From NCBI GenBank assembly GCA_041661505.1, contig JBAZUF010000001.1, positions 47,144 through 111,143 on the forward strand: 64,000 bases of DNA, written 5' to 3'. A model generated the notes under the pieces. That model was given only the letters and a program-made list of their open reading frames with translations, did not search any database and was not told the origin of the DNA. The stretch comes from Patescibacteria group bacterium. GTDB lineage: Bacteria > Patescibacteriota > Patescibacteriia > Patescibacteriales > JBAZCA01. Both the position numbers and the translations under genes were made by a program. This document shows, one piece after another, positions 1 through 64,000 of this stretch; positions within the stretch are counted from its first letter, which is position 1, and each line of letters starts with the position of its first letter.

Positions 1-1234
1 TAAAAAAAATTGCGAACTCCGGAATATCAGATGCGATATCAATGAACTCCTTTTTTTGGATGAAAAAAGACGCAAGCTCCTTAAGCAGTCCGAGGATTTA
101 AGCGCGGAAAAAAATAAGCTGAATGAACTAATCCAAAAAGCGTCAAAAGAGGAAAAGAAAAAACTTATAGAAAAAGGGAAAGAAGTGAAAGAAGAGCTGG
201 AAAAAAATAAGCCGGAACTGGAGTCGGCTGAAGAAGAGTACCGGAGTTTACTTTTACAGGTTCCGAACATGACTCATCCAGCTTCGCCAACCGGCAAGGA
301 TGATAATGAAAACAAAGAAATCGAAAGATACGGCGAACCGCCTAAATTCGATTTTGAACCCAAGGGCCACGAAGAGCTGATGACCGCGCTGGATTTATTG
401 GATTTTGAGCGCGGCGCCAAAGTAACCGGCTCTAAATTTTACTTTTTGAAAAACGAAGCCGTGCTTTTAGAATTGGCTCTAACCCAATTTGCTTTTGAAA
501 AACTGATCGCCAAAGGCTTTACGCCTTTTGCCACGCCTGATTTAGCAAAAGACAAAGTGCTTTTAGGCATCGGCTATAACCCGCGCGGCGCCGAAACCCA
601 GATTTATTCGGTTGAAAATACCGATTTAAACCTCGTCGGTACAGCGGAAATCACCATGGGCGGGTACCACATGGACGAAGTTATTCATGAAGACAAACTG
701 CCTCTAAAATACGCCGCGCTTTCCCATTGCTACCGCACCGAAGCCGGCTCTTACGGCCGCCATAGTTCCGGACTTTACCGCGTGCACCAATTTACGAAAA
801 TTGAAATGTTCGCTTACACCGCCCCGGAAGACTCGGAAAGAATGCACACTGAATTAAAAGACATTGAAGTGGAAATTTTTAAGGACTTGGGCGTGCCTTT
901 CCGGGTGGTGGATATTTGTACCGGCGACTTAGGCGGTCCGGCTTACCGGAAATACGACCTTGAAGCCTGGATGACTTCCCGGGACGACTGGGGGGAAATC
1001 ACGTCCACCTCCGACACTACTACTTACCAGGCCCGGCGCTTAAACGTAAAAGTTGAACGCAAAGACGGGACTAAAGAGTTTTTACACATGCTAAACGGAA
1101 CAGCCATCGCGATTTCCCGGGGATTGATTGCCATAATCGAAAATTATCAAAATGCCGACGGCTCGATCGTCATTCCCGAAGTGCTTCGGAAATATTTTCC
1201 CAAAGGCCAGACAAAAATCGTTAAAAAAACATAA
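1..1234 (+). CDS. serS: seryl-tRNA synthetase, 5' partial (frame open to window edge; TTG at 56 is the first in-window start)
   Basis: N-terminal coiled-coil arm followed by a class II aaRS catalytic core (HCYRTEAGSYGRHSSGLYRVHQF, NGTAIAISR); no stop codon in frame back to nt 2. Confidence 0.9.
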   Translation, partial: KKNCELRNIRCDINELLFLDEKRRKLLKQSEDLSAEKNKLNELIQKASKEEKKKLIEKGKEVKEELEKNKPELESAEEEYRSLLLQVPNMTHPASPTGKDDNENKEIERYGEPPKFDFEPKGHEELMTALDLLDFERGAKVTGSKFYFLKNEAVLLELALTQFAFEKLIAKGFTPFATPDLAKDKVLLGIGYNPRGAETQIYSVENTDLNLVGTAEITMGGYHMDEVIHEDKLPLKYAALSHCYRTEAGSYGRHSSGLYRVHQFTKIEMFAYTAPEDSERMHTELKDIEVEIFKDLGVPFRVVDICTGDLGGPAYRKYDLEAWMTSRDDWGEITSTSDTTTYQARRLNVKVERKDGTKEFLHMLNGTAIAISRGLIAIIENYQNADGSIVIPEVLRKYFPKGQTKIVKKT

Positions 1235-1285
1235 CAATCTTAATTCTTTACCGGCTTTCGCTGATAAAATTTTTGTTTTACTCTT

Positions 1286-1501
1286 ATGCCTATTAAAATT
1301 GATTATTCGAAATGCTGCTGGAAAGATGGCAAATGCACTTCGAGCTGTTCCTGCGGCGGCGGCGCTTGCGCGGGATGCGTTGAAGTTTGCCCCGTTAACG
1401 CGGTTAAACGCGAGGATGTCGTAAAAATTGACGCGGCAATTTGTATTAACTGCGGCGCTTGCGTCGCTTCGTGCAAACACGAAGCTTTGTCCATGGAATA
1501 A
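1286..1501 (+). CDS. small 2x[4Fe-4S] ferredoxin
   Basis: 71 aa with two Cys clusters (CxxCxxC...CP and CINCGACVASC). Confidence 0.7.
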   Translation: MPIKIDYSKCCWKDGKCTSSCSCGGGACAGCVEVCPVNAVKREDVVKIDAAICINCGACVASCKHEALSME

Positions 1502-1507
1502 ATCTTT

Positions 1508-2638
1508 ATGAAGCGAATATTGTTTTCAGGCGGCGGTACAGCGGGCTCGGTAAGTCCGCTTTTGGCTATTGTAGATGAAATTAAATCCCGGTCAGCGGAT
1601 ATCGTGCATCAGCCTGCTGGCCAGCCGGTTAATGATTTCGAATTTTTATGGATCGGCACGAGGCAGGGGATTGAAAGGGGTATGGTGGAAAAAGAAGGTA
1701 TTGCGTTCAAGTCCATTTTTTCCGGGAAACTGCGCCGATATTTTAGCTGGAAAAATTTTACGGACATTGCATTGCTTAAGCTCGGTTTTTGGCAATCTTT
1801 TTTTATTATGCTTAAATGGCGGCCGGATTTAGTAATTTCCGCCGGCGGATTTGTTAGCGTTCCGGTTGTTTGGGCCGCCTGGCTTTTGCGCGTCCCGTGC
1901 CTTATCCATCAGCAGGACGTCCGCCCCGGACTGGCAAATAAACTAATGGCGCCTTTTGCCAAAGTTATTACCGTAACTTTTGAAAAATCATTGGAAGATT
2001 ACGGAAAAAAAGCTGTCTGGACCGGCAATCCGGTTAGAAAACGGATGACCGCATTGCCTGATGCTCATTTCTTCCAGCTAAAGACAGGTCTGCCAACCCT
2101 CTTAATCGTCGGCGGCGGAACCGGCGCCATGTTTATAAACAGATTAGTCGCTGATTGCATCCATGACTTATTAAAATTAAGCCAGGTGATTCATGTTACC
2201 GGAAAAAATAAATCCGCACACAGTGCGGCGCCGAACGACGCGGCATCACGGCCGCAGCAACTCATTGAAAACTACCATTCTTTCGAATTTTTAAACGTTG
2301 ACCAGTTTTCCGAAGCTATGCAAAAAGCCGACCTGGTCGTTACCCGCGCCGGACTCGCTACCTTAAGCGAGCTTAGTTTTTTAGGGAAACCCATTATTAT
2401 TATTCCTATCCCTGGTTCGCACCAGGAAGAAAACGCGCGTATTTTCGCCGGACATGGCGCCGCCGTAGCATTAGCACAAAAAAACTTAACCGCTGAAAAA
2501 TTTATTAAGCAAATTAAAAATATCCTATCTGACCCATCAAAAATGTTTCATCTAAAAAATAATATTTCGCAGATTATCAGGTCGCATGCAAACAAAATGG
2601 TGGCGAAAATTATTGATGAAATATTAGTAAATAACTAG
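1508..2638 (+). CDS. murG: undecaprenyldiphospho-muramoylpentapeptide beta-N-acetylglucosaminyltransferase
   Basis: N-terminal GGGTAGSVSPLLA glycine-rich loop and C-terminal RAGLATLSEL...PIPGSHQEENA, typical of MurG (GT28). Confidence 0.85.
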   Translation: MKRILFSGGGTAGSVSPLLAIVDEIKSRSADIVHQPAGQPVNDFEFLWIGTRQGIERGMVEKEGIAFKSIFSGKLRRYFSWKNFTDIALLKLGFWQSFFIMLKWRPDLVISAGGFVSVPVVWAAWLLRVPCLIHQQDVRPGLANKLMAPFAKVITVTFEKSLEDYGKKAVWTGNPVRKRMTALPDAHFFQLKTGLPTLLIVGGGTGAMFINRLVADCIHDLLKLSQVIHVTGKNKSAHSAAPNDAASRPQQLIENYHSFEFLNVDQFSEAMQKADLVVTRAGLATLSELSFLGKPIIIIPIPGSHQEENARIFAGHGAAVALAQKNLTAEKFIKQIKNILSDPSKMFHLKNNISQIIRSHANKMVAKIIDEILVNN

Positions 2639-2641
2639 TTT

Positions 2642-3115
2642 ATGCTAGACAACGACCAGAAAAAAATCATTAGCGATAAGTTGCCTTATGTTATTTACAC
2701 AACTTTATCAATTTATTTTAATTACGCGATTGTTAATGGGAAATCAGTAAAGCTACCTATTATTCTTTTGTCAGCATGCGCAATATATTGGTTAATGACA
2801 AACATTATTTTATACTTTAAGGATAACGTAAAAGCAATAATGAACAACCTATCAGAATCAATATCTGATATTATATTAAGTACAAGCATTTTGACTAAAA
2901 AAAATTCACGATTTATTTTTTTACTGCTTTTAACTCTTGTTATTTTTGATTTTTTTCTTTTTCCTTTACCCGAATTAAATAAAAATCAACAATTGCCAAG
3001 CGTTCAGCATAATTTTATTTTACTTATTCCAATTGCAATTTTTGCGCTTGGCTTTATTGCTCTGTATATCACTAAAGTGATGTTAATATTTTATTACAGA
3101 AAAAAAAGAAAATAA
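2642..3115 (+). CDS. hypothetical integral membrane protein
   Basis: 157 aa, several hydrophobic helices, start 4 nt after the murG stop. Confidence 0.45.
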   Translation: MLDNDQKKIISDKLPYVIYTTLSIYFNYAIVNGKSVKLPIILLSACAIYWLMTNIILYFKDNVKAIMNNLSESISDIILSTSILTKKNSRFIFLLLLTLVIFDFFLFPLPELNKNQQLPSVQHNFILLIPIAIFALGFIALYITKVMLIFYYRKKRK

Positions 3116-3117
3116 AT

Positions 3118-4440
3118 ATGCTCGCAATCAAAGGAAAATACGTTTTGCCGATTAATGAATCAATGGATATTACTGAAGACGGTATTGTTATAGTAGAAGG
3201 CAATAAAATTAAAGCTGTCGGCAAAAGGGAAGAGCTGGAGGCGCAATTAGAGGCTGCACATGATAACCAGCATGAAATCGAAGTAATTGACGCTGGAAAT
3301 AGTATTGTCATGCCCGGACTCATAAACACCCATACGCACGCGGCCATGGCTTATTTTCGCGGGCTGGCTGACGACCTTCCGCTGGACATCTGGCTCGGCG
3401 AGCATATCTGGCCGGCCGAAAATAAGCACTTAAGCCCGGAATTCGTAAAACAGTCCGGCGAATTGGCGATACTCGAAATGATAAAATCCGGCACAACTTT
3501 TTTTAACGACATGTATTTATTCGAAGACGTACTTGGAAAGGCAGCCGAAGAAGCCGGGATTAGGGCTATGATCGGCAGCGTGATTTTTAATTTTCCCTGC
3601 GCCTCGTCAAAATCCCCGGAAGACACGCTTAATCAGGCCTTGGAGCAAATGGAAATGTTCAAAGGCAGTGAACTGATAACCGTCGCCCTTGATCCGCACG
3701 CGATCTACACTTGCGCCGGGAACATCTTAAAGAAAATCAATGAAATTTCCAAAGAAATGAATGCCGCAATCCATATACATTTGTCGGAAACAGAAAAGGA
3801 GGTCGAGGACTCTAAAAAAGAGCACGGGAAAACGCCGGTTGAATATTTAAATGAGCTAGGATTATTATCGCCAAGATTAATAATCGCCCACGCGGTTTGG
3901 CTTTCGGATAACGACCTGGAACTGCTCGCGAGAAATAACGTTAAAGTCGCCCATTGCCCGGTTTCCAATAAAAAGCTCGCTTCCGGCGTCGCGCCAATTT
4001 CTAAGATGCTTAAAAAAGGAATTACCGTTGGTCTGGGAACGGATGGAGCGGCCTCCAATAACACATTAGACATGTTTTCTGATATGCGGATTACCGCGCT
4101 TTTGCATAAAGTCAGTAATATGGATCCGACGGTAATATCTGCCAGGGAAGCGGTAAAAATGGCAACCATCGACGGCGCCCGGGTTTTGGGATTGGATCAA
4201 AAAACCGGATCCTTAGAACCCGGTAAGCTTGCTGACATTATTACTATCAATTTGGATAAGCCGCACTTACAGCCGATAACCGATCCTTATTCACATCTGG
4301 TTTACTGCGTGAACGGCGCTGACGTTGAAAACGCTATCATCAACGGAAAAATCGTAATGCAGGGCCGGAAAGTAATAACCTTGGATGAAGAGAGAATTAT
4401 TGAAGCCGCCAAAGCTTTCAGCTATTCAGCCGAAAACTAA
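3118..4440 (+). CDS. amidohydrolase-family deaminase (MTA/SAH deaminase-like)
   Basis: GLINTHTHAAMAYFRG metal-binding motif and conserved HxH, H and D positions of the amidohydrolase superfamily; 440 aa. Confidence 0.8.
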   Translation: MLAIKGKYVLPINESMDITEDGIVIVEGNKIKAVGKREELEAQLEAAHDNQHEIEVIDAGNSIVMPGLINTHTHAAMAYFRGLADDLPLDIWLGEHIWPAENKHLSPEFVKQSGELAILEMIKSGTTFFNDMYLFEDVLGKAAEEAGIRAMIGSVIFNFPCASSKSPEDTLNQALEQMEMFKGSELITVALDPHAIYTCAGNILKKINEISKEMNAAIHIHLSETEKEVEDSKKEHGKTPVEYLNELGLLSPRLIIAHAVWLSDNDLELLARNNVKVAHCPVSNKKLASGVAPISKMLKKGITVGLGTDGAASNNTLDMFSDMRITALLHKVSNMDPTVISAREAVKMATIDGARVLGLDQKTGSLEPGKLADIITINLDKPHLQPITDPYSHLVYCVNGADVENAIINGKIVMQGRKVITLDEERIIEAAKAFSYSAEN

Positions 4441-4509
4441 TCTTTGATATAATGCAGGTGAATCATCTGCCGCTGGCCGGAAAAACTAATTATTAATTAC
4501 TAACCGCCT

Positions 4510-5601
4510 TTGACGGCGGACGGAAAAAGTATGGAAAAAATCATTGGTTTAATAAAATCCAGTTTTCCTGATCAGCATTACCTTCTCTTCTTGATCGGCG
4601 TGATGGTTATCGCCGGAGTCTTAAAGGAAAAAAATTATTTATTGGATATTTTCCGGATCATAATCAGCCGGCTGAAAAATAAAAAAATGGTACTGGCTTT
4701 GATATCCCTTATCGGCGGCATACTGCCGATTAGCGGACGGGTAGTCGTATCGGCTGGCCTTCTCTCCACCATCGCCCCAAAAGGAGAAACGGCGCGGGAC
4801 GAAACGGCGCGGCAAAAATACGGCATTATCGATTATCTTTCCACCCACCACTATTATTTATGGTCGCCTTTGGAAAAAACCGTAATTCTTCCTATGGCGG
4901 CGCTGGGATTAAGCTGGGCCGGATTTATGAAATATACTTTGCCGCTTTTGGTAATCAGCCTGGCCTACGTATTATGGTATATATCTTTTAAAATCGAAGA
5001 GGATGAAATAGAGATTGCCGTGAGCCCGGAAAAGGTTAACTGGAAGCGCCTTGTTTACGGCTTTCTCCCTTTTGCCGGCGCCGTCGCTTCGGCTTTTTTC
5101 TTTGAAAGAGGCTCTTCGTTTATTATGCTGGGTGCGGCCGCCTATTACATCTTTTTAAGCCGGACTTCTTTTAAGAAAGCTTTTTCCTATATCAACTGGC
5201 CATTGGTATTGCTCCTCGGCCTAATTATAGTACTGGCTAAATTCACCGGCGGGTACAGTAAAGAAATTGAAGAATTTATTAAAAGTTCAAGCTGGTTAAA
5301 TCTTACAACCGTTACCGGCGTCCTGGCCCTATCGTCTTTTGCTTTTATCGCCAGCTGGTTTATGGGATCTTCGGGAAAATTTGCCGGAATTTTAGCTATC
5401 CTCGTTACAATTTTCGGCCCCCAGTACCTTGTCTGGTTTTTTGTCCTTGAGTTTGCCGGCTACAATTTATCGCCAATGCATAAGTGCGTGCCTATCGGAA
5501 AATCGTATTTCCATACCCCCTTGGCGACTTACATGACCGTGCTCACAACCTGGATGCTTCTTCTTTTAGGTTATGCTTACTTCTATACTTTTGTCCTCTG
5601 A
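4510..5601 (+). CDS. polytopic integral membrane protein (unknown function)
   Basis: 363 aa with about 10 predicted TM helices. Confidence 0.55.
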   Translation: MTADGKSMEKIIGLIKSSFPDQHYLLFLIGVMVIAGVLKEKNYLLDIFRIIISRLKNKKMVLALISLIGGILPISGRVVVSAGLLSTIAPKGETARDETARQKYGIIDYLSTHHYYLWSPLEKTVILPMAALGLSWAGFMKYTLPLLVISLAYVLWYISFKIEEDEIEIAVSPEKVNWKRLVYGFLPFAGAVASAFFFERGSSFIMLGAAAYYIFLSRTSFKKAFSYINWPLVLLLGLIIVLAKFTGGYSKEIEEFIKSSSWLNLTTVTGVLALSSFAFIASWFMGSSGKFAGILAILVTIFGPQYLVWFFVLEFAGYNLSPMHKCVPIGKSYFHTPLATYMTVLTTWMLLLLGYAYFYTFVL

Positions 5602-5605
5602 TTAT

Positions 5606-6808
5606 TTATTTTTTAAAAGCGCAGGAGACTAGGGAAAATTCCGGACAGCCGCCGAGGCAGTCATTATTCGTCCGGCAAGACGCGCAAGCCGGGTCGTTTT
5701 GTATTCTAGCTGTAAATCCGTCGCGCCAGGCTTTGGCTTTTTCTCCTTGCCAGGCCTCATGGATTGAAATATTGGAAAAATTCCCCAAGACCCGGCTGGA
5801 AAAACTGCAGGGAACAATATCCAGATTGGCGTTTATAGCCAGGCTGGTTCTCAAGGCGCTGCAACCCTCAATCGCGATCCCTTTGGCCGCCCCCAGGCCT
5901 TGCAGGGCGTTTCCAAGACAGCAGTCGTAGCCGAACCTTGTTGTCCCGCTTGATTGCGAAAGTGCTTCTTTTAAAATTTCCTCCACCTTTAAAAAATCTT
6001 CATTTTTCAAGGGAGCGTCAAAACTTTTCGCCCGGCCAACCGGTTTGTAGGTTAAAAGTACGATCCCGTAAGGCTTAAGGCCAAGGCAAAATTTAATAAT
6101 TTCCGGCAGCTTATAAAGGTTTGTCTGGCTTACGGTAAGCTGGAATACGACTTTAACTTTAGCTTTTTTTAAAAGCCAATAAGTCCGCAAAAACCGGCTA
6201 AAGGAAAAATTGCGCCGCCGGGAAAAATCATCTTCTATCCCTTCCAGGCTCAAGGCCGCGGCCCCGGCGTATTTTGAGATGGCGGCGATATTTAAAATTC
6301 CCGGCGAGAATCCGTTGGCTGCCAGGTTGGGGACAATCCCTTTGGCCCTGGCCGCTTTTAAAATTTTTCTAAAATCCGGATGCAGAGTCGGCTCGCCCCC
6401 GCCTAAGGCAATTTCCAAAACTCCCAATTCCGCGCATTGGCCGAGTATTTTTTCTATGTCTTTAAATGGAAGATGATAGCCGCCCGCCCCGGCATTGGCG
6501 TAGCAGTGAGGGCAATTCAAATTGCATTTAGTCGTAATCTGCAAATCAACCAGCGCGGGAGAGTTAAAAACCGTAAAGGGGTAATCCGGGATTTTCGAAT
6601 CAATACTTTTTTTTAAATATTTATCGCCGGTTTTATATTGGAGTTTTAGAAGCGTTTGGCTTAAGAATTTTTTTTCTTCCGGGCTGACCGGTTTTTTTTC
6701 GAGCCATTTTTCCAGAGCCATTTTTCCCTCGTTATCGATATTTATCTGAATCCCGGCGGAGTTATTAAAAATAACCGCTCCGGATTTCTCATTTCGCATG
6801 ATTAGCAT
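5606..6808 (-). CDS. radical SAM enzyme with C-terminal SPASM/twitch domain and an approx. 90-aa N-terminal extension
   Basis: CNLNCPHC (CxxxCxxC) rSAM cluster and a Cys-rich C-terminus (CCLGN...EGCS...PCS...CASC...CLGGCPE); N-terminal extension could be a peptide-recognition domain. Confidence 0.8.
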   Translation of the reverse strand: MLIMRNEKSGAVIFNNSAGIQINIDNEGKMALEKWLEKKPVSPEEKKFLSQTLLKLQYKTGDKYLKKSIDSKIPDYPFTVFNSPALVDLQITTKCNLNCPHCYANAGAGGYHLPFKDIEKILGQCAELGVLEIALGGGEPTLHPDFRKILKAARAKGIVPNLAANGFSPGILNIAAISKYAGAAALSLEGIEDDFSRRRNFSFSRFLRTYWLLKKAKVKVVFQLTVSQTNLYKLPEIIKFCLGLKPYGIVLLTYKPVGRAKSFDAPLKNEDFLKVEEILKEALSQSSGTTRFGYDCCLGNALQGLGAAKGIAIEGCSALRTSLAINANLDIVPCSFSSRVLGNFSNISIHEAWQGEKAKAWRDGFTARIQNDPACASCRTNNDCLGGCPEFSLVSCAFKK

Positions 6809-7106
6809 GTTTATTATTTTTATGTTTCCCGGATTTTTTTATTTTAATTTTTTCCCGCCGGTAGGAAATAAGCTCCTTTATAAGAAAAAAAAGGGAAGCA
6901 ACGCCCAAAACCAGGCTCAATGTTAATATTGCCCAATCCGATCCTTTCATTTGCGGCGAGCCCGCTTGCTCCGGCGCCGCGGCCAGAGTGCTTGATGCTT
7001 CGGTGGCGGCGGCCGGAGTGGAAGAGGCAAATAGCCCGCCGGGGAACCACTCGTAGCTTCCGGATGAATTAGTGGTAAAGCCGTTTTTAATCTTCAGTAT
7101 TTTCAC
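6789..7106 (-). CDS. small membrane-anchored protein (GTG start); overlaps the rSAM start by 20 nt
   Basis: 105-aa ORF with a low-complexity Ala/Ser/Thr region, one TM helix and a Lys/His-rich tail; an internal Met would give a 52-aa version; weak RBS. Confidence 0.35.
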   Translation of the reverse strand: MKILKIKNGFTTNSSGSYEWFPGGLFASSTPAAATEASSTLAAAPEQAGSPQMKGSDWAILTLSLVLGVASLFFLIKELISYRREKIKIKKSGKHKNNKHANHAK

Positions 7107-7170
7107 AACGCGCCAATATTTAATTAATGTGTTTTTCGTGATAATATAATAATATCATTAAATAGAACTT

Positions 7171-8331
7171 ATGCAAAAAATTTCCCGGAATGTCCTGCTT
7201 TTGGGCCTGGTTAGCCTCTTAACCGACATCGGCTCGGAAATGGTTTATCCGCTTATCCCCGTAATTTTGTCGACCATGGCTTCGGCGCCTTTTGCCCTCG
7301 GCTTGATTGAAGGCGTTGCCGAAAGCACGGCCAGCCTCGCGAAATTTTATTTCGGTTATTTATCCGACAAAATCAAGAAAAGGAAAAGGTTTGCCGTTTT
7401 CGGCTATGGATTGTCTTTAGTCGGGCAGGCCGTCCTTGCCCTGGCCGGCAATTGGCCGCTGGTCCTGGCATCGCGCTTTATCAACCGCTTTGGCAAGGGA
7501 ATAAGGACCGCTCCCCGGGACGCCCTGATAAACGAAAGCGTGCCTAAAGAGAGGCTGGGGGCGGCTTTCGGCCTCCACCGGGCGATGGATACGGCCGGCG
7601 CTCTTATCGGCGTTCTTATCGCCTATTTTCTTATCGCCAAGTTTTCCTTTTCCGCCAGCCGAGCCATATATTTCTCATTAATCCCCTTATTGCTCGGCAT
7701 CGGCGCGCTTTCTTTGGTAAAAGAAAAACCAAAAGAGGAGGACGACAAAAAAATATTGCCCAGGCTGGCAATATCAATTTTTTCTAACCGCTTAAAATTT
7801 TTCTATCTTGTAAGCTTTATTTTCGCCCTGGGAAATTCGTCCAACCTCTTTCTCATCCTCCGTTCCTTAAATCTCGGGTTTAAGCCGGCAAGCGCGATAC
7901 TTCTTTACGGCTTATACAACCTTTTCCATGCCCTGTCCTCATATCCTTCGGGCCGGCTGGCTGACCGGCTGGGTTTCGAACGGGTATTGATGCTGGGCTA
8001 TTTCCTTTATGGGCTGGTTTACCTTTCTTTCTCCTTTGTCGACGGTAAAATTTTCACTATCCTATTATTCGCGGTTTACGGGCTTTACGCCGGTTTGACC
8101 GAAGGAGTGGAAAAAGCTTTTGTCGCCAATGAGGCTGGTCCGGAAAGGAAAGCTACGGCCCAAGGCGTCCACGCGACTATCGTCGGTTCTATGTTGTTTC
8201 CAGCTTCAATTTTGGCCGGCGCGGTCTGGCAATTTTTTGGGTTTACTTTCACCTTCTTATTCAGCGCTTCGCTCGCGTTCCTCTGCGCGATATTAATGAT
8301 CCGTTTAATGAAGATGAAAGCGCGAACTTAA
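7171..8331 (+). CDS. MFS transporter
   Basis: 386 aa, 12-TM topology, MFS signature-like GxxxDRxGRR-type loops (SDKIKKRKRF). Confidence 0.8.
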   Translation: MQKISRNVLLLGLVSLLTDIGSEMVYPLIPVILSTMASAPFALGLIEGVAESTASLAKFYFGYLSDKIKKRKRFAVFGYGLSLVGQAVLALAGNWPLVLASRFINRFGKGIRTAPRDALINESVPKERLGAAFGLHRAMDTAGALIGVLIAYFLIAKFSFSASRAIYFSLIPLLLGIGALSLVKEKPKEEDDKKILPRLAISIFSNRLKFFYLVSFIFALGNSSNLFLILRSLNLGFKPASAILLYGLYNLFHALSSYPSGRLADRLGFERVLMLGYFLYGLVYLSFSFVDGKIFTILLFAVYGLYAGLTEGVEKAFVANEAGPERKATAQGVHATIVGSMLFPASILAGAVWQFFGFTFTFLFSASLAFLCAILMIRLMKMKART

Positions 8332-8352
8332 AGCCCGCTGATAAAAAGGGGA

Positions 8353-8823
8353 TTACTCGGCGGAAAGAGCGCTGGCAAATTTTTTTATTTTATCTCCAAT
8401 ATCTTCCCTGGAAACTTCCAAAGTCTTAAAACTCAAAGTCGCGGCCGGCTTAACGCCGATAATTTCACCCATGCCGGAGAAAGCTTTTTCGTCGCCCGAA
8501 CCGCCCATGGTGCAAAAAAAAGCGGCTTTTTTTATCTGTCCCTTGTTTTTATTAAGGTACGACCGGATCGGGCTGGACATATCCCAGCCCCAAATCGGCG
8601 TGCCGACGATAACTAAATCGTAATCAGCCGGATTTTTCGCGAATTCAACCGGCGGCATGGCCTTTTGCATGGCTTCTTTGCCGGATAATAAATAGCCTAA
8701 AACCCCTTTTCTGTTTTTCGAATCTTTTATTTCATCGGTCTCGCAATTTAATTCTTGCGCTATCCTTTCGGCCGCTTTTTTAGTAATTCCGGTCCGGGAA
8801 TAATAAGCGATTAATGTTTTCAT
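8353..8823 (-). CDS. flavodoxin-like protein
   Basis: MKTLIAYYSRTGITKKAAE FMN-binding N-terminus; 156 aa. Confidence 0.75.
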   Translation of the reverse strand: MKTLIAYYSRTGITKKAAERIAQELNCETDEIKDSKNRKGVLGYLLSGKEAMQKAMPPVEFAKNPADYDLVIVGTPIWGWDMSSPIRSYLNKNKGQIKKAAFFCTMGGSGDEKAFSGMGEIIGVKPAATLSFKTLEVSREDIGDKIKKFASALSAE

Positions 8824-8866
8824 AATTTGTTGAATTAATTTTTAAATTCCTCAAACGCAATTAATC

Positions 8867-9580
8867 TTAATATTTTAACAGCTCTGATATTGTCGCGAAA
8901 ACATATCCTTTTTCTTTTAATCCGCTGATAATTTTCGGGAGGGCCTCTCTATCGGCCGCGCACTCTTTTTCACAAAATGGATGAAGTAAAATTATTGATC
9001 CCGGTTTCGCGTTTAGAAGGGTATTTTTAGTAATGAGTTCCGCGTTGCCGGAATAATTCGTATCCGGTTCAATGTCCCACATAATCGTTTTTATATTGTT
9101 TTCATTAAGATACCGCGGCAAACCCAATAATTTTTTTCCGTTTGGCGGGCGGAAGGTAATTTCACCCTGATAGCCGGAATCGCGGATAAGCTGGTTTGTT
9201 TTTTCTATTTCACTTTTAATGAATGCCTGGGATTTTAAGATCAAGCGCCGGTGCGAATAAGAATGGTTGCCCAGTTCGCTTCCTTGCCGGACAATTTCCT
9301 TGGCCTGATTGGGAAATTTTTCCAAAGATTGCCCAATGGCATAAAAAGTTGCCTGGACATTGTTTTCTCGCAATATTTTCAACACTTCATCCGTATATTC
9401 CGTAGGCGCGTCATCGAATGTTAAGGCCACTACTTTCTTGTCGGTATCTGCATGACTGGCAAGCCTTCCAAAAAACTGAAAAGTTCTTGACTTGCTAAGT
9501 TCAAAGAGACCGTAGGCGGTTATTGCCAGCACGGCCAAGACCAGCGCGCAAATTATATAAATTCTAATATTAATCTTCAT
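8867..9580 (-). CDS. polysaccharide deacetylase (NodB-type) with N-terminal membrane anchor
   Basis: VALTFDDAPTEYTDEVLKIL...ATFYAIGQ NodB motifs. Confidence 0.8.
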   Translation of the reverse strand: MKINIRIYIICALVLAVLAITAYGLFELSKSRTFQFFGRLASHADTDKKVVALTFDDAPTEYTDEVLKILRENNVQATFYAIGQSLEKFPNQAKEIVRQGSELGNHSYSHRRLILKSQAFIKSEIEKTNQLIRDSGYQGEITFRPPNGKKLLGLPRYLNENNIKTIMWDIEPDTNYSGNAELITKNTLLNAKPGSIILLHPFCEKECAADREALPKIISGLKEKGYVFATISELLKY

Positions 9581-9656
9581 TTATTTGGGCGATTTTGCAG
9601 AATAAACTACAGTTTTCTGTTCATGCTTCGTTTATTAGGCTCCACTCAAACTGCGT

Positions 9657-10298
9657 TTATACTTTTCGCTGATCGTATATCTCCAAAAATTTATCTTTCT
9701 CGTCAGGACTAAGAAAAAATTTCTTTCCATTTTTCAAGGTCATAAGAAGAAAGTCTCCCCGTGCTTTAATATCAACTTTTCTTGCTGAACCGGGATACTT
9801 TGTATACTGAACGGTAAATGGGGAGATACTGTAGCAAATCAACTCACCTTCGCTATAGGCATCTCCGGTTGGGTCTTTTTCTCCTCTGTCGCACTTCTCG
9901 TAAAAATCGATAGCTAAATCTTTTGCCTGATCATTTGATATTTTTTTTACGCTTTCAATTTCTTGGAAAGCAATCTTATCGCTTAGTGTTCCAACTTCGC
10001 AGAGTATGCCTGTTTGATCAATTTCGTAATATTGATTTGACGAAGATGATTTCTTAAAAATAATCAATAAAACAACGCTTGAAAAAAGAAAAAACACCAA
10101 ACCCAATTTTTGTTGGCTAGACAGGAACGGAGTATCGGGAAGTTTATCCACGGTGACATTTCCAACTCCATTCATTATCCCGGAAAGAAACAGCAAGCCA
10201 ATGCACCAAAAAAACAAAAATACTATAATAGTAAACCAGGGACGTGATGAAACATTTTTACAGTAAAATCTATCCATAATGTTATTAATTACATTCAA
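9657..10298 (-). CDS. hypothetical membrane protein
   Basis: 213 aa, two N-terminal TM helices and a soluble C-terminal domain; no recognisable family. Confidence 0.5.
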   Translation of the reverse strand: MNVINNIMDRFYCKNVSSRPWFTIIVFLFFWCIGLLFLSGIMNGVGNVTVDKLPDTPFLSSQQKLGLVFFLFSSVVLLIIFKKSSSSNQYYEIDQTGILCEVGTLSDKIAFQEIESVKKISNDQAKDLAIDFYEKCDRGEKDPTGDAYSEGELICYSISPFTVQYTKYPGSARKVDIKARGDFLLMTLKNGKKFFLSPDEKDKFLEIYDQRKV

Positions 10299-10368
10299 AG
10301 GTTATGACTTGGCCTGTTTGCATATTTGTCGTTTTCCCGATTATAATTATAAAAGGAACCGTCAAAAA

Positions 10369-10716
10369 TTATTGGCATAATTGTTCAACGTATTGCCCGT
10401 CTTTTGACCTATGTCCGCAAGCGCATGTGCAATACCCGTCTATACAGAAAGGATCACCGCCGATTCCTAATTCTTTTTCTCTCTCATCGCAAGAGTTTTT
10501 CATAACCTTCACGCAGTTTGAATCGGTTTCACACGACCAACCGTTATCTTTATCATAAGAAGGTCTAGCCGCGTCATTTTTTACCGAATTTGATTGAAAG
10601 CTGGCCGGCGGTAAGGCAGCGGGTATTTTTTGTTGGTTTTTTATTAGCATAACATAACCACCCAGCAACAATAAAAAGATGGCTACTATGATTGTTGCTT
10701 TTGTTAAATTTTTCAT
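10369..10716 (-). CDS. small secreted/anchored cysteine-rich protein
   Basis: 115 aa, N-terminal signal/anchor, 8 Cys in the C-terminal 55 aa (CETDSNC...CDE...CIDGYCTCACG). Confidence 0.5.
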   Translation of the reverse strand: MKNLTKATIIVAIFLLLLGGYVMLIKNQQKIPAALPPASFQSNSVKNDAARPSYDKDNGWSCETDSNCVKVMKNSCDEREKELGIGGDPFCIDGYCTCACGHRSKDGQYVEQLCQ

Positions 10717-10750
10717 AATGTTGAGTATTATTAGCTTTCTAATCTCTTCC

Positions 10751-10937
10751 TAACGGCTTCGGAATAAGCGAAGTGGCCGGAGGCATCCCGCCATCAGGCG
10801 GGAGGCCGGAAGGGCATTTCGCGTATTCCGAGTTAGGCGATGTCGCGAGCGGAGCGAGCGGCGAGCCTGACGAGGAAGAATTCCGAAGCCGTTAGGCCGA
10901 AAGGAAAGCGAGCGACAGCGAGCGATTTCGGCCTAAC
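10751..10937. repeat. 187-bp GC-rich structured repeat, copy 1 (two nested hairpins bounded by TAAC)
   Basis: 100% identical to 13227-13413 and 14542-14728; 15-bp terminal stem TAACGGCTTCGGAAT/ATTCCGAAGCCGTTA plus hairpin GTTAGGCCGAAA-N19-TTTCGGCCTAAC. Confidence 0.95.
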
Positions 10938-11151
10938 GTATCCGAATATGAGAAGTTTTTGCCCGCCTCCTTATTATATTATAATTGAAGAAAAGGGCAA
11001 AAATTTGGGTAAAAAATGAAATTCAAGTCCATAATTATATAAAAGAGAATTTCATTTTTTCCTCATATTCGGTGTTGTGCGATGTAAATTTTTTATCTCG
11101 TTGTTTATTGTACTAAATCTTAATGTTACTAAAAGAAAATTTGATTTTTTC

Positions 11152-11201
11152 GTTTTGTTTCAAAAAAAGAGGGGTAGGGGTGAATTTTTTTGAAACAAAA
11201 C
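11152..11201. terminator. 17-bp perfect inverted repeat with G-rich loop, immediately 3' of the KilA-N gene (bidirectional terminator-like)
   Basis: GTTTTGTTTCAAAAAAA-gaggggtaggggtgaa-TTTTTTTGAAACAAAAC. Confidence 0.6.
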
Positions 11202-11204
11202 TCC

Positions 11205-12053
11205 TCAGCGTATTTCTTTTTTAGATGATTCCAGCTTTTTTACTCTATCGTTTGTTAAAAGCGATTTCATCTGAATAATTGCAGTATTATTTAATTTCAA
11301 AATTCTATCTTTCTGCGAAAGTCCTTCGCGAATTAATAATGCGTTTATACTTTCAAGATTAGACAAAACTACCAACTGCTCAATTGAAGCATAATCTCGA
11401 ATATTTCCTTTTAACTTTGGATTCTTATCTCGCCACATTTTGGCGGTTATCCCGAATAGGGCAACATTGAGCAAATCCGCTTCATCGGCATATTTCATAT
11501 TAACCTGTTCTTTCGTTAATTCATGTGGAATTAGCTTTTCTTTTATGGCATCGGTATGAATTTTGTAATTGATTTTTGCCAGCGTTCTTTGAAGATTCCA
11601 TTCAAGCTTCAAACGGCTATTTTCATCTTGTTTAAGCCGCTGGAATTCAACTAATAAATATAGCTTGAATTCCGCGCTTACCCAGGAAGCGAACTCAAAC
11701 GCAATATCTATATGCGCGAAAGTGCCGCCTCCATATCTTCCAGATTTTGAAATTAAACCAATGGCATGTGTCTTTTCTATCCATTTTTGCGGCGGCAACA
11801 CAAAAGAATTGGCTCCAGCTTCATTTTTAAACTGGTCGAATTCGACCAGTTTAAAAACAGGATTATGCAGTCTTTCCCAAAGTCCTAGAAAATCAATCGT
11901 GCCACGAGTTCTCATCCAATTTTTTACGACATCGGCTGGAAATGCCGGGTTTTTGTGTCGCGCTATATCGGTCAAAGAAATATAATCACTATTATTTTTA
12001 GTAAAAGTGACTATTTCTATGCCTTCAACTTTTATTTTTTGTTTCTTTGCCAT
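11205..12053 (-). CDS. KilA-N domain protein (phage/mobile-element associated)
   Basis: N-terminus IKVEGIEIVTF..NSDYISLTDIAR matches the KilA-N/APSES-like DNA-binding domain; 282 aa. Confidence 0.7.
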   Translation of the reverse strand: MAKKQKIKVEGIEIVTFTKNNSDYISLTDIARHKNPAFPADVVKNWMRTRGTIDFLGLWERLHNPVFKLVEFDQFKNEAGANSFVLPPQKWIEKTHAIGLISKSGRYGGGTFAHIDIAFEFASWVSAEFKLYLLVEFQRLKQDENSRLKLEWNLQRTLAKINYKIHTDAIKEKLIPHELTKEQVNMKYADEADLLNVALFGITAKMWRDKNPKLKGNIRDYASIEQLVVLSNLESINALLIREGLSQKDRILKLNNTAIIQMKSLLTNDRVKKLESSKKEIR

Positions 12054-12121
12054 AAAGTATTAAGTTAGATTGAATTTAACTTAATTTTACCATATTTTTT
12101 ATTTTTTAAAAAAGAGGGTTG

Positions 12122-13066
12122 CTACAACTTTAATCCAAGTTTATATTTTCCATTAAATCTTGCAAATTCATAATCTTCACCAGTAAACATCCTTGCGAAA
12201 ACAGTTAATCTTTTTAACTCTGTCAAGAAATCTCTGCCGAATGTCTCTTTAAATAAAGATACTATTTCTTTATTTTCCATAATCCTTTCTCCTTCGATAA
12301 AGCCTCTTTTTAAGGCATTCCAAATTTGATCTTTCGGAAGTTTATTTTTTATGGCCAACTTCTTAATTATCGCATCGACTAACGTAACTTCAACACTGTA
12401 AGTAAATTTTTCCGGATTTATTTTTCTATTCCTTCTGTATAATTCCTTTTCTTCGTTTGACCAGCCAGAACTATTTAAATACTTTTCCAATATTTCTCTT
12501 GCTATTTTTTCAGTTACACCCTCATTAAATAAACCAAAATCATTGTTATGATAGCCAGACTGAATTTCTTTCGCATGCGCCTTATGATGACCAGATGGTT
12601 CCAGACCGACGCAAATATTTTTACTTATAGCATGAGCTTCTTCGTGTACGATAGTATGTAACATGTTCATTTCTTCAGTTCCGTAGGTTTCAGCCAGTCT
12701 CTCATAATAATATTTTTTTTCTGACTCTGGAGATGTGGGAATTGAACCAGGCGCCCTAAGCTTTATTAAATTATACTTACCGTCGTAATTACTATATGTT
12801 GCTTCGCTTGAAATAATTTTTTCAGGCCATATAAAATTACTTCTGTCTGCTGTAATTCCACATTTTTTTTCTAATTCAGAAAATAGGTCGCGCAATAAAT
12901 TAAAATCTATTTTATCAAAAAAACTTTCCCATTCGGGTAGGTTTTGTCGTCCCCACATTTCAACAAAATCGTCAATAAATTTTTGTTCTCTATTCCTAAC
13001 TTGTTCTTCGGGTTCCGCAATATCCTTTTCCAAAAAAATTTCTCGTTGATTTGGAATTTTTTCCAT
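12122..13066 (-). CDS. hypothetical protein with HEExH zinc-metalloprotease-like motif
   Basis: HTIVHEEAHAISK (HExxH) in a 314-aa otherwise unrecognised protein. Confidence 0.6.
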   Translation of the reverse strand: MEKIPNQREIFLEKDIAEPEEQVRNREQKFIDDFVEMWGRQNLPEWESFFDKIDFNLLRDLFSELEKKCGITADRSNFIWPEKIISSEATYSNYDGKYNLIKLRAPGSIPTSPESEKKYYYERLAETYGTEEMNMLHTIVHEEAHAISKNICVGLEPSGHHKAHAKEIQSGYHNNDFGLFNEGVTEKIAREILEKYLNSSGWSNEEKELYRRNRKINPEKFTYSVEVTLVDAIIKKLAIKNKLPKDQIWNALKRGFIEGERIMENKEIVSLFKETFGRDFLTELKRLTVFARMFTGEDYEFARFNGKYKLGLKL

Positions 13067-13226
13067 AATATTTTTGAAAATAGGAAATTAATCCGTTTTT
13101 TCTGCGATTCCAGGAGCAGAAAAAACACCTTTTACCCCTCTATAAAATAAATAAAAAATCAAATTTTCGTCGTGGTTCAATGCACAAAACCTGAAATTAC
13201 ACCCAAGATAAAAAATTTATTTCACT

Positions 13227-13413
13227 TAACGGCTTCGGAATAAGCGAAGTGGCCGGAGGCATCCCGCCATCAGGCGGGAGGCCGGAAGGGCATTTCGCGT
13301 ATTCCGAGTTAGGCGATGTCGCGAGCGGAGCGAGCGGCGAGCCTGACGAGGAAGAATTCCGAAGCCGTTAGGCCGAAAGGAAAGCGAGCGACAGCGAGCG
13401 ATTTCGGCCTAAC
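13227..13413. repeat. 187-bp GC-rich structured repeat, copy 2
   Basis: identical to copy 1. Confidence 0.95.
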
Positions 13414-13711
13414 GTATCGGGATAAGCGAAGTTCGCTTTCCGGGTTTATTGCTTTTAGCTTAACAATAAAAATGGCTAATGTAAATGCACTTATCGTGGA
13501 ATACGGACTAACAAAGGGAAGCGAATTTGGGAGAAGAAATTTTTCTTTCCTTAGCGTAAAAAATTTAAAAAACGAAAAATTTCTGAACCGCTTATCCCGT
13601 GTTAGACGACCCGAAGGGCTTGAGTTTCATTTTTAATAAAATGATTTTTTGGCTTGATTATAATTATCCTTTATGCTATTGTCATATGTCTTCCAATAAA
13701 CTCGAAAGGGG

Positions 13712-13915
13712 GTGAGTACATTCATGGAGGAAGGGCGTATCGCAGTGATTACAGTGGAATTCGTTAATCCCGATGAGCTAAAGAGAAGGGGTGAAGACGA
13801 ATCTTTGAAGAAACGGGGATGCCTCGGAACAGGAGGGCTGGGAAAATACATACCACTTCTCGCTGACTTTCCCGCGGACGTCAAAAGTGCGGTTCTTTTT
13901 ACCAAAAAGCAATAG
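13712..13915 (+). CDS. small hypothetical protein (67 aa from GTG; 63 aa from ATG 13724)
   Basis: AAAGGGGG RBS upstream; followed by a strong intrinsic terminator. Confidence 0.4.
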   Translation: MSTFMEEGRIAVITVEFVNPDELKRRGEDESLKKRGCLGTGGLGKYIPLLADFPADVKSAVLFTKKQ

Positions 13916-13940
13916 ATACTCCAATCAGGGCAAAAAAGCC

Positions 13941-13972
13941 GAAGACCAGACCGTAAATCTGGTCTTTTTTTT
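13941..13972 (+). terminator. rho-independent terminator (A-tract upstream makes it bidirectional)
   Basis: GACCAG-accgtaaat-CTGGTC followed by TTTTTTTT. Confidence 0.7.
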
Positions 13973-13998
13973 ATTAAAAAATTATTTTATTAAAAATG

Positions 13999-14130
13999 AA
14001 ATTTCGGCCTAACGTTTCCGAATATCGGAAGTTGCCGAAGCGTAGCGAAGGCAATTTGCGAAAAGTCCGAGCCGAGGACTTTTCCCGATATTCGGTGTTA
14101 GGCGAGGGTTCTTTTGCCCTTCCTTATTGT
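13999..14130. repeat. degenerate fourth site of the repeat family (solo right end ATTTCGGCCTAAC plus related palindromic insert)
   Basis: shares TTTCGGCCTAAC-GTtTCCGAATAT with the copy-1 right junction and ATTCgGtGTTAGGCGA with the repeat interior; 11-bp arms CCGAATATCGG/CCGATATTCGG. Confidence 0.6.
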
Positions 14131-14245
14131 AATTATACAAAAGAAAGGGGCAAAAGAAAGCGCAGCGACCCCTTGAGTTTTCTTTAAAAATATTTTTGCT
14201 TAAATGGTTGGGTGGCCGCCTGTCGAAGGAAGCCACCCTGTGATC

Positions 14246-14476
14246 TTACCAAAATTTGGAGCCCTCCAGGTTTTTCTTTTCTTTATACAGCTTCTTTAAT
14301 TCTGCTTCACGCACTTCTTCTCCTGTGAGGCTCTCATAATGAGCAATTTTTTGGTTCGTCTCGATAATGCGCTTGTTATTGGTTGAATTTGCGAGCCATA
14401 CTATAAGCACGCATAACATCACAAATACCAGAAAGGCGCCGGAGTAAAGTTTCGCTTCCTTTTTATCCACTTTCAT
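14246..14476 (-). CDS. small membrane protein
   Basis: 76 aa, one TM helix, Lys/Glu-rich tail. Confidence 0.4.
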   Translation of the reverse strand: MKVDKKEAKLYSGAFLVFVMLCVLIVWLANSTNNKRIIETNQKIAHYESLTGEEVREAELKKLYKEKKNLEGSKFW

Positions 14477-14541
14477 AATGTCCTCCAGTTGGGGTTGGTT
14501 TATCGAAAAAAAGCAAAAATATTTTTAAAGAAAATTTCGCA

Positions 14542-14728
14542 TAACGGCTTCGGAATAAGCGAAGTGGCCGGAGGCATCCCGCCATCAGGCGGGAGGCCGG
14601 AAGGGCATTTCGCGTATTCCGAGTTAGGCGATGTCGCGAGCGGAGCGAGCGGCGAGCCTGACGAGGAAGAATTCCGAAGCCGTTAGGCCGAAAGGAAAGC
14701 GAGCGACAGCGAGCGATTTCGGCCTAAC
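14542..14728. repeat. 187-bp GC-rich structured repeat, copy 3
   Basis: identical to copies 1 and 2. Confidence 0.95.
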
Positions 14729-14839
14729 TCGTCGTAAGACGAATAGTTGGGTAAATAATATTAGAAAATTGTATCTTATGCGTAATTATGGTAACATTCT
14801 GATATACTGACGGGCTACTTAAATGTTAGCATAAAAATA

Positions 14840-15661
14840 ATGGATGTAAAAGAACTCTTGGCTAAAATTGAAGAAGAGTTAAAGCTGAGGAATTACTCAA
14901 AAAAAACGATTAAGAGCTATATTGCGTGCTTAAACGATTATTTTAAATTTATTAAAATCGTTACGAAAGATCCCGACTTGGCCGCGATAAAAAAATTTCT
15001 CTTAGAAAAGCAGGACAGGGGACTTGCTCCGCAGACTATTAACCTTTACTTATACGCGGTAAAATACTTTTACTCGGAAATTACTAAGTGCCCGCGTAAA
15101 ATAAATATTAAATTCGCAAAAACTTCAAAAAAATTGCCGATTGTGCTATCCAGAAGTGAAATAGAAGGCTTGATAAACTGTTTGACAAATAGAAAGCATA
15201 AATTACTTATCGCCTTAGCTTACGGTGCGGGGCTAAGGTTAAGCGAGACATCCGCTTTAAAAATCAAGGACTTGGACTTAAAAGAACTAACCCTCCATCT
15301 AAAAGGCGCGAAAGGCAACCGGGACCGGATTACGATTGTTCCGGAAAAGTTAGTGCCGAAAATTTCCGAACTTATTGCCTTAAGGGATAAAAATGAGTAT
15401 ATTTTTTTAAGTAACCAGGGCGGAAAACTGTCCAGCCGGGCTTTGCAAAAAGTATTTGAAAAAGCGCTAAAGAGTGCTAAAATTGAAAAAGACGCTACTT
15501 TCCATAGTCTAAGACATAGCTTTGCCACCCATCTTTTAGAAAACGGCGTGGACGTGCGCTTTGTCCAGGAACTTTTGGGCCATAAAAATATAAGGACCAC
15601 GCAATTATACACGAAAGTTACCAACCCGATTTTAAAAAATATAAAAAGTCCTCTAACATAG
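14840..15661 (+). CDS. tyrosine site-specific recombinase/integrase (short, 273 aa)
   Basis: R...KGxKGNRDR...HSLRHSFATH...LGHKNIRTTQLYTKV catalytic signature; SAM-like N-terminal domain. Confidence 0.85.
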   Translation: MDVKELLAKIEEELKLRNYSKKTIKSYIACLNDYFKFIKIVTKDPDLAAIKKFLLEKQDRGLAPQTINLYLYAVKYFYSEITKCPRKINIKFAKTSKKLPIVLSRSEIEGLINCLTNRKHKLLIALAYGAGLRLSETSALKIKDLDLKELTLHLKGAKGNRDRITIVPEKLVPKISELIALRDKNEYIFLSNQGGKLSSRALQKVFEKALKSAKIEKDATFHSLRHSFATHLLENGVDVRFVQELLGHKNIRTTQLYTKVTNPILKNIKSPLT

Positions 15662-15662
15662 T

Positions 15663-17126
15663 ATGGATTTCTCTAAAATAAAAAAAATTTACATGATCGG
15701 GATCAAGGGCACCGGCATGGCGGCTTTGGGGCAGTACTTGTCGGAAAAAGGATTTGAAGTGATTGGATCTGACACAGCTGAAAATTACTCTACGACTGCT
15801 GACACTTTAAAAAACTCTAAGATTAAAGTGATTGATGGATTTGATGAAAAAAATATTCCTTCTGACGCCGGCCTGATAATTTATTCTACCGCCTATAATG
15901 CCGAGCGGAATGTCGAAGTGGCAAAAGCTTTGTCTGGAAAAATAAAAACCCTGACTTACCCGGAAGCTTTGGGCGCGGTTTTTAATTCGTCTTACGGCAT
16001 TGCCGTGGCTGGAAGCCATGGAAAAACTACGACTACCGCCTGGCTCGGATTTGTCGCCCGCGAGGCCGGAATGGAGCCGAGCGTCATGAACGGAAGTTTT
16101 GTCCCGCAATTCGGCGGCAATAGTTTAGCAGGGAAGTCGGATTACCTGATAGTTGAGGTGGATGAGTACCAAAACAAATTACAGCACTATAATCCCAAAG
16201 CGGTATTACTAAATAACATCGACTACGACCATCCGGATTTTTTTCCTGATCCCGAGTCTTACGAAAAAGTCTTTATAGATTTTATAAAAAAAATTCCGAA
16301 GAAAGGCTTTTTAGTCGCCAATTTTGACGACTCGGTTATTAAAAAAGTCGCCCGGGTAAATTGCCAGGGCAAGATCATCACCTATGCCTTAGAAAACTCC
16401 GAAGCGGATTTTATTGCTTATGATATTAGGACGCAGGGCGATAAACAATATTTTAAAGTCAAAGCCCGGTTTAATAATAAAGACGCGGAGCACGGGATTG
16501 ACAGCGCCGAAGAATTGGGAGACTTTTCTACGAGCCTGATGGGACAACACAATATTTATAACGGCCTGGCGGTTATTGCCGCGTCAATTGAATTAGGGCT
16601 GGATCTCCATAAAATCCGCGAATATTTGGGAGAATTTAAGGGTACGGCCCGGCGGATGGAACTCTTGGGCCAATTTAACGGCGCGGACATTTATGACGAT
16701 TACGCCCATCACCCGACTGAAATAAAAACAACGCTTCTTGGCTTAAAAGAATCGCAGGCGGATAAAAATTTAGTGGTAGTATTCCATCCGCACACTTTTA
16801 CGCGGACCAAAGCGCTTTTGGATGATTTTGCCAAAGCTTTTGGTTCGGCGGACGAGCTTATCGTATTGGACATATACGGAAGCGCCCGGGAAAAGCAAGG
16901 AGGCGTGCATACGACCGAGCTGATTGAAAAAATAAAAAATGAGAATCTGGCCAGCCAGGATGCGGGACACGACACCGGGCGTGAAGAACAGGTAATTAAA
17001 TACATTCCTGCCTTGGAAGAATGTGAAAAATACTTGCGCGCTCGCTTAAGGCGCGGCGACTTATGCGTTTTAATGGGCGCCGGCGACGTTTTTAGGATTG
17101 GTGAAAATCTATTGAAAGACATTTAA
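15663..17126 (+). CDS. murC: UDP-N-acetylmuramate--L-alanine ligase
   Basis: IYMIGIKGTGMAALGQYL N-terminus, GSHGKTTTTAW P-loop; Mur ligase middle and C-terminal domains. Confidence 0.9.
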   Translation: MDFSKIKKIYMIGIKGTGMAALGQYLSEKGFEVIGSDTAENYSTTADTLKNSKIKVIDGFDEKNIPSDAGLIIYSTAYNAERNVEVAKALSGKIKTLTYPEALGAVFNSSYGIAVAGSHGKTTTTAWLGFVAREAGMEPSVMNGSFVPQFGGNSLAGKSDYLIVEVDEYQNKLQHYNPKAVLLNNIDYDHPDFFPDPESYEKVFIDFIKKIPKKGFLVANFDDSVIKKVARVNCQGKIITYALENSEADFIAYDIRTQGDKQYFKVKARFNNKDAEHGIDSAEELGDFSTSLMGQHNIYNGLAVIAASIELGLDLHKIREYLGEFKGTARRMELLGQFNGADIYDDYAHHPTEIKTTLLGLKESQADKNLVVVFHPHTFTRTKALLDDFAKAFGSADELIVLDIYGSAREKQGGVHTTELIEKIKNENLASQDAGHDTGREEQVIKYIPALEECEKYLRARLRRGDLCVLMGAGDVFRIGENLLKDI

Positions 17127-17186
17127 TTTGGACGAAAATATTGCCCATGAGGCCATGTTGTTGCAGAATCATGATGTTATAAGACC

Positions 17187-18143
17187 ATGACTATGGAAAA
17201 AATCATAAAAATCCAAAAAAACATTCCTTTAGCGCCGTTCACCACTTTTAAAATCGGCGGCCCGGCTAAATTTTTTATTGAAGTAAAAGCTAAAGCCGAA
17301 TTGGTAAGTGCCATTGCCTGGGCAAAAGAAAAGAAGGAAAAAATTTTTATTGTCGGCGGCGGGAGCAATATGCTGGTGAATGACCAAGGCGTGGACGGAT
17401 TGGTGATTCGGTTGGCTAACGAGTCTATGAGCATAAATAAAAACACGATAATTGCCGGAGCCGGCGTCAGCTTGGCAAAAATTTTAAAGGCTGCCGCGGA
17501 AAAAGGTTTGTCCGGAATGGAATGGACGGCCGGGATTCCAAAGGCGACAATCGGCGGAGCAGTCCGGGGGAATGCCGAAGCCTTTAGCTCGCCAATCGGA
17601 AAAATCGTGAAGATAGTAGAAATTTTTGATATTAGAAAAAATAAGTTTGCCGCGCTAAAACAAAAAGACTGCCAGTTCAAATACCGGGATAGTATTTTTA
17701 AAAAGAAAGACAATTATATAATCTGGGAAGCGAAACTCGCGCTAAAAAAATCCAACCCGGAAAAAGTGAAAAAGCAAATGATAGAAAATCTAAAATTCCG
17801 GCAAGCCATGCCGAAACTTCCTTCAGCCGGAAGCGTCTTTAAAAATATCCCCTTAAAAGATATTAAACGAGCCAGGCCGGAATTAGCGGCTAAATTAAAG
17901 GCTCTGGGCAATGCGCGGTTAGGGAATATCGGCGCTGGACTGGTAATTGATAAAATCCTTGATCTAAAAGGAAAAAAAATCGGCGGGGCTATGATTTCCC
18001 TAGAGCATGGTAATTTCATTATTAATACGGGAAAAGCCACAGCCGAAGACATTGTTAATTTAATCTGCGTTATTAAGCAGAAAGCGCGGAATAAATTAAA
18101 CTTAAAATTAGAAGAAGAAATAAAATATCTGGGGTTTGAATAA
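17187..18143 (+). CDS. murB: UDP-N-acetylenolpyruvoylglucosamine reductase
   Basis: FTTFKIGGPAKFF, IVGGGSNML FAD-binding motifs. Confidence 0.85.
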   Translation: MTMEKIIKIQKNIPLAPFTTFKIGGPAKFFIEVKAKAELVSAIAWAKEKKEKIFIVGGGSNMLVNDQGVDGLVIRLANESMSINKNTIIAGAGVSLAKILKAAAEKGLSGMEWTAGIPKATIGGAVRGNAEAFSSPIGKIVKIVEIFDIRKNKFAALKQKDCQFKYRDSIFKKKDNYIIWEAKLALKKSNPEKVKKQMIENLKFRQAMPKLPSAGSVFKNIPLKDIKRARPELAAKLKALGNARLGNIGAGLVIDKILDLKGKKIGGAMISLEHGNFIINTGKATAEDIVNLICVIKQKARNKLNLKLEEEIKYLGFE

Positions 18144-18157
18144 TTCAGCTTTATATT

Positions 18158-18550
18158 TTGACTATCTTGCATACTATGAAAATTGACCAAGGCTTTCAAA
18201 AATTAGGCGACTATCTTACCGGCGCCAAGAATCCGCGGAAAAAACCGCCGGCTTATGAATGGCAGGACTTGGCTTTAAAAGTTATAAAGCTTTTAAATAT
18301 TCCTGCCTTTAAAAAAAATTCAGTTTTTAAGGCGGTGAAGGATTACCCGAAATCAGTGATTGTTACGGCCCTAAACGACACTTTAGAATTATGTCAAACC
18401 GGGGAAAAGTGGAAATATTTTTTTAAAGTCCTTGCCAGCCCTCCGAGGCAATCACTCCCTGAAGAGAGTATAACCGGCGGAGAACAAAAAAAGGCGCTAG
18501 CCAGGCGTCCGAGATCTAATTTTTTTTCCGAGTGGGATAAAAAATTATAG
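18158..18550 (+). CDS. hypothetical protein
   Basis: 130-aa ORF, no recognisable family. Confidence 0.45.
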   Translation: MTILHTMKIDQGFQKLGDYLTGAKNPRKKPPAYEWQDLALKVIKLLNIPAFKKNSVFKAVKDYPKSVIVTALNDTLELCQTGEKWKYFFKVLASPPRQSLPEESITGGEQKKALARRPRSNFFSEWDKKL

Positions 18551-18588
18551 CTTTTATTTTTTTAGGGGGGAAGGTGAAATATGCCCGG

Positions 18589-19377
18589 CTAGAATTTAAA
18601 TTGCATTGCAAGATACCCGATGCCGAAAGGGGATTCATAAGAAAGCTCAATCGGGCGGCATTTCATTCCGTCAAGGATCCCTAATAAAATAGCGATGGAT
18701 TTCAGTCCGCACTCGCAGGCTTCATGGATGAATTTTTCATCCATTTTTATTATCTCTTGGGTTTTTCCGGTTAAAAGCAATTCAATTAATTCTTTGTCGA
18801 ATTTTTTTCCTTTAGGCGAGTAGCCAGCCGGGGAATTTTTGGAAAGCCGGTGCGACAAATCTCCCGAAGCAACTACCGCCACCCGTTCCTTGGTGCGCAG
18901 AATCTCTTTTTTCAAAAGCCGGCCAAAAAGATAATTGGCTTCCAAATTTTGGCCCGAGTAATAAATGGGTATTATTTTAATTTTCGGCAAATGGGGAACA
19001 AGCTGGAGAAGCGGAACAGAAGCCCCATAGTCCAGTTTCTCTTCCGAAATCATCTGGAGCGGCGCCTTTGTTTCCAGGCGTTCGCGGATTTTATGGGCCA
19101 GCATTATATTTCCCGAGACCGTGAGTTTGGTCGAAAAATCGCCGAAGCCTTCCATATTAGCGGTAAATTCCGGGCTTTGGTTTAACGAAAAAGAATTCTC
19201 CTGGATACAGCCATGAGGCGAAATTATAATAAGCGTCTCCGGCTGGGAGGCGTACAAATCTTCCTCAAGCTTCTTATAGCTCTCGGAAGTTTTTTTTAAC
19301 AAGGCGGCGTTTTCTTTTCCGACCGAAGGGATGATTAACGGCGGGTGGGGAACGATTGATGAAAAAACTAATGACAT
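18589..19377 (-). CDS. Memo1/class III extradiol dioxygenase-fold protein (AmmeMemoRadiSam system protein B-like)
   Basis: VPHPPLIIP...IISPHG and conserved His positions typical of the Memo/LigB fold. Confidence 0.55.
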   Translation of the reverse strand: MSLVFSSIVPHPPLIIPSVGKENAALLKKTSESYKKLEEDLYASQPETLIIISPHGCIQENSFSLNQSPEFTANMEGFGDFSTKLTVSGNIMLAHKIRERLETKAPLQMISEEKLDYGASVPLLQLVPHLPKIKIIPIYYSGQNLEANYLFGRLLKKEILRTKERVAVVASGDLSHRLSKNSPAGYSPKGKKFDKELIELLLTGKTQEIIKMDEKFIHEACECGLKSIAILLGILDGMKCRPIELSYESPFGIGYLAMQFKF

Positions 19378-19379
19378 AT

Positions 19380-20831
19380 TTAATTATTAACCTGGCTGAT
19401 TAATTCGCCATCCGGATAAAGATCAAGCACTTTCTGCGAGGCGGTTATTACATTATTCCACTTATATCCCATTTTTTCAAATACTTCCCCGGATGTAAAG
19501 GCCCGTCGCAGGCCGTTCGAAATCAAATACACGCCCGGCGAGGAAGATGATTTTAAGAGTTCTCCGTCGTCGAATTTAACCGGCGCGGCTGTCTGGTATT
19601 TATCCAATTCGCCTTTGGCGGCTCTTTGGATTGTTTTGGTTTTGAATTTGGTCGTTAAAAATATCCGGTCCCAAATCGGCGCTTTAGTATTGTCGATTAC
19701 GTAAAAAACTCCGCCGGTCTTCGGGTCCTGCAAAAGCGCGCCGGTCGCGTAAGTCGAAGTCGCGGTAATCGGCGCGATCTCGCGAAAAGGCGCTAAATCA
19801 TTAAAAGTCACGTCGATTATTTCTTCAGGGTTTATCCCGGTCTTCCTTAAAGCTTCTCTTGAGGCAAAACCGCGGCGGGTATCGTCAACCAAAAGGTAAA
19901 CAGTACCTTTGGGCGAGCGGACTAAAGAATATTGGGAGAATTTAATCGGATCGCCGGCCGGGTATTTATCGATGTCGGACTTGGCTACCATAATAACTTT
20001 ATTGATGTCATATCGGGAGGTTAAGGCGCCCCGGCTGGTAAAAGGCCGTTTATTTCCGCTTTTAATCAGCCAAACGACGCTTTCGCCGGATACTTGCAGA
20101 AGCGATCCGTCGGGATAGTTCCTTACAAAATACTTAAGCCACAATTTGTAAAAATTGTAATTGCCGTTAAAAACATGCGGCGTGTAATTATAGAGGGCGG
20201 CGGTCGCCTGATTGGCCGGCGTAACGCTCATCGGCTCATTGGAAACGGTTCCGTAGGGGTTGGTGAAGGTATAAGTCACGCCGGCTTTGTAAGTATAAAG
20301 CTGGGGATTGTCTAGGTAGTCGCGAAATTGCAATGAGGCGGAATTTATTTGCTTCCAAAGCCCTTTCCACCTCGGATTAGGGCTGGAATTATCCGGACAG
20401 CCGTAGCCGGTTGCCCAATCAAGCTGTGATTGGGACGGCGAGCTGTCCTCAATCAGCCCCTGCTCTTTTTGCAAAAGCACCAGCAAAAATTTCGGATTAA
20501 TGCTGTTGGCAATTGCCCGGTCATATATGATTTGCGCGGCGGTCATAGCCGGGCCGGAACAGGCGGCGGCGTTTAATAAGTCGTCCGATGTACAGCTATT
20601 CACCTTATAGCCGGCCAAAAAGCTTCCCTTCAAAAGTAAAAACTCCTGGATATCGTCCTGATCCATTGAGTTAGAATCCAAAATTTCCAAATCGCTTATT
20701 ATGTAGTTTGGGTTAAAGTTGGAGTCAATGGTTTGCGCCAAAGCCTCCGGCGAAAAATAAAGGCTTTGCGCCATTGAAACGGCCATAAACAAAAAAAGCC
20801 AAGCGGCGCGGTTTATTATTTTTTTACGCAT
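19380..20831 (-). CDS. secreted protein with N-terminal domain plus four approx. 35-aa C-terminal repeats
   Basis: signal peptide; repeats GESVVWLIKSGNKRPFTS.., GTVYLLVDDTRRGFAS.., GGVFYVIDNTKAPIW.., PGVYLISNGLRRAFTS.. Confidence 0.6.
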   Translation of the reverse strand: MRKKIINRAAWLFLFMAVSMAQSLYFSPEALAQTIDSNFNPNYIISDLEILDSNSMDQDDIQEFLLLKGSFLAGYKVNSCTSDDLLNAAACSGPAMTAAQIIYDRAIANSINPKFLLVLLQKEQGLIEDSSPSQSQLDWATGYGCPDNSSPNPRWKGLWKQINSASLQFRDYLDNPQLYTYKAGVTYTFTNPYGTVSNEPMSVTPANQATAALYNYTPHVFNGNYNFYKLWLKYFVRNYPDGSLLQVSGESVVWLIKSGNKRPFTSRGALTSRYDINKVIMVAKSDIDKYPAGDPIKFSQYSLVRSPKGTVYLLVDDTRRGFASREALRKTGINPEEIIDVTFNDLAPFREIAPITATSTYATGALLQDPKTGGVFYVIDNTKAPIWDRIFLTTKFKTKTIQRAAKGELDKYQTAAPVKFDDGELLKSSSSPGVYLISNGLRRAFTSGEVFEKMGYKWNNVITASQKVLDLYPDGELISQVNN

Positions 20832-21020
20832 AATTCCAGTTTATTCAAATGTTCAGATAATAATTTGCGAACAAAAATTTTCCTCACTCATTCTATTATA
20901 ATATACGTCGCCTAGTCCTGGCAAATTACATCTATTTCTTCAATAAAATTCAAATTTGGCTAAGGTTTAACGATTGTGCAAATGCCAGGGTAAATCTGCA
21001 ATAATCCGTCAAAATTCCGT

Positions 21021-21049
21021 TTGACAGGTCCTTATTTTAATAATATGTT
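21021..21049 (+). promoter_or_regulatory. sigma70-like promoter (TTGACA-N17-TATGTT)
   Basis: TTGACA at 21021-21026, TATGTT at 21044-21049. Confidence 0.45.
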
Positions 21050-21168
21050 TAAATCATATCCCCGGGGTTGGCAGTTATATGCCCACTAACATGGGGAAAG
21101 CTGTTCAGGTTTTACTGGAGCGGGCGGTTTTACTGGACAGCAGTACCAGTTTGGAAGGAGAAAATCCG

Positions 21169-21315
21169 ATGATTAAAATTACCGAAGTTGAACGCAAAAT
21201 TCTCGGAATAGGGGCGGCCGCAACATGCCAGCCCAGTCCCGAGACTCCTTCGTGCCATGCCCCGTTGGGCCATTCTTCGTTGCCGTGCCATGCGCCAGTA
21301 GCCCAGGCAACTTGA
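21169..21315 (+). CDS. 48-aa Cys/His-rich small protein (MIKITEVERKILGIG-AAATCQPSPETPSCHAPLGHSSLPCHAPVAQAT)
   Basis: GGAAGGAG RBS 8 nt upstream of ATG; repeated CHAP motif. Confidence 0.35.
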   Translation: MIKITEVERKILGIGAAATCQPSPETPSCHAPLGHSSLPCHAPVAQAT

Positions 21316-21430
21316 CACGGTCCGACGGAACTCTCCAGTTAATGGAGAACAACGGGGTTTTCGCCATAGTCTAAGGGAGGCGTGGCGATTCAAATCCGCT
21401 CCAGTTCTTTTAAATTTTTCACAACTCCAG

Positions 21431-21476
21431 GGCCAGACCATCCGTTTTATTAGGATGTTCTGGCCTAATTTTTTTA
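21431..21476 (+). terminator. rho-independent terminator
   Basis: GGCCAGA-N21-TCTGGCC then TAATTTTTTT. Confidence 0.55.
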
Positions 21477-21640
21477 TGAAAATTCTTAATAAAGTTAGCT
21501 GAATTGGCCAATTAGCGGTAAATTGACTTTTGGTAAAAAATAAGCTAATATAAAGACAAGCTAAATAACCAAAATTTTTTAGCTAATTTTAAAGTAGTGT
21601 CCAGAATTTTGGAGATAAAAGTTCTTTAAATTTTACTAAT

Positions 21641-22226
21641 TCCAGGGTAAGCGGATAGTCGCTCCGCCCCGCATCTGCGGGGCGGAGAGGAAAGTCCGGA
21701 CTCCCGTCCCGTCCGCGTTTTGCAGGCGGGATGATAGCGGCAGTGGGTAACGCCCACCTATCCGCCCGGTAATCGGACGGATAAGGGAAAGTGTCTTGCC
21801 CGTACTGCGGGCAAGATCCTGCTTCCTTAATTCACATTAAGAAAGCAGGGCCACAGAGACAATACTAACCGCGGGGCGTTTACCTTGAGTGAAAAAAACG
21901 TACCGAAGGGCTTTAGGGCCTTTTGATTGCGCTTTAGTCTCGCTTAAGGTAATCGCTTCGCGGTGAAAGGTGAAAAGCTGCTTGGTGTTTTTGGTTATAC
22001 CGGATATCCATATAACTTTAAGCTACAAGTATTCCCGGCTGGTAACAGCCGCGGATGGCAAACCCTGCCTGGAGCAAGAACAAAGCCTCGCCCATATTTT
22101 GAGCGGGGTAAAAAGTAGTTCGCTTGATCCCGCGGGCAACCGCGGGGCTAGATAAATGGCTATCCATCCTTAGCTTCGCATTGAAGAAAAGGAGGACAGA
22201 ATCCGGCTTATAGCTTGCCCTGGAAT
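21641..22226 (+). ncRNA. rnpB: RNase P RNA, bacterial type A, unusually long
   Basis: GAGGAAAGTCCGGACTC (P4/CR-I), GGGTAACGCC, GGCTGGTAACAGCCGCGG...GGAGCAAG, ACAGAATCCGGCTTATAG (CR-V); P1 pairing CCAGGGTAAGC/GCTTGCCCTGG. Confidence 0.85.
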
Positions 22227-22287
22227 TAGTGGAATTTACTCTCGAAGATCCTAAATCATTCTAAATAATTATCTTCTAGTAATTATT

Positions 22288-23703
22288 ATGAAGCGCTCCG
22301 AACTCTTCTTTTCATTCCTTCTCGTTCCTCTCGATTTTATAATGATTATTTTAGCCGGCCTTTCGGCTTACTATATCCGGTTTGCCCGTTTTTTTACGGA
22401 AATAAGGCCGGTTATTTTTAATTTGACGGTAAACGATTATTTAAAAATTTTAATTCCCATCGGTTTATCCTGGCTCGTGATTTTTGCTTTGGCCGGACTT
22501 TACCGGATTAAATCGAAACGCCGGTTTGCCCGAGAATTTTACCGCGTGGTTTTAGCCTGCTCGACCGGATTAATGCTGATAGTCGTTTTGATTTTCGTCC
22601 GCCGCGAGCTTTTTGACTCGCGCTTCATCGTTTTAGCCGGCTGGATTTTTGCCGTCGTCTATATCACCTTAGCCCGGGGCTTTATCCGCGGCGTCCAAAA
22701 TTATCTTCACAATTTCGGAATCGGCGTCCATAAATTGGCTATAGTCGGAAATTCAAAAACTACTGAAATTTTAGTCCACGACTTTTGCTCTAATAAAAAA
22801 CTGGGCTACGGCGTGGCTAAGCGCCTACGGGGCTTTTCTATAGCCGAAGCGCAGGAATTGGAGGAATTTTTGAAAACCGGCGAAGTTGACGAAATTCTCC
22901 AAAGCGATCCGAATTTATCCAAAGCCGAAATTATCCGCCTTTATGATTTTGCCAGCGAACACCATCTTACTTTTAAATACGCAGCCGACCTTTTAGGAGC
23001 TAAAGTCTTAAAAACCGAGGTTACGGATATTTCCGGAGTTCCGATTGTTGAAGTTATAAAGACTCCTTTAGAAGGCTGGGGAAGGATTGTCAAAAGATTT
23101 TTCGATGTTGCGGTTTCATCAATCTTAATAATCATCCTTTCGCCCATTCTCGCCATTACCGCTGTTCTAATAAAAATCGATTCGCACGGGCCGATTTTTT
23201 TCTCGCGACGAGATGACGGTTCCCGGCTTTTTCGGGTGGGCCAGGGGGGCAGATTATTCAAATATATAAAATTTCGGTCAATGATACCGGGCACTGATGA
23301 AATGCGTTATAAGGAATTAGCGGAAAAAAACATTCGCAAAGGCGAACCGCTGGTAAAAATAAAAGACGACCCGCGAATAACCCGAATCGGGAAATTTATA
23401 CGAAGGACCAGCATTGATGAATTGCCTGAATTGTTTTTGGTCTTAAAAGGCGATATGAGCCTGGTCGGCCCGCGCCCGCATCTTCCCGAAGAAGTAGCCA
23501 AATACGAACTGCACCATAAAAAAGTTTTGACCATCAAGCCCGGCATTTCCGGACTGGCCCAGATTTCTGGCCGGAGCGATTTGAATTTTGAAGATGAAGT
23601 TAAATTGGATACATATTATATTGAAAACTGGTCTTTACTTCTTGATATGTCCATTCTTTTAAGGACGCCTTTTGCCGTAGTCCGGCCGAGAAAGGCGGAA
23701 TAA
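22288..23703 (+). CDS. polyprenyl-phosphate hexose-1-phosphate transferase (bacterial sugar transferase, WbaP-like)
   Basis: C-terminal VGPRPHLPEE...KPGISGLAQISGRSDL...LDTYYIENWSLLLDM. Confidence 0.85.
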   Translation: MKRSELFFSFLLVPLDFIMIILAGLSAYYIRFARFFTEIRPVIFNLTVNDYLKILIPIGLSWLVIFALAGLYRIKSKRRFAREFYRVVLACSTGLMLIVVLIFVRRELFDSRFIVLAGWIFAVVYITLARGFIRGVQNYLHNFGIGVHKLAIVGNSKTTEILVHDFCSNKKLGYGVAKRLRGFSIAEAQELEEFLKTGEVDEILQSDPNLSKAEIIRLYDFASEHHLTFKYAADLLGAKVLKTEVTDISGVPIVEVIKTPLEGWGRIVKRFFDVAVSSILIIILSPILAITAVLIKIDSHGPIFFSRRDDGSRLFRVGQGGRLFKYIKFRSMIPGTDEMRYKELAEKNIRKGEPLVKIKDDPRITRIGKFIRRTSIDELPELFLVLKGDMSLVGPRPHLPEEVAKYELHHKKVLTIKPGISGLAQISGRSDLNFEDEVKLDTYYIENWSLLLDMSILLRTPFAVVRPRKAE

Positions 23704-23708
23704 AAATT

Positions 23709-24320
23709 ATGAAATTATATATTGTCAGGCATGGCGAGACAGATTACAATACTAAGAAAATTATTCAGGGCCAGGTTAATACGCCGCTGAACAAAAAAGG
23801 CGAAAAACAAGCTAAGTTGATAGCAAAAAGATTAGGTGTCGTTAACTTTGACCTCATATATTCCTCTGATCTTAGGCGGGCCAAACAAACCACCAAAGAA
23901 ATAATGAAATTTCAGAAGTGCCTGGTGAAATATGTCAAAGAACTAAGAGAAAGACATTATGGAATTTTTCAAAATAAGTTCGAGCAAATTTATTATGAAT
24001 ATCTTGCCCAAAACAATGTTTCCAGCCATAATCCGGACTACCGGATTCCCGGCGGCGAATCGAGACAGGATCACTATATAAGAGTAGAAAAATTTCTGGA
24101 AAAAATCTATAAAAAACACAAAGATAAAACCGTATTGCTATCCACTCACGGCGGAACAAAAAAGGCGATTTTAAGGTATTTAATAAATATCCCTCGCAAC
24201 CAATATGGCATAAAGGACCCTGATAACGCCAGCCTCACCATTGTTCAATTCCATGAGAATGGGAAACATAAGATAGAGCTGGAGGGCGATGTTAAACACT
24301 TAAAAAATCTAAAACAATGA
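23709..24320 (+). CDS. histidine phosphatase family protein (phosphoglycerate mutase-like)
   Basis: LYIVRHGETDYN catalytic RHG motif. Confidence 0.8.
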   Translation: MKLYIVRHGETDYNTKKIIQGQVNTPLNKKGEKQAKLIAKRLGVVNFDLIYSSDLRRAKQTTKEIMKFQKCLVKYVKELRERHYGIFQNKFEQIYYEYLAQNNVSSHNPDYRIPGGESRQDHYIRVEKFLEKIYKKHKDKTVLLSTHGGTKKAILRYLINIPRNQYGIKDPDNASLTIVQFHENGKHKIELEGDVKHLKNLKQ

Positions 24321-25432
24321 AAGTCGCGTTAATTCATGACCATCTCGCCCAGGACGGCGGAGCGGAAAAAGTCCTAAAAGCGTTTTCGGAAATTTATCCG
24401 GACGCGCCGATTTATACTTTGCTTTACAATAAAAAGAATATTGATAAATATTATCCCGGCCGGCGGGTAGAAGCTTCGATTATCCAAAAAATGCCCGGCG
24501 GGGTTAAACATTACCAGTGGTACATGCCGTTCATGCCGATGGCGATCGAGTTTTTCGATTTGCGCGGTTTTGACGTGGTTCTTTCCGATACCGCTTCATT
24601 CGCCAAGGGAGTAATTACCGGCCCGGAAACTTTGCATATTTGTTATTGCCATACTCCCACCCGATATTTATGGTCGGATACGCACCAGTATATTAATGAA
24701 TTAAAGTACAATAAATTTTTCAAAAAAATCATCTCCATGGTTTTGAATAACGTAAGGATGTGGGACCGGCTGGCCGCCGACCGGGTAGACGTATTTATCG
24801 CCAATTCCAAAGTCGTCGCCCGCCGGATAAAAAAATATTACCAGCGTGAAAGCGTAGTTATTTATCCGCCTACGGAAATTGAAAAATTCCACGCCAGTGA
24901 TAAAGTCGGCGATTACTTTTTGTGCGGCTGTCGGTTGGTTCCATATAAAAGAATTGACATCGTTATTGAAGCTTTCAAAAAGCTAGGTGCTCCATATAAA
25001 TTGAAAATTTTCGGTGATGGAATTGATTTGCCGCGCTTAAAAAAAATCGCCGGCGAGGCGCAAAATATTGAATTCATGGGCCGCGTTTCCGACGAAGAAA
25101 GAGCCAAGCTTTTTGCCGAATGCCAGGCCTTTATCAATCCCCAGGTCGAAGATTTCGGCATAACCATAATGGAAGCTATGGCCTCGGGCCGGCCGGTCAT
25201 TGCCTTAAAGCAGGGCGGCGCCTGCGAAAGCGTTATTAAGGGGAAGACCGGGGAATTTTTCCGCGAAGAAACACCCGAACAAGTTATTGAGGCAATAGAA
25301 AAATTTGATCCAGCTAAATACGATTCGGCTGAAATCCGCGCCTACGCCGAAAAATTTTCCGGAGAAAAATTTAAACAATCCATAAAAGATTTTGTTGAAA
25401 AAGAATATAATAATTTTGTTAATTGCAATTAA
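24317..25432 (+). CDS. GT4-family glycosyltransferase
   Basis: C-terminal EDFGITIMEAMASGRPVIA motif (EX7E-type). Confidence 0.85.
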   Translation: MKVALIHDHLAQDGGAEKVLKAFSEIYPDAPIYTLLYNKKNIDKYYPGRRVEASIIQKMPGGVKHYQWYMPFMPMAIEFFDLRGFDVVLSDTASFAKGVITGPETLHICYCHTPTRYLWSDTHQYINELKYNKFFKKIISMVLNNVRMWDRLAADRVDVFIANSKVVARRIKKYYQRESVVIYPPTEIEKFHASDKVGDYFLCGCRLVPYKRIDIVIEAFKKLGAPYKLKIFGDGIDLPRLKKIAGEAQNIEFMGRVSDEERAKLFAECQAFINPQVEDFGITIMEAMASGRPVIALKQGGACESVIKGKTGEFFREETPEQVIEAIEKFDPAKYDSAEIRAYAEKFSGEKFKQSIKDFVEKEYNNFVNCN

Positions 25433-25433
25433 T

Positions 25434-25485
25434 TGACAAGTTGTTCGTCAGTATGATAATGTAAGAAAGTAAGAATTTCTTACTT
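25434..25485 (+). promoter_or_regulatory. promoter (TTGACA-N15/17-GATAAT/TAATGT) plus palindromic operator AGTAAGAAtTTCTTACT upstream of the TA pair
   Basis: TTGACA at 25434-25439, GATAAT at 25455-25460, inverted repeat at 25469-25485. Confidence 0.5.
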
Positions 25486-25506
25486 TTATTCTTAAACCAA
25501 AAATTT

Positions 25507-25758
25507 ATGCCTACCGTGGTAAAAACAACTTCCAAAGGACAAATAACTTTGCCGATAAAATGGCGAAGAAAATTTAAAACCAATCAGTTTATCTTAGAGT
25601 GCCAAGGCAACAGTCTAACGATTCAGCCGCTGGATTTAACCAAGATTCCAAAACCCAGAAAGAATGAGCAGGTTATTTTTGACGCGATAAGAGATAACAA
25701 GGGCAAGGGTATTCCGGCCCGGGAAATTTTAAAAATTTTACAAAAACTGAATGGATGA
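25507..25758 (+). CDS. AbrB/MazE/SpoVT-type antitoxin
   Basis: KGQITLPIKWRRKF swapped-hairpin motif; 83 aa; 8-nt overlap with the downstream toxin. Confidence 0.65.
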   Translation: MPTVVKTTSKGQITLPIKWRRKFKTNQFILECQGNSLTIQPLDLTKIPKPRKNEQVIFDAIRDNKGKGIPAREILKILQKLNG

Positions 25759-25999
25759 AGTTGAAAAACTTCTGAACAAAATCTCAAAAAGGGAAAGGGA
25801 GGCGGTAGAGGAGGTTATCGCTCTTTCAGTGTCCGGCCGAACAAAAAAACTGAATATCAAAAAAATAGCCAACAGCTGTCTCTTCAGAGTTAAAGCCAAA
25901 AGGTTCAGGATTATTTATCATTTTGATTATAGCGAAGTAATAATTGATACGATAAGGATTCGAGACAAAAATACTTATAAAAACTTGCCTAAAATATAA
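25751..25999 (+). CDS. RelE/ParE-family toxin
   Basis: C-terminal FRIIYHFDYSEVIIDTIRIRDKNTYK resembles the RelE/ParE/YoeB core; 82 aa. Confidence 0.65.
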   Translation: MDEVEKLLNKISKREREAVEEVIALSVSGRTKKLNIKKIANSCLFRVKAKRFRIIYHFDYSEVIIDTIRIRDKNTYKNLPKI

Positions 26000-26002
26000 T
26001 TT

Positions 26003-27463
26003 ATGTCCAACATAAGGGTCAGAATCGCTCCATCTCCCACCGGCTTTTTACATATCGGCAATTTACGCACTGCGCTTTTTGATTATGTCATCGCCAAGCA
26101 TTACGGCGGCAAGATGATAATCCGCATTGAAGACACTGACCAAAAAAGGGAGGTGCCGGGCGCCGTTGAAAGTTTACTCCGGGTTTTTGACTGGATCGGA
26201 ATAAAATTCGATGAGGGTCCTGAAATCGGAGGCCCGTTCGCGCCGTACATCCAAACCCAAAGACTCGATATTTATAAAAAACACGCCGAAGAACTTTTGG
26301 AAAAAGGCGGCGCTTACCCTTGTTTTTGCTCACCGGAAAGACTGGACCAGATGCGGCGCGACCAGCAGTCAAGAAAAGAACCGCCGCACTACGACCGCCA
26401 TTGCCGGGAACTTTCAAAGGATGAAGCCGCGAAAAAAATCGCGTCCGGAGAAAAATTTGTCCTCCGCCAAAAAATGCCTCTGGACGGAAAAACTGTTGTC
26501 CATGATGAATTGCGGGGCGACATTGGATTTAATAATAGCGAGCTGGAAGATCACGTTTTAATAAAATCCGACGGAATTCCGACTTATCAGTTCGCCAGCG
26601 TGGTTGACGACCACCTGATGGAAATTTCGCACGTTCTTCGCGGCGAAGAATGGATTCCGTCTTTTCCAAAAAATATTTTACTCTACCAGGCCTTTGGCTG
26701 GATCGCGCCTAAATTTATTCACATGGCGCTCACTTTAAATAAAGGCGGCGGAAAATTAAGTAAGCGCCAGGGCGATGTCGCGGTCGAGGATTACAAAGCT
26801 AAAGGGTATCTGCCCGAAGCTTTAATTAACTTCAGCATCCTGCAAGGCTGGCATCCCAAGGGCGACGAAGAAATTCTAACCCTCGCCCAGATTATCGAAA
26901 AATTCAGGATTGAAGACATGGGCACCAGCCCGGCGATTTTTGATATTGAAAAACTGGATTACTTTAACGGCTATTATATCCGCCATAAATCTTTGGATGA
27001 AATTTATAAACTGTGCCTGCCGTATTTAGAAGAAAATTTAAAAAAAACATCCAATCCCAAAAAAAAATCCAAGTCTTTCATTAAAGCCGTTATTTCTCTT
27101 GAGCAGGAAAGACTGAAAAAACTGTCCGAGATCGGCGAGCTTACTGAATTTTTGTTTGTTGATAAGCCCGAATACGATCCGGAACTTTTGGTTTGGAAAA
27201 AAATGACTATTGATCAGGTGAAACAAAATCTGCAGGAGATAATTGAGGTTTTAGGACGCATCCCCGAAGATAATTGGACCAATGATTCGATTGAAGACGC
27301 GGTAAAATCGCATATACAGGCGAAAAACGGCAGTATGGGCGAATATTTATGGCCCATGCGCGTCGCTTTAACCGGCCGCAAGGCCTCGCCCCCGCCCTTT
27401 GATGTCGCCGAAGTATTAGGGAAGGAGGAGAGTATTAATAGAATAACACAGGTGATTAAATAA
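26003..27463 (+). CDS. gltX: glutamyl-tRNA synthetase
   Basis: PSPTGFLHIGNLRTALF (HIGH) and KLSKRQG (KMSKS) class I motifs. Confidence 0.9.
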   Translation: MSNIRVRIAPSPTGFLHIGNLRTALFDYVIAKHYGGKMIIRIEDTDQKREVPGAVESLLRVFDWIGIKFDEGPEIGGPFAPYIQTQRLDIYKKHAEELLEKGGAYPCFCSPERLDQMRRDQQSRKEPPHYDRHCRELSKDEAAKKIASGEKFVLRQKMPLDGKTVVHDELRGDIGFNNSELEDHVLIKSDGIPTYQFASVVDDHLMEISHVLRGEEWIPSFPKNILLYQAFGWIAPKFIHMALTLNKGGGKLSKRQGDVAVEDYKAKGYLPEALINFSILQGWHPKGDEEILTLAQIIEKFRIEDMGTSPAIFDIEKLDYFNGYYIRHKSLDEIYKLCLPYLEENLKKTSNPKKKSKSFIKAVISLEQERLKKLSEIGELTEFLFVDKPEYDPELLVWKKMTIDQVKQNLQEIIEVLGRIPEDNWTNDSIEDAVKSHIQAKNGSMGEYLWPMRVALTGRKASPPPFDVAEVLGKEESINRITQVIK

Positions 27464-27512
27464 AGAATATATTTTATTGCTCATTCTAAGCTAAAAGCAC
27501 AAGGAGACGATT

Positions 27513-27710
27513 ATGCCACGAAGAGCAAAACGAATTGAACTTGATGGTGAGGACGGCCCGTTTAGTAGTGTTGGCTCAAACACCGCTACCGTGGGAGACA
27601 TTATCGGAATCGGGCCTAAAAACGGCGACCTGCTCGACGAGCAGATAGCTATAATCGCCAATGGTCCCGAAAAGCTCAAAAAGGGACCGGGTAAGGAGGA
27701 AATCTCATGA
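27513..27710 (+). CDS. small acidic hypothetical protein (65 aa)
   Basis: AAGGAGA RBS 6 nt before ATG; locally elevated GC. Confidence 0.5.
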   Translation: MPRRAKRIELDGEDGPFSSVGSNTATVGDIIGIGPKNGDLLDEQIAIIANGPEKLKKGPGKEEIS

Positions 27711-27970
27711 AGGAATGGGAGTTTACCGATCTGTTTTTGGTAAAAATCTTCGACGGTTTTTGCTGCCTGCTCTGTTTCTCGGGCAGTTACAGTTTCGTTA
27801 TGAAAGACGGAACTCGGACCAAAGCCGTGTCAAAAGCCGACGAACATCTGATCAACTATTGCGAATGCGACAACTGCACTACGCATTTCGCCGATCCAAG
27901 GAGATTCACACGTCCCTTTGTTCCCCAAATGCCCGACAAAATTCATCCCGACCGCGCCGAATTGAGCTAG
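27707..27970 (+). CDS. small Cys-rich hypothetical protein (87 aa; CCxxC...CxCxxC)
   Basis: AAGGAGG RBS; ATGA overlap with the upstream gene (translational coupling). Confidence 0.5.
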   Translation: MKEWEFTDLFLVKIFDGFCCLLCFSGSYSFVMKDGTRTKAVSKADEHLINYCECDNCTTHFADPRRFTRPFVPQMPDKIHPDRAELS

Positions 27971-28048
27971 GCCTTGGGGCAGGGTTTCGGCACCGAAGCT
28001 AAAGGAGGCGGACAACAACAAGTTCGCCTCCTCCCAAAACCTAAAAAC

Positions 28049-28543
28049 ATGGAAAACAAACTTAAAAACGCCTTAAAGTGGATTACCGGAATTTTGGAAG
28101 AGTTGAATATACCTTATCAGATTTCCGGCGGTTTCGCGGCGCATATTTACGGAGCGGCCCGCCCGGTCAACGATATTGATATCGACGTTCCGGAAGACCG
28201 GATGGAAGAAATCGTGCCTCGGGTTAAAGATTTTATTATTCAGGAGCTTGGGCATTTCCAAGACAAAAAATGGGACGCGAAGCTTATGGTGCTCGATTAC
28301 CACGGACAGATTATTGATTTGGATGGCGCCGAGAACATGAAAATTTACGATGAGGTAAATAATATCTGGGTGCCTTGCCCGGCTAACTTAAAAAGCTCGC
28401 GGATATTAAAAGTTTTTGGCCTGGATATTCCGGTTGTTAATCCGCGTGATCTTGCCGATTATAAAAAGCTATTGATCGCCGAAGGTCATGAGCACCACGT
28501 CGGAGATGTAGAGGCAGTGGAAAAATATTTATCAATAAATTGA
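28049..28543 (+). CDS. nucleotidyltransferase, aminoglycoside 2''-adenylyltransferase (ANT(2''))-like
   Basis: IPYQISGGFAAHIYGAARPVNDIDIDV (GS-x-DxD Pol-beta NTase motif) aligns with the ANT(2'')-Ia N-terminus; ATG at 28049 preferred over TTG at 27974. Confidence 0.6.
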   Translation: MENKLKNALKWITGILEELNIPYQISGGFAAHIYGAARPVNDIDIDVPEDRMEEIVPRVKDFIIQELGHFQDKKWDAKLMVLDYHGQIIDLDGAENMKIYDEVNNIWVPCPANLKSSRILKVFGLDIPVVNPRDLADYKKLLIAEGHEHHVGDVEAVEKYLSIN

Positions 28544-28546
28544 AAT

Positions 28547-28810
28547 ATGGAGGAGCTGAAAACAGAGGTAGAAAAAATAAAAGACAGAAACGCGAGGGTT
28601 GAGGCGGACAAAGCCTGGGAGACAAGCTGGACCCGCCGTATGCTTGTTGCCTTCCTGACCTATCTGGTTATCGTGATATTTTTTCTAACGGTTAAGGTGC
28701 CGAGGCCTTTTATAAACGCAATTGTTCCGACTTTAGGCTTCGTGCTTTCCACTTTATCCATATCGTATGTAAAAAAACTTTGGCTGAAAAAGTATTATAA
28801 AAATTCATAA
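28547..28810 (+). CDS. small membrane protein (87 aa)
   Basis: two TM helices; its 3' end is duplicated at 31149-31232. Confidence 0.5.
   Translation: MEELKTEVEKIKDRNARVEADKAWETSWTRRMLVAFLTYLVIVIFFLTVKVPRPFINAIVPTLGFVLSTLSISYVKKLWLKKYYKNS
28724..28810 (+). repeat. left copy of an approx. 85-bp direct repeat (3' end of the 28547-28810 gene)
   Basis: about 75-80% identical to 31149-31232. Confidence 0.7.
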
Positions 28811-28817
28811 AATAAAA

Positions 28818-29420
28818 ATGGACGCGATAAAACTTATAAAACCCGATTTAAAAAAAGGCTTGCCGCTAATGGAAGCGCTAAATTTAAGGCGTACCATCCG
28901 GGATTTAAAGCCCGATGAATTGTCTTTGGAGCATTTGTCTGAAATCCTTTGGGCGGCTAACGGAGTAAACAGGGAAGACGGCAAACGCACCGCTCCGTCG
29001 GCCTGCAATAAGCAAATGACCGAAGTGTACGCTATATTGCCGGACGGTATTTATTTTTACGATGCTCCGGCGCATGAATTAAAACCGGTTGCCAAAGGGG
29101 ATTTTAGGAAATTAACCGCCGTCCATGAATTCGCTTTTAGCGCTCCACTAAATTTAATTTTTGCCGCTGATTTTGATAAGATGGAAAAGATGCCCCGCCA
29201 GGAGCCGGAAGAAAATAAAATATCGTACGCCCGCGTTGAAGCCGGGCACCAGTCAGAAAACGTTCATTTGTATTGCGCTTCCGAAGGGTTGGGCGCGGCT
29301 GTCAGGATCATAATTCCGAGGGAAGAACTCGCGAAAGTTATGGGTTTAAAGCCAAACCAAAAAATTATTTTAGCCCAGACAATCGGCTATCCTAAATTAT
29401 CGGATGTTCAACCAAAATAA
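28818..29420 (+). CDS. nitroreductase-family protein
   Basis: 200 aa with nitroreductase-fold motifs (LRRTIRD..., SAPLNLIF, GHQSENVHL). Confidence 0.75.
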   Translation: MDAIKLIKPDLKKGLPLMEALNLRRTIRDLKPDELSLEHLSEILWAANGVNREDGKRTAPSACNKQMTEVYAILPDGIYFYDAPAHELKPVAKGDFRKLTAVHEFAFSAPLNLIFAADFDKMEKMPRQEPEENKISYARVEAGHQSENVHLYCASEGLGAAVRIIIPREELAKVMGLKPNQKIILAQTIGYPKLSDVQPK

Positions 29421-29422
29421 AT

Positions 29423-30325
29423 ATGGAAGGTAGACATAAGCGCCTTTGTTTAAATATTAATGCTCTGAAAAAATGCTGTCCCGGCGTTGGGATTGGGATT
29501 TTCAGGATGCCTTTGGATGAAGCAATTGATATTTTTAACACCGCCGGAATCCCGATGCAGTTTAAGCCGAAATCAATTTCTGACATGAAAAAAATAAACG
29601 CCGGGATAAAATATTTCGGCTCTCCAGCCACTCTTCATTTGCCGAATTTAAGGTATGAGGAAAACGGTTTGATGCAAAGAAAAGATGAGCTGATTAGAAT
29701 CGTTAAAGAAAAAACTCCTTCCAATATAAGACTGGTAACCGTGCATCTGGGATGGAAAGACGCCGATCTGGTTTTGGATAAAAAAGGCAATTGGAAAAAT
29801 ACCGAAGAGGGCAAAAACGTAAAGAATGACCTCTTTGAATTGTTCATAGCCGGCATCAAGTCTGGCAAAACCATAACCATTGAAAACTTGCATTACAAGC
29901 CATACAAGCATTTTTTTCGGGAACTTTTGAGCTCGCGGCCGGAGCATCTAATAAAAACCAGGAATATGATCGCGAAAAACGCCGCCCGGTCAACCGGTTG
30001 GCCGCTAAAAAAGATATTGAGGCAGACCGGATTTACCCTTGACGTCGGGCATGCGTCCGCCAACGCCCATCTCAATAAAAAATACCCTCTTTCCGCCTGG
30101 CTAAAAACCCTAGGCGCGGACATAAAAATTATCCATCTCCACGACATGCAAATACAAATCCAAAACGGCATGAAAGTCGAACAAGCGCACATTCCGATGG
30201 GGAGCGGAGTGGTTGACTGGAAAAATTTCTTTAAATTGAAAAAAAAGCATTGCCCGGACGCGCCGATGATAATCGAGCTTCCGGAAGAGGACGCGATAAA
30301 ATCAATTGAATTTCTAAGAAAATAA
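29423..30325 (+). CDS. TIM-barrel sugar phosphate isomerase/epimerase-like protein
   Basis: weak xylose-isomerase-like TIM-barrel signatures (VHLGW, IHLHD, IIELPEED). Confidence 0.45.
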   Translation: MEGRHKRLCLNINALKKCCPGVGIGIFRMPLDEAIDIFNTAGIPMQFKPKSISDMKKINAGIKYFGSPATLHLPNLRYEENGLMQRKDELIRIVKEKTPSNIRLVTVHLGWKDADLVLDKKGNWKNTEEGKNVKNDLFELFIAGIKSGKTITIENLHYKPYKHFFRELLSSRPEHLIKTRNMIAKNAARSTGWPLKKILRQTGFTLDVGHASANAHLNKKYPLSAWLKTLGADIKIIHLHDMQIQIQNGMKVEQAHIPMGSGVVDWKNFFKLKKKHCPDAPMIIELPEEDAIKSIEFLRK

Positions 30326-30330
30326 TAATT

Positions 30331-31086
30331 ATGAGAACGGCGCGTGAAAAAATTGATGATTTTCAGCCAAGACAGCGAAACAACGACAAAAAGGAAATAG
30401 CCGAATTATCGGCAGTCTTGTCGGGACAATCAAAAAAAGCCTTATCAAACGATTCGTTAATTGCCTTGGCGCCCCAGCGGATTTTTGAAATTGCCGCCGA
30501 TAAAAAAAATGTCCGGGTGCTTCAAATGCCCAGTGAGCCCGGCTGTATTTCTGTTATGGTCGTGGAAAGGGACTTTCCCGAAGAGCTGACCAATTTTAAA
30601 GCCTGGAACGCGTGGCAAAAGGATATTAAAACTGCCTTGGAAAATAAAAAATCTCTCCCCAGGGCGCCAGAAGGAGTCGATCGTCTGCATGCTAAGTTCA
30701 GTTCCAAGATTAACAGAGGAGATCTTCAATTAGATGACAGAATTTTTATGGCTTGTGATTTTCTCATCCATCCGGGCAATAAAGAAGCGGCGCGCATTGA
30801 AGACTTTGACGGAGAAACGCACCAAGGCATAGGCCAGGACTTTTATTTAAACACTCTTCCGGATCTGGCCAGAAAACTCGGGTTAAGATACATTGTTGGG
30901 AGGAATAATGAAATGAACCTGTCGTTTTTTAAAGAGGCGCTAAAAAGATATACCCTGGACGACGTAAAACCTGAATTTTATGATCAATTATTCCCCGAGA
31001 ACGCCGGCGATCCTTATTTTACCATCCAATTTTTATACGACGAAGATGTTCGCAAGTATATTAAAGAGGCAAGTATAAAAAATTAG
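30331..31086 (+). CDS. hypothetical protein
   Basis: 251 aa, no recognisable motif. Confidence 0.45.
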   Translation: MRTAREKIDDFQPRQRNNDKKEIAELSAVLSGQSKKALSNDSLIALAPQRIFEIAADKKNVRVLQMPSEPGCISVMVVERDFPEELTNFKAWNAWQKDIKTALENKKSLPRAPEGVDRLHAKFSSKINRGDLQLDDRIFMACDFLIHPGNKEAARIEDFDGETHQGIGQDFYLNTLPDLARKLGLRYIVGRNNEMNLSFFKEALKRYTLDDVKPEFYDQLFPENAGDPYFTIQFLYDEDVRKYIKEASIKN

Positions 31087-31148
31087 TTCTAAAGAAGATT
31101 TTTTTATGAGCGACTTCCAATCTCTGGAAAATGAAATTGAACACCCTG

Positions 31149-31232
31149 GTTCCGACGCTAGGATTTATCCTTTCCACTTTGTCCGTTTCCTATATAAAAA
31201 AGCTATTGGGTTAAAAAAATATAATAAAAAAT
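31149..31232 (+). repeat. right, decayed copy of the approx. 85-bp direct repeat; carries a 42-codon remnant ORF (31107-31232)
   Basis: aligns with 28724-28810 including the ...YKK..LKKY..K* reading frame at its end. Confidence 0.7.
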
Positions 31233-31240
31233 AAAATCTT

Positions 31241-31993
31241 ATGCAAATTGATTTGAAAGGAAAAAATATTCTCGTAACCGGCGCCAGTCGGGGAATAGGG
31301 AAGGCTATTGCCGAAACGATTGGAGGAGCGGGCGCCAAAGTCGCGGTCCATTTTTACAGCGCGGAAAAAGAGGCTTCTTTGGTAGCCCGGTCAATCGGAA
31401 ACGGCGCAAAAACTTTCCAGGCCGGGCTCGAATCTCCCGCCGAATGCGAAAAACTTTTCGAAAACGTTATAAAAGATTTTGGCTCGCTTGACGTTTTAGT
31501 AAATAACGCCGGCGCGATGATTATGGCCGGGCTGGATGACAAAGACTGGGTGGAAAAATGGGACCGAACCATGGCGATTAATTTAAGATCTGCCGGCATC
31601 CTTTCACGGCTGGCGGTTTTACATTTCAAAAAAAAGGGCGGGGGAAGAATAATCAATATCGCTTCCCGGGCGGCCTTCCGCGGAGATACGCCTGAATTTC
31701 TCGCATACGCCGCCTCCAAAGGCGGAATGGTGGCCTTAAGCCGCTCAATTGCCCGAGATTTCGGAAAAGACGGCATTAAATCATTTATAATAGCTCCGGG
31801 CTGGGTCCGGACCGAAGCGACCCGGGAATCGATTGAAGAGTATGGCGAAGACCAGATTCTTGGCGGAATCGCCTTAGACCGGCTTACCGAACCAAAAGAC
31901 ATCGCTCCGCTGGCAGCTTTTTTAGCGAGCGGACTGGCTGACCACGCGACCGGCGGCACTTTTGACGTAAACGCGGCCAGTTATGTCCATTAG
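31241..31993 (+). CDS. SDR-family oxidoreductase
   Basis: VTGASRGIGKAIA Rossmann motif, NNAG, YAASK catalytic motif. Confidence 0.85.
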   Translation: MQIDLKGKNILVTGASRGIGKAIAETIGGAGAKVAVHFYSAEKEASLVARSIGNGAKTFQAGLESPAECEKLFENVIKDFGSLDVLVNNAGAMIMAGLDDKDWVEKWDRTMAINLRSAGILSRLAVLHFKKKGGGRIINIASRAAFRGDTPEFLAYAASKGGMVALSRSIARDFGKDGIKSFIIAPGWVRTEATRESIEEYGEDQILGGIALDRLTEPKDIAPLAAFLASGLADHATGGTFDVNAASYVH

Positions 31994-32010
31994 CATCTCG
32001 GGGAATCTAA

Positions 32011-32787
32011 ATGACCAGCCTAAGAATAAATTTAGACAATATGGGATACAAAAGGCATCAAATTAAATCGCACGAAAAAGCTTGCATATTTCTGGAAAAA
32101 ATTGTTAAAGAGGCGTTTCAATATATTGAAAAAAATAAAAACTGTACCGAATACGAAGTGCAAAGATTTATTTTAGAAAGATTTAACCATTATAATCTAA
32201 AAACTGACAAAAGCCGGACGCCGATAGTAGCGTTCGGAAAGAGCACGTCCAATGTTCATTATTATCCTGCCAAGCGATCTTCAAGGCGCCTCCAACCCAA
32301 CTCGCTTATCATGATCGACATTTGGGCCCGCCTTGAAAAAAAGGGCTCGATTTTTTCCGATATCACCTGGATGGCTTATTATGGGAAAAAAGCGCCCGAA
32401 GAAATTATGAAAGTTTATAATCTGGTGATTGGAGCCAGGGACATGGCGATAAAGCATATCGCGGCCAGCCTTAGGAAAGGGAAGCTGCCGACCGGCAGGC
32501 AAGCCGACTTGGCCGCCAGAGACACCATTAAGCAGGCGGGCCATGGCAAGCGATTCATCCACACCACCGGCCACAGCCTCGGCTTAAACCATCCGCACGG
32601 AAGCTATAAAGGCCTAAGAACCGACAATCATCGGCCGCTTAAACCAGACATCCCCTATACTATCGAACCGGGGGTTTATCTTAAAAATCGGTTCGGCGTC
32701 CGAAGTGAAATTAATTTTTACATTTCCTCCGGCTTGAAGCTGAAAATTACGACAAAAATGCAGAAAAAAATGGTTTTACTTGCTTAA
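32011..32787 (+). CDS. M24-family metallopeptidase catalytic domain (aminopeptidase P/prolidase-like, lacks N-terminal domain)
   Basis: HTTGHSLGLNHPHG and YTIEPGVYL...GVRSEINF pita-bread fold motifs. Confidence 0.65.
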   Translation: MTSLRINLDNMGYKRHQIKSHEKACIFLEKIVKEAFQYIEKNKNCTEYEVQRFILERFNHYNLKTDKSRTPIVAFGKSTSNVHYYPAKRSSRRLQPNSLIMIDIWARLEKKGSIFSDITWMAYYGKKAPEEIMKVYNLVIGARDMAIKHIAASLRKGKLPTGRQADLAARDTIKQAGHGKRFIHTTGHSLGLNHPHGSYKGLRTDNHRPLKPDIPYTIEPGVYLKNRFGVRSEINFYISSGLKLKITTKMQKKMVLLA

Positions 32788-32890
32788 AATTCTATGCTAT
32801 AATTCTATAAAATATTTATATTTCACTTATTTACAAATCAAGCCGGGTAAAAAACTTTCGTTACTTTGGCTAAAATAAAAATATAAGCTT

Positions 32891-33922
32891 ATGCCTTCTA
32901 AAAAGGGAAACATTAATGTAGCTATTAACGGCTTTGGCCGGATCGGCCGGGCAGTCTTTAAGGCCATTCTAAAACGGCATCCGCATATTAACATCGTTGC
33001 CATCAATAATTTAACCGATCCGAAGACTACCGCCCATCTTTTTCGCTATGACAGCTGTTACGGGGTATACTGTAAAGATGTAAGCTATACCGAAAATAGC
33101 CTGATAGTCGACAAAAAGGAATATCCGCTAATCTCCGAGAGGGAGCCGTCCAACCTCCCCTGGGAAAAATTAAAAGTCGATATAGTTATCGAATCGACCG
33201 GCATATTCCGCGACATGGCCGGCGCCGGAGGGCATTTGAAAGCCGGGGCCAAAAAAGTGATAATTTCCGCGCCGGCTAAAGATGATGCGATAAAAAATAT
33301 CGTACTGGGCGTAAACGAAGAGGAGCTTAATAAGGAAGATGAGATAATTTCCATGGCCTCCTGCACTACCAATTGCCTGGCGCCATGCACTAATGTAATT
33401 AAAAATAATTTCGGCATAGTTAAAGCGATCATGACTACCATCCACGCCTATACTTCGGACCAGAATTTAATCGATAACCCCCATAAAGACCTAAGAAGAG
33501 CCCGTTCGGCCGCCATAAACATGATTCCGACTACAACCGGAGCGGCCCGGGCCGTAGCCAAAGCTATTCCGGAATTAAAAGGCAAGTTTGACGGTATGGC
33601 TATCCGCGTCCCTACTCCGGTAGTCTCAATTTCAGACATGGTTTTTATAACTTCCAAAAAAGTAACCGAGGAAGAAGTAAATAATGCCTTTAAAAAAGCT
33701 GTTAAGGAAAATAAATACAAAAACATAATTGACGTAACCAGCGATCCGGTCGTTTCAAGCGATATGCTTGAAAACCCTCATAGCGCCATAGTCGATTTGG
33801 CGCTCACCAAGGTGGTAGACGGCGATATGCTAAAAGTCGTCGCCTGGTACGATAACGAATGGGGATATTCTTGCCGTATGGCCGACTTGTGCGACTATAT
33901 TTCTAAAAAAGGCCTGGTTTAA
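32891..33922 (+). CDS. gap: glyceraldehyde-3-phosphate dehydrogenase
   Basis: INGFGRIGR and SCTTNCLAP active-site motifs. Confidence 0.9.
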   Translation: MPSKKGNINVAINGFGRIGRAVFKAILKRHPHINIVAINNLTDPKTTAHLFRYDSCYGVYCKDVSYTENSLIVDKKEYPLISEREPSNLPWEKLKVDIVIESTGIFRDMAGAGGHLKAGAKKVIISAPAKDDAIKNIVLGVNEEELNKEDEIISMASCTTNCLAPCTNVIKNNFGIVKAIMTTIHAYTSDQNLIDNPHKDLRRARSAAINMIPTTTGAARAVAKAIPELKGKFDGMAIRVPTPVVSISDMVFITSKKVTEEEVNNAFKKAVKENKYKNIIDVTSDPVVSSDMLENPHSAIVDLALTKVVDGDMLKVVAWYDNEWGYSCRMADLCDYISKKGLV

Positions 33923-33993
33923 TTACCGGCAAACCTACTCCGATATTATCGGCTTTTGGCATTAACTGCCTCTTTCTCCTACTCATTTAAACT

Positions 33994-35106
33994 ATGGAAA
34001 AAAATATTCTGCAGAAGATAAAAAAAGCCGGGCTTATAGGCCGGGGAGGGGCTTGTTTTCCGGTCTGGGAAAAATGGTCGGCCGTTTATAATGAACTCTT
34101 AAAAAAGCCGGTCAAGGAGAGAAAATGCTATGTAATCTGCAATGCTTCCGAAGGCGAGCCGGACGTAAAAAAAGACCGGCATATTTTAAAAAAATTTCCC
34201 GAAACCGTCCTTAAAGGAATGATGGCGGCCGTTGATTTTTTAGGCGCCAGGCAGGGATATATATATCTAAATTCCCAATACTACCGGGAGATAGCGCCGC
34301 GGCTTGAAAAAATTATCGGAGATTATGCAATTGAAGTCTTGGAAAAGCCGCATAAGGCGGGCTACATTGGAGGCGAAGAATCGGCAATTCTAAACGCCAT
34401 TGAAGGCAAGAAAATTGAGCCCCGGCTAAAGCCGCCTTTCCCTTTCAGTAAAGGCTTGTTCGGCCAGCCCACGCTTACCAACAACGTAGAAACATTTTAT
34501 AACGTCGGGCGGCTCCTCCTTGCTAGCTACGAACCAAACCGCTTTATAACCATAACCGAACACTTTCCCAAATCTTACCTGGGGACAGTCATCCGCCTAA
34601 AAAATTTCGTAAAAAAGGAGGTCTTTTTATTTCCCGAAGACTGGAGCGTAAAAAAAATTTTGAAGGCTTCCGGGCGCTGGCCCTTGTACAAATTTTTTGT
34701 ACAAGTAGGAGGAGGGGCGAGCGGCATAATCTTAAACTCAAACCAGTTAAATAGTCCGGTCCAGGGCTCGGGGTCAATTTCCATCTTTAGCCTGGAGAGG
34801 CATGATCCGATTGAGCTTATAAGGGGCTGGGCGAATTTTTTTCAAATGGAATCCTGCGGCAAATGCACCCCTTGCCGGGAAGGAACTTACCGCTTAAAAC
34901 TTGAGCTCCAAAACGAAAATCCGAACTGGGAGATTGCGAGGGAACTTTTGGATAATTTATCCGAAGCCTCTTTTTGCGGACTCGGCTGCGCGGCGCCGAT
35001 TGCTATTACCGGATATTTTAAAAATGTTTTTCCTCTGATTTCCGGCAAAGACAGCGGCTTTTCCGGGGAACAGGTTAAAGCCGTTTGCGAGTGCTTTTCC
35101 GAATAA
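33994..35106 (+). CDS. NuoF-like NAD(P)H-binding flavoprotein subunit of hydrogenase (HydB/HndC-like)
   Basis: GRGGACFPVWEKW, CNASEGEPDVKKDR, ESCGKCTPCREG (51-kDa subunit motifs). Confidence 0.8.
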   Translation: MEKNILQKIKKAGLIGRGGACFPVWEKWSAVYNELLKKPVKERKCYVICNASEGEPDVKKDRHILKKFPETVLKGMMAAVDFLGARQGYIYLNSQYYREIAPRLEKIIGDYAIEVLEKPHKAGYIGGEESAILNAIEGKKIEPRLKPPFPFSKGLFGQPTLTNNVETFYNVGRLLLASYEPNRFITITEHFPKSYLGTVIRLKNFVKKEVFLFPEDWSVKKILKASGRWPLYKFFVQVGGGASGIILNSNQLNSPVQGSGSISIFSLERHDPIELIRGWANFFQMESCGKCTPCREGTYRLKLELQNENPNWEIARELLDNLSEASFCGLGCAAPIAITGYFKNVFPLISGKDSGFSGEQVKAVCECFSE

Positions 35107-35167
35107 TCATTTATAATAACATAGTATAACTCGCTCTTCCGCACGCTGCCAGCGTGCGGACTCACTC

Positions 35168-36883
35168 ATGCCGATTATGAATAAACTGGTAAATATTAAA
35201 ATAAACGGGAAAAAGATCAAATGTTCGCCGGATATTACTATCTGGCAGGTGGCGCGCGACAACGGAATAGAAATTCCCGGCCTTTGCGGCCACCCGGATT
35301 TCCCGCCTAAAGCCAATTGCCGGGTTTGCGTGGTTGAGATAAAAGGCCGGCAAAAACTGGCTACTTCCTGTTCAATAAAACCCGAAGAAGGCATGTCGAT
35401 AACGACTGACAGCCCGCGGGTTAAAAAGGCGCGCAATTTTAATCTTGAGCTTATCTTTGCCGAGCATATAGAAAAATGCCCGACTTGCATCCGGAATACT
35501 AACTGCCGCCTTCTAAACTACGCTGAAAAATATAAAATTGAAATTGCCCGCTTTTCCGACCGGAAAGGGAAGAGAAAAACCTATAAATTCGCCAACGCGG
35601 TGGAAATTGACGGCTCCCAGTGCGTTGACTGCCGGAACTGCGTTGACGCCTGCTCCCTCTTGCAAAAAATTAACTACTTGGAGATCCAGGGAAAAGGAAT
35701 TAACCAGGAAATCGTACCGGCCAAAAATACTTATATCGATTGCATATATTGCGGCCAATGTGCCCTGCACTGTCCGGTAGCTTCCGCCCAAGAACAAACC
35801 AGCTGGGAAGAAATCGATAAGCTTTTAGCTAACCGGGGAGATAAAATTTTAGTGGCCATGTTTGCCCCCTCCATAAGGGTAAGCATCGGGGAAGAATTCG
35901 GCTTGCCGCACGGCAAAGTAGTTACCGGCCAGTTAGTATCAGCCTTAAAAAATCTCGGATTTGATTACGTATTTGACGTAATCTTCGGAGCGGATATGAC
36001 GACAGTTGTTGAAGCCGCGGAACTTATAGAGCGGATAAACGGTAAAAAAAATCTGCCGATGATTACTTCCTGCTGTCCTGGCTGGGTGAAGTATGCCGAG
36101 TTTTATCATCCGGAAATATTGCCTAACTTAACAACCGCCCGTTCCCCGCATGTCCATTTAGCCGGAGCCATAAAAACTTTTTGGGCCCAAAACCAAAAAA
36201 TTGACCCGAAAAAAATCGTTACCGTATCGATAATGCCCTGTACGGCCAAAAAATTCGAGTCGCGCCGGGTGGAGTTAAAAATTAACGGGCTGGCTCCGGT
36301 TGATTACGTCCTTACCACCCGCGAATTCGCCTGGCTTTTAAAAAGGAAGAAAATTGAACTGGGAAAATTAAAACCGTCCGAAGTTTCAACTCCGGCATCT
36401 GGAGGCGATTCAGCCGGCTCCATATACGGAGCTTCCGGAGGAGTTATGGAATCAGCCTTGCGAACGGCCGCATCGCTTATCTGCAAAGGAAATAAAATCT
36501 GCGATAATAGATTAGACTTTAAAGAAGCCCGGGGCATGGCCGGAATAAAGGAAGCCAAAGTGAAAATCGGTAATAAGAACCTGCGCATCGCGGTGGTAAA
36601 CGGCATCGGAAATATTGACCCGATCATAAAAAGACTAAATAATTATGACTATATAGAGGTTATGGCCTGTCCGGGAGGGTGTATTGGCGGCGGCGGCCAG
36701 CCTATCCCAACCACGCCGGAAATAAGGAAAAAGCGCGCTGACGCGCTATATGGCATCGATAAAAATGCCCCCCTGCGAAAAGCCCATGAAAATAAAGGGG
36801 TTTTAGAAATTTTAAAATGGCTAAAAACCCAGGGAAAATTAAATTCCCAGGTTTTATATACCAAGTATATTAAACGTTCATAA
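35168..36883 (+). CDS. hydA: [FeFe]-hydrogenase catalytic subunit
   Basis: H-cluster motifs TSCCPGW (L1), MPCTAKKFE (L2), EVMACPGGCIGGGGQP (L3); N-terminal 2Fe-2S and 4Fe-4S ferredoxin domains. Confidence 0.9.
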   Translation: MPIMNKLVNIKINGKKIKCSPDITIWQVARDNGIEIPGLCGHPDFPPKANCRVCVVEIKGRQKLATSCSIKPEEGMSITTDSPRVKKARNFNLELIFAEHIEKCPTCIRNTNCRLLNYAEKYKIEIARFSDRKGKRKTYKFANAVEIDGSQCVDCRNCVDACSLLQKINYLEIQGKGINQEIVPAKNTYIDCIYCGQCALHCPVASAQEQTSWEEIDKLLANRGDKILVAMFAPSIRVSIGEEFGLPHGKVVTGQLVSALKNLGFDYVFDVIFGADMTTVVEAAELIERINGKKNLPMITSCCPGWVKYAEFYHPEILPNLTTARSPHVHLAGAIKTFWAQNQKIDPKKIVTVSIMPCTAKKFESRRVELKINGLAPVDYVLTTREFAWLLKRKKIELGKLKPSEVSTPASGGDSAGSIYGASGGVMESALRTAASLICKGNKICDNRLDFKEARGMAGIKEAKVKIGNKNLRIAVVNGIGNIDPIIKRLNNYDYIEVMACPGGCIGGGGQPIPTTPEIRKKRADALYGIDKNAPLRKAHENKGVLEILKWLKTQGKLNSQVLYTKYIKRS

Positions 36884-36887
36884 GCAT

Positions 36888-37157
36888 ATGATTAACGAAT
36901 ATTTGGGAACATTAAACATTTTGGTGTCAGAGAGGGAAGTGAACGCGCCGGAAATAAATAATGTTATTACTAAGTTCGGCCATCTGGTACGCGCCCGTCT
37001 CGGCATCCATCTTTCGCCTAAGTGCGTGAAAGGCTGTTCGGGATTAATTACCCTTGTCGTCCAGGGTGAAAAAAAGGAACTCGAAAAATTCGCAAAAGAA
37101 GCGGCTAAACATAAATACGCGGTCGCGAAACTTTGTTATATATCAAAGGTTAAATAG
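36888..37157 (+). CDS. small ACT-like protein, TM1266-type putative iron-only hydrogenase system regulator
   Basis: 89 aa immediately downstream of hydA; resembles the TM1266 family as recalled from memory. Confidence 0.45.
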   Translation: MINEYLGTLNILVSEREVNAPEINNVITKFGHLVRARLGIHLSPKCVKGCSGLITLVVQGEKKELEKFAKEAAKHKYAVAKLCYISKVK

Positions 37158-37170
37158 TAAATTTTATTTT

Positions 37171-37707
37171 ATGGACTATTTAAAAGAAAAAACTTTAGAA
37201 TTAGTAAATGTTCACGCGGCGATACAGTTTTTAGTCTTGGGAAGCATTGCCACTTTCTTGCCGTTTTTTATCCATGTCCAATTTTTAACCGGACCGATCG
37301 TTAACGCCATATTGATAATTGCCCTTTTTCTCTGTGGCATCCGGAGCGCTATCACGCTGGCATTAATCCCGAGCCTCATGGCCTTGGCGGGCGGACTATT
37401 GCCGGCAGTCTTAGCTCCGGTCGTGCCATTCATAATGATTAGTAATTGCATTCTTATTTTCACCATAGAATTCTTGTACAAAAAATTTGAACAGGCTAAA
37501 TCAGGATTCTGGATTGGCCTCGCGGCCGGCGCCGCGCTAAAATGGGTTTTTCTAATCCTGTCCACTGGATTTATTTCCAAGCTTTTACTTAAGCAGGAGC
37601 TGGCTGTTAAGGTTGTCCAGATGATGAGCTGGCCGCAACTCGCGACAGCCATAGCCGGAGGAGTAATCGCTTTCGGCATACTAAAACCTTTAAAATCCAT
37701 AAAGTAA
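37171..37707 (+). CDS. integral membrane protein (possible ECF-transporter S component); ATG at 37171 preferred over upstream ATG at 37054
   Basis: 178 aa, 5-6 TM helices; the longer 37054 start would overlap the preceding gene. Confidence 0.45.
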   Translation: MDYLKEKTLELVNVHAAIQFLVLGSIATFLPFFIHVQFLTGPIVNAILIIALFLCGIRSAITLALIPSLMALAGGLLPAVLAPVVPFIMISNCILIFTIEFLYKKFEQAKSGFWIGLAAGAALKWVFLILSTGFISKLLLKQELAVKVVQMMSWPQLATAIAGGVIAFGILKPLKSIK

Positions 37708-37867
37708 TCAAATAGAACGCGGCTCACGCTGAAAAACTACCTATCAGGAAAAACATACAATCCTTAATGTTTAGGCCGGCTTTGCTATAAGACATTATAC
37801 TGCGCCTAAATCCGCTTAGATTCGGCGCTTTTTTGACTTCGCATAATTAATCTTGTATAATTAATGC

Positions 37868-39310
37868 ATGAAAATTCCTAAATACATCAGGGAAATTTTA
37901 GATGTTTTGGAAAAAGCAGGCTTTGAAGGCTATATTGTCGGCGGATGCGTGCGAGATTTGATAATGGAAAAAGCGCCAAAAGATTTTGACGTTACCACCA
38001 ACGCCCGGCCCGAGCAAATCCAAAAAATTTTTTCCGGCGGAAAATATGAAAATTCATTCGGAACGGTTTTATTGCCGATTAGAGACGGGGAAGAGGTAAT
38101 TGACGTAGTCGAAATTACGACTTACAGAAGCGAACAAGGCTATTCGGACCGGCGCCATCCGGACCAAGTGGTTTTCGAAGAAAAATTGGACAAAGATCTG
38201 GAGCGCCGGGATTTTACGATTAATGCCATGGCTATGTCCCTCAAAGGCAAAAAAACGGAAATTATCGACCTCTTCGGCGGAAAAAAAGATATCGAAAAAA
38301 AGATTATCCGGGCCGTAGGGGAGCCGGCAGACCGTTTTAAGGAGGATGCTTTGCGAATGATGCGGGCGATCCGGTTTTCTTCGGAGTTAGGATTCGAGAT
38401 TGAGCCTAAAACCGAAAGGGCGATAGTCAGACTGGCAGGCGGGGTAAAATTTATTTCTAAAGAAAGAATCCGCGATGAGCTGATTAAAATCTTAGCGTCT
38501 GACGAGCCTTACGAAGGAATAATAAAACTCCATGAAATGAAATTATTGCAATATATAATTCCCGAGCTGGAAAGGGGAGTCGGGGTCAAGCAGGACCGGC
38601 ACCACATTTATACGGTATTCAAGCATTCGGTATTAGCCCTGAAATTTTGCCCGGGAAAAGACTGGCGGGTACGGCTGGCCGCGCTCCTGCACGACATAGC
38701 CAAGCCGCAAACCAAAGACATGAGCAAAGGCTATTCCACTTTCTATAACCACGATATTCTAGGCGCGAAAATCGCCAAAAAAATAATGGAGCGGCTTAAA
38801 TTTTCCAATGCCGAAATGGAAAAAGTTACCCTCTTGGTTCGCAACCACATGTTTTATTATAATGTCGGGGAAGTAACCGAAGCCTCGGTCCGGCGCCTCG
38901 TAAAAAAAGTCGGAGCGGATAACCTAAAAGATCTAATCGATTTGCGCATCGCTGACCGCCTAGGTTCAGGCGTTCCCAAAGCCAAACCCTATAAACTGCG
39001 GCACCTTGAATACATGATGGAAAAAGTGAAAAAAGATCCGATTTCCGCGAAGATGCTAAAAATCGGCGGCAATGATATAATGGAGTTATTGGCAATTGAG
39101 CCCGGACCGAAAATCGGGGCGATTTTGGAAGTCCTTTTGGCTGAAGTGATAGAAGATCCTAAACAGAATAAAAAAGACATCCTGCTAATAAGGGCGGCCG
39201 AATTAAACAAGCTGGATTTAGGCCAATTAAGGGACCGGGCTAAAGAAAAAATTGAAGAAAAAAAAGAGGAGGAAGATAAAGAACTAAAAAGCGAATTTTG
39301 GGTAAAATAA
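37868..39310 (+). CDS. cca: CCA-adding enzyme/poly(A) polymerase-family tRNA nucleotidyltransferase with HD domain
   Basis: GGCVRDLIM...DFDVTT NTase head, RDFTINAMA, HD domain LHDIAKP. Confidence 0.85.
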   Translation: MKIPKYIREILDVLEKAGFEGYIVGGCVRDLIMEKAPKDFDVTTNARPEQIQKIFSGGKYENSFGTVLLPIRDGEEVIDVVEITTYRSEQGYSDRRHPDQVVFEEKLDKDLERRDFTINAMAMSLKGKKTEIIDLFGGKKDIEKKIIRAVGEPADRFKEDALRMMRAIRFSSELGFEIEPKTERAIVRLAGGVKFISKERIRDELIKILASDEPYEGIIKLHEMKLLQYIIPELERGVGVKQDRHHIYTVFKHSVLALKFCPGKDWRVRLAALLHDIAKPQTKDMSKGYSTFYNHDILGAKIAKKIMERLKFSNAEMEKVTLLVRNHMFYYNVGEVTEASVRRLVKKVGADNLKDLIDLRIADRLGSGVPKAKPYKLRHLEYMMEKVKKDPISAKMLKIGGNDIMELLAIEPGPKIGAILEVLLAEVIEDPKQNKKDILLIRAAELNKLDLGQLRDRAKEKIEEKKEEEDKELKSEFWVK

Positions 39311-39319
39311 CAAATATTT

Positions 39320-40078
39320 ATGAAAAAATTCTTAATCCCAATAGTCATTTCCGCCCTTGCCTTAACCGGCTGCCGTGGCGAAAAAAATTCGTTAATTGAC
39401 GAAAAAAACGCAGAAGAAGGCATTAACAGTTTCGACAGCTCGGACGTAAATGGTAAGATTAAAGCCATCCGCAACGGATTAACGCCAAAAGTGGCGCCTA
39501 CCGGCAAGAGCCCTGATGGACAGGGCCTGGCAGGAGAAAACGCGCCAGCGGACGAACAAGCCAATACGGGCGGGAAAATCCAGTTAGAAAATTTAACTTC
39601 CGTTTACAGCCAAGCGGATATAAAAACCAACTTCGGCGATATCACGGTAAAATTTTATAGCCAGGAATCGCCGGTTACGGTGAATGTATTTCTGAATTTA
39701 GCCAAAAAGAACTTTTACGACGGCACAAAATTCCACCGGGTGATTAAGGATTTTATGATTCAGGGGGGCGATCCGTTATCCAAGGATGATGATCCAACAA
39801 ACGATGGCCAGGGCGGTCCCGGTTTCCAGTTTCAGGATGAGATCAATCCCCATAAGCTCGTCCAAGGCAGCCTGGCTATGGCCAATTCCGGCCCCAATAC
39901 CAATGGTTCGCAATTTTTTATCGTAACCGCGTCTTCCACCCCCTGGCTTGACGGCAAGCATACGAACTTCGGTTATGTCGTTGACGGCCTTGACACGGTT
40001 TTAAAAATAGGGGATTTAGAGACTAGAAGCGACCGGCCGCTGGAAGATGTTATAATCGAAAAAATCGAACTAAAATAA
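39320..40078 (+). CDS. cyclophilin-type peptidyl-prolyl isomerase lipoprotein
   Basis: lipobox LALTGC; FHRVIKDFMIQGGDP, GSQFFI cyclophilin motifs. Confidence 0.85.
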   Translation: MKKFLIPIVISALALTGCRGEKNSLIDEKNAEEGINSFDSSDVNGKIKAIRNGLTPKVAPTGKSPDGQGLAGENAPADEQANTGGKIQLENLTSVYSQADIKTNFGDITVKFYSQESPVTVNVFLNLAKKNFYDGTKFHRVIKDFMIQGGDPLSKDDDPTNDGQGGPGFQFQDEINPHKLVQGSLAMANSGPNTNGSQFFIVTASSTPWLDGKHTNFGYVVDGLDTVLKIGDLETRSDRPLEDVIIEKIELK

Positions 40079-40104
40079 TAATTCGCCTGTCCCGGCCGGC
40101 CATT

Positions 40105-40869
40105 TTGCGCCAGAAGGGCAAAAAGATTATGAAATCATCTTTGAAAATTGCCTTAAAGTATTACTTAAAAATTGTCGCCCGGCTGGCATTAATCATCCAT
40201 CGCCCGACGATAATCGCCATTGCCGGCAGTACCAATAAAACAATTATTAAAAGCCAAATTACTTCGGAGTTAAGCAAAGAAAGGGAAGTCCGCTCCAACG
40301 CACGGGGATTTAATACTGAAATCGGCTTGCCGGTAGCCATCCTTTCCCTGCCTTCGGGGTACGGATCTTACAAGGCTTGGTTCTCCGTAATTTTGAGGGC
40401 TCCCCTGGCGATTTTTGACGCCCGCTTTCCCAAAGTGCTGGTTTTAGAGCTCGGCGTCTCAAAGCCTGGAGACATGAAGTATCTTTTATCGATTATCCGG
40501 CCGCATATCGCCATTATTTCCGATATCACCCAAAGATATATCGGAAGCTTTTCTAATATGGGCCAGCTGGTCAAGGAATATGAATATCTTTTGAATCACC
40601 TTCGGAAAAACGCCGTTGCCGTCTTAAATTCCGATAATATGAAAATTTTTGAGATTTCTAAAGCGGTAAATTGCAAAAAGATATTTTTCGGCTTTGGAGA
40701 CGATGCCGATTTCAAGGTAACAGAGTGCGTGGCTAAACTGGAAAAACAGAGTATAAGAGTAAGTGTTGGCGGAGAAATAAAAGGCTACGAGATCAGCCGG
40801 CCGGGCAGGCATCAGGTTTATGCCGCACTGGCGGCGAAAATTTCAGAGGAAGCAATTAAAGCTTTTTAG
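40105..40869 (+). CDS. Mur-ligase-family protein, truncated with degenerate P-loop (MurF/FolC-like)
   Basis: IAIAGSTNKT replaces the GxxGKT/S motif; 254 aa, lacks the C-terminal domain. Confidence 0.5.
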   Translation: MRQKGKKIMKSSLKIALKYYLKIVARLALIIHRPTIIAIAGSTNKTIIKSQITSELSKEREVRSNARGFNTEIGLPVAILSLPSGYGSYKAWFSVILRAPLAIFDARFPKVLVLELGVSKPGDMKYLLSIIRPHIAIISDITQRYIGSFSNMGQLVKEYEYLLNHLRKNAVAVLNSDNMKIFEISKAVNCKKIFFGFGDDADFKVTECVAKLEKQSIRVSVGGEIKGYEISRPGRHQVYAALAAKISEEAIKAF

Positions 40870-40943
40870 GGTCTGTCGGCGAATGCGCTTTTGAAACGAA
40901 AAACTATAATTTATTACTAATTTTAGCTAATGTTAGCCAATTT

Positions 40944-41792
40944 ATGGCCTCAAGCTGGTCGAAATCAAGGGTAAAAAAGCCATATTATCGAAAAGCGTCC
41001 GGAAATCCTTTTTTCAACCGTCCGAAAAAAAGAAACAGCCTTTCGGCAAAAGCAAAAATAATTTCTTTTTTAGTATTATTTTTGATGGCGGGATTAATAT
41101 GGATTTTATTTTTTTCCAAATTATTTTTAATAAACAGCCTTGAAATCCAAGGCCAGCCCGAGGAAATAAAAAAGGCAATTGAGGAAAAAGCCTGGCAGGA
41201 GACAAAAAAACGGCGCTTTCTATTTTTTACCGAAGCTAATCTTTTTATCTTTGACAAAAACCGCCTGGCCGACAGCTTAAAAACCGATTATGCTTTTGAT
41301 CAGCTAATGATAAATAAGAGTTTATTCCATAAGATAAAAATCGAATTCCATCAAAAAGATTTTTCTCTTGTCTGGAAGGAGGGAGACAAGTATTATTTTA
41401 TTGATGATAAAGGGGTAATTTTAAAAGAAGCCGATCCGCTAAACATAAAAACCGATAATTTTCCGATAATTGAGAACCAGGGAGAGCCGCTGGCTGAAAA
41501 TAAGAAAATCGGCGACGAATTAAGCCGGCTGGATTATACCCGGAACCTTTTCGCGGCAATAAAAAGCAATAAAGACCAGGAAATAAAAATCGAAAAGTTC
41601 GTAATCGACAAAGATGCCCAGACAGTAAAACTCTTAGTCAATTCCGGCCCTCAAATATTATTTAGCATTGAAGCCGGCATGGACGGCCAGCTTACCCGGT
41701 TATTCTCTTTAATTAAGGAAAAGCTAAAGGACGAATATCTGAAAAAGAAGTACATTGATTTAAGATTTGGCGAGTTAATCTATTATCAATAG
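40944..41792 (+). CDS. ftsQ: cell division protein FtsQ/DivIB-like
   Basis: basic N-terminus, single TM, POTRA-like region (LINSLEIQGQ...). Confidence 0.7.
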   Translation: MASSWSKSRVKKPYYRKASGNPFFNRPKKRNSLSAKAKIISFLVLFLMAGLIWILFFSKLFLINSLEIQGQPEEIKKAIEEKAWQETKKRRFLFFTEANLFIFDKNRLADSLKTDYAFDQLMINKSLFHKIKIEFHQKDFSLVWKEGDKYYFIDDKGVILKEADPLNIKTDNFPIIENQGEPLAENKKIGDELSRLDYTRNLFAAIKSNKDQEIKIEKFVIDKDAQTVKLLVNSGPQILFSIEAGMDGQLTRLFSLIKEKLKDEYLKKKYIDLRFGELIYYQ

Positions 41793-42149
41793 CATAATAT
41801 ACCAGTTAAAACTTTCCGCCGGCGGGCGGAATGATAAACAAGCGTCTGGCAGGGCCGAAAGGAGCGGCTATCTGGCGCGGACTAAATTATATGGAAAGGC
41901 TTTTTAAAACATTATTCTATTTGGCGTTAATAATTTTCTGCCTCTTAATCATCGGGGTATTCCTTTTGATAATAAAAATTTCTTTGCTATTTTTGGCTGA
42001 AATAAATTTCTTCGGCATCCATTTTACATTAGGCTAAGGGGAAGAGCTTTTCTGGAAGACCCCTGGAAAAGCCGCTTATCACTTCGTTTAACCTACATTA
42101 TGCGAAGTATTAACATCAATAAACACAGGGGTTATATCGCTTCTCTTTA

Positions 42150-43118
42150 TTGCTTATGCCGCCTAAACCAATAACAAAATATCTAGTTGATTACCTTGAA
42201 TTCCTTGAGATCGAAAAGGGCCTCTCTTCTAAAACCCAGGAGAATTATTCCCGCTTTTTATCAAGATTTTTTAATTGGCTCAAAGAGGGAGGGATCGGGG
42301 AACTACTCCCCTCTCAACTTACCTATGAACACGTCTGGAAGTACCGCGTATACATGTCCAAGTTCGCGGACAAAAAAACCGGAAAAGGATTAAAAAAATC
42401 CACCCAAAACTATTATCTAATCGCCCTGCGCGGAATGCTTGAATACTTTATTGAGAAAGATATCCCTTCCCTTCCGCCTTCAAAAATTAAGCTCGCTAAA
42501 AATAAAGGCGATAAAGAAATTAAATTTTTAAATCTAGACCAGGTGGAAACCTTGCTTTTAGCCCCGGCGATGGATTCCATACAGGGATTAAGAGACCGCG
42601 CCATTTTGGAAACCCTCTTTTCTACCGGCTTGCGGGTGGCCGAACTCGTTCGCTTAAACCGCGACCAGTTTAAAATGAAAAACCTGAAAGGAGACATTGA
42701 AATAACCGTAGTGGGAAAGGGCGGCAAGGTAAGAACGGTATATTTTTCCGACAGGGCGGTAGCCAGTCTTAAAAGATATTTGGAAGCCCGCAAGGATTTT
42801 GATCCGGCGCTTTTTATTAATTTCAAGCGCGGCGAGAGTAAAACAAACGCTTCCCGCCGATTAACGACAAGAAGCATTGAGGATATCGTAAAAAAATATA
42901 TATTGATTTCCGGTCTGCCGGTTATGGCTTCCCCCCATACCCTAAGGCATTCGTACGCTACTGATCTATTGACCCAGGGAGTCGATTTAAGGACAGTTCA
43001 GGAATTCTTGGGCCACAGGAACATCGCCACTACTCAAATTTACACTCACGTAACCAATAAGCGCTTAAGGGATATCCATAAAAATTTCCACGGCGGAAAA
43101 AAAATAAAAGACCGGTAG
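42150..43118 (+). CDS. Xer-type tyrosine recombinase
   Basis: R..GLRVAEL, HTLRHSYATDLL, LGHRNIATTQIYTHV. Confidence 0.85.
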   Translation: MLMPPKPITKYLVDYLEFLEIEKGLSSKTQENYSRFLSRFFNWLKEGGIGELLPSQLTYEHVWKYRVYMSKFADKKTGKGLKKSTQNYYLIALRGMLEYFIEKDIPSLPPSKIKLAKNKGDKEIKFLNLDQVETLLLAPAMDSIQGLRDRAILETLFSTGLRVAELVRLNRDQFKMKNLKGDIEITVVGKGGKVRTVYFSDRAVASLKRYLEARKDFDPALFINFKRGESKTNASRRLTTRSIEDIVKKYILISGLPVMASPHTLRHSYATDLLTQGVDLRTVQEFLGHRNIATTQIYTHVTNKRLRDIHKNFHGGKKIKDR

Positions 43119-43127
43119 ATAGCGCTC

Positions 43128-43646
43128 TTAGTTGGTATATGGACCGGCTAAAATGTAATACGAATTAGCGTTGCCGCCACCGTCCAGGCCGGTAAAAGTC
43201 GTGCATATTTTAGAGGCATTGCCGCTTATCCGCTCCATAACTTTGGAATAAATTACGGCAATGCGCGCGTATTCTCCCCCGGTGCAATTAACATCGCCGT
43301 CATAGTAATAAAAATGGACGGAATTGGCCGGCGTATCGGATGATCCCAGCGGGTCAATCGGGGTCTTTTGCAAATACGGCCTCAAAGAGGCGTCAATCGT
43401 ACCGCCGATCCCGATAATGCCGGTCTGGGCGGACGGAGGATATTGGCGGTTGTCGTTAAAATACATTTCCATAGCATTTTTCAGTTGCTTTAGGTCTGAC
43501 AGCCTGGTTGTATCGCGCGCTTTTTCTCGCGCGTTTTTTAAATTCACTACTCCTAACGTGGAAAGGAACCCGATAATGGAAATAACCACCAAAAGTTCAA
43601 TCAGGGTGAATCCCAGGCTATTAAATTTCATTTGGCTCATAAACAA
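43128..43646 (-). CDS. type IV pilin/pseudopilin (prepilin N-terminal methylation motif)
   Basis: GFTLIELLVVISIIG class III signal. Confidence 0.75.
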   Translation of the reverse strand: MFMSQMKFNSLGFTLIELLVVISIIGFLSTLGVVNLKNAREKARDTTRLSDLKQLKNAMEMYFNDNRQYPPSAQTGIIGIGGTIDASLRPYLQKTPIDPLGSSDTPANSVHFYYYDGDVNCTGGEYARIAVIYSKVMERISGNASKICTTFTGLDGGGNANSYYILAGPYTN

Positions 43647-43731
43647 GGTGGGCGAGCCCTGCGTTCTGCCCCGTATTTCGCGGAACGGAGCGGGCCAAGC
43701 GATTAATATATACTTAGAGATATAAATTTTA

Positions 43732-45057
43732 TTAAGGCAAATATTCTAAAGGATTAACCGGTATGCCGTTTAAGCGGACTTCAAAATGGAGATGCGGCCC
43801 GGTAGTAAGCGGTCCGGCGCCGGGCGTTCCCGGCATTCCGCCAGAAAGACCGATAACCTGGCCTTGCGTTACGTATTCGTCTTCCTCAACATAAATTTTT
43901 GAAACATGCCCGTAAACCGTTGCCAGACCGTCGCCATGGATAAGCATAATATAGCTATAAGCTTTACCGCCGTTTTTAGCCCGGGCAACATAGCCGGATG
44001 AAGCGGCTTTGATCGGAGTCCCCTGCCCAGCCCGGATATCAACTGCCGGATGCTCAAAAACAAACCTGAAAGGATAATCCGGATCGTGGAATGTGGCGGT
44101 GACTACGTTGCGCGCTACCGGCCAGATCATGCCCGAGTCGTTATATTCCAGTTTTTTCGGGTCAAGCCGGGTGAGCCTTTCTCTTACGGTTTTTTCCAAA
44201 TTGCTGATATCCGCCGCGGCGGCCGCCTGCTCTCTCTTGGCCTGGCTCAAAAGAGACTGGTACTGGGATTCCGACTGGCGGGTTTCTTCCAATAAATAAT
44301 TCTTGTTATCATACTCGACCGCCAAATTTTGTTTTTTCTCTTCCAGCCCGGCCTTAAATTTCGCCAGTTCTGCCGCCTTGGCGTCGAGCTCAATCTTTAT
44401 TTTATCCAGTTCAGCCTTTCTATCCTTGACTTCGCCCAAGGCTTCCTGAATTTCCGAATTTACGTCTTCCAAATATTTTAACTGGTTTAAAAATTCCGAA
44501 AAAGAATCATTAAGCAAAAGCGCTTCCAGAGAGCTTACGTCATCCTGCTTATAAACCAGCCTCAAAACTTTTCCGATATATTCTTTCCGGGTTTGGATTT
44601 CATCCTCTTTTTCTTTTATTTCCAGCTGGGTTTTTTGGATTTCCAGCTGGGTCCGGTCAATTTCAACCTCGGTCTCGGCAATATCCAGCTCGGCTTTTTT
44701 TGCCCGGTTATCGATAATTGATAACTGGCTCCCCAAGCTCGCCTGCTCGGACTGTTTTTCCCGAATCGCCTGGCTGTAGGCGGTTTGCTGGTCCTGGATC
44801 TCCTTCAATCTTTTTTTTCTTTCTTCAATTTGCGAATTCAGATTCCGCACTTCTTCATTGGCTTGCGGTGAGCTTCCGGTGTCCGCCGCCATTCCGATCG
44901 CTTTAATTAAGAAAAACGAAGAAACTGACAGGCAGACAAAAAGAAATAAAATAATAATTTTTAGCTTTTTAGGCATGGGCATATATTCTATTATACCAAA
45001 AAGCCGGACAATGGGCAAAGCCCGGGTTGTCCGGCTAATATACTGCCAGTTTTCCAA
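43732..45057 (-). CDS. M23-family peptidase with long coiled-coil (EnvC-like)
   Basis: coiled-coil N-terminal half; C-terminal HxxxD...HLHFEV LytM/M23 motifs. Confidence 0.8.
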   Translation of the reverse strand: MENWQYISRTTRALPIVRLFGIIEYMPMPKKLKIIILFLFVCLSVSSFFLIKAIGMAADTGSSPQANEEVRNLNSQIEERKKRLKEIQDQQTAYSQAIREKQSEQASLGSQLSIIDNRAKKAELDIAETEVEIDRTQLEIQKTQLEIKEKEDEIQTRKEYIGKVLRLVYKQDDVSSLEALLLNDSFSEFLNQLKYLEDVNSEIQEALGEVKDRKAELDKIKIELDAKAAELAKFKAGLEEKKQNLAVEYDNKNYLLEETRQSESQYQSLLSQAKREQAAAAADISNLEKTVRERLTRLDPKKLEYNDSGMIWPVARNVVTATFHDPDYPFRFVFEHPAVDIRAGQGTPIKAASSGYVARAKNGGKAYSYIMLIHGDGLATVYGHVSKIYVEEDEYVTQGQVIGLSGGMPGTPGAGPLTTGPHLHFEVRLNGIPVNPLEYLP

Positions 45058-45063
45058 AAACGG

Positions 45064-46863
45064 CTAGTTTGAGGCCCTTTTTTCAATCTTTTCTTTCACT
45101 TCCCTAATCAGCTCGTCCTTACTCATCTGCTTCAAGTCTTTTTGCCCACGGAGGCGCACGGCTAATTGGCCGCCGCCCATTTCTTTATCGCCGATTACTA
45201 TTACGTAAGGTATTTTTTCTCCCGAAGCTTTGCGGATTTTGTTGCCTAGAGTTTCGTCCCCAGTGTCGGCTTCAGCCCGAATTCCGGCCATTACCAGCTC
45301 TTTAGCAAAATCTTCGCTAAAGTTAGCGTGTTTTTCCCCAACAGACAGTATTTTAACCTGAACCGGTGAAAGCCAAACCGGGAACGCTCCGGCGTAATAT
45401 TCAATTAAATATGAGAAGAAGCGCTCAAATGACCCGATCAGAGCCCGATGGATCATAAACGGCTGCTTCTTTTTTCCGTTTTCATCTATATAAGACAGTT
45501 CAAACCTTTCCGGCAGATTGAAGTCCACCTGGATGGTTGAAATTGAATCTTCTTTGCCGTAAACGTTAACTGCCTGGACATCCAGCTTCGGACCGTAAAA
45601 AGCCGCTTCGCCTTTGGCTTCGTAAAATGGCACGTCATTTTTTTCGAGCACTTTGCGCAAAGTTTCCTCGGCCTTTTTCCAGCTTTCCTTGTCGCCCACG
45701 TATTTTGATTTTTCCGCGTCGGAAAGCGAGAGCCGGTATTTATAATTGGTAAACCCTAAATCTTTATAAAAATTGTCCATCATTTTCATTACTTCCATAA
45801 ACTGGTCTTCAAGCTGTTCCGGCGTACAGAAGATATGGGCGTCGTTTTGAGTAAAGCCGCGGACGCGCTGGAGGCCGTGCACCTCGCCGGATTTTTCATA
45901 ACGGTAAACCGTGCCCAGCTCGCCGATCTTCATCGGCAGTTCCCGGTAGCTATGCGGCTTCATTTTATAAACCATAATGCCGGCCGGGCAATTCATCGGC
46001 TTTAAGACATAAGTTTCTTTGACTTTGGCTTTTTTGCCTTCCTGGGCGTCTTTCAAATTTTGGCCGACTTCAAAAGCCGGATACATGCTTTCGTTATAAA
46101 AACCCCAGTGGCCGGAAGTTTCAAAAAGCTCTTTCCGGTTGATGTGCGGAGTCTGGATATGGACGTAGCCGTAGCTGCGCTCCATTTTAATCATATAATC
46201 TTCAAGCGCGCGGCGGATAACATATCCTTTGGGGAGCCAAACCGGGAGTCCCGGCCCAATCTCATTAAAACTGGCAAAAAGCTCAAGTTCTTTTCCCAGC
46301 TTTATATGATTGCGCTTTTCCGCTTCTTCCATCCGTTTTAAATATTCTTCCAGCTCTTTTTTAGTTTCAAAAGCCACGCCGTAAATCCGCTGAATCATTT
46401 TATTTTTCTCGTCGCCCTTCCAATAAGCGCCGGCGAGCTTAGTCAATTTAAAGCCTTCCGGATTTATTTTCCCGGTCGAAGCGATGTGCGGACCCTTGCA
46501 CATGTTAATAAAATCTCCCTGTTCAAAAAATGTTATCACGCTCTCCCCCTCCCTTTCTAAATCCCGCGCCAGTTCAGCCGTATAAATATATTTTTTCTTT
46601 TCCAAAAACTCAATCCCCTTTTTAACAGGCATTTCTGATTTTTTTATTACTAAATCCTCCTTTATTATCTTCCGCATCTCTTCTTCGATTTTCGCCAAAT
46701 CAACTTCTGACACCTGGTGTTTTGCGTCAAAATCATGGTAAAAGCCGTTTTCAATTGACGGCCCGACGCCGGGAATCGCTTTATACATTTTTTCCAAAGC
46801 CTGCATCATTACGTGGGACAGCGAGTGCCTTAAAGCTTCGATATTTTTTTCATCTTTTGCCAT
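45064..46863 (-). CDS. thrS: threonyl-tRNA synthetase
   Basis: class II aaRS motifs plus ThrRS editing/anticodon-binding architecture; 599 aa. Confidence 0.9.
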   Translation of the reverse strand: MAKDEKNIEALRHSLSHVMMQALEKMYKAIPGVGPSIENGFYHDFDAKHQVSEVDLAKIEEEMRKIIKEDLVIKKSEMPVKKGIEFLEKKKYIYTAELARDLEREGESVITFFEQGDFINMCKGPHIASTGKINPEGFKLTKLAGAYWKGDEKNKMIQRIYGVAFETKKELEEYLKRMEEAEKRNHIKLGKELELFASFNEIGPGLPVWLPKGYVIRRALEDYMIKMERSYGYVHIQTPHINRKELFETSGHWGFYNESMYPAFEVGQNLKDAQEGKKAKVKETYVLKPMNCPAGIMVYKMKPHSYRELPMKIGELGTVYRYEKSGEVHGLQRVRGFTQNDAHIFCTPEQLEDQFMEVMKMMDNFYKDLGFTNYKYRLSLSDAEKSKYVGDKESWKKAEETLRKVLEKNDVPFYEAKGEAAFYGPKLDVQAVNVYGKEDSISTIQVDFNLPERFELSYIDENGKKKQPFMIHRALIGSFERFFSYLIEYYAGAFPVWLSPVQVKILSVGEKHANFSEDFAKELVMAGIRAEADTGDETLGNKIRKASGEKIPYVIVIGDKEMGGGQLAVRLRGQKDLKQMSKDELIREVKEKIEKRASN

Positions 46864-47179
46864 ATGTTTTCCGGTTCAGCCTGATGAAGCATCCCATCCG
46901 GCTGATATTAAATTAGACTTAAGTTATAAAATTATATAAACACAAAAACCTCGTCCTAATGCAGCCAAAACATGGTTGCACTGGGACGAGGTTTAACCCG
47001 CGGCTCCGGCCTTTAGCCGAAGTCCCTATGCTTAGGGATTCCACCCAGTTTTTCCGCCGATATGCCGGCGGAACTCTTAATTTATGCGGCTTAGTCCCGA
47101 TTATTCTGGATACCGCGAGGCCCATAGGCTTTGCGGCAGCCGGCTTGGTAAACCGGCCAATCGCCTCTTTGTTTAATTT
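46864..47179 (-). promoter_or_regulatory. thrS 5' leader (approx. 315 nt) with terminator/antiterminator potential (T-box-like)
   Basis: promoter at its 5' end, intrinsic terminator about 75 nt upstream of the start codon, GGGUGG and AGCCGCGGG elements, ACC-A in a hairpin loop. Confidence 0.45.
46938..46994 (-). terminator. intrinsic terminator within the thrS leader (attenuator)
   Basis: 11-bp stem AAACCUCGUCC/GGACGAGGUUU followed by a U-rich tract on the minus-strand transcript. Confidence 0.65.
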
Positions 47180-47186
47180 GTAAAAT

Positions 47187-47215
47187 AATCTTAATAAAAA
47201 TCCGCTTTTCTGTCA
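47187..47215 (-). promoter_or_regulatory. sigma70-like promoter for the thrS leader (TTGACA-N17-TAAGAT)
   Basis: minus-strand TTGACA at 47215-47210 and TAAGAT at 47192-47187. Confidence 0.4.
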
Positions 47216-47219
47216 ACCG

Positions 47220-48644
47220 CTATTTCATTACCTCTATTTCTATCCGGTCCAGCATCGCCGGAACCCGCTTAACGAACGAAGGGGAAAATTTGATTTCATA
47301 ATCAGCGATCCCCTCTTTACTTTTAAGATATTCCTCAAGCTGCGCTTTGGAAAGCCCGGCCAAATCTTTTGGGTCAAGAATTTTCGATAAATCTTTAACC
47401 GCCACCTTGCCGCTGAATTCGGCTTTTACTTCTGCCCGGCCGGCGGCGGCGTCAATATTAACCAATTCGTATTTAAACCCATCCCCGTTAAAACTCACTA
47501 ACTCTTTTCCGGCCGGTATAGTAAGGCTGAACCGATCCTTTACCAGACTGGCTGACTCGCTCTCCATAAAGCCGGCCATTTCCGCGGCCGTCTCTAACTT
47601 CACGGTAAAACTATCTTTCTCCTCATTAGCCATAGCGTCAATTTCTTTTTTTATGGCATTGTCGTCAATCTTTAAAAGTATTTGGTCATATTGGGGATAT
47701 TTAGCTCTGGCTTCAGCTAACGCCTTAGCGGCAAGAGACTCTTTAACTTTATTGATCCCGTTTTGGATGTCTTCCTCCTTAACAAATTTTTTCGAATTTT
47801 TCTTATAACTCATGGGTTCTTTAGACTCGGCGTATATTTTATCCTGCAGTCCGGCCCAAAGCCCCGGGATAGTAAATTTCGACGGGCCAATCACCATCGT
47901 AGAATCGGATTTATCGGCATAAACATCAACCGCTATATTTCCCCCGGCCGGCACATTAACCGTTTCTTTCGTCCTGAATAACTTTCCATCGGACGAAAGG
48001 AGCCTGGTTGAGGCGACCAGCGGCTGATTTTTTATATAGCTGTTATAAACAATTACTTTCCCCTGGACTTCTTCGCTTATAACTTTTTCTCCGGTGGCTT
48101 CTATTTTTTCTTCGCCGGCAACATTAAATTCGTCCAACGCTCCCCCAATGGCCGCCCCGCCGTTTCCGGGGTTTGAAGGCTGGCCTCCAACCACCTTAAA
48201 AGTTAGGCTGTCGGTTATTTCTTCCTGGCTAGGGACAATGACGATCTTAATTTTCACGAAAGAAAAATAAAACACTACGCCCAGAAGCACCAAAACTAAT
48301 AAAATAAAACTATAAGCGATTTTTTTATAAAGCCCCAATTTAGGAGGCTGGCCGCTTTTCCTCTCTCCGGCATTCCTTGCAATCACCTCTTTGGCCTTGG
48401 CCAAATAATCTTCCGGCTCTTTTTTTTCGTTCCGGTCTTTGGAAAATTCTTTTAGCGCGTCAATCGATCTCCCGCCTTCTTTAGGAAAAATCGGAGCGGA
48501 TAAACTAATCGGTATGTTAAATGAAGGGGCCCGGGGAACAGGCGACTTTTCGCTTTTCTTCACGCTTTTTTTCGGAGCCGGTTTTTTTCTTGGCCGGGAA
48601 GCCGGCTTGGCCGGCAAATTGCTTTTAGATTTTAAAGAAGGCAT
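47220..48644 (-). CDS. hypothetical membrane-anchored protein with basic Pro/Lys-rich N-terminus
   Basis: 474 aa, single TM around residue 110, no recognisable domain. Confidence 0.5.
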   Translation of the reverse strand: MPSLKSKSNLPAKPASRPRKKPAPKKSVKKSEKSPVPRAPSFNIPISLSAPIFPKEGGRSIDALKEFSKDRNEKKEPEDYLAKAKEVIARNAGERKSGQPPKLGLYKKIAYSFILLVLVLLGVVFYFSFVKIKIVIVPSQEEITDSLTFKVVGGQPSNPGNGGAAIGGALDEFNVAGEEKIEATGEKVISEEVQGKVIVYNSYIKNQPLVASTRLLSSDGKLFRTKETVNVPAGGNIAVDVYADKSDSTMVIGPSKFTIPGLWAGLQDKIYAESKEPMSYKKNSKKFVKEEDIQNGINKVKESLAAKALAEARAKYPQYDQILLKIDDNAIKKEIDAMANEEKDSFTVKLETAAEMAGFMESESASLVKDRFSLTIPAGKELVSFNGDGFKYELVNIDAAAGRAEVKAEFSGKVAVKDLSKILDPKDLAGLSKAQLEEYLKSKEGIADYEIKFSPSFVKRVPAMLDRIEIEVMK

Positions 48645-48727
48645 GTATTTTTATTTCCCGATTAAAATAAGACCCTTAAAATTAATAGAGAAAAAAATAT
48701 TAATTCTTCCCAATTATAACATCAAAA

Positions 48728-51700
48728 TCAAACCTTGTCTACAAGCTCCAAATTTAATTTTTCCACCCCCTGAATTTGGCCGGAGGCCAGCGCTTCGGCG
48801 CTTACCTTAAAGCCGGTTTCGACTATTTTGTCTTTTTGCCCTTCGTTTTTAACCTTTAAAAATACTTTTGAGCTTCCGGGGGCGGAGAGGAATATTTTTT
48901 TCAGGGTTTCAAGAAAATTATTGTCAAAATTACCGCCGATGGAAATTAAAACAATTTTTTCCTGGCGCGGCGTTTTTTTTACTCCGCCTTCATTCTTCGC
49001 GCTAAAATCGCCGCGGCCGCCCTCCTGGCCGTTTCCGTTAGTATTGCGCCCGTTAAAAGTGAACGAATTGCCGTTGGTCCGGTATTCAGGCTTTAGCCCC
49101 CTTAAAATTTCCTTTACTTTTCCCAATTCCAAAATTACGGCTTTATCGCAAAGCAATTTCACGTCCTGGTCTTTTTCCGAAAGTTTCCCCAGGAGGGCGA
49201 CAGCTTTTCCTTCCTGCCAGATTTCTCCGGAGCTTTTATAAAGCCGGGGGAAGACTAAAGCTTCAAGATTGTCCGTATCATCTTCAATTTTTACGAAGGC
49301 CATTGATTCTCCGTTTTTGGTAATGATTTTTTTTACGCTCGCTATAATGCCGGCTAAATTAACCGGCTCATTCCGGGAAGCGCGCTTTACTTCCCGGATG
49401 GGGGGAATTAGCGCTCCAGCTTCCTTTTTAAAATCTAAAAACGGATGGTCGGAAATATATAAACCCAAAAATTCTTTTTCCCAGGCCAGTTTTTTTTGCC
49501 TTTCGACCGGAGCGGCCGGCTTTAATTTTACTTCTTCAAACTGGTTTAACAGCGGCGCGTCAAAAAATAAACTTACCTGGGCGCTAGACTTAGCCCGGGC
49601 AATATCCTTATTAAAGCTTAGCATCGCCTCGATATTCTCTAAAAACATCCCTCTTTCCCCGAATTGGTCCAGACTGCCGGATTTAATAAGGCTCTCAAGC
49701 GACTTTTTATTTAAGTCCTTATCGACTACCCGCTTCAATAGGTCGCTTATATTTTTGAAAGGTCCGTTTTCCTTCCTTTCCTTAATTATGGCTTCGCCGA
49801 TATGGGCGCCGAAATTTTTTATGGCTTTAAGACCGAAGCGGATGGTATTAACCTTTTCATCTTCGCGCGCGATTTGGTTGGTTTGGGTGCCGGACGTTAT
49901 TACCGTAAAAAAATCAAATGACTGGTTTATGTCCGGCGCTAAAACCTCAATTCCCATTTTCCGGCACTCTTCAATTTCGATGGCTACCCGGTCAATATCG
50001 CCCTGATCGGAAATGAGTAGCGCCGCCATGAATTCAGTCGGCCAATGAGCTTTTAAATAGGCGGTCTGATAGCCGATTAAAGCGTAGCAGGCGGCGTGCG
50101 AACGGTTAAAGCCATACCCGGCAAAAGGCTCGATAAAAGAAAATATACCCTCGCCCAGCTCTTTGGAAATTCCGTTTTTAACGCATCCGTCAATGAACTT
50201 TTCTTTTTGTTCGGCCAAAAGCTCGGCGATCTTTTTTCCCATCGCTTTGCGCAAGACGTCGGCTTCGCCCATAGAAAACCCGGCTAATTGCCGCGCGATT
50301 TGCATGACTTGCTCCTGGTAGATCGCCACCCCGTAGGTTTTTTTTAAAATCGGCTCGAGCTTGGGATGCAAGTACTCGACTTTTTTCCTCCCATACTTTC
50401 TTTGGATATAATCCGGAATCCATTCCATCGGCCCCGGCCGGTACAAGGCTACCATGGCGACTATATCTTCAAAGTCGTTCGGCTTCAGTTCTTTCATATA
50501 CCGCTTCATGCCCGAGGATTCGAATTGGAATACGCCGGTTGTTTCTCCGTTCTGGAACAGCCCGAAAGTATCCGGATCGTCCAAAGGAATCTTATCGATG
50601 TCGATTTTCAATCCCCGAGTATTTTTTATTATCCGGATTGCCGACTCGATGATAGTCAGGTTCTTAAGCCCCAAAAAATCCATTTTGAGGAGCCCCAAGT
50701 CCTCAATTGGATGCAGAGAATATTGGGAGACAATACTCCGGTCAGACGAAGAAGCGTATTGCAGGGGGACGTAATCGGTTAAAGGATTTTTTGTAATTAA
50801 CACTCCGCAGGCGTGCGTTGATGCGTGGCGGGCGACTCCTTCCAGGCGCATGGCATAGGTTAATATTTTTTTGGCCGCGTCTTCTTTCTCATAAATTTCT
50901 TTTAGTTCCGGGACTAAGCCGATGGCTTTTTTCAGTTTAGTAAGCGGGGGGATCATCTTAGCCAGCCGGTCGCAATATTCATAAGGATAATCCAGTACCC
51001 GGCCGACGTCCCTTAATGAGGCCCGGGCGGCCATGGTTCCAAAGGTGATGATTTGGGAGACGTGCTCTTTGCCGTACTTTTTTTCGACATACCGAATCAC
51101 TTCATCCCTCCGAAGATCGGCAAAATCCATATCAATATCCGGCATGCTGATGCGGTCAGGATTTAAAAACCTTTCAAAAAGCAAATCATATTTAAGCGGA
51201 TCCAAATTGGTAATTCCCATCAAATAGCAAGCAAGCGACCCGGCCGCCGATCCGCGGCCCGGCCCGACTACTATCCCGTTGTCCTTTGCCCAATTTACAA
51301 AATCGGCCACAATCAAAAAGTATGACGGCCAGCCCATTTTTTCGATTACCGACAATTCATAATCCAGCCGTTCTTTTATTGCCGGTTCAGCCTGGCTAAA
51401 CTTTATCTGCCGCCTTTTTTCCAGGCCCTCTTCGCAAAGCTTTCTTATATAACCCATTTCGTTTTGGCCTTCCGGAACTTTAAAATACGGCAGCTGGACG
51501 TTTCCCATTTCGATTTCGACATTACATTCTTCGGCGATTTTTAAAGTATTCGATAGGGCTTCGGGGACATCGGAAAAAAACTTTTCCATTTCCCTGGCAG
51601 TCTTATAGTAATAATCGCTCCCGGACATCTCCATCCGGTTGGAATCTTCTTTTTTTCTCTTGGTCTGCAGGCACAATAAAACATCCTGAACATCCGCGTC

Positions 51701-52342
51701 TTCTTCCTTTAAATAATGCAGATCGTTGGTCGCGACCAGCGGCACCCCGAGTTCGCGCGAAAATTCGATTAGCTCCCGATTCACTATTTTCTGCTCCGGC
51801 AGGCTGGGATGGTCTTGCAGTTCAAGATAAAAATTCCCCGGGCCAAAAAGCTCTTTATATTCTAAAATTCTCTTCCTGGCTTTAGGAAGGTTTCCGGCGA
51901 TAATAAGCTTCGGGATTTCTCCCGAAGCGCAGGCCGTGCAGGCAATAAGTCCGTCTTTATATAATGAAAGCACTTCCCAATCGATGCGCGGCTTATAATA
52001 ATATCCTTCCAGATGGGCGATTGAAGTAAGTTTAAGGAGATTCTTATAGCCGGCATTATTTTTAGCGAGCAAAAGAAGATGGTAATTTCTTTCATCTTCT
52101 TTGGTGGCTTTGTCGGTGCGCGATCCGGGAGCTAAATACGCCTCCACGCCGACAATCGGCTTGATTCCCGCCTTCTTGCATTTTTCGTAAAACTCAATAA
52201 CGCCGTACATCGTACCGTGGTCGGTTATGGCAACGGCCGGCGCGTCGTCTTTTTTTGCCGCGCCAACTAGCTCATCAATTTTTGTGAGGCCGTCTAAAAG
52301 CGAATAATGGGTATGGTTATGGAGATGGACAAATTTAGCCAT
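48728..52342 (-). CDS. dnaE: DNA polymerase III alpha subunit
   Basis: PHP domain HLHNHTHYSLLDG; 1204 aa. Confidence 0.9.
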   Translation of the reverse strand: MAKFVHLHNHTHYSLLDGLTKIDELVGAAKKDDAPAVAITDHGTMYGVIEFYEKCKKAGIKPIVGVEAYLAPGSRTDKATKEDERNYHLLLLAKNNAGYKNLLKLTSIAHLEGYYYKPRIDWEVLSLYKDGLIACTACASGEIPKLIIAGNLPKARKRILEYKELFGPGNFYLELQDHPSLPEQKIVNRELIEFSRELGVPLVATNDLHYLKEEDADVQDVLLCLQTKRKKEDSNRMEMSGSDYYYKTAREMEKFFSDVPEALSNTLKIAEECNVEIEMGNVQLPYFKVPEGQNEMGYIRKLCEEGLEKRRQIKFSQAEPAIKERLDYELSVIEKMGWPSYFLIVADFVNWAKDNGIVVGPGRGSAAGSLACYLMGITNLDPLKYDLLFERFLNPDRISMPDIDMDFADLRRDEVIRYVEKKYGKEHVSQIITFGTMAARASLRDVGRVLDYPYEYCDRLAKMIPPLTKLKKAIGLVPELKEIYEKEDAAKKILTYAMRLEGVARHASTHACGVLITKNPLTDYVPLQYASSSDRSIVSQYSLHPIEDLGLLKMDFLGLKNLTIIESAIRIIKNTRGLKIDIDKIPLDDPDTFGLFQNGETTGVFQFESSGMKRYMKELKPNDFEDIVAMVALYRPGPMEWIPDYIQRKYGRKKVEYLHPKLEPILKKTYGVAIYQEQVMQIARQLAGFSMGEADVLRKAMGKKIAELLAEQKEKFIDGCVKNGISKELGEGIFSFIEPFAGYGFNRSHAACYALIGYQTAYLKAHWPTEFMAALLISDQGDIDRVAIEIEECRKMGIEVLAPDINQSFDFFTVITSGTQTNQIAREDEKVNTIRFGLKAIKNFGAHIGEAIIKERKENGPFKNISDLLKRVVDKDLNKKSLESLIKSGSLDQFGERGMFLENIEAMLSFNKDIARAKSSAQVSLFFDAPLLNQFEEVKLKPAAPVERQKKLAWEKEFLGLYISDHPFLDFKKEAGALIPPIREVKRASRNEPVNLAGIIASVKKIITKNGESMAFVKIEDDTDNLEALVFPRLYKSSGEIWQEGKAVALLGKLSEKDQDVKLLCDKAVILELGKVKEILRGLKPEYRTNGNSFTFNGRNTNGNGQEGGRGDFSAKNEGGVKKTPRQEKIVLISIGGNFDNNFLETLKKIFLSAPGSSKVFLKVKNEGQKDKIVETGFKVSAEALASGQIQGVEKLNLELVDKV

Positions 52343-52358
52343 AAATAAAAATAGAATT

Positions 52359-52415
52359 AAGAATCACGAATCAAGAATAGCCCCTTGATCCTTTATTCTT
52401 AATTCCTGATTCTCG
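52359..52415. promoter_or_regulatory. imperfect 21-bp inverted repeat between the parB stop and the dnaE start
   Basis: AAGAATCACGAATCAAGAATA ... TATTCTTAATTCCTGATTCTCG with T-rich downstream on the minus strand, only 16 nt before the dnaE ATG. Confidence 0.45.
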
Positions 52416-52417
52416 TT

Positions 52418-53308
52418 TTAATCAATCCCGCCGATCTTATCGATTATATCATCTAGCATTTCGTCTCCGTAATAAGTTATAATTATCCTCCCGCCTTTTC
52501 CGGTGCGCTGGATTTCCGCCCGGGTGCCGAAATACTTTTGCAAAACCTCTTCCCTTTTTTGGTCTCGCGGGTCGGCCTTAATCCGCGACTCTTTTGATCC
52601 GCCGAACTTTGTTTGCACTTCTTTAAAAACATCAACTGTATTAAGGCCTTCTTTCATTATCCTTTCAAATAGTGCCATTTGCTTCGCGGGGCTGTCAAGG
52701 CCGGCTAAAGCGATGGCGTGCCGGGAATTCAAATCGCCTTTTGTAATCGCTTCCTGGATTTTCTCCGGCAAGCCGAGGAAACGCAAAGTATTAGAAATCA
52801 CCGGCCGGGATTTTCCGATTCGGCGCCCTAATTCTTCGTGGGTAATATTAAATTCATCAATCAGCTTGCGGTAAGACAGAGCGAGCTCAATCGGATTTAA
52901 GTCTTCCCTTTGGATATTTTCTATCAAGGCCAATTCTAGTTTCTCCTGCTCCCCGGCTTCCCGGACAATGGCCGGCACTTCTTTTAGCCCTAAAGCTCTC
53001 GCGGCCCTAAGGCGCCTTTCGCCGGCGATAAGCTCATATTTATTTCCGGCGCGGGTTATTACCAAAGGCTGGATAATTCCGTACTGGGAAATTGATTCCA
53101 TTAATTCCTGAAGCTGTTTTTCATTAAAATCTTTTCTCGGCTGCTGCGGGTTGACGGAAATTTTCTCCGGCGCCAAATGCAAAACTTTGTCGCGGTCAAA
53201 ATCGCTTGATACGTCAACAACGGTCTCGCCGGCCGCGGTTGTAACTTTTTTCACTTTTTGGGGAATGAGCGATGAGAGTCCCCTGCCGAGTCCATTGGCC
53301 ATATGCAT
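52418..53308 (-). CDS. parB: chromosome partitioning protein ParB
   Basis: ParB-box GERRLRAA, HTH region. Confidence 0.85.
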   Translation of the reverse strand: MHMANGLGRGLSSLIPQKVKKVTTAAGETVVDVSSDFDRDKVLHLAPEKISVNPQQPRKDFNEKQLQELMESISQYGIIQPLVITRAGNKYELIAGERRLRAARALGLKEVPAIVREAGEQEKLELALIENIQREDLNPIELALSYRKLIDEFNITHEELGRRIGKSRPVISNTLRFLGLPEKIQEAITKGDLNSRHAIALAGLDSPAKQMALFERIMKEGLNTVDVFKEVQTKFGGSKESRIKADPRDQKREEVLQKYFGTRAEIQRTGKGGRIIITYYGDEMLDDIIDKIGGID

Positions 53309-53325
53309 TGTTTAAAAAAATTATT

Positions 53326-54087
53326 TTAATACAGGTCGATTATTTCCCTGGCCAGTTTTTCGTACGCCCGGCCGCCCCTTGATTTGGGGTCATAATGCAA
53401 TATCGAGCGCCCGTAGCTCGGCGCTTCAGCCAGGCGCACGCTTCTTGGGATTACCGTCCGCAATACCCGGTTGGGAAAATATTGGTACAATTCCTGCATG
53501 ACCGATCCGGAAAGCCGGTTCCTTCGGTCGAACATGGTAATGAGCGCCCCCAAAATATTCAAATTGGGCTTCAAATTGTTTTGCACCAGGCTGATAGTTT
53601 CCAAAAGCTGGCCCAGCCCTTCTAACGCGTAATATTCGCTTTGAATAGGAATTAAAACCTGATCAGCGGCTACTAAGCTATTAATTGTCAAAAGGCCGAC
53701 CGACGGCGGCCCGTCGATTATTACAAAATCGTATTCATCTTTTACTTCATCCAGTATGTTTTTCAGCCTGAATTCGCGGTCGTGCATGCTAACCAGCTCT
53801 ACTCCGGCGCCGGCTAAAGCAATTGTCGAAGGCGCGACTTTAAATCCGTCCTGCAAAGTCCTTTTTATCACTTCAAAAATCGGCTTGTTCCCGATTATAG
53901 CCTCATAAACGCCGTGCTCCAGATTCCGGTGGTCGATGCCTAAACCCGAAGTAGCGTTAGCTTGCGGGTCAATATCCACTAATAAAACTTCCTTGCCAAA
54001 ATAGGCCAGGTACGCCCCTAAATTAACGGCCGTCGTAGTTTTTCCCACTCCGCCCTTTTGATTGACAATAGAAATAATCTTGCCCAT
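53326..54087 (-). CDS. parA: chromosome partitioning ATPase ParA/Soj
   Basis: deviant Walker A NQKGGVGKTT. Confidence 0.9.
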   Translation of the reverse strand: MGKIISIVNQKGGVGKTTTAVNLGAYLAYFGKEVLLVDIDPQANATSGLGIDHRNLEHGVYEAIIGNKPIFEVIKRTLQDGFKVAPSTIALAGAGVELVSMHDREFRLKNILDEVKDEYDFVIIDGPPSVGLLTINSLVAADQVLIPIQSEYYALEGLGQLLETISLVQNNLKPNLNILGALITMFDRRNRLSGSVMQELYQYFPNRVLRTVIPRSVRLAEAPSYGRSILHYDPKSRGGRAYEKLAREIIDLY

Positions 54088-54261
54088 AGCAAAATTGAAA
54101 CGTTAGGACTTTTTTCCTTACCATAGTATTATACTTTAATTTATCCGCTTTGACAATTTAGGCTTTTTGAATTATACTAAAAACAGCCTTCGCCGTTGAT
54201 TAGGGCTTTTTTTGAGCCCAGATTAGCGATTAATCATCCTATCCTGACCCCGACGCTAGAA

Positions 54262-54345
54262 GCCGATGTGGTGAAACTGGCAAACACGCACGACTCAAAA
54301 TCGTGTGGCCTCACGGCCTTGTGGGTTCAAGTCCCACCATCGGCA
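54262..54345 (+). tRNA. tRNA-Leu (anticodon CAA), type II with long variable arm; CCA not encoded
   Basis: acceptor GCCGATG/CATCGGC, anticodon stem CACGA/TCGTG with loop CUCAAAA, variable arm GGCC-TCAC-GGCC, T-arm GTGGG-TTCAAGT-CCCAC, discriminator A. Confidence 0.8.
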
Positions 54346-54398
54346 CAGATTTAAGATGAGCTTTTTAAGGCTCATGCTAATGGATTTTAGTGTACATT

Positions 54399-54683
54399 TC
54401 ATTCTTGAAAGGATTGGGTCATGAGTATTGTCGTGCATCTTTCCGTTGTTTTTTTACAGGCGTCAATGCTGGCCGTAATCGCAGCAACGCTTTTTTGCTC
54501 CAAACTCTGCGCCGAAACGGAGGTATTTTTCTTCGGACCACTCATAATTTTCATAATTTCCTGCGGACTTATATTTTTTTGCGCGCGTGACGGAAAAATT
54601 ATCTTCTTTTCGGAGAGATTCAGCACGTTTTGCTGGATAATTTTCTTTACTGCGCTATCCGCGCTGTACTTGGTAATGGCCAC
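54399..54683 (-). CDS. hypothetical small protein (GTG start); overlaps a hydrophobic plus-strand ORF 54421-54801, so the strand call is ambiguous
   Basis: Lys-rich, non-hydrophobic 94-aa ORF; the opposite Phe-rich ORF could be its antisense artefact. Confidence 0.25.
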   Translation of the reverse strand: MAITKYSADSAVKKIIQQNVLNLSEKKIIFPSRAQKNISPQEIMKIMSGPKKNTSVSAQSLEQKSVAAITASIDACKKTTERCTTILMTQSFQE

Positions 54684-54937
54684 AGGTCAATCAGGCTCCG
54701 ACGATTTCCATACAGCTTTATTGTTCGGAGTGTTTGCGGTAATCTCCGCGCTTATAGCTATTGCTCCAGTGTGTAAGCTTGTCCGGAACGAATTATTTTA
54801 ATTCTCTTCCGCCTTGCCAGAAAATGAAAAACTCGGGGAAAAGGCCCGACAAGCTCATACAATATTAACCCTAAATACAAAAGCCCGGAAGCTTCACGCG
54901 TCCGGGCTAATTTTTTTATATTCTGTACTGCTAATGC

Positions 54938-56017
54938 TTATTTGAATTCATCCAATACCACGTTTATGACGATTGACTTGCCTCCCCTTAAAATCTTCAA
55001 GCCGATCTTGTTGCCCGGCTTGTACCTTTGGGTAATGCTCTGCAAAGTTTTTCCCCCCTCGATCTTAATCCCGTTTACCTCATAAACTATATCCCCGGCT
55101 TGAAGACCGGCCTTTTCCGCCGGCGAATCCGCTAAAATGGCCGGCGATCCGTTTTCACCCGCTATTATCCAAGCGCCCTTATCCCGGCCTAATTTTTTAT
55201 CTTTGGCTATTTCCGGGGTGAGCATAGTATAGTGCACCCCCAGCCGCGCCCGAACTATCCGGCCGCGTTCTTTTACGCTAGTTATTACCGGCCGGGCGTC
55301 GTTAATCGGAATAGCAAAACTCACTCCTTGGCCGTCTTGGTCAATCGCCGTATTGATGCCGACCACTTTGCCGCTTAAATCTATTAGCGGCCCGCCGGAA
55401 TTGCCCGGATTGATGTCCGCGTCAGACTGGATTACATTATCCAGTAATTCCGCCTGACCGTTTTTGTCGCTGGCCGCGACGCTTCTTCCCAGTCCGGAAA
55501 CGATTCCCTTGGTCACGGTATTTTGGTAGAGGCCTAAAGTATTGCCAATCGCTATTACCGTCATCCCTTCAACTAATTTATCCGAATCGCCCATCTCGAT
55601 ATACGGCAAATTCTTATCGAAAATTTTTAAAATCGCCAGGTCGTTCAAAGGATCTTTGCCGATAAACTGGGCGTAATATTCTTTGCCGCTCGCCAGTATG
55701 ATCCGGTACTCGGAAGTTTTTTCGCTGGCTACCGCGGCCACGTGCTTGTTGGTAATAATCAAACCATCGGATGAAATTATAAACCCGGTGCCCGAGCCCT
55801 TTTTTACCCGGATATCATCTTCTTTGTTGTAAATGATAACGCTTACAACTGCCGGTTTAACCTTATTAATCGCCCGGATGGTCGCTTCCTGGTCGTCTAA
55901 ACGCAGATTGTCGGCCACCGCGGTGGTTATGCCGTTGCGGACGGCGTAAACTCCGCCAACGATTATTCCGGCCGTGAAAGCCAGGCCAATAAAGAGATAA
56001 ACAAATTTTTTTGCCAT
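54938..56017 (-). CDS. htrA: HtrA/DegP-family serine protease with PDZ domain
   Basis: GNSGGPLI catalytic Ser motif, His/Asp triad, C-terminal PDZ. Confidence 0.85.
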   Translation of the reverse strand: MAKKFVYLFIGLAFTAGIIVGGVYAVRNGITTAVADNLRLDDQEATIRAINKVKPAVVSVIIYNKEDDIRVKKGSGTGFIISSDGLIITNKHVAAVASEKTSEYRIILASGKEYYAQFIGKDPLNDLAILKIFDKNLPYIEMGDSDKLVEGMTVIAIGNTLGLYQNTVTKGIVSGLGRSVAASDKNGQAELLDNVIQSDADINPGNSGGPLIDLSGKVVGINTAIDQDGQGVSFAIPINDARPVITSVKERGRIVRARLGVHYTMLTPEIAKDKKLGRDKGAWIIAGENGSPAILADSPAEKAGLQAGDIVYEVNGIKIEGGKTLQSITQRYKPGNKIGLKILRGGKSIVINVVLDEFK

Positions 56018-56049
56018 ATTTTTTAAAATATTTTTAATATTTCAATCCG

Positions 56050-57153
56050 TTAAATTCCGTCCTCGCTCAACTCCTCTAAAGTTTTTTTCAGCTTCCGGCT
56101 CAAGCCCTTAGGTATCCGCACGTTTACTTTTACCAGATGGTCGCCCCGCCCGCGGCCGCGGAGCCTTAAAACGCCCTTTTCTTTTAGCCGAAACACGGTA
56201 CCTGGCTGGGTGCCTTCGGGAATTTTTAATTCCACGTTTCCGTCCACGGTTTCCACTTCGATTTTAGCGCCAATCGCCGCCTGGGTAAATTTTATTTGCG
56301 CTTCGCTATAGATATCATAACCTTCGCGCCTAAAGCGCGAATCAGGCTTGACTCTTATTTTAATATACAGGTCGCCTGATGGCGCGCCTTTTTCGCCGGC
56401 TTCGCCTTGGCCCGCAAACCGGATTGATTCGCCGTTATCGATTCCAGCCGGGATTTTTATGGTAATGCTCGGATCGTTATTGTATACGCCCGAGCCGCGG
56501 CACTTGGAGCATTTCTGGCTTGGGATTTTCCCTTCGCCCTGGCAATTATGGCAGATAGTTTCCATCTGCACGGTGCCGAAAATCGTCCTTTGGTTTTTTA
56601 TTATCCTGCCGGATCCATTGCAGACCGGACAAGCCTCGATTTTAGCTCCCGGTTCCGCGCCCGACCCCTGGCATTTATCGCAAGCAACATTCTTCCTGAT
56701 TCGAATATCCTTTTCGACGCCAAAAACCGCGTCTTGAAAATTTATTTCAATTTCCGTTTCAATATCCCGCCCTCTTTTTGCTCTTCGCCCGCCTCCGCCG
56801 GATCGCCGGCCAAAGCCGAACATGTCCCCCAGTCCGCCGAACATATCGCCCAGGTCATCCATGTTAATGTTAAATCCGTTGGTGTAGCCCGAAAAATCGC
56901 GGAAGCCTTCAAAGCCGCCAAAGCCTCCGGCGCCTTGCGCTTGCTCGAATGCTGAACCAAACTGGTCGTATTGCGCCCGTTTTTTCGCGTCGCCCAAAAC
57001 CTGGTAAGCTTCATTTATTTCTTTGAATTTCTTTTCATCTCCGCCGCCTTTATCCGGATGGTGCACGTGCGCGAGCTTCCTGAAAGCTTTTTTTATATCG
57101 TCCTGCGAAGCATTTTTATCGACGCCTAAAATTTTATAGTAATCTTTTGACAT
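56050..57153 (-). CDS. dnaJ: chaperone DnaJ
   Basis: J-domain HPD, Gly/Phe-rich region, four CxxCxGxG zinc-finger repeats. Confidence 0.9.
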
Positions 57154-57186
57154 AATCTTTTAACCAGCCTTATTCAATAATACGCT

Positions 57187-57211
57187 AAATGCCAGAAGTC
57201 GCCTGGCATTT
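57187..57211 (-). terminator. 9-bp stem hairpin in the dnaK-dnaJ intergenic region (partial terminator/processing hairpin)
   Basis: AAATGCCAG-N7-CTGGCATTT; weak U-tract. Confidence 0.35.
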
Positions 57212-57293
57212 AACTATTATGTCTGATGACATAACCTCATTCGCTCGTCCCGCATAGTGCGGGGCTCACTCATTTCTAATTATAACAGATTAT

Positions 57294-59282
57294 CTACTTC
57301 TTTTCTTTAAACTCGCCTTCGACCGGCCCTTCGCCTTTTTTATCCTGTCCGTCTTTATTTTCAGCGCCGCCTTGTCCGCTAGCGTCAGGTCCGCTCTGGG
57401 CGCTTTCCGAGCCAGCTCCAGTTCCACCAAAACCCGGAGCACCCTGCGCACCACCCTGGGCGCCTCCTGTCTGTCCGCCTTGCGCGGATTGGTACATAGC
57501 CGCTCCAATCTTTTGCGCTATTTGGCTTAATTCTTCCATCTTTTTCTTAATATCCTCCATATTATCAGTATCCTTAACTTTCTTCAATTCCGCTGCCTTG
57601 TCTTCCAATTCCTTTTTATCTTCCGGCTTCATTTTTTCGCCGGATTCGCGCAAGAGTTTTTCCGTGGTAAAGACGAGCGAGTCCGCCTGATTTTTCATAT
57701 CAACAATTTCCCTTTTCTTTTTGTCCTCATCGGCGTGGAGTTCGGCTTCTTTGGTCATTTTTTCGATTTCATCTTTAGAAAGGCCCGAAGAAGAAGTAAT
57801 GGTAATTTTTTGTTCTTTACCGGTGGCTTTGTCTTTGGCTGAAACGTTTAAGATGCCGTTGGCGTCGAGGTCAAAAGATACTTCCACTTGCGGAACGCCG
57901 CGCGGCGCCGGAGGAATTCCGTCCAGCATAAACCGTCCGAGCGACTTATTATCCCCTGCCATTGGCCGCTCGCCCTGCAAGACATTAATTTCCACGCTCG
58001 GCTGGCTGTCGGCGGCCGTAGAAAAGACCTGCGACTTTGAAGTCGGAATCGTTGTATTCCGGTTAATTAATGGGGTCATAACGCCGCCCAAAGTTTCAAT
58101 TCCCAGGGTTAGAGGAGTTACATCTAATAACAGCACATCCTTAACGTCGCCCTGCAAAACTCCGGCCTGGACGGCCGCTCCGGCCGCGACTACTTCATCC
58201 GGATTAACGCCTAAGTGCGGCTCTTTGCCGAAAAATTCCTTAACCATTTTTTGCACCAAAGGCATTCTTGTCATTCCGCCGACCATAATCACTTCTTCAA
58301 TATCTTTAGTCTCCACTCCGGCGTCTTTTAGCGCCGCCCGGCAAGGGCCCAAAGTTTTTTCCACCAAATCCCCGACCAGTTCTTCCAGTTTGGACCGGCT
58401 AATTTTTAAAAGCAAATGCTTGGGTCCGGCCGCGTCCGACGTTATAAACGGCTGGTTGATTTCGGTTTCATTAGTCGAAGACAATTCAATCTTAGCTTTT
58501 TCCGCCGATTCTTTAATTCTTTGCAAAGCCAAAGGATCTTTTCCAAGGTCAATGCCCTGGTCTTTTCTGAATTCATCAATAATCCAGGAGGCGATTCTTT
58601 GGTCAAAATCTTCTCCGCCTAAATGGGTATCGCCGTTAGTTGATTTTACTTCAACCGTATCAGCGGAAATATCCAGCACGGAAATATCAAAAGTTCCGCC
58701 GCCCAAATCGTACACCGCGACTTGCTGGCCTTTCTTTTTATCAAAGCCGTAAGCTAAAGCGGCGGCCGTCGGTTCATTAATAATGCGTTTCACATCTAAG
58801 CCGGCAATTTTACCGGCATCTTTAGTCGCCTGCCTTTGCGAGTCGTCAAAATAAGCCGGAACCGTAATTACCGCTTCGGTAATTATTTCCCCGAGTTTCG
58901 CCTCGGCGTCGGCTTTCATCTTAGCTAAAATCATAGCCGAAACTTCCTGCGGCGTATATTCTTTATCGCCCATTACCACCTTAACTCCGCCGTTTCCTTT
59001 GACAATTTTATAAGGCGCGGTTTTTAAGTCGCGCTGGACTTCGTCGTCCTCGAATTTTCGGCCGATCAAGCGCTTAACCGCGTAAATCGTATTTTGCGGA
59101 TTAATAACAGCTTGCCGTTTCGCGGCCTGGCCGACAATCCGTTCGCCGTTTTTGGATACGGCAACGACCGAAGGCGTGGTCCGCGACCCTTCGGCGTTCT
59201 CTAAAATTTTCGGCACGCCGCCCTCAATAATGGCCATCGCCGAATTTGTAGTTCCTAAATCTATTCCTAAAATTTTCGACAT
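57294..59282 (-). CDS. dnaK: chaperone DnaK (Hsp70)
   Basis: [19 protein letters not shown]-terminal GGAQG repeats and EEK tail. Confidence 0.95.
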
Positions 59283-59291
59283 ACAATATAT

Positions 59292-59723
59292 TTAATTTTT
59301 CTTAATATTCACCCTCACCTTATTCGTCTTCGCTTCCGGCGCTTTGGGGATGGAAATTTTTAATACCCCATCCTCGGCCGCGGCCGACGCTTTATCGCCC
59401 TCCACTCTCATAGGAAGAGGAACACTGCGGTAGAAGCTCCCCCGCTGGATTTCCTTGCGGTAATAGTTTTTGTCTTCCACCTCGCTTCTTTTTTCGCTTT
59501 CGCCTTTGATTGTTAAAATGTCATTTTCAATCGAAATATCCACCTTTTCCGGATCCATGCCGGCCAAAGGCGCCTCGACGATTATATTGTCTTTGTCCTC
59601 ATACATGTCGATGGCCGGGATAAATCCCGACTTGGCCATCCGGCTTCTTACCGCCGGAATAAAATCGGAGAACATCCCCTCGATATCTTCGAATGGCTCC
59701 CTCCATCTTATTAATCCGTTCAT
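59292..59723 (-). CDS. Hsp20/alpha-crystallin small heat-shock protein
   Basis: alpha-crystallin domain with GVLKISIPK-type motif. Confidence 0.85.
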   Translation of the reverse strand: MNGLIRWREPFEDIEGMFSDFIPAVRSRMAKSGFIPAIDMYEDKDNIIVEAPLAGMDPEKVDISIENDILTIKGESEKRSEVEDKNYYRKEIQRGSFYRSVPLPMRVEGDKASAAAEDGVLKISIPKAPEAKTNKVRVNIKKN

Positions 59724-59797
59724 ATTTTTTTGCCTGATTAGCCAATGGTCCGGCAGACCCGGCCAGAGCGCTAATCCCGGTGCTAATTATTTGTAAA

Positions 59798-60694
59798 CTA
59801 TTTTTTAAACTCAAATACCTTTACTCTGGCCGGAACGATTACTTTTCCTTTCAGCCTATAGCCCGGCTTTAATTCTTCGGCTACTATTCCATCCATCTTT
59901 TTATCATTCGTCGCAGTGTGCCCCATAGCTTCCATAGCATGCGGATCATACGGTTTGCCGGCTGTTTCAATTTCTTTTACGCCTTCTTCTTCCAAAATAT
60001 TTTTAAATTGCCGGAGCACCATCTTCAAGCCTTCTTCAATCTGCCCGCCGTTTCCCGCCCCGTCTTTACCGCTATTTTTTTCATCACTGCCATCCTTAGC
60101 GCCGTTACTATGCATTAACGCCAGTTTCAAATTGTCGTAAACCGGCAAAATCGCCTGGATCAAATTTTCGCTCGCGTACTTAGCGCACTCGGATTTTTCC
60201 TCGGCTGTCCGTTTTAATAAATTCTGGTAATCGGCTAAAGCCCGTTTATATTTATGTTCAAAATCATGCTTTTCCCGCCTTTTGGTAAATTTTTCCACCA
60301 ATAGTTTTGTATAGGGATTCATTTCCAATGTTTTCAAAGCCTCTTCCGGCTTAATCCAGATATTCTCATCCATTTCTTCATTCATCTCCGCTAATTCTCC
60401 TCCGGCCAAATGGGCGAAATAATCTAAAAAGACAAAATGGGCTTTTCGGTGGTATAGCGGAGGATTTATTCCTTCGCCCACGTAAGCGAATTCGATTTTA
60501 TCGATTTCGTAGCCGGTTTCTTCCATTATCTCCCTTTTTAAAGCCTCTTCGGCAGTCTCGCCTAATTCAATGTGTCCGCCCGGAATCTGCCAGGCGTCTC
60601 CCCATTTCTTGCTTTTGGTTAAAAAAACTTCTCCCTGATCATTATATATTAACGCGGCCGCTACCGCTTCCGGACAATTGTATTGTTCCGCCAT
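59798..60694 (-). CDS. grpE: NUDIX hydrolase domain fused to nucleotide-exchange factor GrpE
   Basis: N-terminal Nudix box GGHIELGETAEEALKREIMEETG; C-terminal GrpE signature KPYDPHAMEAM...GYRLKGKVIVPARVKV. Confidence 0.8.
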   Translation of the reverse strand: MAEQYNCPEAVAAALIYNDQGEVFLTKSKKWGDAWQIPGGHIELGETAEEALKREIMEETGYEIDKIEFAYVGEGINPPLYHRKAHFVFLDYFAHLAGGELAEMNEEMDENIWIKPEEALKTLEMNPYTKLLVEKFTKRREKHDFEHKYKRALADYQNLLKRTAEEKSECAKYASENLIQAILPVYDNLKLALMHSNGAKDGSDEKNSGKDGAGNGGQIEEGLKMVLRQFKNILEEEGVKEIETAGKPYDPHAMEAMGHTATNDKKMDGIVAEELKPGYRLKGKVIVPARVKVFEFKK

Positions 60695-60729
60695 ATATAG
60701 TTTTTTATTTTAAATCTAAACCTTTATTT

Positions 60730-61437
60730 TTATCGCTTACTGGCCTGCGGGCGCCCTCCCGCCAATTTCTCATTAATTAATTTCATCAGCGACAAACTTT
60801 TTTCATAATCCATCCGCAGAGGCCCGAGCATAGCGATTAACCCCAGGTCGCCGTTGTACTTATACTTGAAAATTATGCTTGAGCAATAATTGCTGAACGG
60901 ATTTTCCGTCCCGATAAGTATCAAGGGCTCGCCCTCGACTTTGTCAAAAATTCTGCCTATTACTTCTTCCAGCTGGTCGATGATAAATGAGATGTTGTAA
61001 ATCAGATTACTTTCGATAAATTCAGGCTGGGTTAAGAGATTGGAAATTCCGGTGTAATATAAGTTACGACGATTTATGGCCCAAATTATGGCATTGCCGG
61101 AGATGCGGGCGAGCTCTTTGGCCGTCTGCTTAAAAGCTTCTTCCGTGCCCTTTTTTAAATGCCCGGTAACAATTTTAACATCTTCCGCGTTTAACTTTTT
61201 TTCTTTTAATTCGCTTATGTAAAATTTATAGGCTTTTTCGGTCGGCACCCGGCCGGCGGAAGTATGCGGCTGGATGATATAGCCCTCATTTTCCAAAGCC
61301 GACATCTCGTTTCTAACCGTGGCCGGCGAAATATCCAGTTTATATTTCTCGACCAAAACGCCGGAACCGACCGGCGCGCCGGTTTTTAGGTACTCTTTTA
61401 TGACAGTATTTAGGATGTATCTTTTTCTGTCCTCCAT
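60730..61437 (-). CDS. hrcA: heat-inducible transcription repressor HrcA (short form)
   Basis: N-terminal wHTH GAPVGSGVLVEKY...SPATVRNEMSALENEGYI. Confidence 0.8.
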   Translation of the reverse strand: MEDRKRYILNTVIKEYLKTGAPVGSGVLVEKYKLDISPATVRNEMSALENEGYIIQPHTSAGRVPTEKAYKFYISELKEKKLNAEDVKIVTGHLKKGTEEAFKQTAKELARISGNAIIWAINRRNLYYTGISNLLTQPEFIESNLIYNISFIIDQLEEVIGRIFDKVEGEPLILIGTENPFSNYCSSIIFKYKYNGDLGLIAMLGPLRMDYEKSLSLMKLINEKLAGGRPQASKR

Positions 61438-61518
61438 ATCCGTTTATGGGCGTCCGCGATAGCCCTGAAACCGGCTATTTTAACGCGTTGCCAAAGCTAA
61501 AAATATTATATACCCCCG

Positions 61519-61545
61519 TTAGCACTCTTGTCAAGAGAGTGCTAA
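61519..61545. promoter_or_regulatory. CIRCE operator (HrcA binding site) upstream of the hrcA operon
   Basis: TTAGCACTC-ttgtcaaga-GAGTGCTAA, a perfect 9-N9-9 inverted repeat. Confidence 0.9.
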
Positions 61546-61630
61546 TCCTTTGTTTTTAGGCAAGAAAAAAGGGACGGGCTGTGGAAAAACAAGCTCTCGT
61601 CCCTCGGGTTTTCGGGGGGGGTATGTGCCG

Positions 61631-61924
61631 TTAGGCGGCGAGCGGTTCGGCGAAAAAAAGCCCGTGTACAGCCGGGCATGCTGGAACATACGGCGGCGGG
61701 GGCGGCAAAGTCGGAACATACGGCTCGCCGGTGAGTTCAAAGTATTCATAAGCCAGCTCGTGAAGCAGGTCGCAAATTGTCGAGTAGTCTTCAAAGCAGA
61801 CTGCCCCGCACCAGATGCGATGCTCGGCTTCGAGCATACTTATAACTCCAAAAATTACTTCGGCCTTATCGGCCTTTTCCTTTTCGAACTCAACAAACTC
61901 CGCCATGTAATCATAATGTTGCAT
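61631..61924 (-). CDS. small hypothetical protein with poly-Pro segment (97 aa), locally GC-rich
   Basis: GGAAGGGAG RBS upstream of ATG; PTLPPPPPYVPACP. Confidence 0.4.
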   Translation of the reverse strand: MQHYDYMAEFVEFEKEKADKAEVIFGVISMLEAEHRIWCGAVCFEDYSTICDLLHELAYEYFELTGEPYVPTLPPPPPYVPACPAVHGLFFAEPLAA

Positions 61925-62155
61925 GCTTCTAATTCTCCCTTCCTTCGATTAAAGAACACCTTTATCGCTCCCAAATATTTCCCGGGAGCACCATTTATCG
62001 TTTCGCCAAAATTCTAGCGTTTACTTTGGTTTTTATTTCTTAAACAAACAAATAAGACCGCGGGGGTCTTATTTGCTAATACGCAAATTGGTGTTATTTT
62101 ATTGACTGCTATTTAATCATACTTCAATTTATTTGTCAACATCTAATCAAATTTA

Positions 62156-63922
62156 TCATTCAATATTAGCTTTTTTTAAAAAATCTTTCCCCTTATTAGG
62201 AAACTTGCTTTTCTTGGGATATTTATCTTTTTTGATTTTTTTACGGTTTTGCCTAAGGAACAATTCCCCGCGGCCCTCCCATTCTTCCATCTTATTTTTT
62301 TCCACTATAACATCCCGCCATCTCTTTATCGGCTTCCCGCTCCTTATTTCGTCAAGAGCTATCGCCCTGCCGGCGCAATTCAGCCATTCGGTAAGCGGTT
62401 CATGGCCCAATTGATGGATTATATCCTGCCAAGAACTGCCTCTTCTCTCAAGCATATCGACAGCCTTTAGAGCTTTAGTTATATATGACTGGTATTCTTT
62501 TACAAATATCTTTTCAAAAATCTCTTCTATCTTATTACTCTCCAGCCCCAGCTTTGTAAAAACTTTTTTATAGGCTTCCGCGCTTTCCTTTTCCCAATCT
62601 CTATAGTAGTTATACAATCCCCCCTGCTCCTCTTTTTTGGATAAAATAGAAGCAATATTTTTCAAAGATTCTTTTCCCGTTTTAATATAAGCCAGAATTT
62701 CATTTTTAGCGTCTTCCAAAAACTTATTTCTGTTTTTTTTCAGCTGCGATTCAAGAATTTCCTCTTCTTCGGAAATAATTTCTTTCTTGCCAAATCCATC
62801 TCGGGTTCCTGTGCCTTCTAATAACCTGTGAATGGCATGCTGTTCTTCGTGGGCATAAATTTCTTCGCTAATATAGTCAGCCACTCCCGGAGGCAAATGA
62901 TGGGAATTTTCGGCAATGATGCAATTTTTTAATCTTGCAATCCTGCATCGGGAAATAAAAACGCCGCCGCTTCTGTCGGCTTTTTGCCGCATTTCTTTGG
63001 TTACTTCCTTCCTTTGGACCAAGTCCTGGTTATAAATTAATGAGTAGTCGTCAAGTTCAAAGCAACGAAAATACAAAGTTATTGGCCCCTGGCGAACCTT
63101 TATTTCTCCTTTAGGTTCGCGGCCAAAGCATGAATTAAATAATTCATCGTCATCTTGGTAAATCCTTCGGTAAGTCTTTACTGTTTCGTGTTTAATCATG
63201 TAATCCGTAAGGCCTTTCTCAAAGAGCGATATTTGATGGGGAGTAAGCCTGGCCTTCGCCGCTCTGCCGTATAGCATGCTCTCCATTTCCTCGTAAGCCA
63301 GATCGGGATCACTCCATGTTGCTTCCTTTAAATCTTTAAGCAGATTCTTAATTCCTCTTTTTTGCTCATCTTGTTTCTTCTGGTATTCGGCCATTCTCGT
63401 TTTTTGAATAGAGCTCCTTTCCTCGTTCGGCAAGCCGGTTTTAAAATGCCTTATTTTCCTCATTTCCAAGTAAGGATCAAAAGGCTCGTAATCAAGCGTA
63501 CGCCATTGACTAGGGAGCTCCAGCGTATTTAAAATCCGCTCTTTTCTCTTTGCAAGAATCTCCATCTCAATCAACTCTTCCCGATTTTTGCCTTTTGGAT
63601 CAAATTTGTCTAGCTTCTCGACATCTTCTTGCTTGAGTAATACTGCCCCGTCGGAAATAATATCGCTATAAGATTCAACCAGCCTATAGTAAGAGTTTTC
63701 CGGTACGGTATTCATTATCCCCAAAATAATATGAGAAATTATTATTTTTTCTTTGGGCGAAAGTTCCTTTTTCCGGAGATTATCCAATTTCTCAAGAACA
63801 CTGCCCCAGGCTTCCAGGTATAATCTTCCAAGCTCTTTTGAAGTCTCGTCATATTCATCCTCGGCTTCGTCATCATAATTAAATTCTCCGTTAGTACCGC
63901 TTTTTTGCGCCAAAAAAATCAA
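62156..63922 (-). CDS. large hypothetical protein with HEExH motif (putative zincin-like metalloprotease)
   Basis: 588 aa, acidic N-terminus, EIYAHEEQHAIHRL motif. Confidence 0.55.
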   Translation of the reverse strand: MIFLAQKSGTNGEFNYDDEAEDEYDETSKELGRLYLEAWGSVLEKLDNLRKKELSPKEKIIISHIILGIMNTVPENSYYRLVESYSDIISDGAVLLKQEDVEKLDKFDPKGKNREELIEMEILAKRKERILNTLELPSQWRTLDYEPFDPYLEMRKIRHFKTGLPNEERSSIQKTRMAEYQKKQDEQKRGIKNLLKDLKEATWSDPDLAYEEMESMLYGRAAKARLTPHQISLFEKGLTDYMIKHETVKTYRRIYQDDDELFNSCFGREPKGEIKVRQGPITLYFRCFELDDYSLIYNQDLVQRKEVTKEMRQKADRSGGVFISRCRIARLKNCIIAENSHHLPPGVADYISEEIYAHEEQHAIHRLLEGTGTRDGFGKKEIISEEEEILESQLKKNRNKFLEDAKNEILAYIKTGKESLKNIASILSKKEEQGGLYNYYRDWEKESAEAYKKVFTKLGLESNKIEEIFEKIFVKEYQSYITKALKAVDMLERRGSSWQDIIHQLGHEPLTEWLNCAGRAIALDEIRSGKPIKRWRDVIVEKNKMEEWEGRGELFLRQNRKKIKKDKYPKKSKFPNKGKDFLKKANIE

Positions 63923-64000
63923 CTCTTTCAGTTCGCTGATCAGAATCTCGTTGCCGGGCCCCTCATTTTTTTCCGGTTCTGTATTGGAAATTAAATTTTC

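What the first reader, a model, noticed from the sequence alone, without database searches (positions are those of the whole stretch)
21021..21476. GC-rich promoter-to-terminator unit upstream of rnpB with a 48-codon Cys/His-rich ORF: ncRNA, small protein, or both
A TTGACA-N17-TATGTT promoter (21021-21049) and a good terminator (21431-21476) bracket about 420 nt of locally high-GC sequence in an 800-bp protein-free gap. The region contains direct repeats (GGTTTTACTGGA twice; CGTGCCATGC twice), a 9-bp long-range pairing (CTGGAGCGG / CCGCTCCAG), and a T-loop-like GGCGATTCAAATCCGC near the 3' end. It also contains an ORF with a strong RBS (GGAAGGAG-8-ATG) encoding MIKITEVERKILGIG-AAATCQPSPETPSCHAPLGHSSLPCHAPVAQAT, in which the CHAP motif is repeated. 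The ORF could be a metal-binding micro-protein or a RiPP-like precursor, or a coding artefact inside a structured RNA. tmRNA and SRP RNA were considered, but their canonical motifs are missing.
Basis: seen in the sequence. Interest (0 to 1): 0.6.

Follow-up and report, generated by a model that had tools for sequence, protein, structure and literature searches.

The report
Orphan GC-rich RNA unit beside rnpB
A roughly 540-bp species-specific insertion next to the RNase P RNA gene of a Falkowbacteria (CPR) genome has its own promoter, a strongly folded GC-rich body and a terminator; it matches no known RNA or protein family, its short Cys/His ORF is probably incidental, and its function is unknown.

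Summary
The sequence features are real. They include a TTGACA-17-TATGTT promoter, a strong + strand terminator, a 53-59% GC body in AT-rich spacer, a 10-bp long-range helix, two direct repeats and an SD-preceded 48-codon ORF.

No Rfam family matches, and relaxed ARAGORN gives only noise-level tmRNA calls.

The ORF has no relative among about 15 billion proteins other than itself. Its codon usage equals that of spurious ORFs, its SD is predicted 98% base-paired, and AlphaFold gives no confident fold.

None of 160 syntenic Falkowbacteria loci carries the element. The three nearest relatives (72-75% identity in the neighbouring protein) differ:
- One has the neighbouring gene and rnpB about 260 nt apart, with nothing in between.
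- One keeps the same promoter (both hexamers and the start region identical, spacer diverged), but what follows is a different, non-alignable, GC-rich, structured sequence.
- More distant relatives carry unrelated protein genes there.

So this is an indel at a variable hot spot. My best reading is a lineage-restricted structured non-coding transcript (confidence about 0.4). The rivals are a selfish or relic insertion, or a small or dual-function protein gene. Interest is modest.

The parts
20931..21476 (+). Approximate extent of the indel relative to the nearest relative, L163. Homology to L163 stops after GGCAAATTACA and resumes at GGCC/TGAAAAT.
21021..21049 (+). Sigma-70-type promoter TTGACA-17-TATGTT. 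Both hexamers and the following TAAAT are identical in relative L164/L171, while the spacer has diverged.
21056..21056 (+). Inferred transcription start, about 7 nt after the -10 hexamer. Not measured.
   Evidence: inference
21060..21096 (+). Predicted 5' hairpin (CCCCGGGG...GGCA/UGCC...GGGG).
21108..21137 (+). Two copies of GGTTTTACTGGA, 18 nt start to start. A repeat of 12 nt or more occurs in 0.4% of shuffles.
21114..21123 (+). 5' arm of the 10-bp helix that closes the GC-rich domain (ACUGGAGCGG).
   Evidence: pair probabilities 0.87-1.0
21396..21405 (+). 3' arm of the closing helix (CCGCUCCAGU).
21153..21160 (+). Shine-Dalgarno-like GGAAGGAG, 8 nt before the ATG. Predicted paired with 21245-21251 (P about 0.98).
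21169..21315 (+). 48-codon ORF plus stop codon (MIKITEVERKILGIGAAATCQPSPETPSCHAPLGHSSLPCHAPVAQAT). It lies in frame inside the called 78-codon ORF 21079-21315.
21245..21251 (+). Anti-SD CUCCUUC inside the ORF.
21251..21305 (+). Two 22-nt direct repeats (77% identical), 33 nt apart. They produce the duplicated CHAP motif.
21384..21400 (+). T-loop-like GGCGA-UUCAAAU-CCGCU. It has an A53.C61 mismatch and is not formed in the predicted ensemble.
21431..21476 (+). Intrinsic terminator: a hairpin with stems of 8 and 5 pairs separated by a bulge, then a T-run.
21523..21551 (+). Context: rnpB's own promoter TTGACT-17-TAATAT, conserved in L163.
21643..22226 (+). Context: RNase P RNA (class A, with large insertions).

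Best explanation
The unit is a lineage-restricted insertion of about 540 bp in the spacer between a secreted-protein gene (19380-20831, minus strand) and rnpB of a Candidatus Falkowbacteria (Patescibacteria) genome. It forms an autonomous transcription unit.

Proposed mechanism:
- A sigma-70-type promoter at 21021-21049 starts transcription near 21056.
- The transcript of about 410-420 nt folds into a 5' hairpin plus a large GC-rich domain closed by a 10-bp helix (21114-21123 with 21396-21405).
- Transcription ends at the intrinsic terminator, 21431-21476.

The product is most likely a stable, structured non-coding RNA of unknown function that belongs to no described family. The 48-codon Cys/His ORF is most likely a by-product of GC-rich sequence, and its ribosome-binding site is locked in a 7-bp helix.

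What is shown:
- the sequence features;
- their excess over chance;
- the absence of any known family;
- the indel status of the unit;
- conservation of the promoter in one relative.

What is inferred: that the unit is transcribed, that the RNA is the functional product, and everything about what it does.
For: 1. The terminator has its T-run on the + strand and no same-strand gene upstream, because the neighbouring gene is divergent. A + strand transcript must therefore start inside the gap.
2. Relative L164/L171 has TTGACA-17-TATGTTTAAAT about 190 nt from the same neighbouring gene. All 17 specified bases are identical while the spacer and surroundings have diverged, which is the pattern expected of a promoter under selection.
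3. The body is 53-59% GC in an AT-rich spacer, like rnpB next door.
4. Folding z-scores are -3.0 for the body and -4.8 with the terminator. The closing helix has pair probabilities of 0.87-1.0. A 10-bp inverted repeat arises in 3.9% of shuffles.
5. The sequence behind the same promoter in L171 is also GC-rich and structured (z = -3.3).
6. The coding reading is weak.
7. The unit is identical in three independent assemblies, so it is not an assembly artefact.
Against: - No covariation test is possible. No alignable homologue exists in 160 syntenic loci, in phage, plasmid or viral collections, or through ORF proxies in the protein databases.
- The nearest relative, L163, lacks the unit entirely.
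- L171's sequence downstream of the shared promoter is not alignable with it (local score 23; shuffles 22 +/- 3). Any RNA here evolves far faster than rnpB, which stays 78-81% identical.
- The z-score is moderate and equal on both strands.
- There is no expression data.
- The genome carries other GC-rich insertions in its spacers, so GC-rich spacer DNA here is not by itself evidence of an RNA gene.
Confidence: 0.4

Rival explanations
1. It is a selfish or relic insertion with no function for the cell: a MITE-like element, or debris from recombination at a hot spot. The 10-bp arms are terminal inverted repeats of a 292-bp element, the internal repeats come from slippage, and the promoter and terminator are incidental or left over.
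For: - The interval between the neighbouring gene and rnpB differs in every relative examined. L163 has nothing there, L164/L171 has a different GC-rich sequence, L165/166 has a 325-375-aa Pfam-less gene, and L005 has CorA-like and kinase-like genes.
- The same window holds a 189-bp GC-rich palindromic repeat in three 100% identical copies. Small GC-rich insertions therefore do spread in this genome's spacers.
- The element has perfect 10-bp inverted arms.
- Two assemblies of the L164/L171 genome both break about 250 nt after the promoter, as happens at multi-copy repeats.
- There is no sequence conservation anywhere.
Against: - The element is single-copy in the 64-kb window, and no clear target-site duplication is seen.
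- Conservation of the promoter hexamers and start site in L171, with a diverged spacer, argues for selection on transcription.
- The terminator is strong and correctly oriented.
- A non-functional GC-rich segment should decay toward the AT-rich spacer composition unless it is recent.
Confidence: 0.3
2. It is a small-protein gene or a dual-function RNA. The 48-aa peptide is translated when the SD:anti-SD helix is opened, and the structured RNA regulates its own translation or also acts as an RNA.
For: - A strong SD (GGAAGGAG) lies 8 nt from the ATG. An ORF with an SD core arises in only 6% of shuffles.
- The first 15 codons have native-like codon usage (0.605 per codon; real genes average 0.296).
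- The 33-nt repeat spacing keeps the frame.
- Gene callers and GenBank annotate the 78-codon form.
- SD sequestration and a long-range fold-back helix resemble translationally controlled small-ORF mRNAs (the comparison rests on general knowledge of hok-type mRNAs).
Against: - The ORF's only relative among about 15 billion proteins is itself, with no family hit.
- The GC-rich two-thirds of the ORF scores -0.26 per codon. The whole ORF scores 0.011, which is the mean of spurious ORFs.
- ORFs of this length arise in 40% of shuffles.
- pLDDT is 61, and the Cys/His part is disordered.
- L171's ORF at the comparable position is 19-25 codons long with no similarity (score 18; shuffle mean 17.9).
- The peptide has no hydrophobic segment, so it is not toxin-like.
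- No RiPP enzymes lie within about 5 kb.
Confidence: 0.2
3. It is a highly divergent member of a known housekeeping RNA family (tmRNA, SRP RNA or 6S RNA) that the covariance models miss in CPR bacteria.
For: - The size, about 345 nt from GGGUUGG (21065) to 21408, is tmRNA-like.
- GGGUUGG can pair with CCAGUUC (21401-21407), including a G3.U70 wobble, next to a T-loop-like UUCAAAU.
- ARAGORN at 60% threshold proposes this model with a GCG resume codon.
- A tRNA-like fold at 21327-21409 appears at the 85% threshold, where the window gives only 7 calls.
Against: - No tmRNA, SRP or 6S hit even at E<=10.
- At ARAGORN's 60% threshold there are 241 calls in 64 kb, and none in the element at 80% or 90%.
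- The conserved UUCGAC D-loop analogue is absent. The T-stem has an A.C mismatch at the universally conserved G53-C61 position. The discriminator is U, not A. The 33-aa tag ending in AQAT is atypical.
- The T-arm has probability 0 in the ensemble.
- A housekeeping RNA would not be missing from L163's syntenic site and non-alignable in L171, given that rnpB stays 78-81% identical.
- No smpB is present in the window (query sequence recalled from memory).
Confidence: 0.03

Closest known systems
GC-rich intergenic islands that mark structured ncRNA genes in AT-rich genomes (the signal used in GC-content and IGR-length screens for bacterial ncRNAs; from general knowledge)
   Same: A promoter-to-terminator unit with no same-strand gene. 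Its GC is about 20 points above the surrounding spacer, like rnpB next door, and its folding energy is better than shuffles.
   Different: Such candidates are normally validated by conservation and covariation, and here there is none. The unit is absent or non-alignable in the nearest relatives.
tmRNA (ssrA)
   Same: Similar length; a T-loop-like UUCAAAU near the 3' end; a possible 7-bp acceptor-like pairing with G3.U70; an Ala (GCG) codon that could act as a resume codon.
   Different: It fails the covariance model, ARAGORN at useful thresholds, the D-loop consensus, the G53-C61 pair, the A73 discriminator and typical tag ends. It is also not conserved in relatives.
Dual-function sRNAs and translationally locked small-ORF mRNAs (SgrS/SgrT, RNAIII/hld, SR1/SR1P; hok-type mRNAs with fold-back inhibition; from general knowledge)
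   Same: A structured RNA of a few hundred nt carries a short SD-preceded ORF. The SD is sequestered by an internal anti-SD, and a long-range helix closes the body.
   Different: There is no evidence that the peptide exists. It is not hydrophobic, there is no antisense partner or target, and neither the ORF nor the RNA is conserved.
MITEs and REP-like palindromic repeats
   Same: A short non-autonomous GC-rich insertion in a spacer with perfect 10-bp inverted arms. The same window has a true multi-copy palindromic repeat.
   Different: It is single-copy in the window, with no clear target-site duplication. It carries a conserved promoter and a terminator, and its folding z (-3) is far weaker than that of the real repeat family (-9.2).

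Membership tests
tmRNA | Match to the Rfam tmRNA covariance models (standard and permuted) | tested here: not met
   No tmRNA-family match at gathering score or at E<=10 over 20850-21650.
tmRNA | tRNA-like domain: a 7-bp acceptor stem with G3.U70, a T-arm with G53-C61, A73, and the D-loop analogue (UUCGAC) | tested here: not met
   An acceptor-like pairing with G3.U70 is possible. However, the T-stem has A.C at 53-61, the discriminator is U, and there is no UUCGAC. ARAGORN calls it only at the 60% threshold, where 241 calls occur in 64 kb. The T-arm has P = 0 in the ensemble.
tmRNA | A short tag reading frame with an Ala resume codon and a hydrophobic or Ala-rich C-terminus | tested here: inconclusive
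   A GCG resume codon is possible, but the tag would be 33 aa and end in ...VAQAT. ARAGORN reports 'Tag not identified'.
SRP RNA / 6S RNA / riboswitches / large ncRNAs (OLE, GOLLD, ROOL, HEARO, raiA) | Match to the family covariance model | tested here: not met
   Only noise hits (12-20 bits, E 3.8-9.8). None covers the GC-rich body; the only one inside it is a 21-nt snoRNA-model match at 21165-21185.
tRNA or tRNA pseudogene | A cloverleaf with D, anticodon and T arms | tested here: not met
   Default ARAGORN finds none. At the 85% threshold a fold at 21327-21409 appears, but it has a 3-bp D-stem, two G.A mismatches in the anticodon stem and an A.C in the T-stem.
RiPP precursor | Adjacent modifying, transport or protease genes, and a recognisable leader | tested here: not met
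   The neighbours are Mur ligase, MurB, Memo-like, a secreted protein, a sugar transferase, a histidine phosphatase and glycosyltransferases. There is no precursor family hit.
Conserved small protein | Homologues with a preserved reading frame | tested here: not met
   The only hit in two exhaustive protein searches is the ORF itself. L171's ORF is unrelated.
Type I toxin mRNA | A small hydrophobic membrane peptide plus an antisense RNA | tested here: not met
   By inspection the peptide has no hydrophobic segment (translation). No antisense promoter-terminator pair is seen.
MITE | Terminal inverted repeats, target-site duplication, and multiple copies | tested here: inconclusive
   10-bp inverted arms are present. 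The element is single-copy in 64 kb. The rest of the genome was not searchable, and no clear duplication is seen.
Structured ncRNA (generic) | Covarying base pairs across homologues | not testable with these tools
   No alignable homologue was found in any collection that could be searched.

The most novel reading that the evidence does not exclude
The spacer beside rnpB holds a fast-turnover RNA locus. A promoter kept under selection drives different, non-homologous, GC-rich structured RNAs in sister lineages of Falkowbacteria. The window and L164/L171 share the promoter but have unrelated cargo, and the locus is lost in L163. That would make it a cassette-like or diversifying RNA gene in a reduced CPR genome.
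Probability: 0.12. Interest if true: 0.6.

Novelty: new member of a known kind. Interest (0 to 1): 0.3.

Why it matters
CPR/Patescibacteria genomes are small, and their non-coding RNA repertoire is almost unexplored. If this unit is expressed, it would be a species-level orphan RNA gene beside an essential RNA gene. The pattern of a shared promoter with unrelated cargo would point to rapid turnover of RNA genes in these organisms. If it is just an insertion relic, the lesson is practical: in this genome, GC-rich spacer islands and ORFs called on them (GenBank WCW77_03855) are not reliable evidence of genes.

Tried and rejected
- Rfam at gathering score over the whole window and at E<=10 over the gap found nothing in the body.
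- ARAGORN found nothing at default settings. Relaxed tmRNA calls are at noise level. A tRNA-like fold appears at the 85% threshold but is poor.
- blastn, nhmmer and tblastx of the element against 160 syntenic loci from GTDB genomes and JGI metagenomes found no match.
- BLAST against phages and plasmids, and three viral-contig scans for the element, its ORF and the L171 sequence, found nothing.
- Protein searches with the 78-aa + strand ORF (word-indexed and exhaustive phmmer) and the 103-aa minus-strand ORF returned only the ORF itself, or nothing.
- The element is not a remnant of the CorA-like or kinase-like genes of L005, nor of L165's 375-aa gene.
- A tRNA 3'-fragment (att-site) origin was considered. 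The element shows no resemblance to the tRNAs that lie in the flank upstream of rnpB in some relatives.
- smpB is not in the window (the query was recalled from memory).
- Microdiversity could not be used, because the three assemblies are 100% identical.
- Further homologue contexts of the neighbouring protein (L167-L170, L172) have unrelated neighbourhoods.
- Other GC-rich islands upstream of rnpB in relatives turned out, where inspected, to be a tRNA or small minus-strand protein genes.
- Antisense target prediction against 55 translation-initiation regions gave nothing; the neighbouring gene ranks 27th of 55.
- Two literature searches found nothing relevant.
- A covariance model of the whole element was not built. 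At 355 nt it exceeds the calibration limit, and a single-sequence model would add little.

Full report
**What is there**

The gap between a divergent 483-aa gene (19380-20831, minus strand; here called p483) and rnpB (21643-22226; Rfam RNaseP_bact_a, 145.6 bits) is 811 nt. Within it I confirmed the following:
- A TTGACA-17-TATGTT promoter at 21021-21049.
- A strong stem-loop at 21431-21465 followed by TAATTTTTTTAT. Its pair probabilities are 0.96-1.0 and its z-score against shuffles is -5.25.
- A body of 54-59.5% GC, with flanks at 30-37%.
- GGTTTTACTGGA twice, 18 nt apart, and a 22-nt repeat twice, 33 nt apart.
- A perfect 10-bp inverted repeat: ACTGGAGCGG at 21114-21123 and CCGCTCCAGT at 21396-21405.

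In dinucleotide shuffles of the element, an inverted repeat of 10 nt or more arises in 3.9% of cases and a direct repeat of 12 nt or more in 0.4%.

The ORF is real. GGAAGGAG, an 8-nt spacer and an ATG at 21169 open 48 codons, in frame inside a 78-codon ORF (21079-21315). Gene callers and GenBank annotate the longer form as hypothetical protein WCW77_03855.

The locus is 100% identical in two further assemblies (ENA ERZ27249449 and Logan SRR6484324), and the called ORF is also on record in NCBI and JGI. It is therefore not a chimera.

**Host and context**

Relatives of the downstream sugar transferase and of p483 are all Candidatus Falkowbacteria / Patescibacteria MAGs. The neighbourhood is cell-envelope housekeeping: MurC, MurB, a Memo-like gene, p483, rnpB, Bac_transf, a histidine phosphatase and glycosyltransferases.

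**Not a known RNA**

Rfam 15 finds only rnpB and one tRNA in the window at gathering score. At E<=10 over 20850-21650 it returns only noise. None of those hits covers the GC-rich body; the only one inside it is a 21-nt snoRNA-model match.

ARAGORN finds nothing at default settings. When relaxed to 60%, it proposes a tmRNA at 21065-21408. That model has a GGGUUGG/CCAGUUC acceptor with G3.U70, a GCG resume codon and a 33-aa tag. At that threshold, however, the 64-kb window yields 241 tmRNA calls, and at 80-90% the element yields none. The model also lacks the UUCGAC D-loop analogue, has A.C in place of G53-C61, and has a U discriminator.

A tRNA-like fold at 21327-21409 appears at the 85% threshold, where the window gives 7 calls in total. 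Its arms are poor.

In the thermodynamic ensemble the T-arm-like helix has probability 0, because its 3' strand belongs to the 10-bp closing helix, which has probability 0.87-1.0.

**Structure**

| Region | Folding z-score |
|---|---|
| Body 21056-21410, + strand | -3.0 |
| Body 21056-21410, minus strand | -2.9 |
| 21050-21480, terminator included | -4.8 |

The predicted fold is a 5' hairpin followed by a multi-branched domain closed by the 10-bp helix. The SD (21154-21160) pairs with CUCCUUC (21245-21251) at P of about 0.98. On this prediction, translation would be blocked by default.

**Coding potential**

- The 78-aa ORF has one relative in 5.8 billion clusters, and the same one in an exhaustive phmmer search of 1.84 billion representatives. 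That relative is a 74-aa form of the same ORF.
- The 103-aa minus-strand ORF has no relative.
- Pfam and NCBIfam give nothing above noise.
- The codon log-likelihood of ORF48 is 0.011 per codon. Spurious ORFs average -0.006 +/- 0.135 and real-gene segments 0.296 +/- 0.155.
- The GC-rich two-thirds of the ORF scores -0.26. The first 15 codons (MIKITEVERKILGIG) score 0.605, which is native-like.
- ORFs of 48 codons or more arise in 40% of shuffles, and in 6% with an SD core as well.
- A single-sequence AlphaFold model has pLDDT 61 and pTM 0.29. Only a short N-terminal helix has pLDDT around 80, and the Cys/His half has low confidence and no regular secondary structure.
- No RiPP-type enzymes lie nearby.

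**Comparative evidence**

In 160 loci anchored on the transferase (52-74% identity; 80 from GTDB genomes and 80 from JGI metagenomes), blastn and motif scans find rnpB directly upstream of the transferase in most. None contains the element by blastn, nhmmer or tblastx. In 9 of the 13 loci where it could be measured, the spacer upstream of rnpB is only 70-190 nt and AT-rich.

A search with p483 found three closer genomes, mutually 72-75% identical:

| Relative | Identity to p483 | What lies between p483 and rnpB |
|---|---|---|
| L163 | 75% | About 260 nt of spacer holding only rnpB's own promoter, which is homologous to window 21523-21551 |
| L164 / L171 | 74% | The shared promoter, then a different GC-rich structured sequence; both contigs end about 250 nt later |
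| L165 / L166 | 65% | A 325-375-aa Pfam-less gene |
| L005 | 62% | CorA-like and kinase-like genes |

- **L163.** The window aligns up to GGCAAATTACA (about 20930) and again from GGCC/TGAAAAT (about 21462-21477). The promoter, body and terminator together therefore form an indel of about 540 bp. rnpB itself stays 78-81% identical between the two genomes.
- **L164/L171.** These are two assemblies of one genome. The region from p483 through TTGACA-17-TATGTTTAAAT is alignable, with both hexamers and the start region identical and the spacer diverged. Similarity then stops abruptly (local score 23; shuffles 22 +/- 3). What follows is about 250 nt of different sequence that is GC-rich, structured (z = -3.3) and has no Rfam hit. 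Its best ORF is 19-25 codons long and has no similarity to ORF48 (score 18; shuffle mean 17.9).

The interval is therefore a variable hot spot.

**Interpretation**

Two facts argue that something is transcribed from the + strand. The promoter signature is conserved in L171. The terminator is correctly oriented and has no upstream same-strand gene to serve. GC enrichment and folding favour an RNA product over a protein.

Three things stand against a conserved function. L163 lacks the unit. The L171 cargo is not homologous. This genome also spreads other GC-rich insertions in its spacers.

I therefore rank the readings as follows:

| Reading | Confidence |
|---|---|
| Lineage-restricted structured non-coding transcript | about 0.4 |
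| Selfish or relic insertion | about 0.3 |
| Small-protein gene or dual-function RNA | about 0.2 |
| Divergent known housekeeping RNA | about 0.03 |

The function is unknown. Simple antisense target prediction gave no candidate.

**Novelty and interest**

This is an orphan candidate sRNA or insertion, which is a known kind of thing, with no homologues on which to build. The one unusual observation is a shared promoter with unrelated structured cargo in a sister lineage. It rests on two genomes, one of them truncated. Interest is 0.3.

Noticed in passing
window 10752-10940, 13228-13416, 14543-14728: A 186-189-bp, roughly 65% GC palindromic repeat occurs in three 100% identical, same-orientation copies in spacers. 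It has two hairpin modules: TAACGGCTTCGGAAT...ATTCCGAAGCCGTTA and TTAGGCCGAAA...TTTCGGCCTAA. Its folding z-score is -9.2. It has no Rfam family, and it is absent from all related loci and from viral contigs. It looks MITE- or REP-like.
   Followed up: partly
window 14004-14110: A shorter GC-rich piece shares the TTTCGGCCTAACG end motif of the repeat above. It may be a degenerate or related family member.
   Followed up: no
window 13724-13915: An unannotated-looking 63-codon ORF (MEEGRIAVITVEFVNPDELKRRGEDE...) is followed by a terminator-like hairpin at about 13940-13975. It sits between copies of the GC-rich repeat.
   Followed up: no
window 21643-22226; L163 96-802; L003, L004, L027: RNase P RNA in these Falkowbacteria is expanded to 584-707 nt, against a 367-position class A model. 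Large insertions lie in several helices, and their length varies between close relatives.
   Followed up: no
L164 1-504 and L171 1-468: Two assemblies of the same relative (Logan ERR6862853 and ENA ERZ27297473) both end within 12 nt of each other, about 250 nt downstream of the shared promoter. This suggests a multi-copy repeat or strain heterogeneity at that point.
   Followed up: partly
L165 3710-4837 / L166 3710-4687; L005 1467-3289: The interval between the p483 homologue and rnpB carries unrelated cargo in other relatives. L165/166 has a 325-375-aa Pfam-less gene, and L005 has CorA-like and kinase-like genes. The interval is a recombination or insertion hot spot.
   Followed up: partly
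L007 2951-3235 and L011 2916-3194 (minus strand): Small 92-94-aa minus-strand ORFs with good SD sequences lie just upstream of rnpB in two relatives. They are unrelated to the element.
   Followed up: no
window 6934-7050: A GC-rich (about 63%) stretch lies at the edge of a spacer. It is probably the Ala/Gly-rich N-terminal part of a minus-strand gene, but this was not checked.
   Followed up: no
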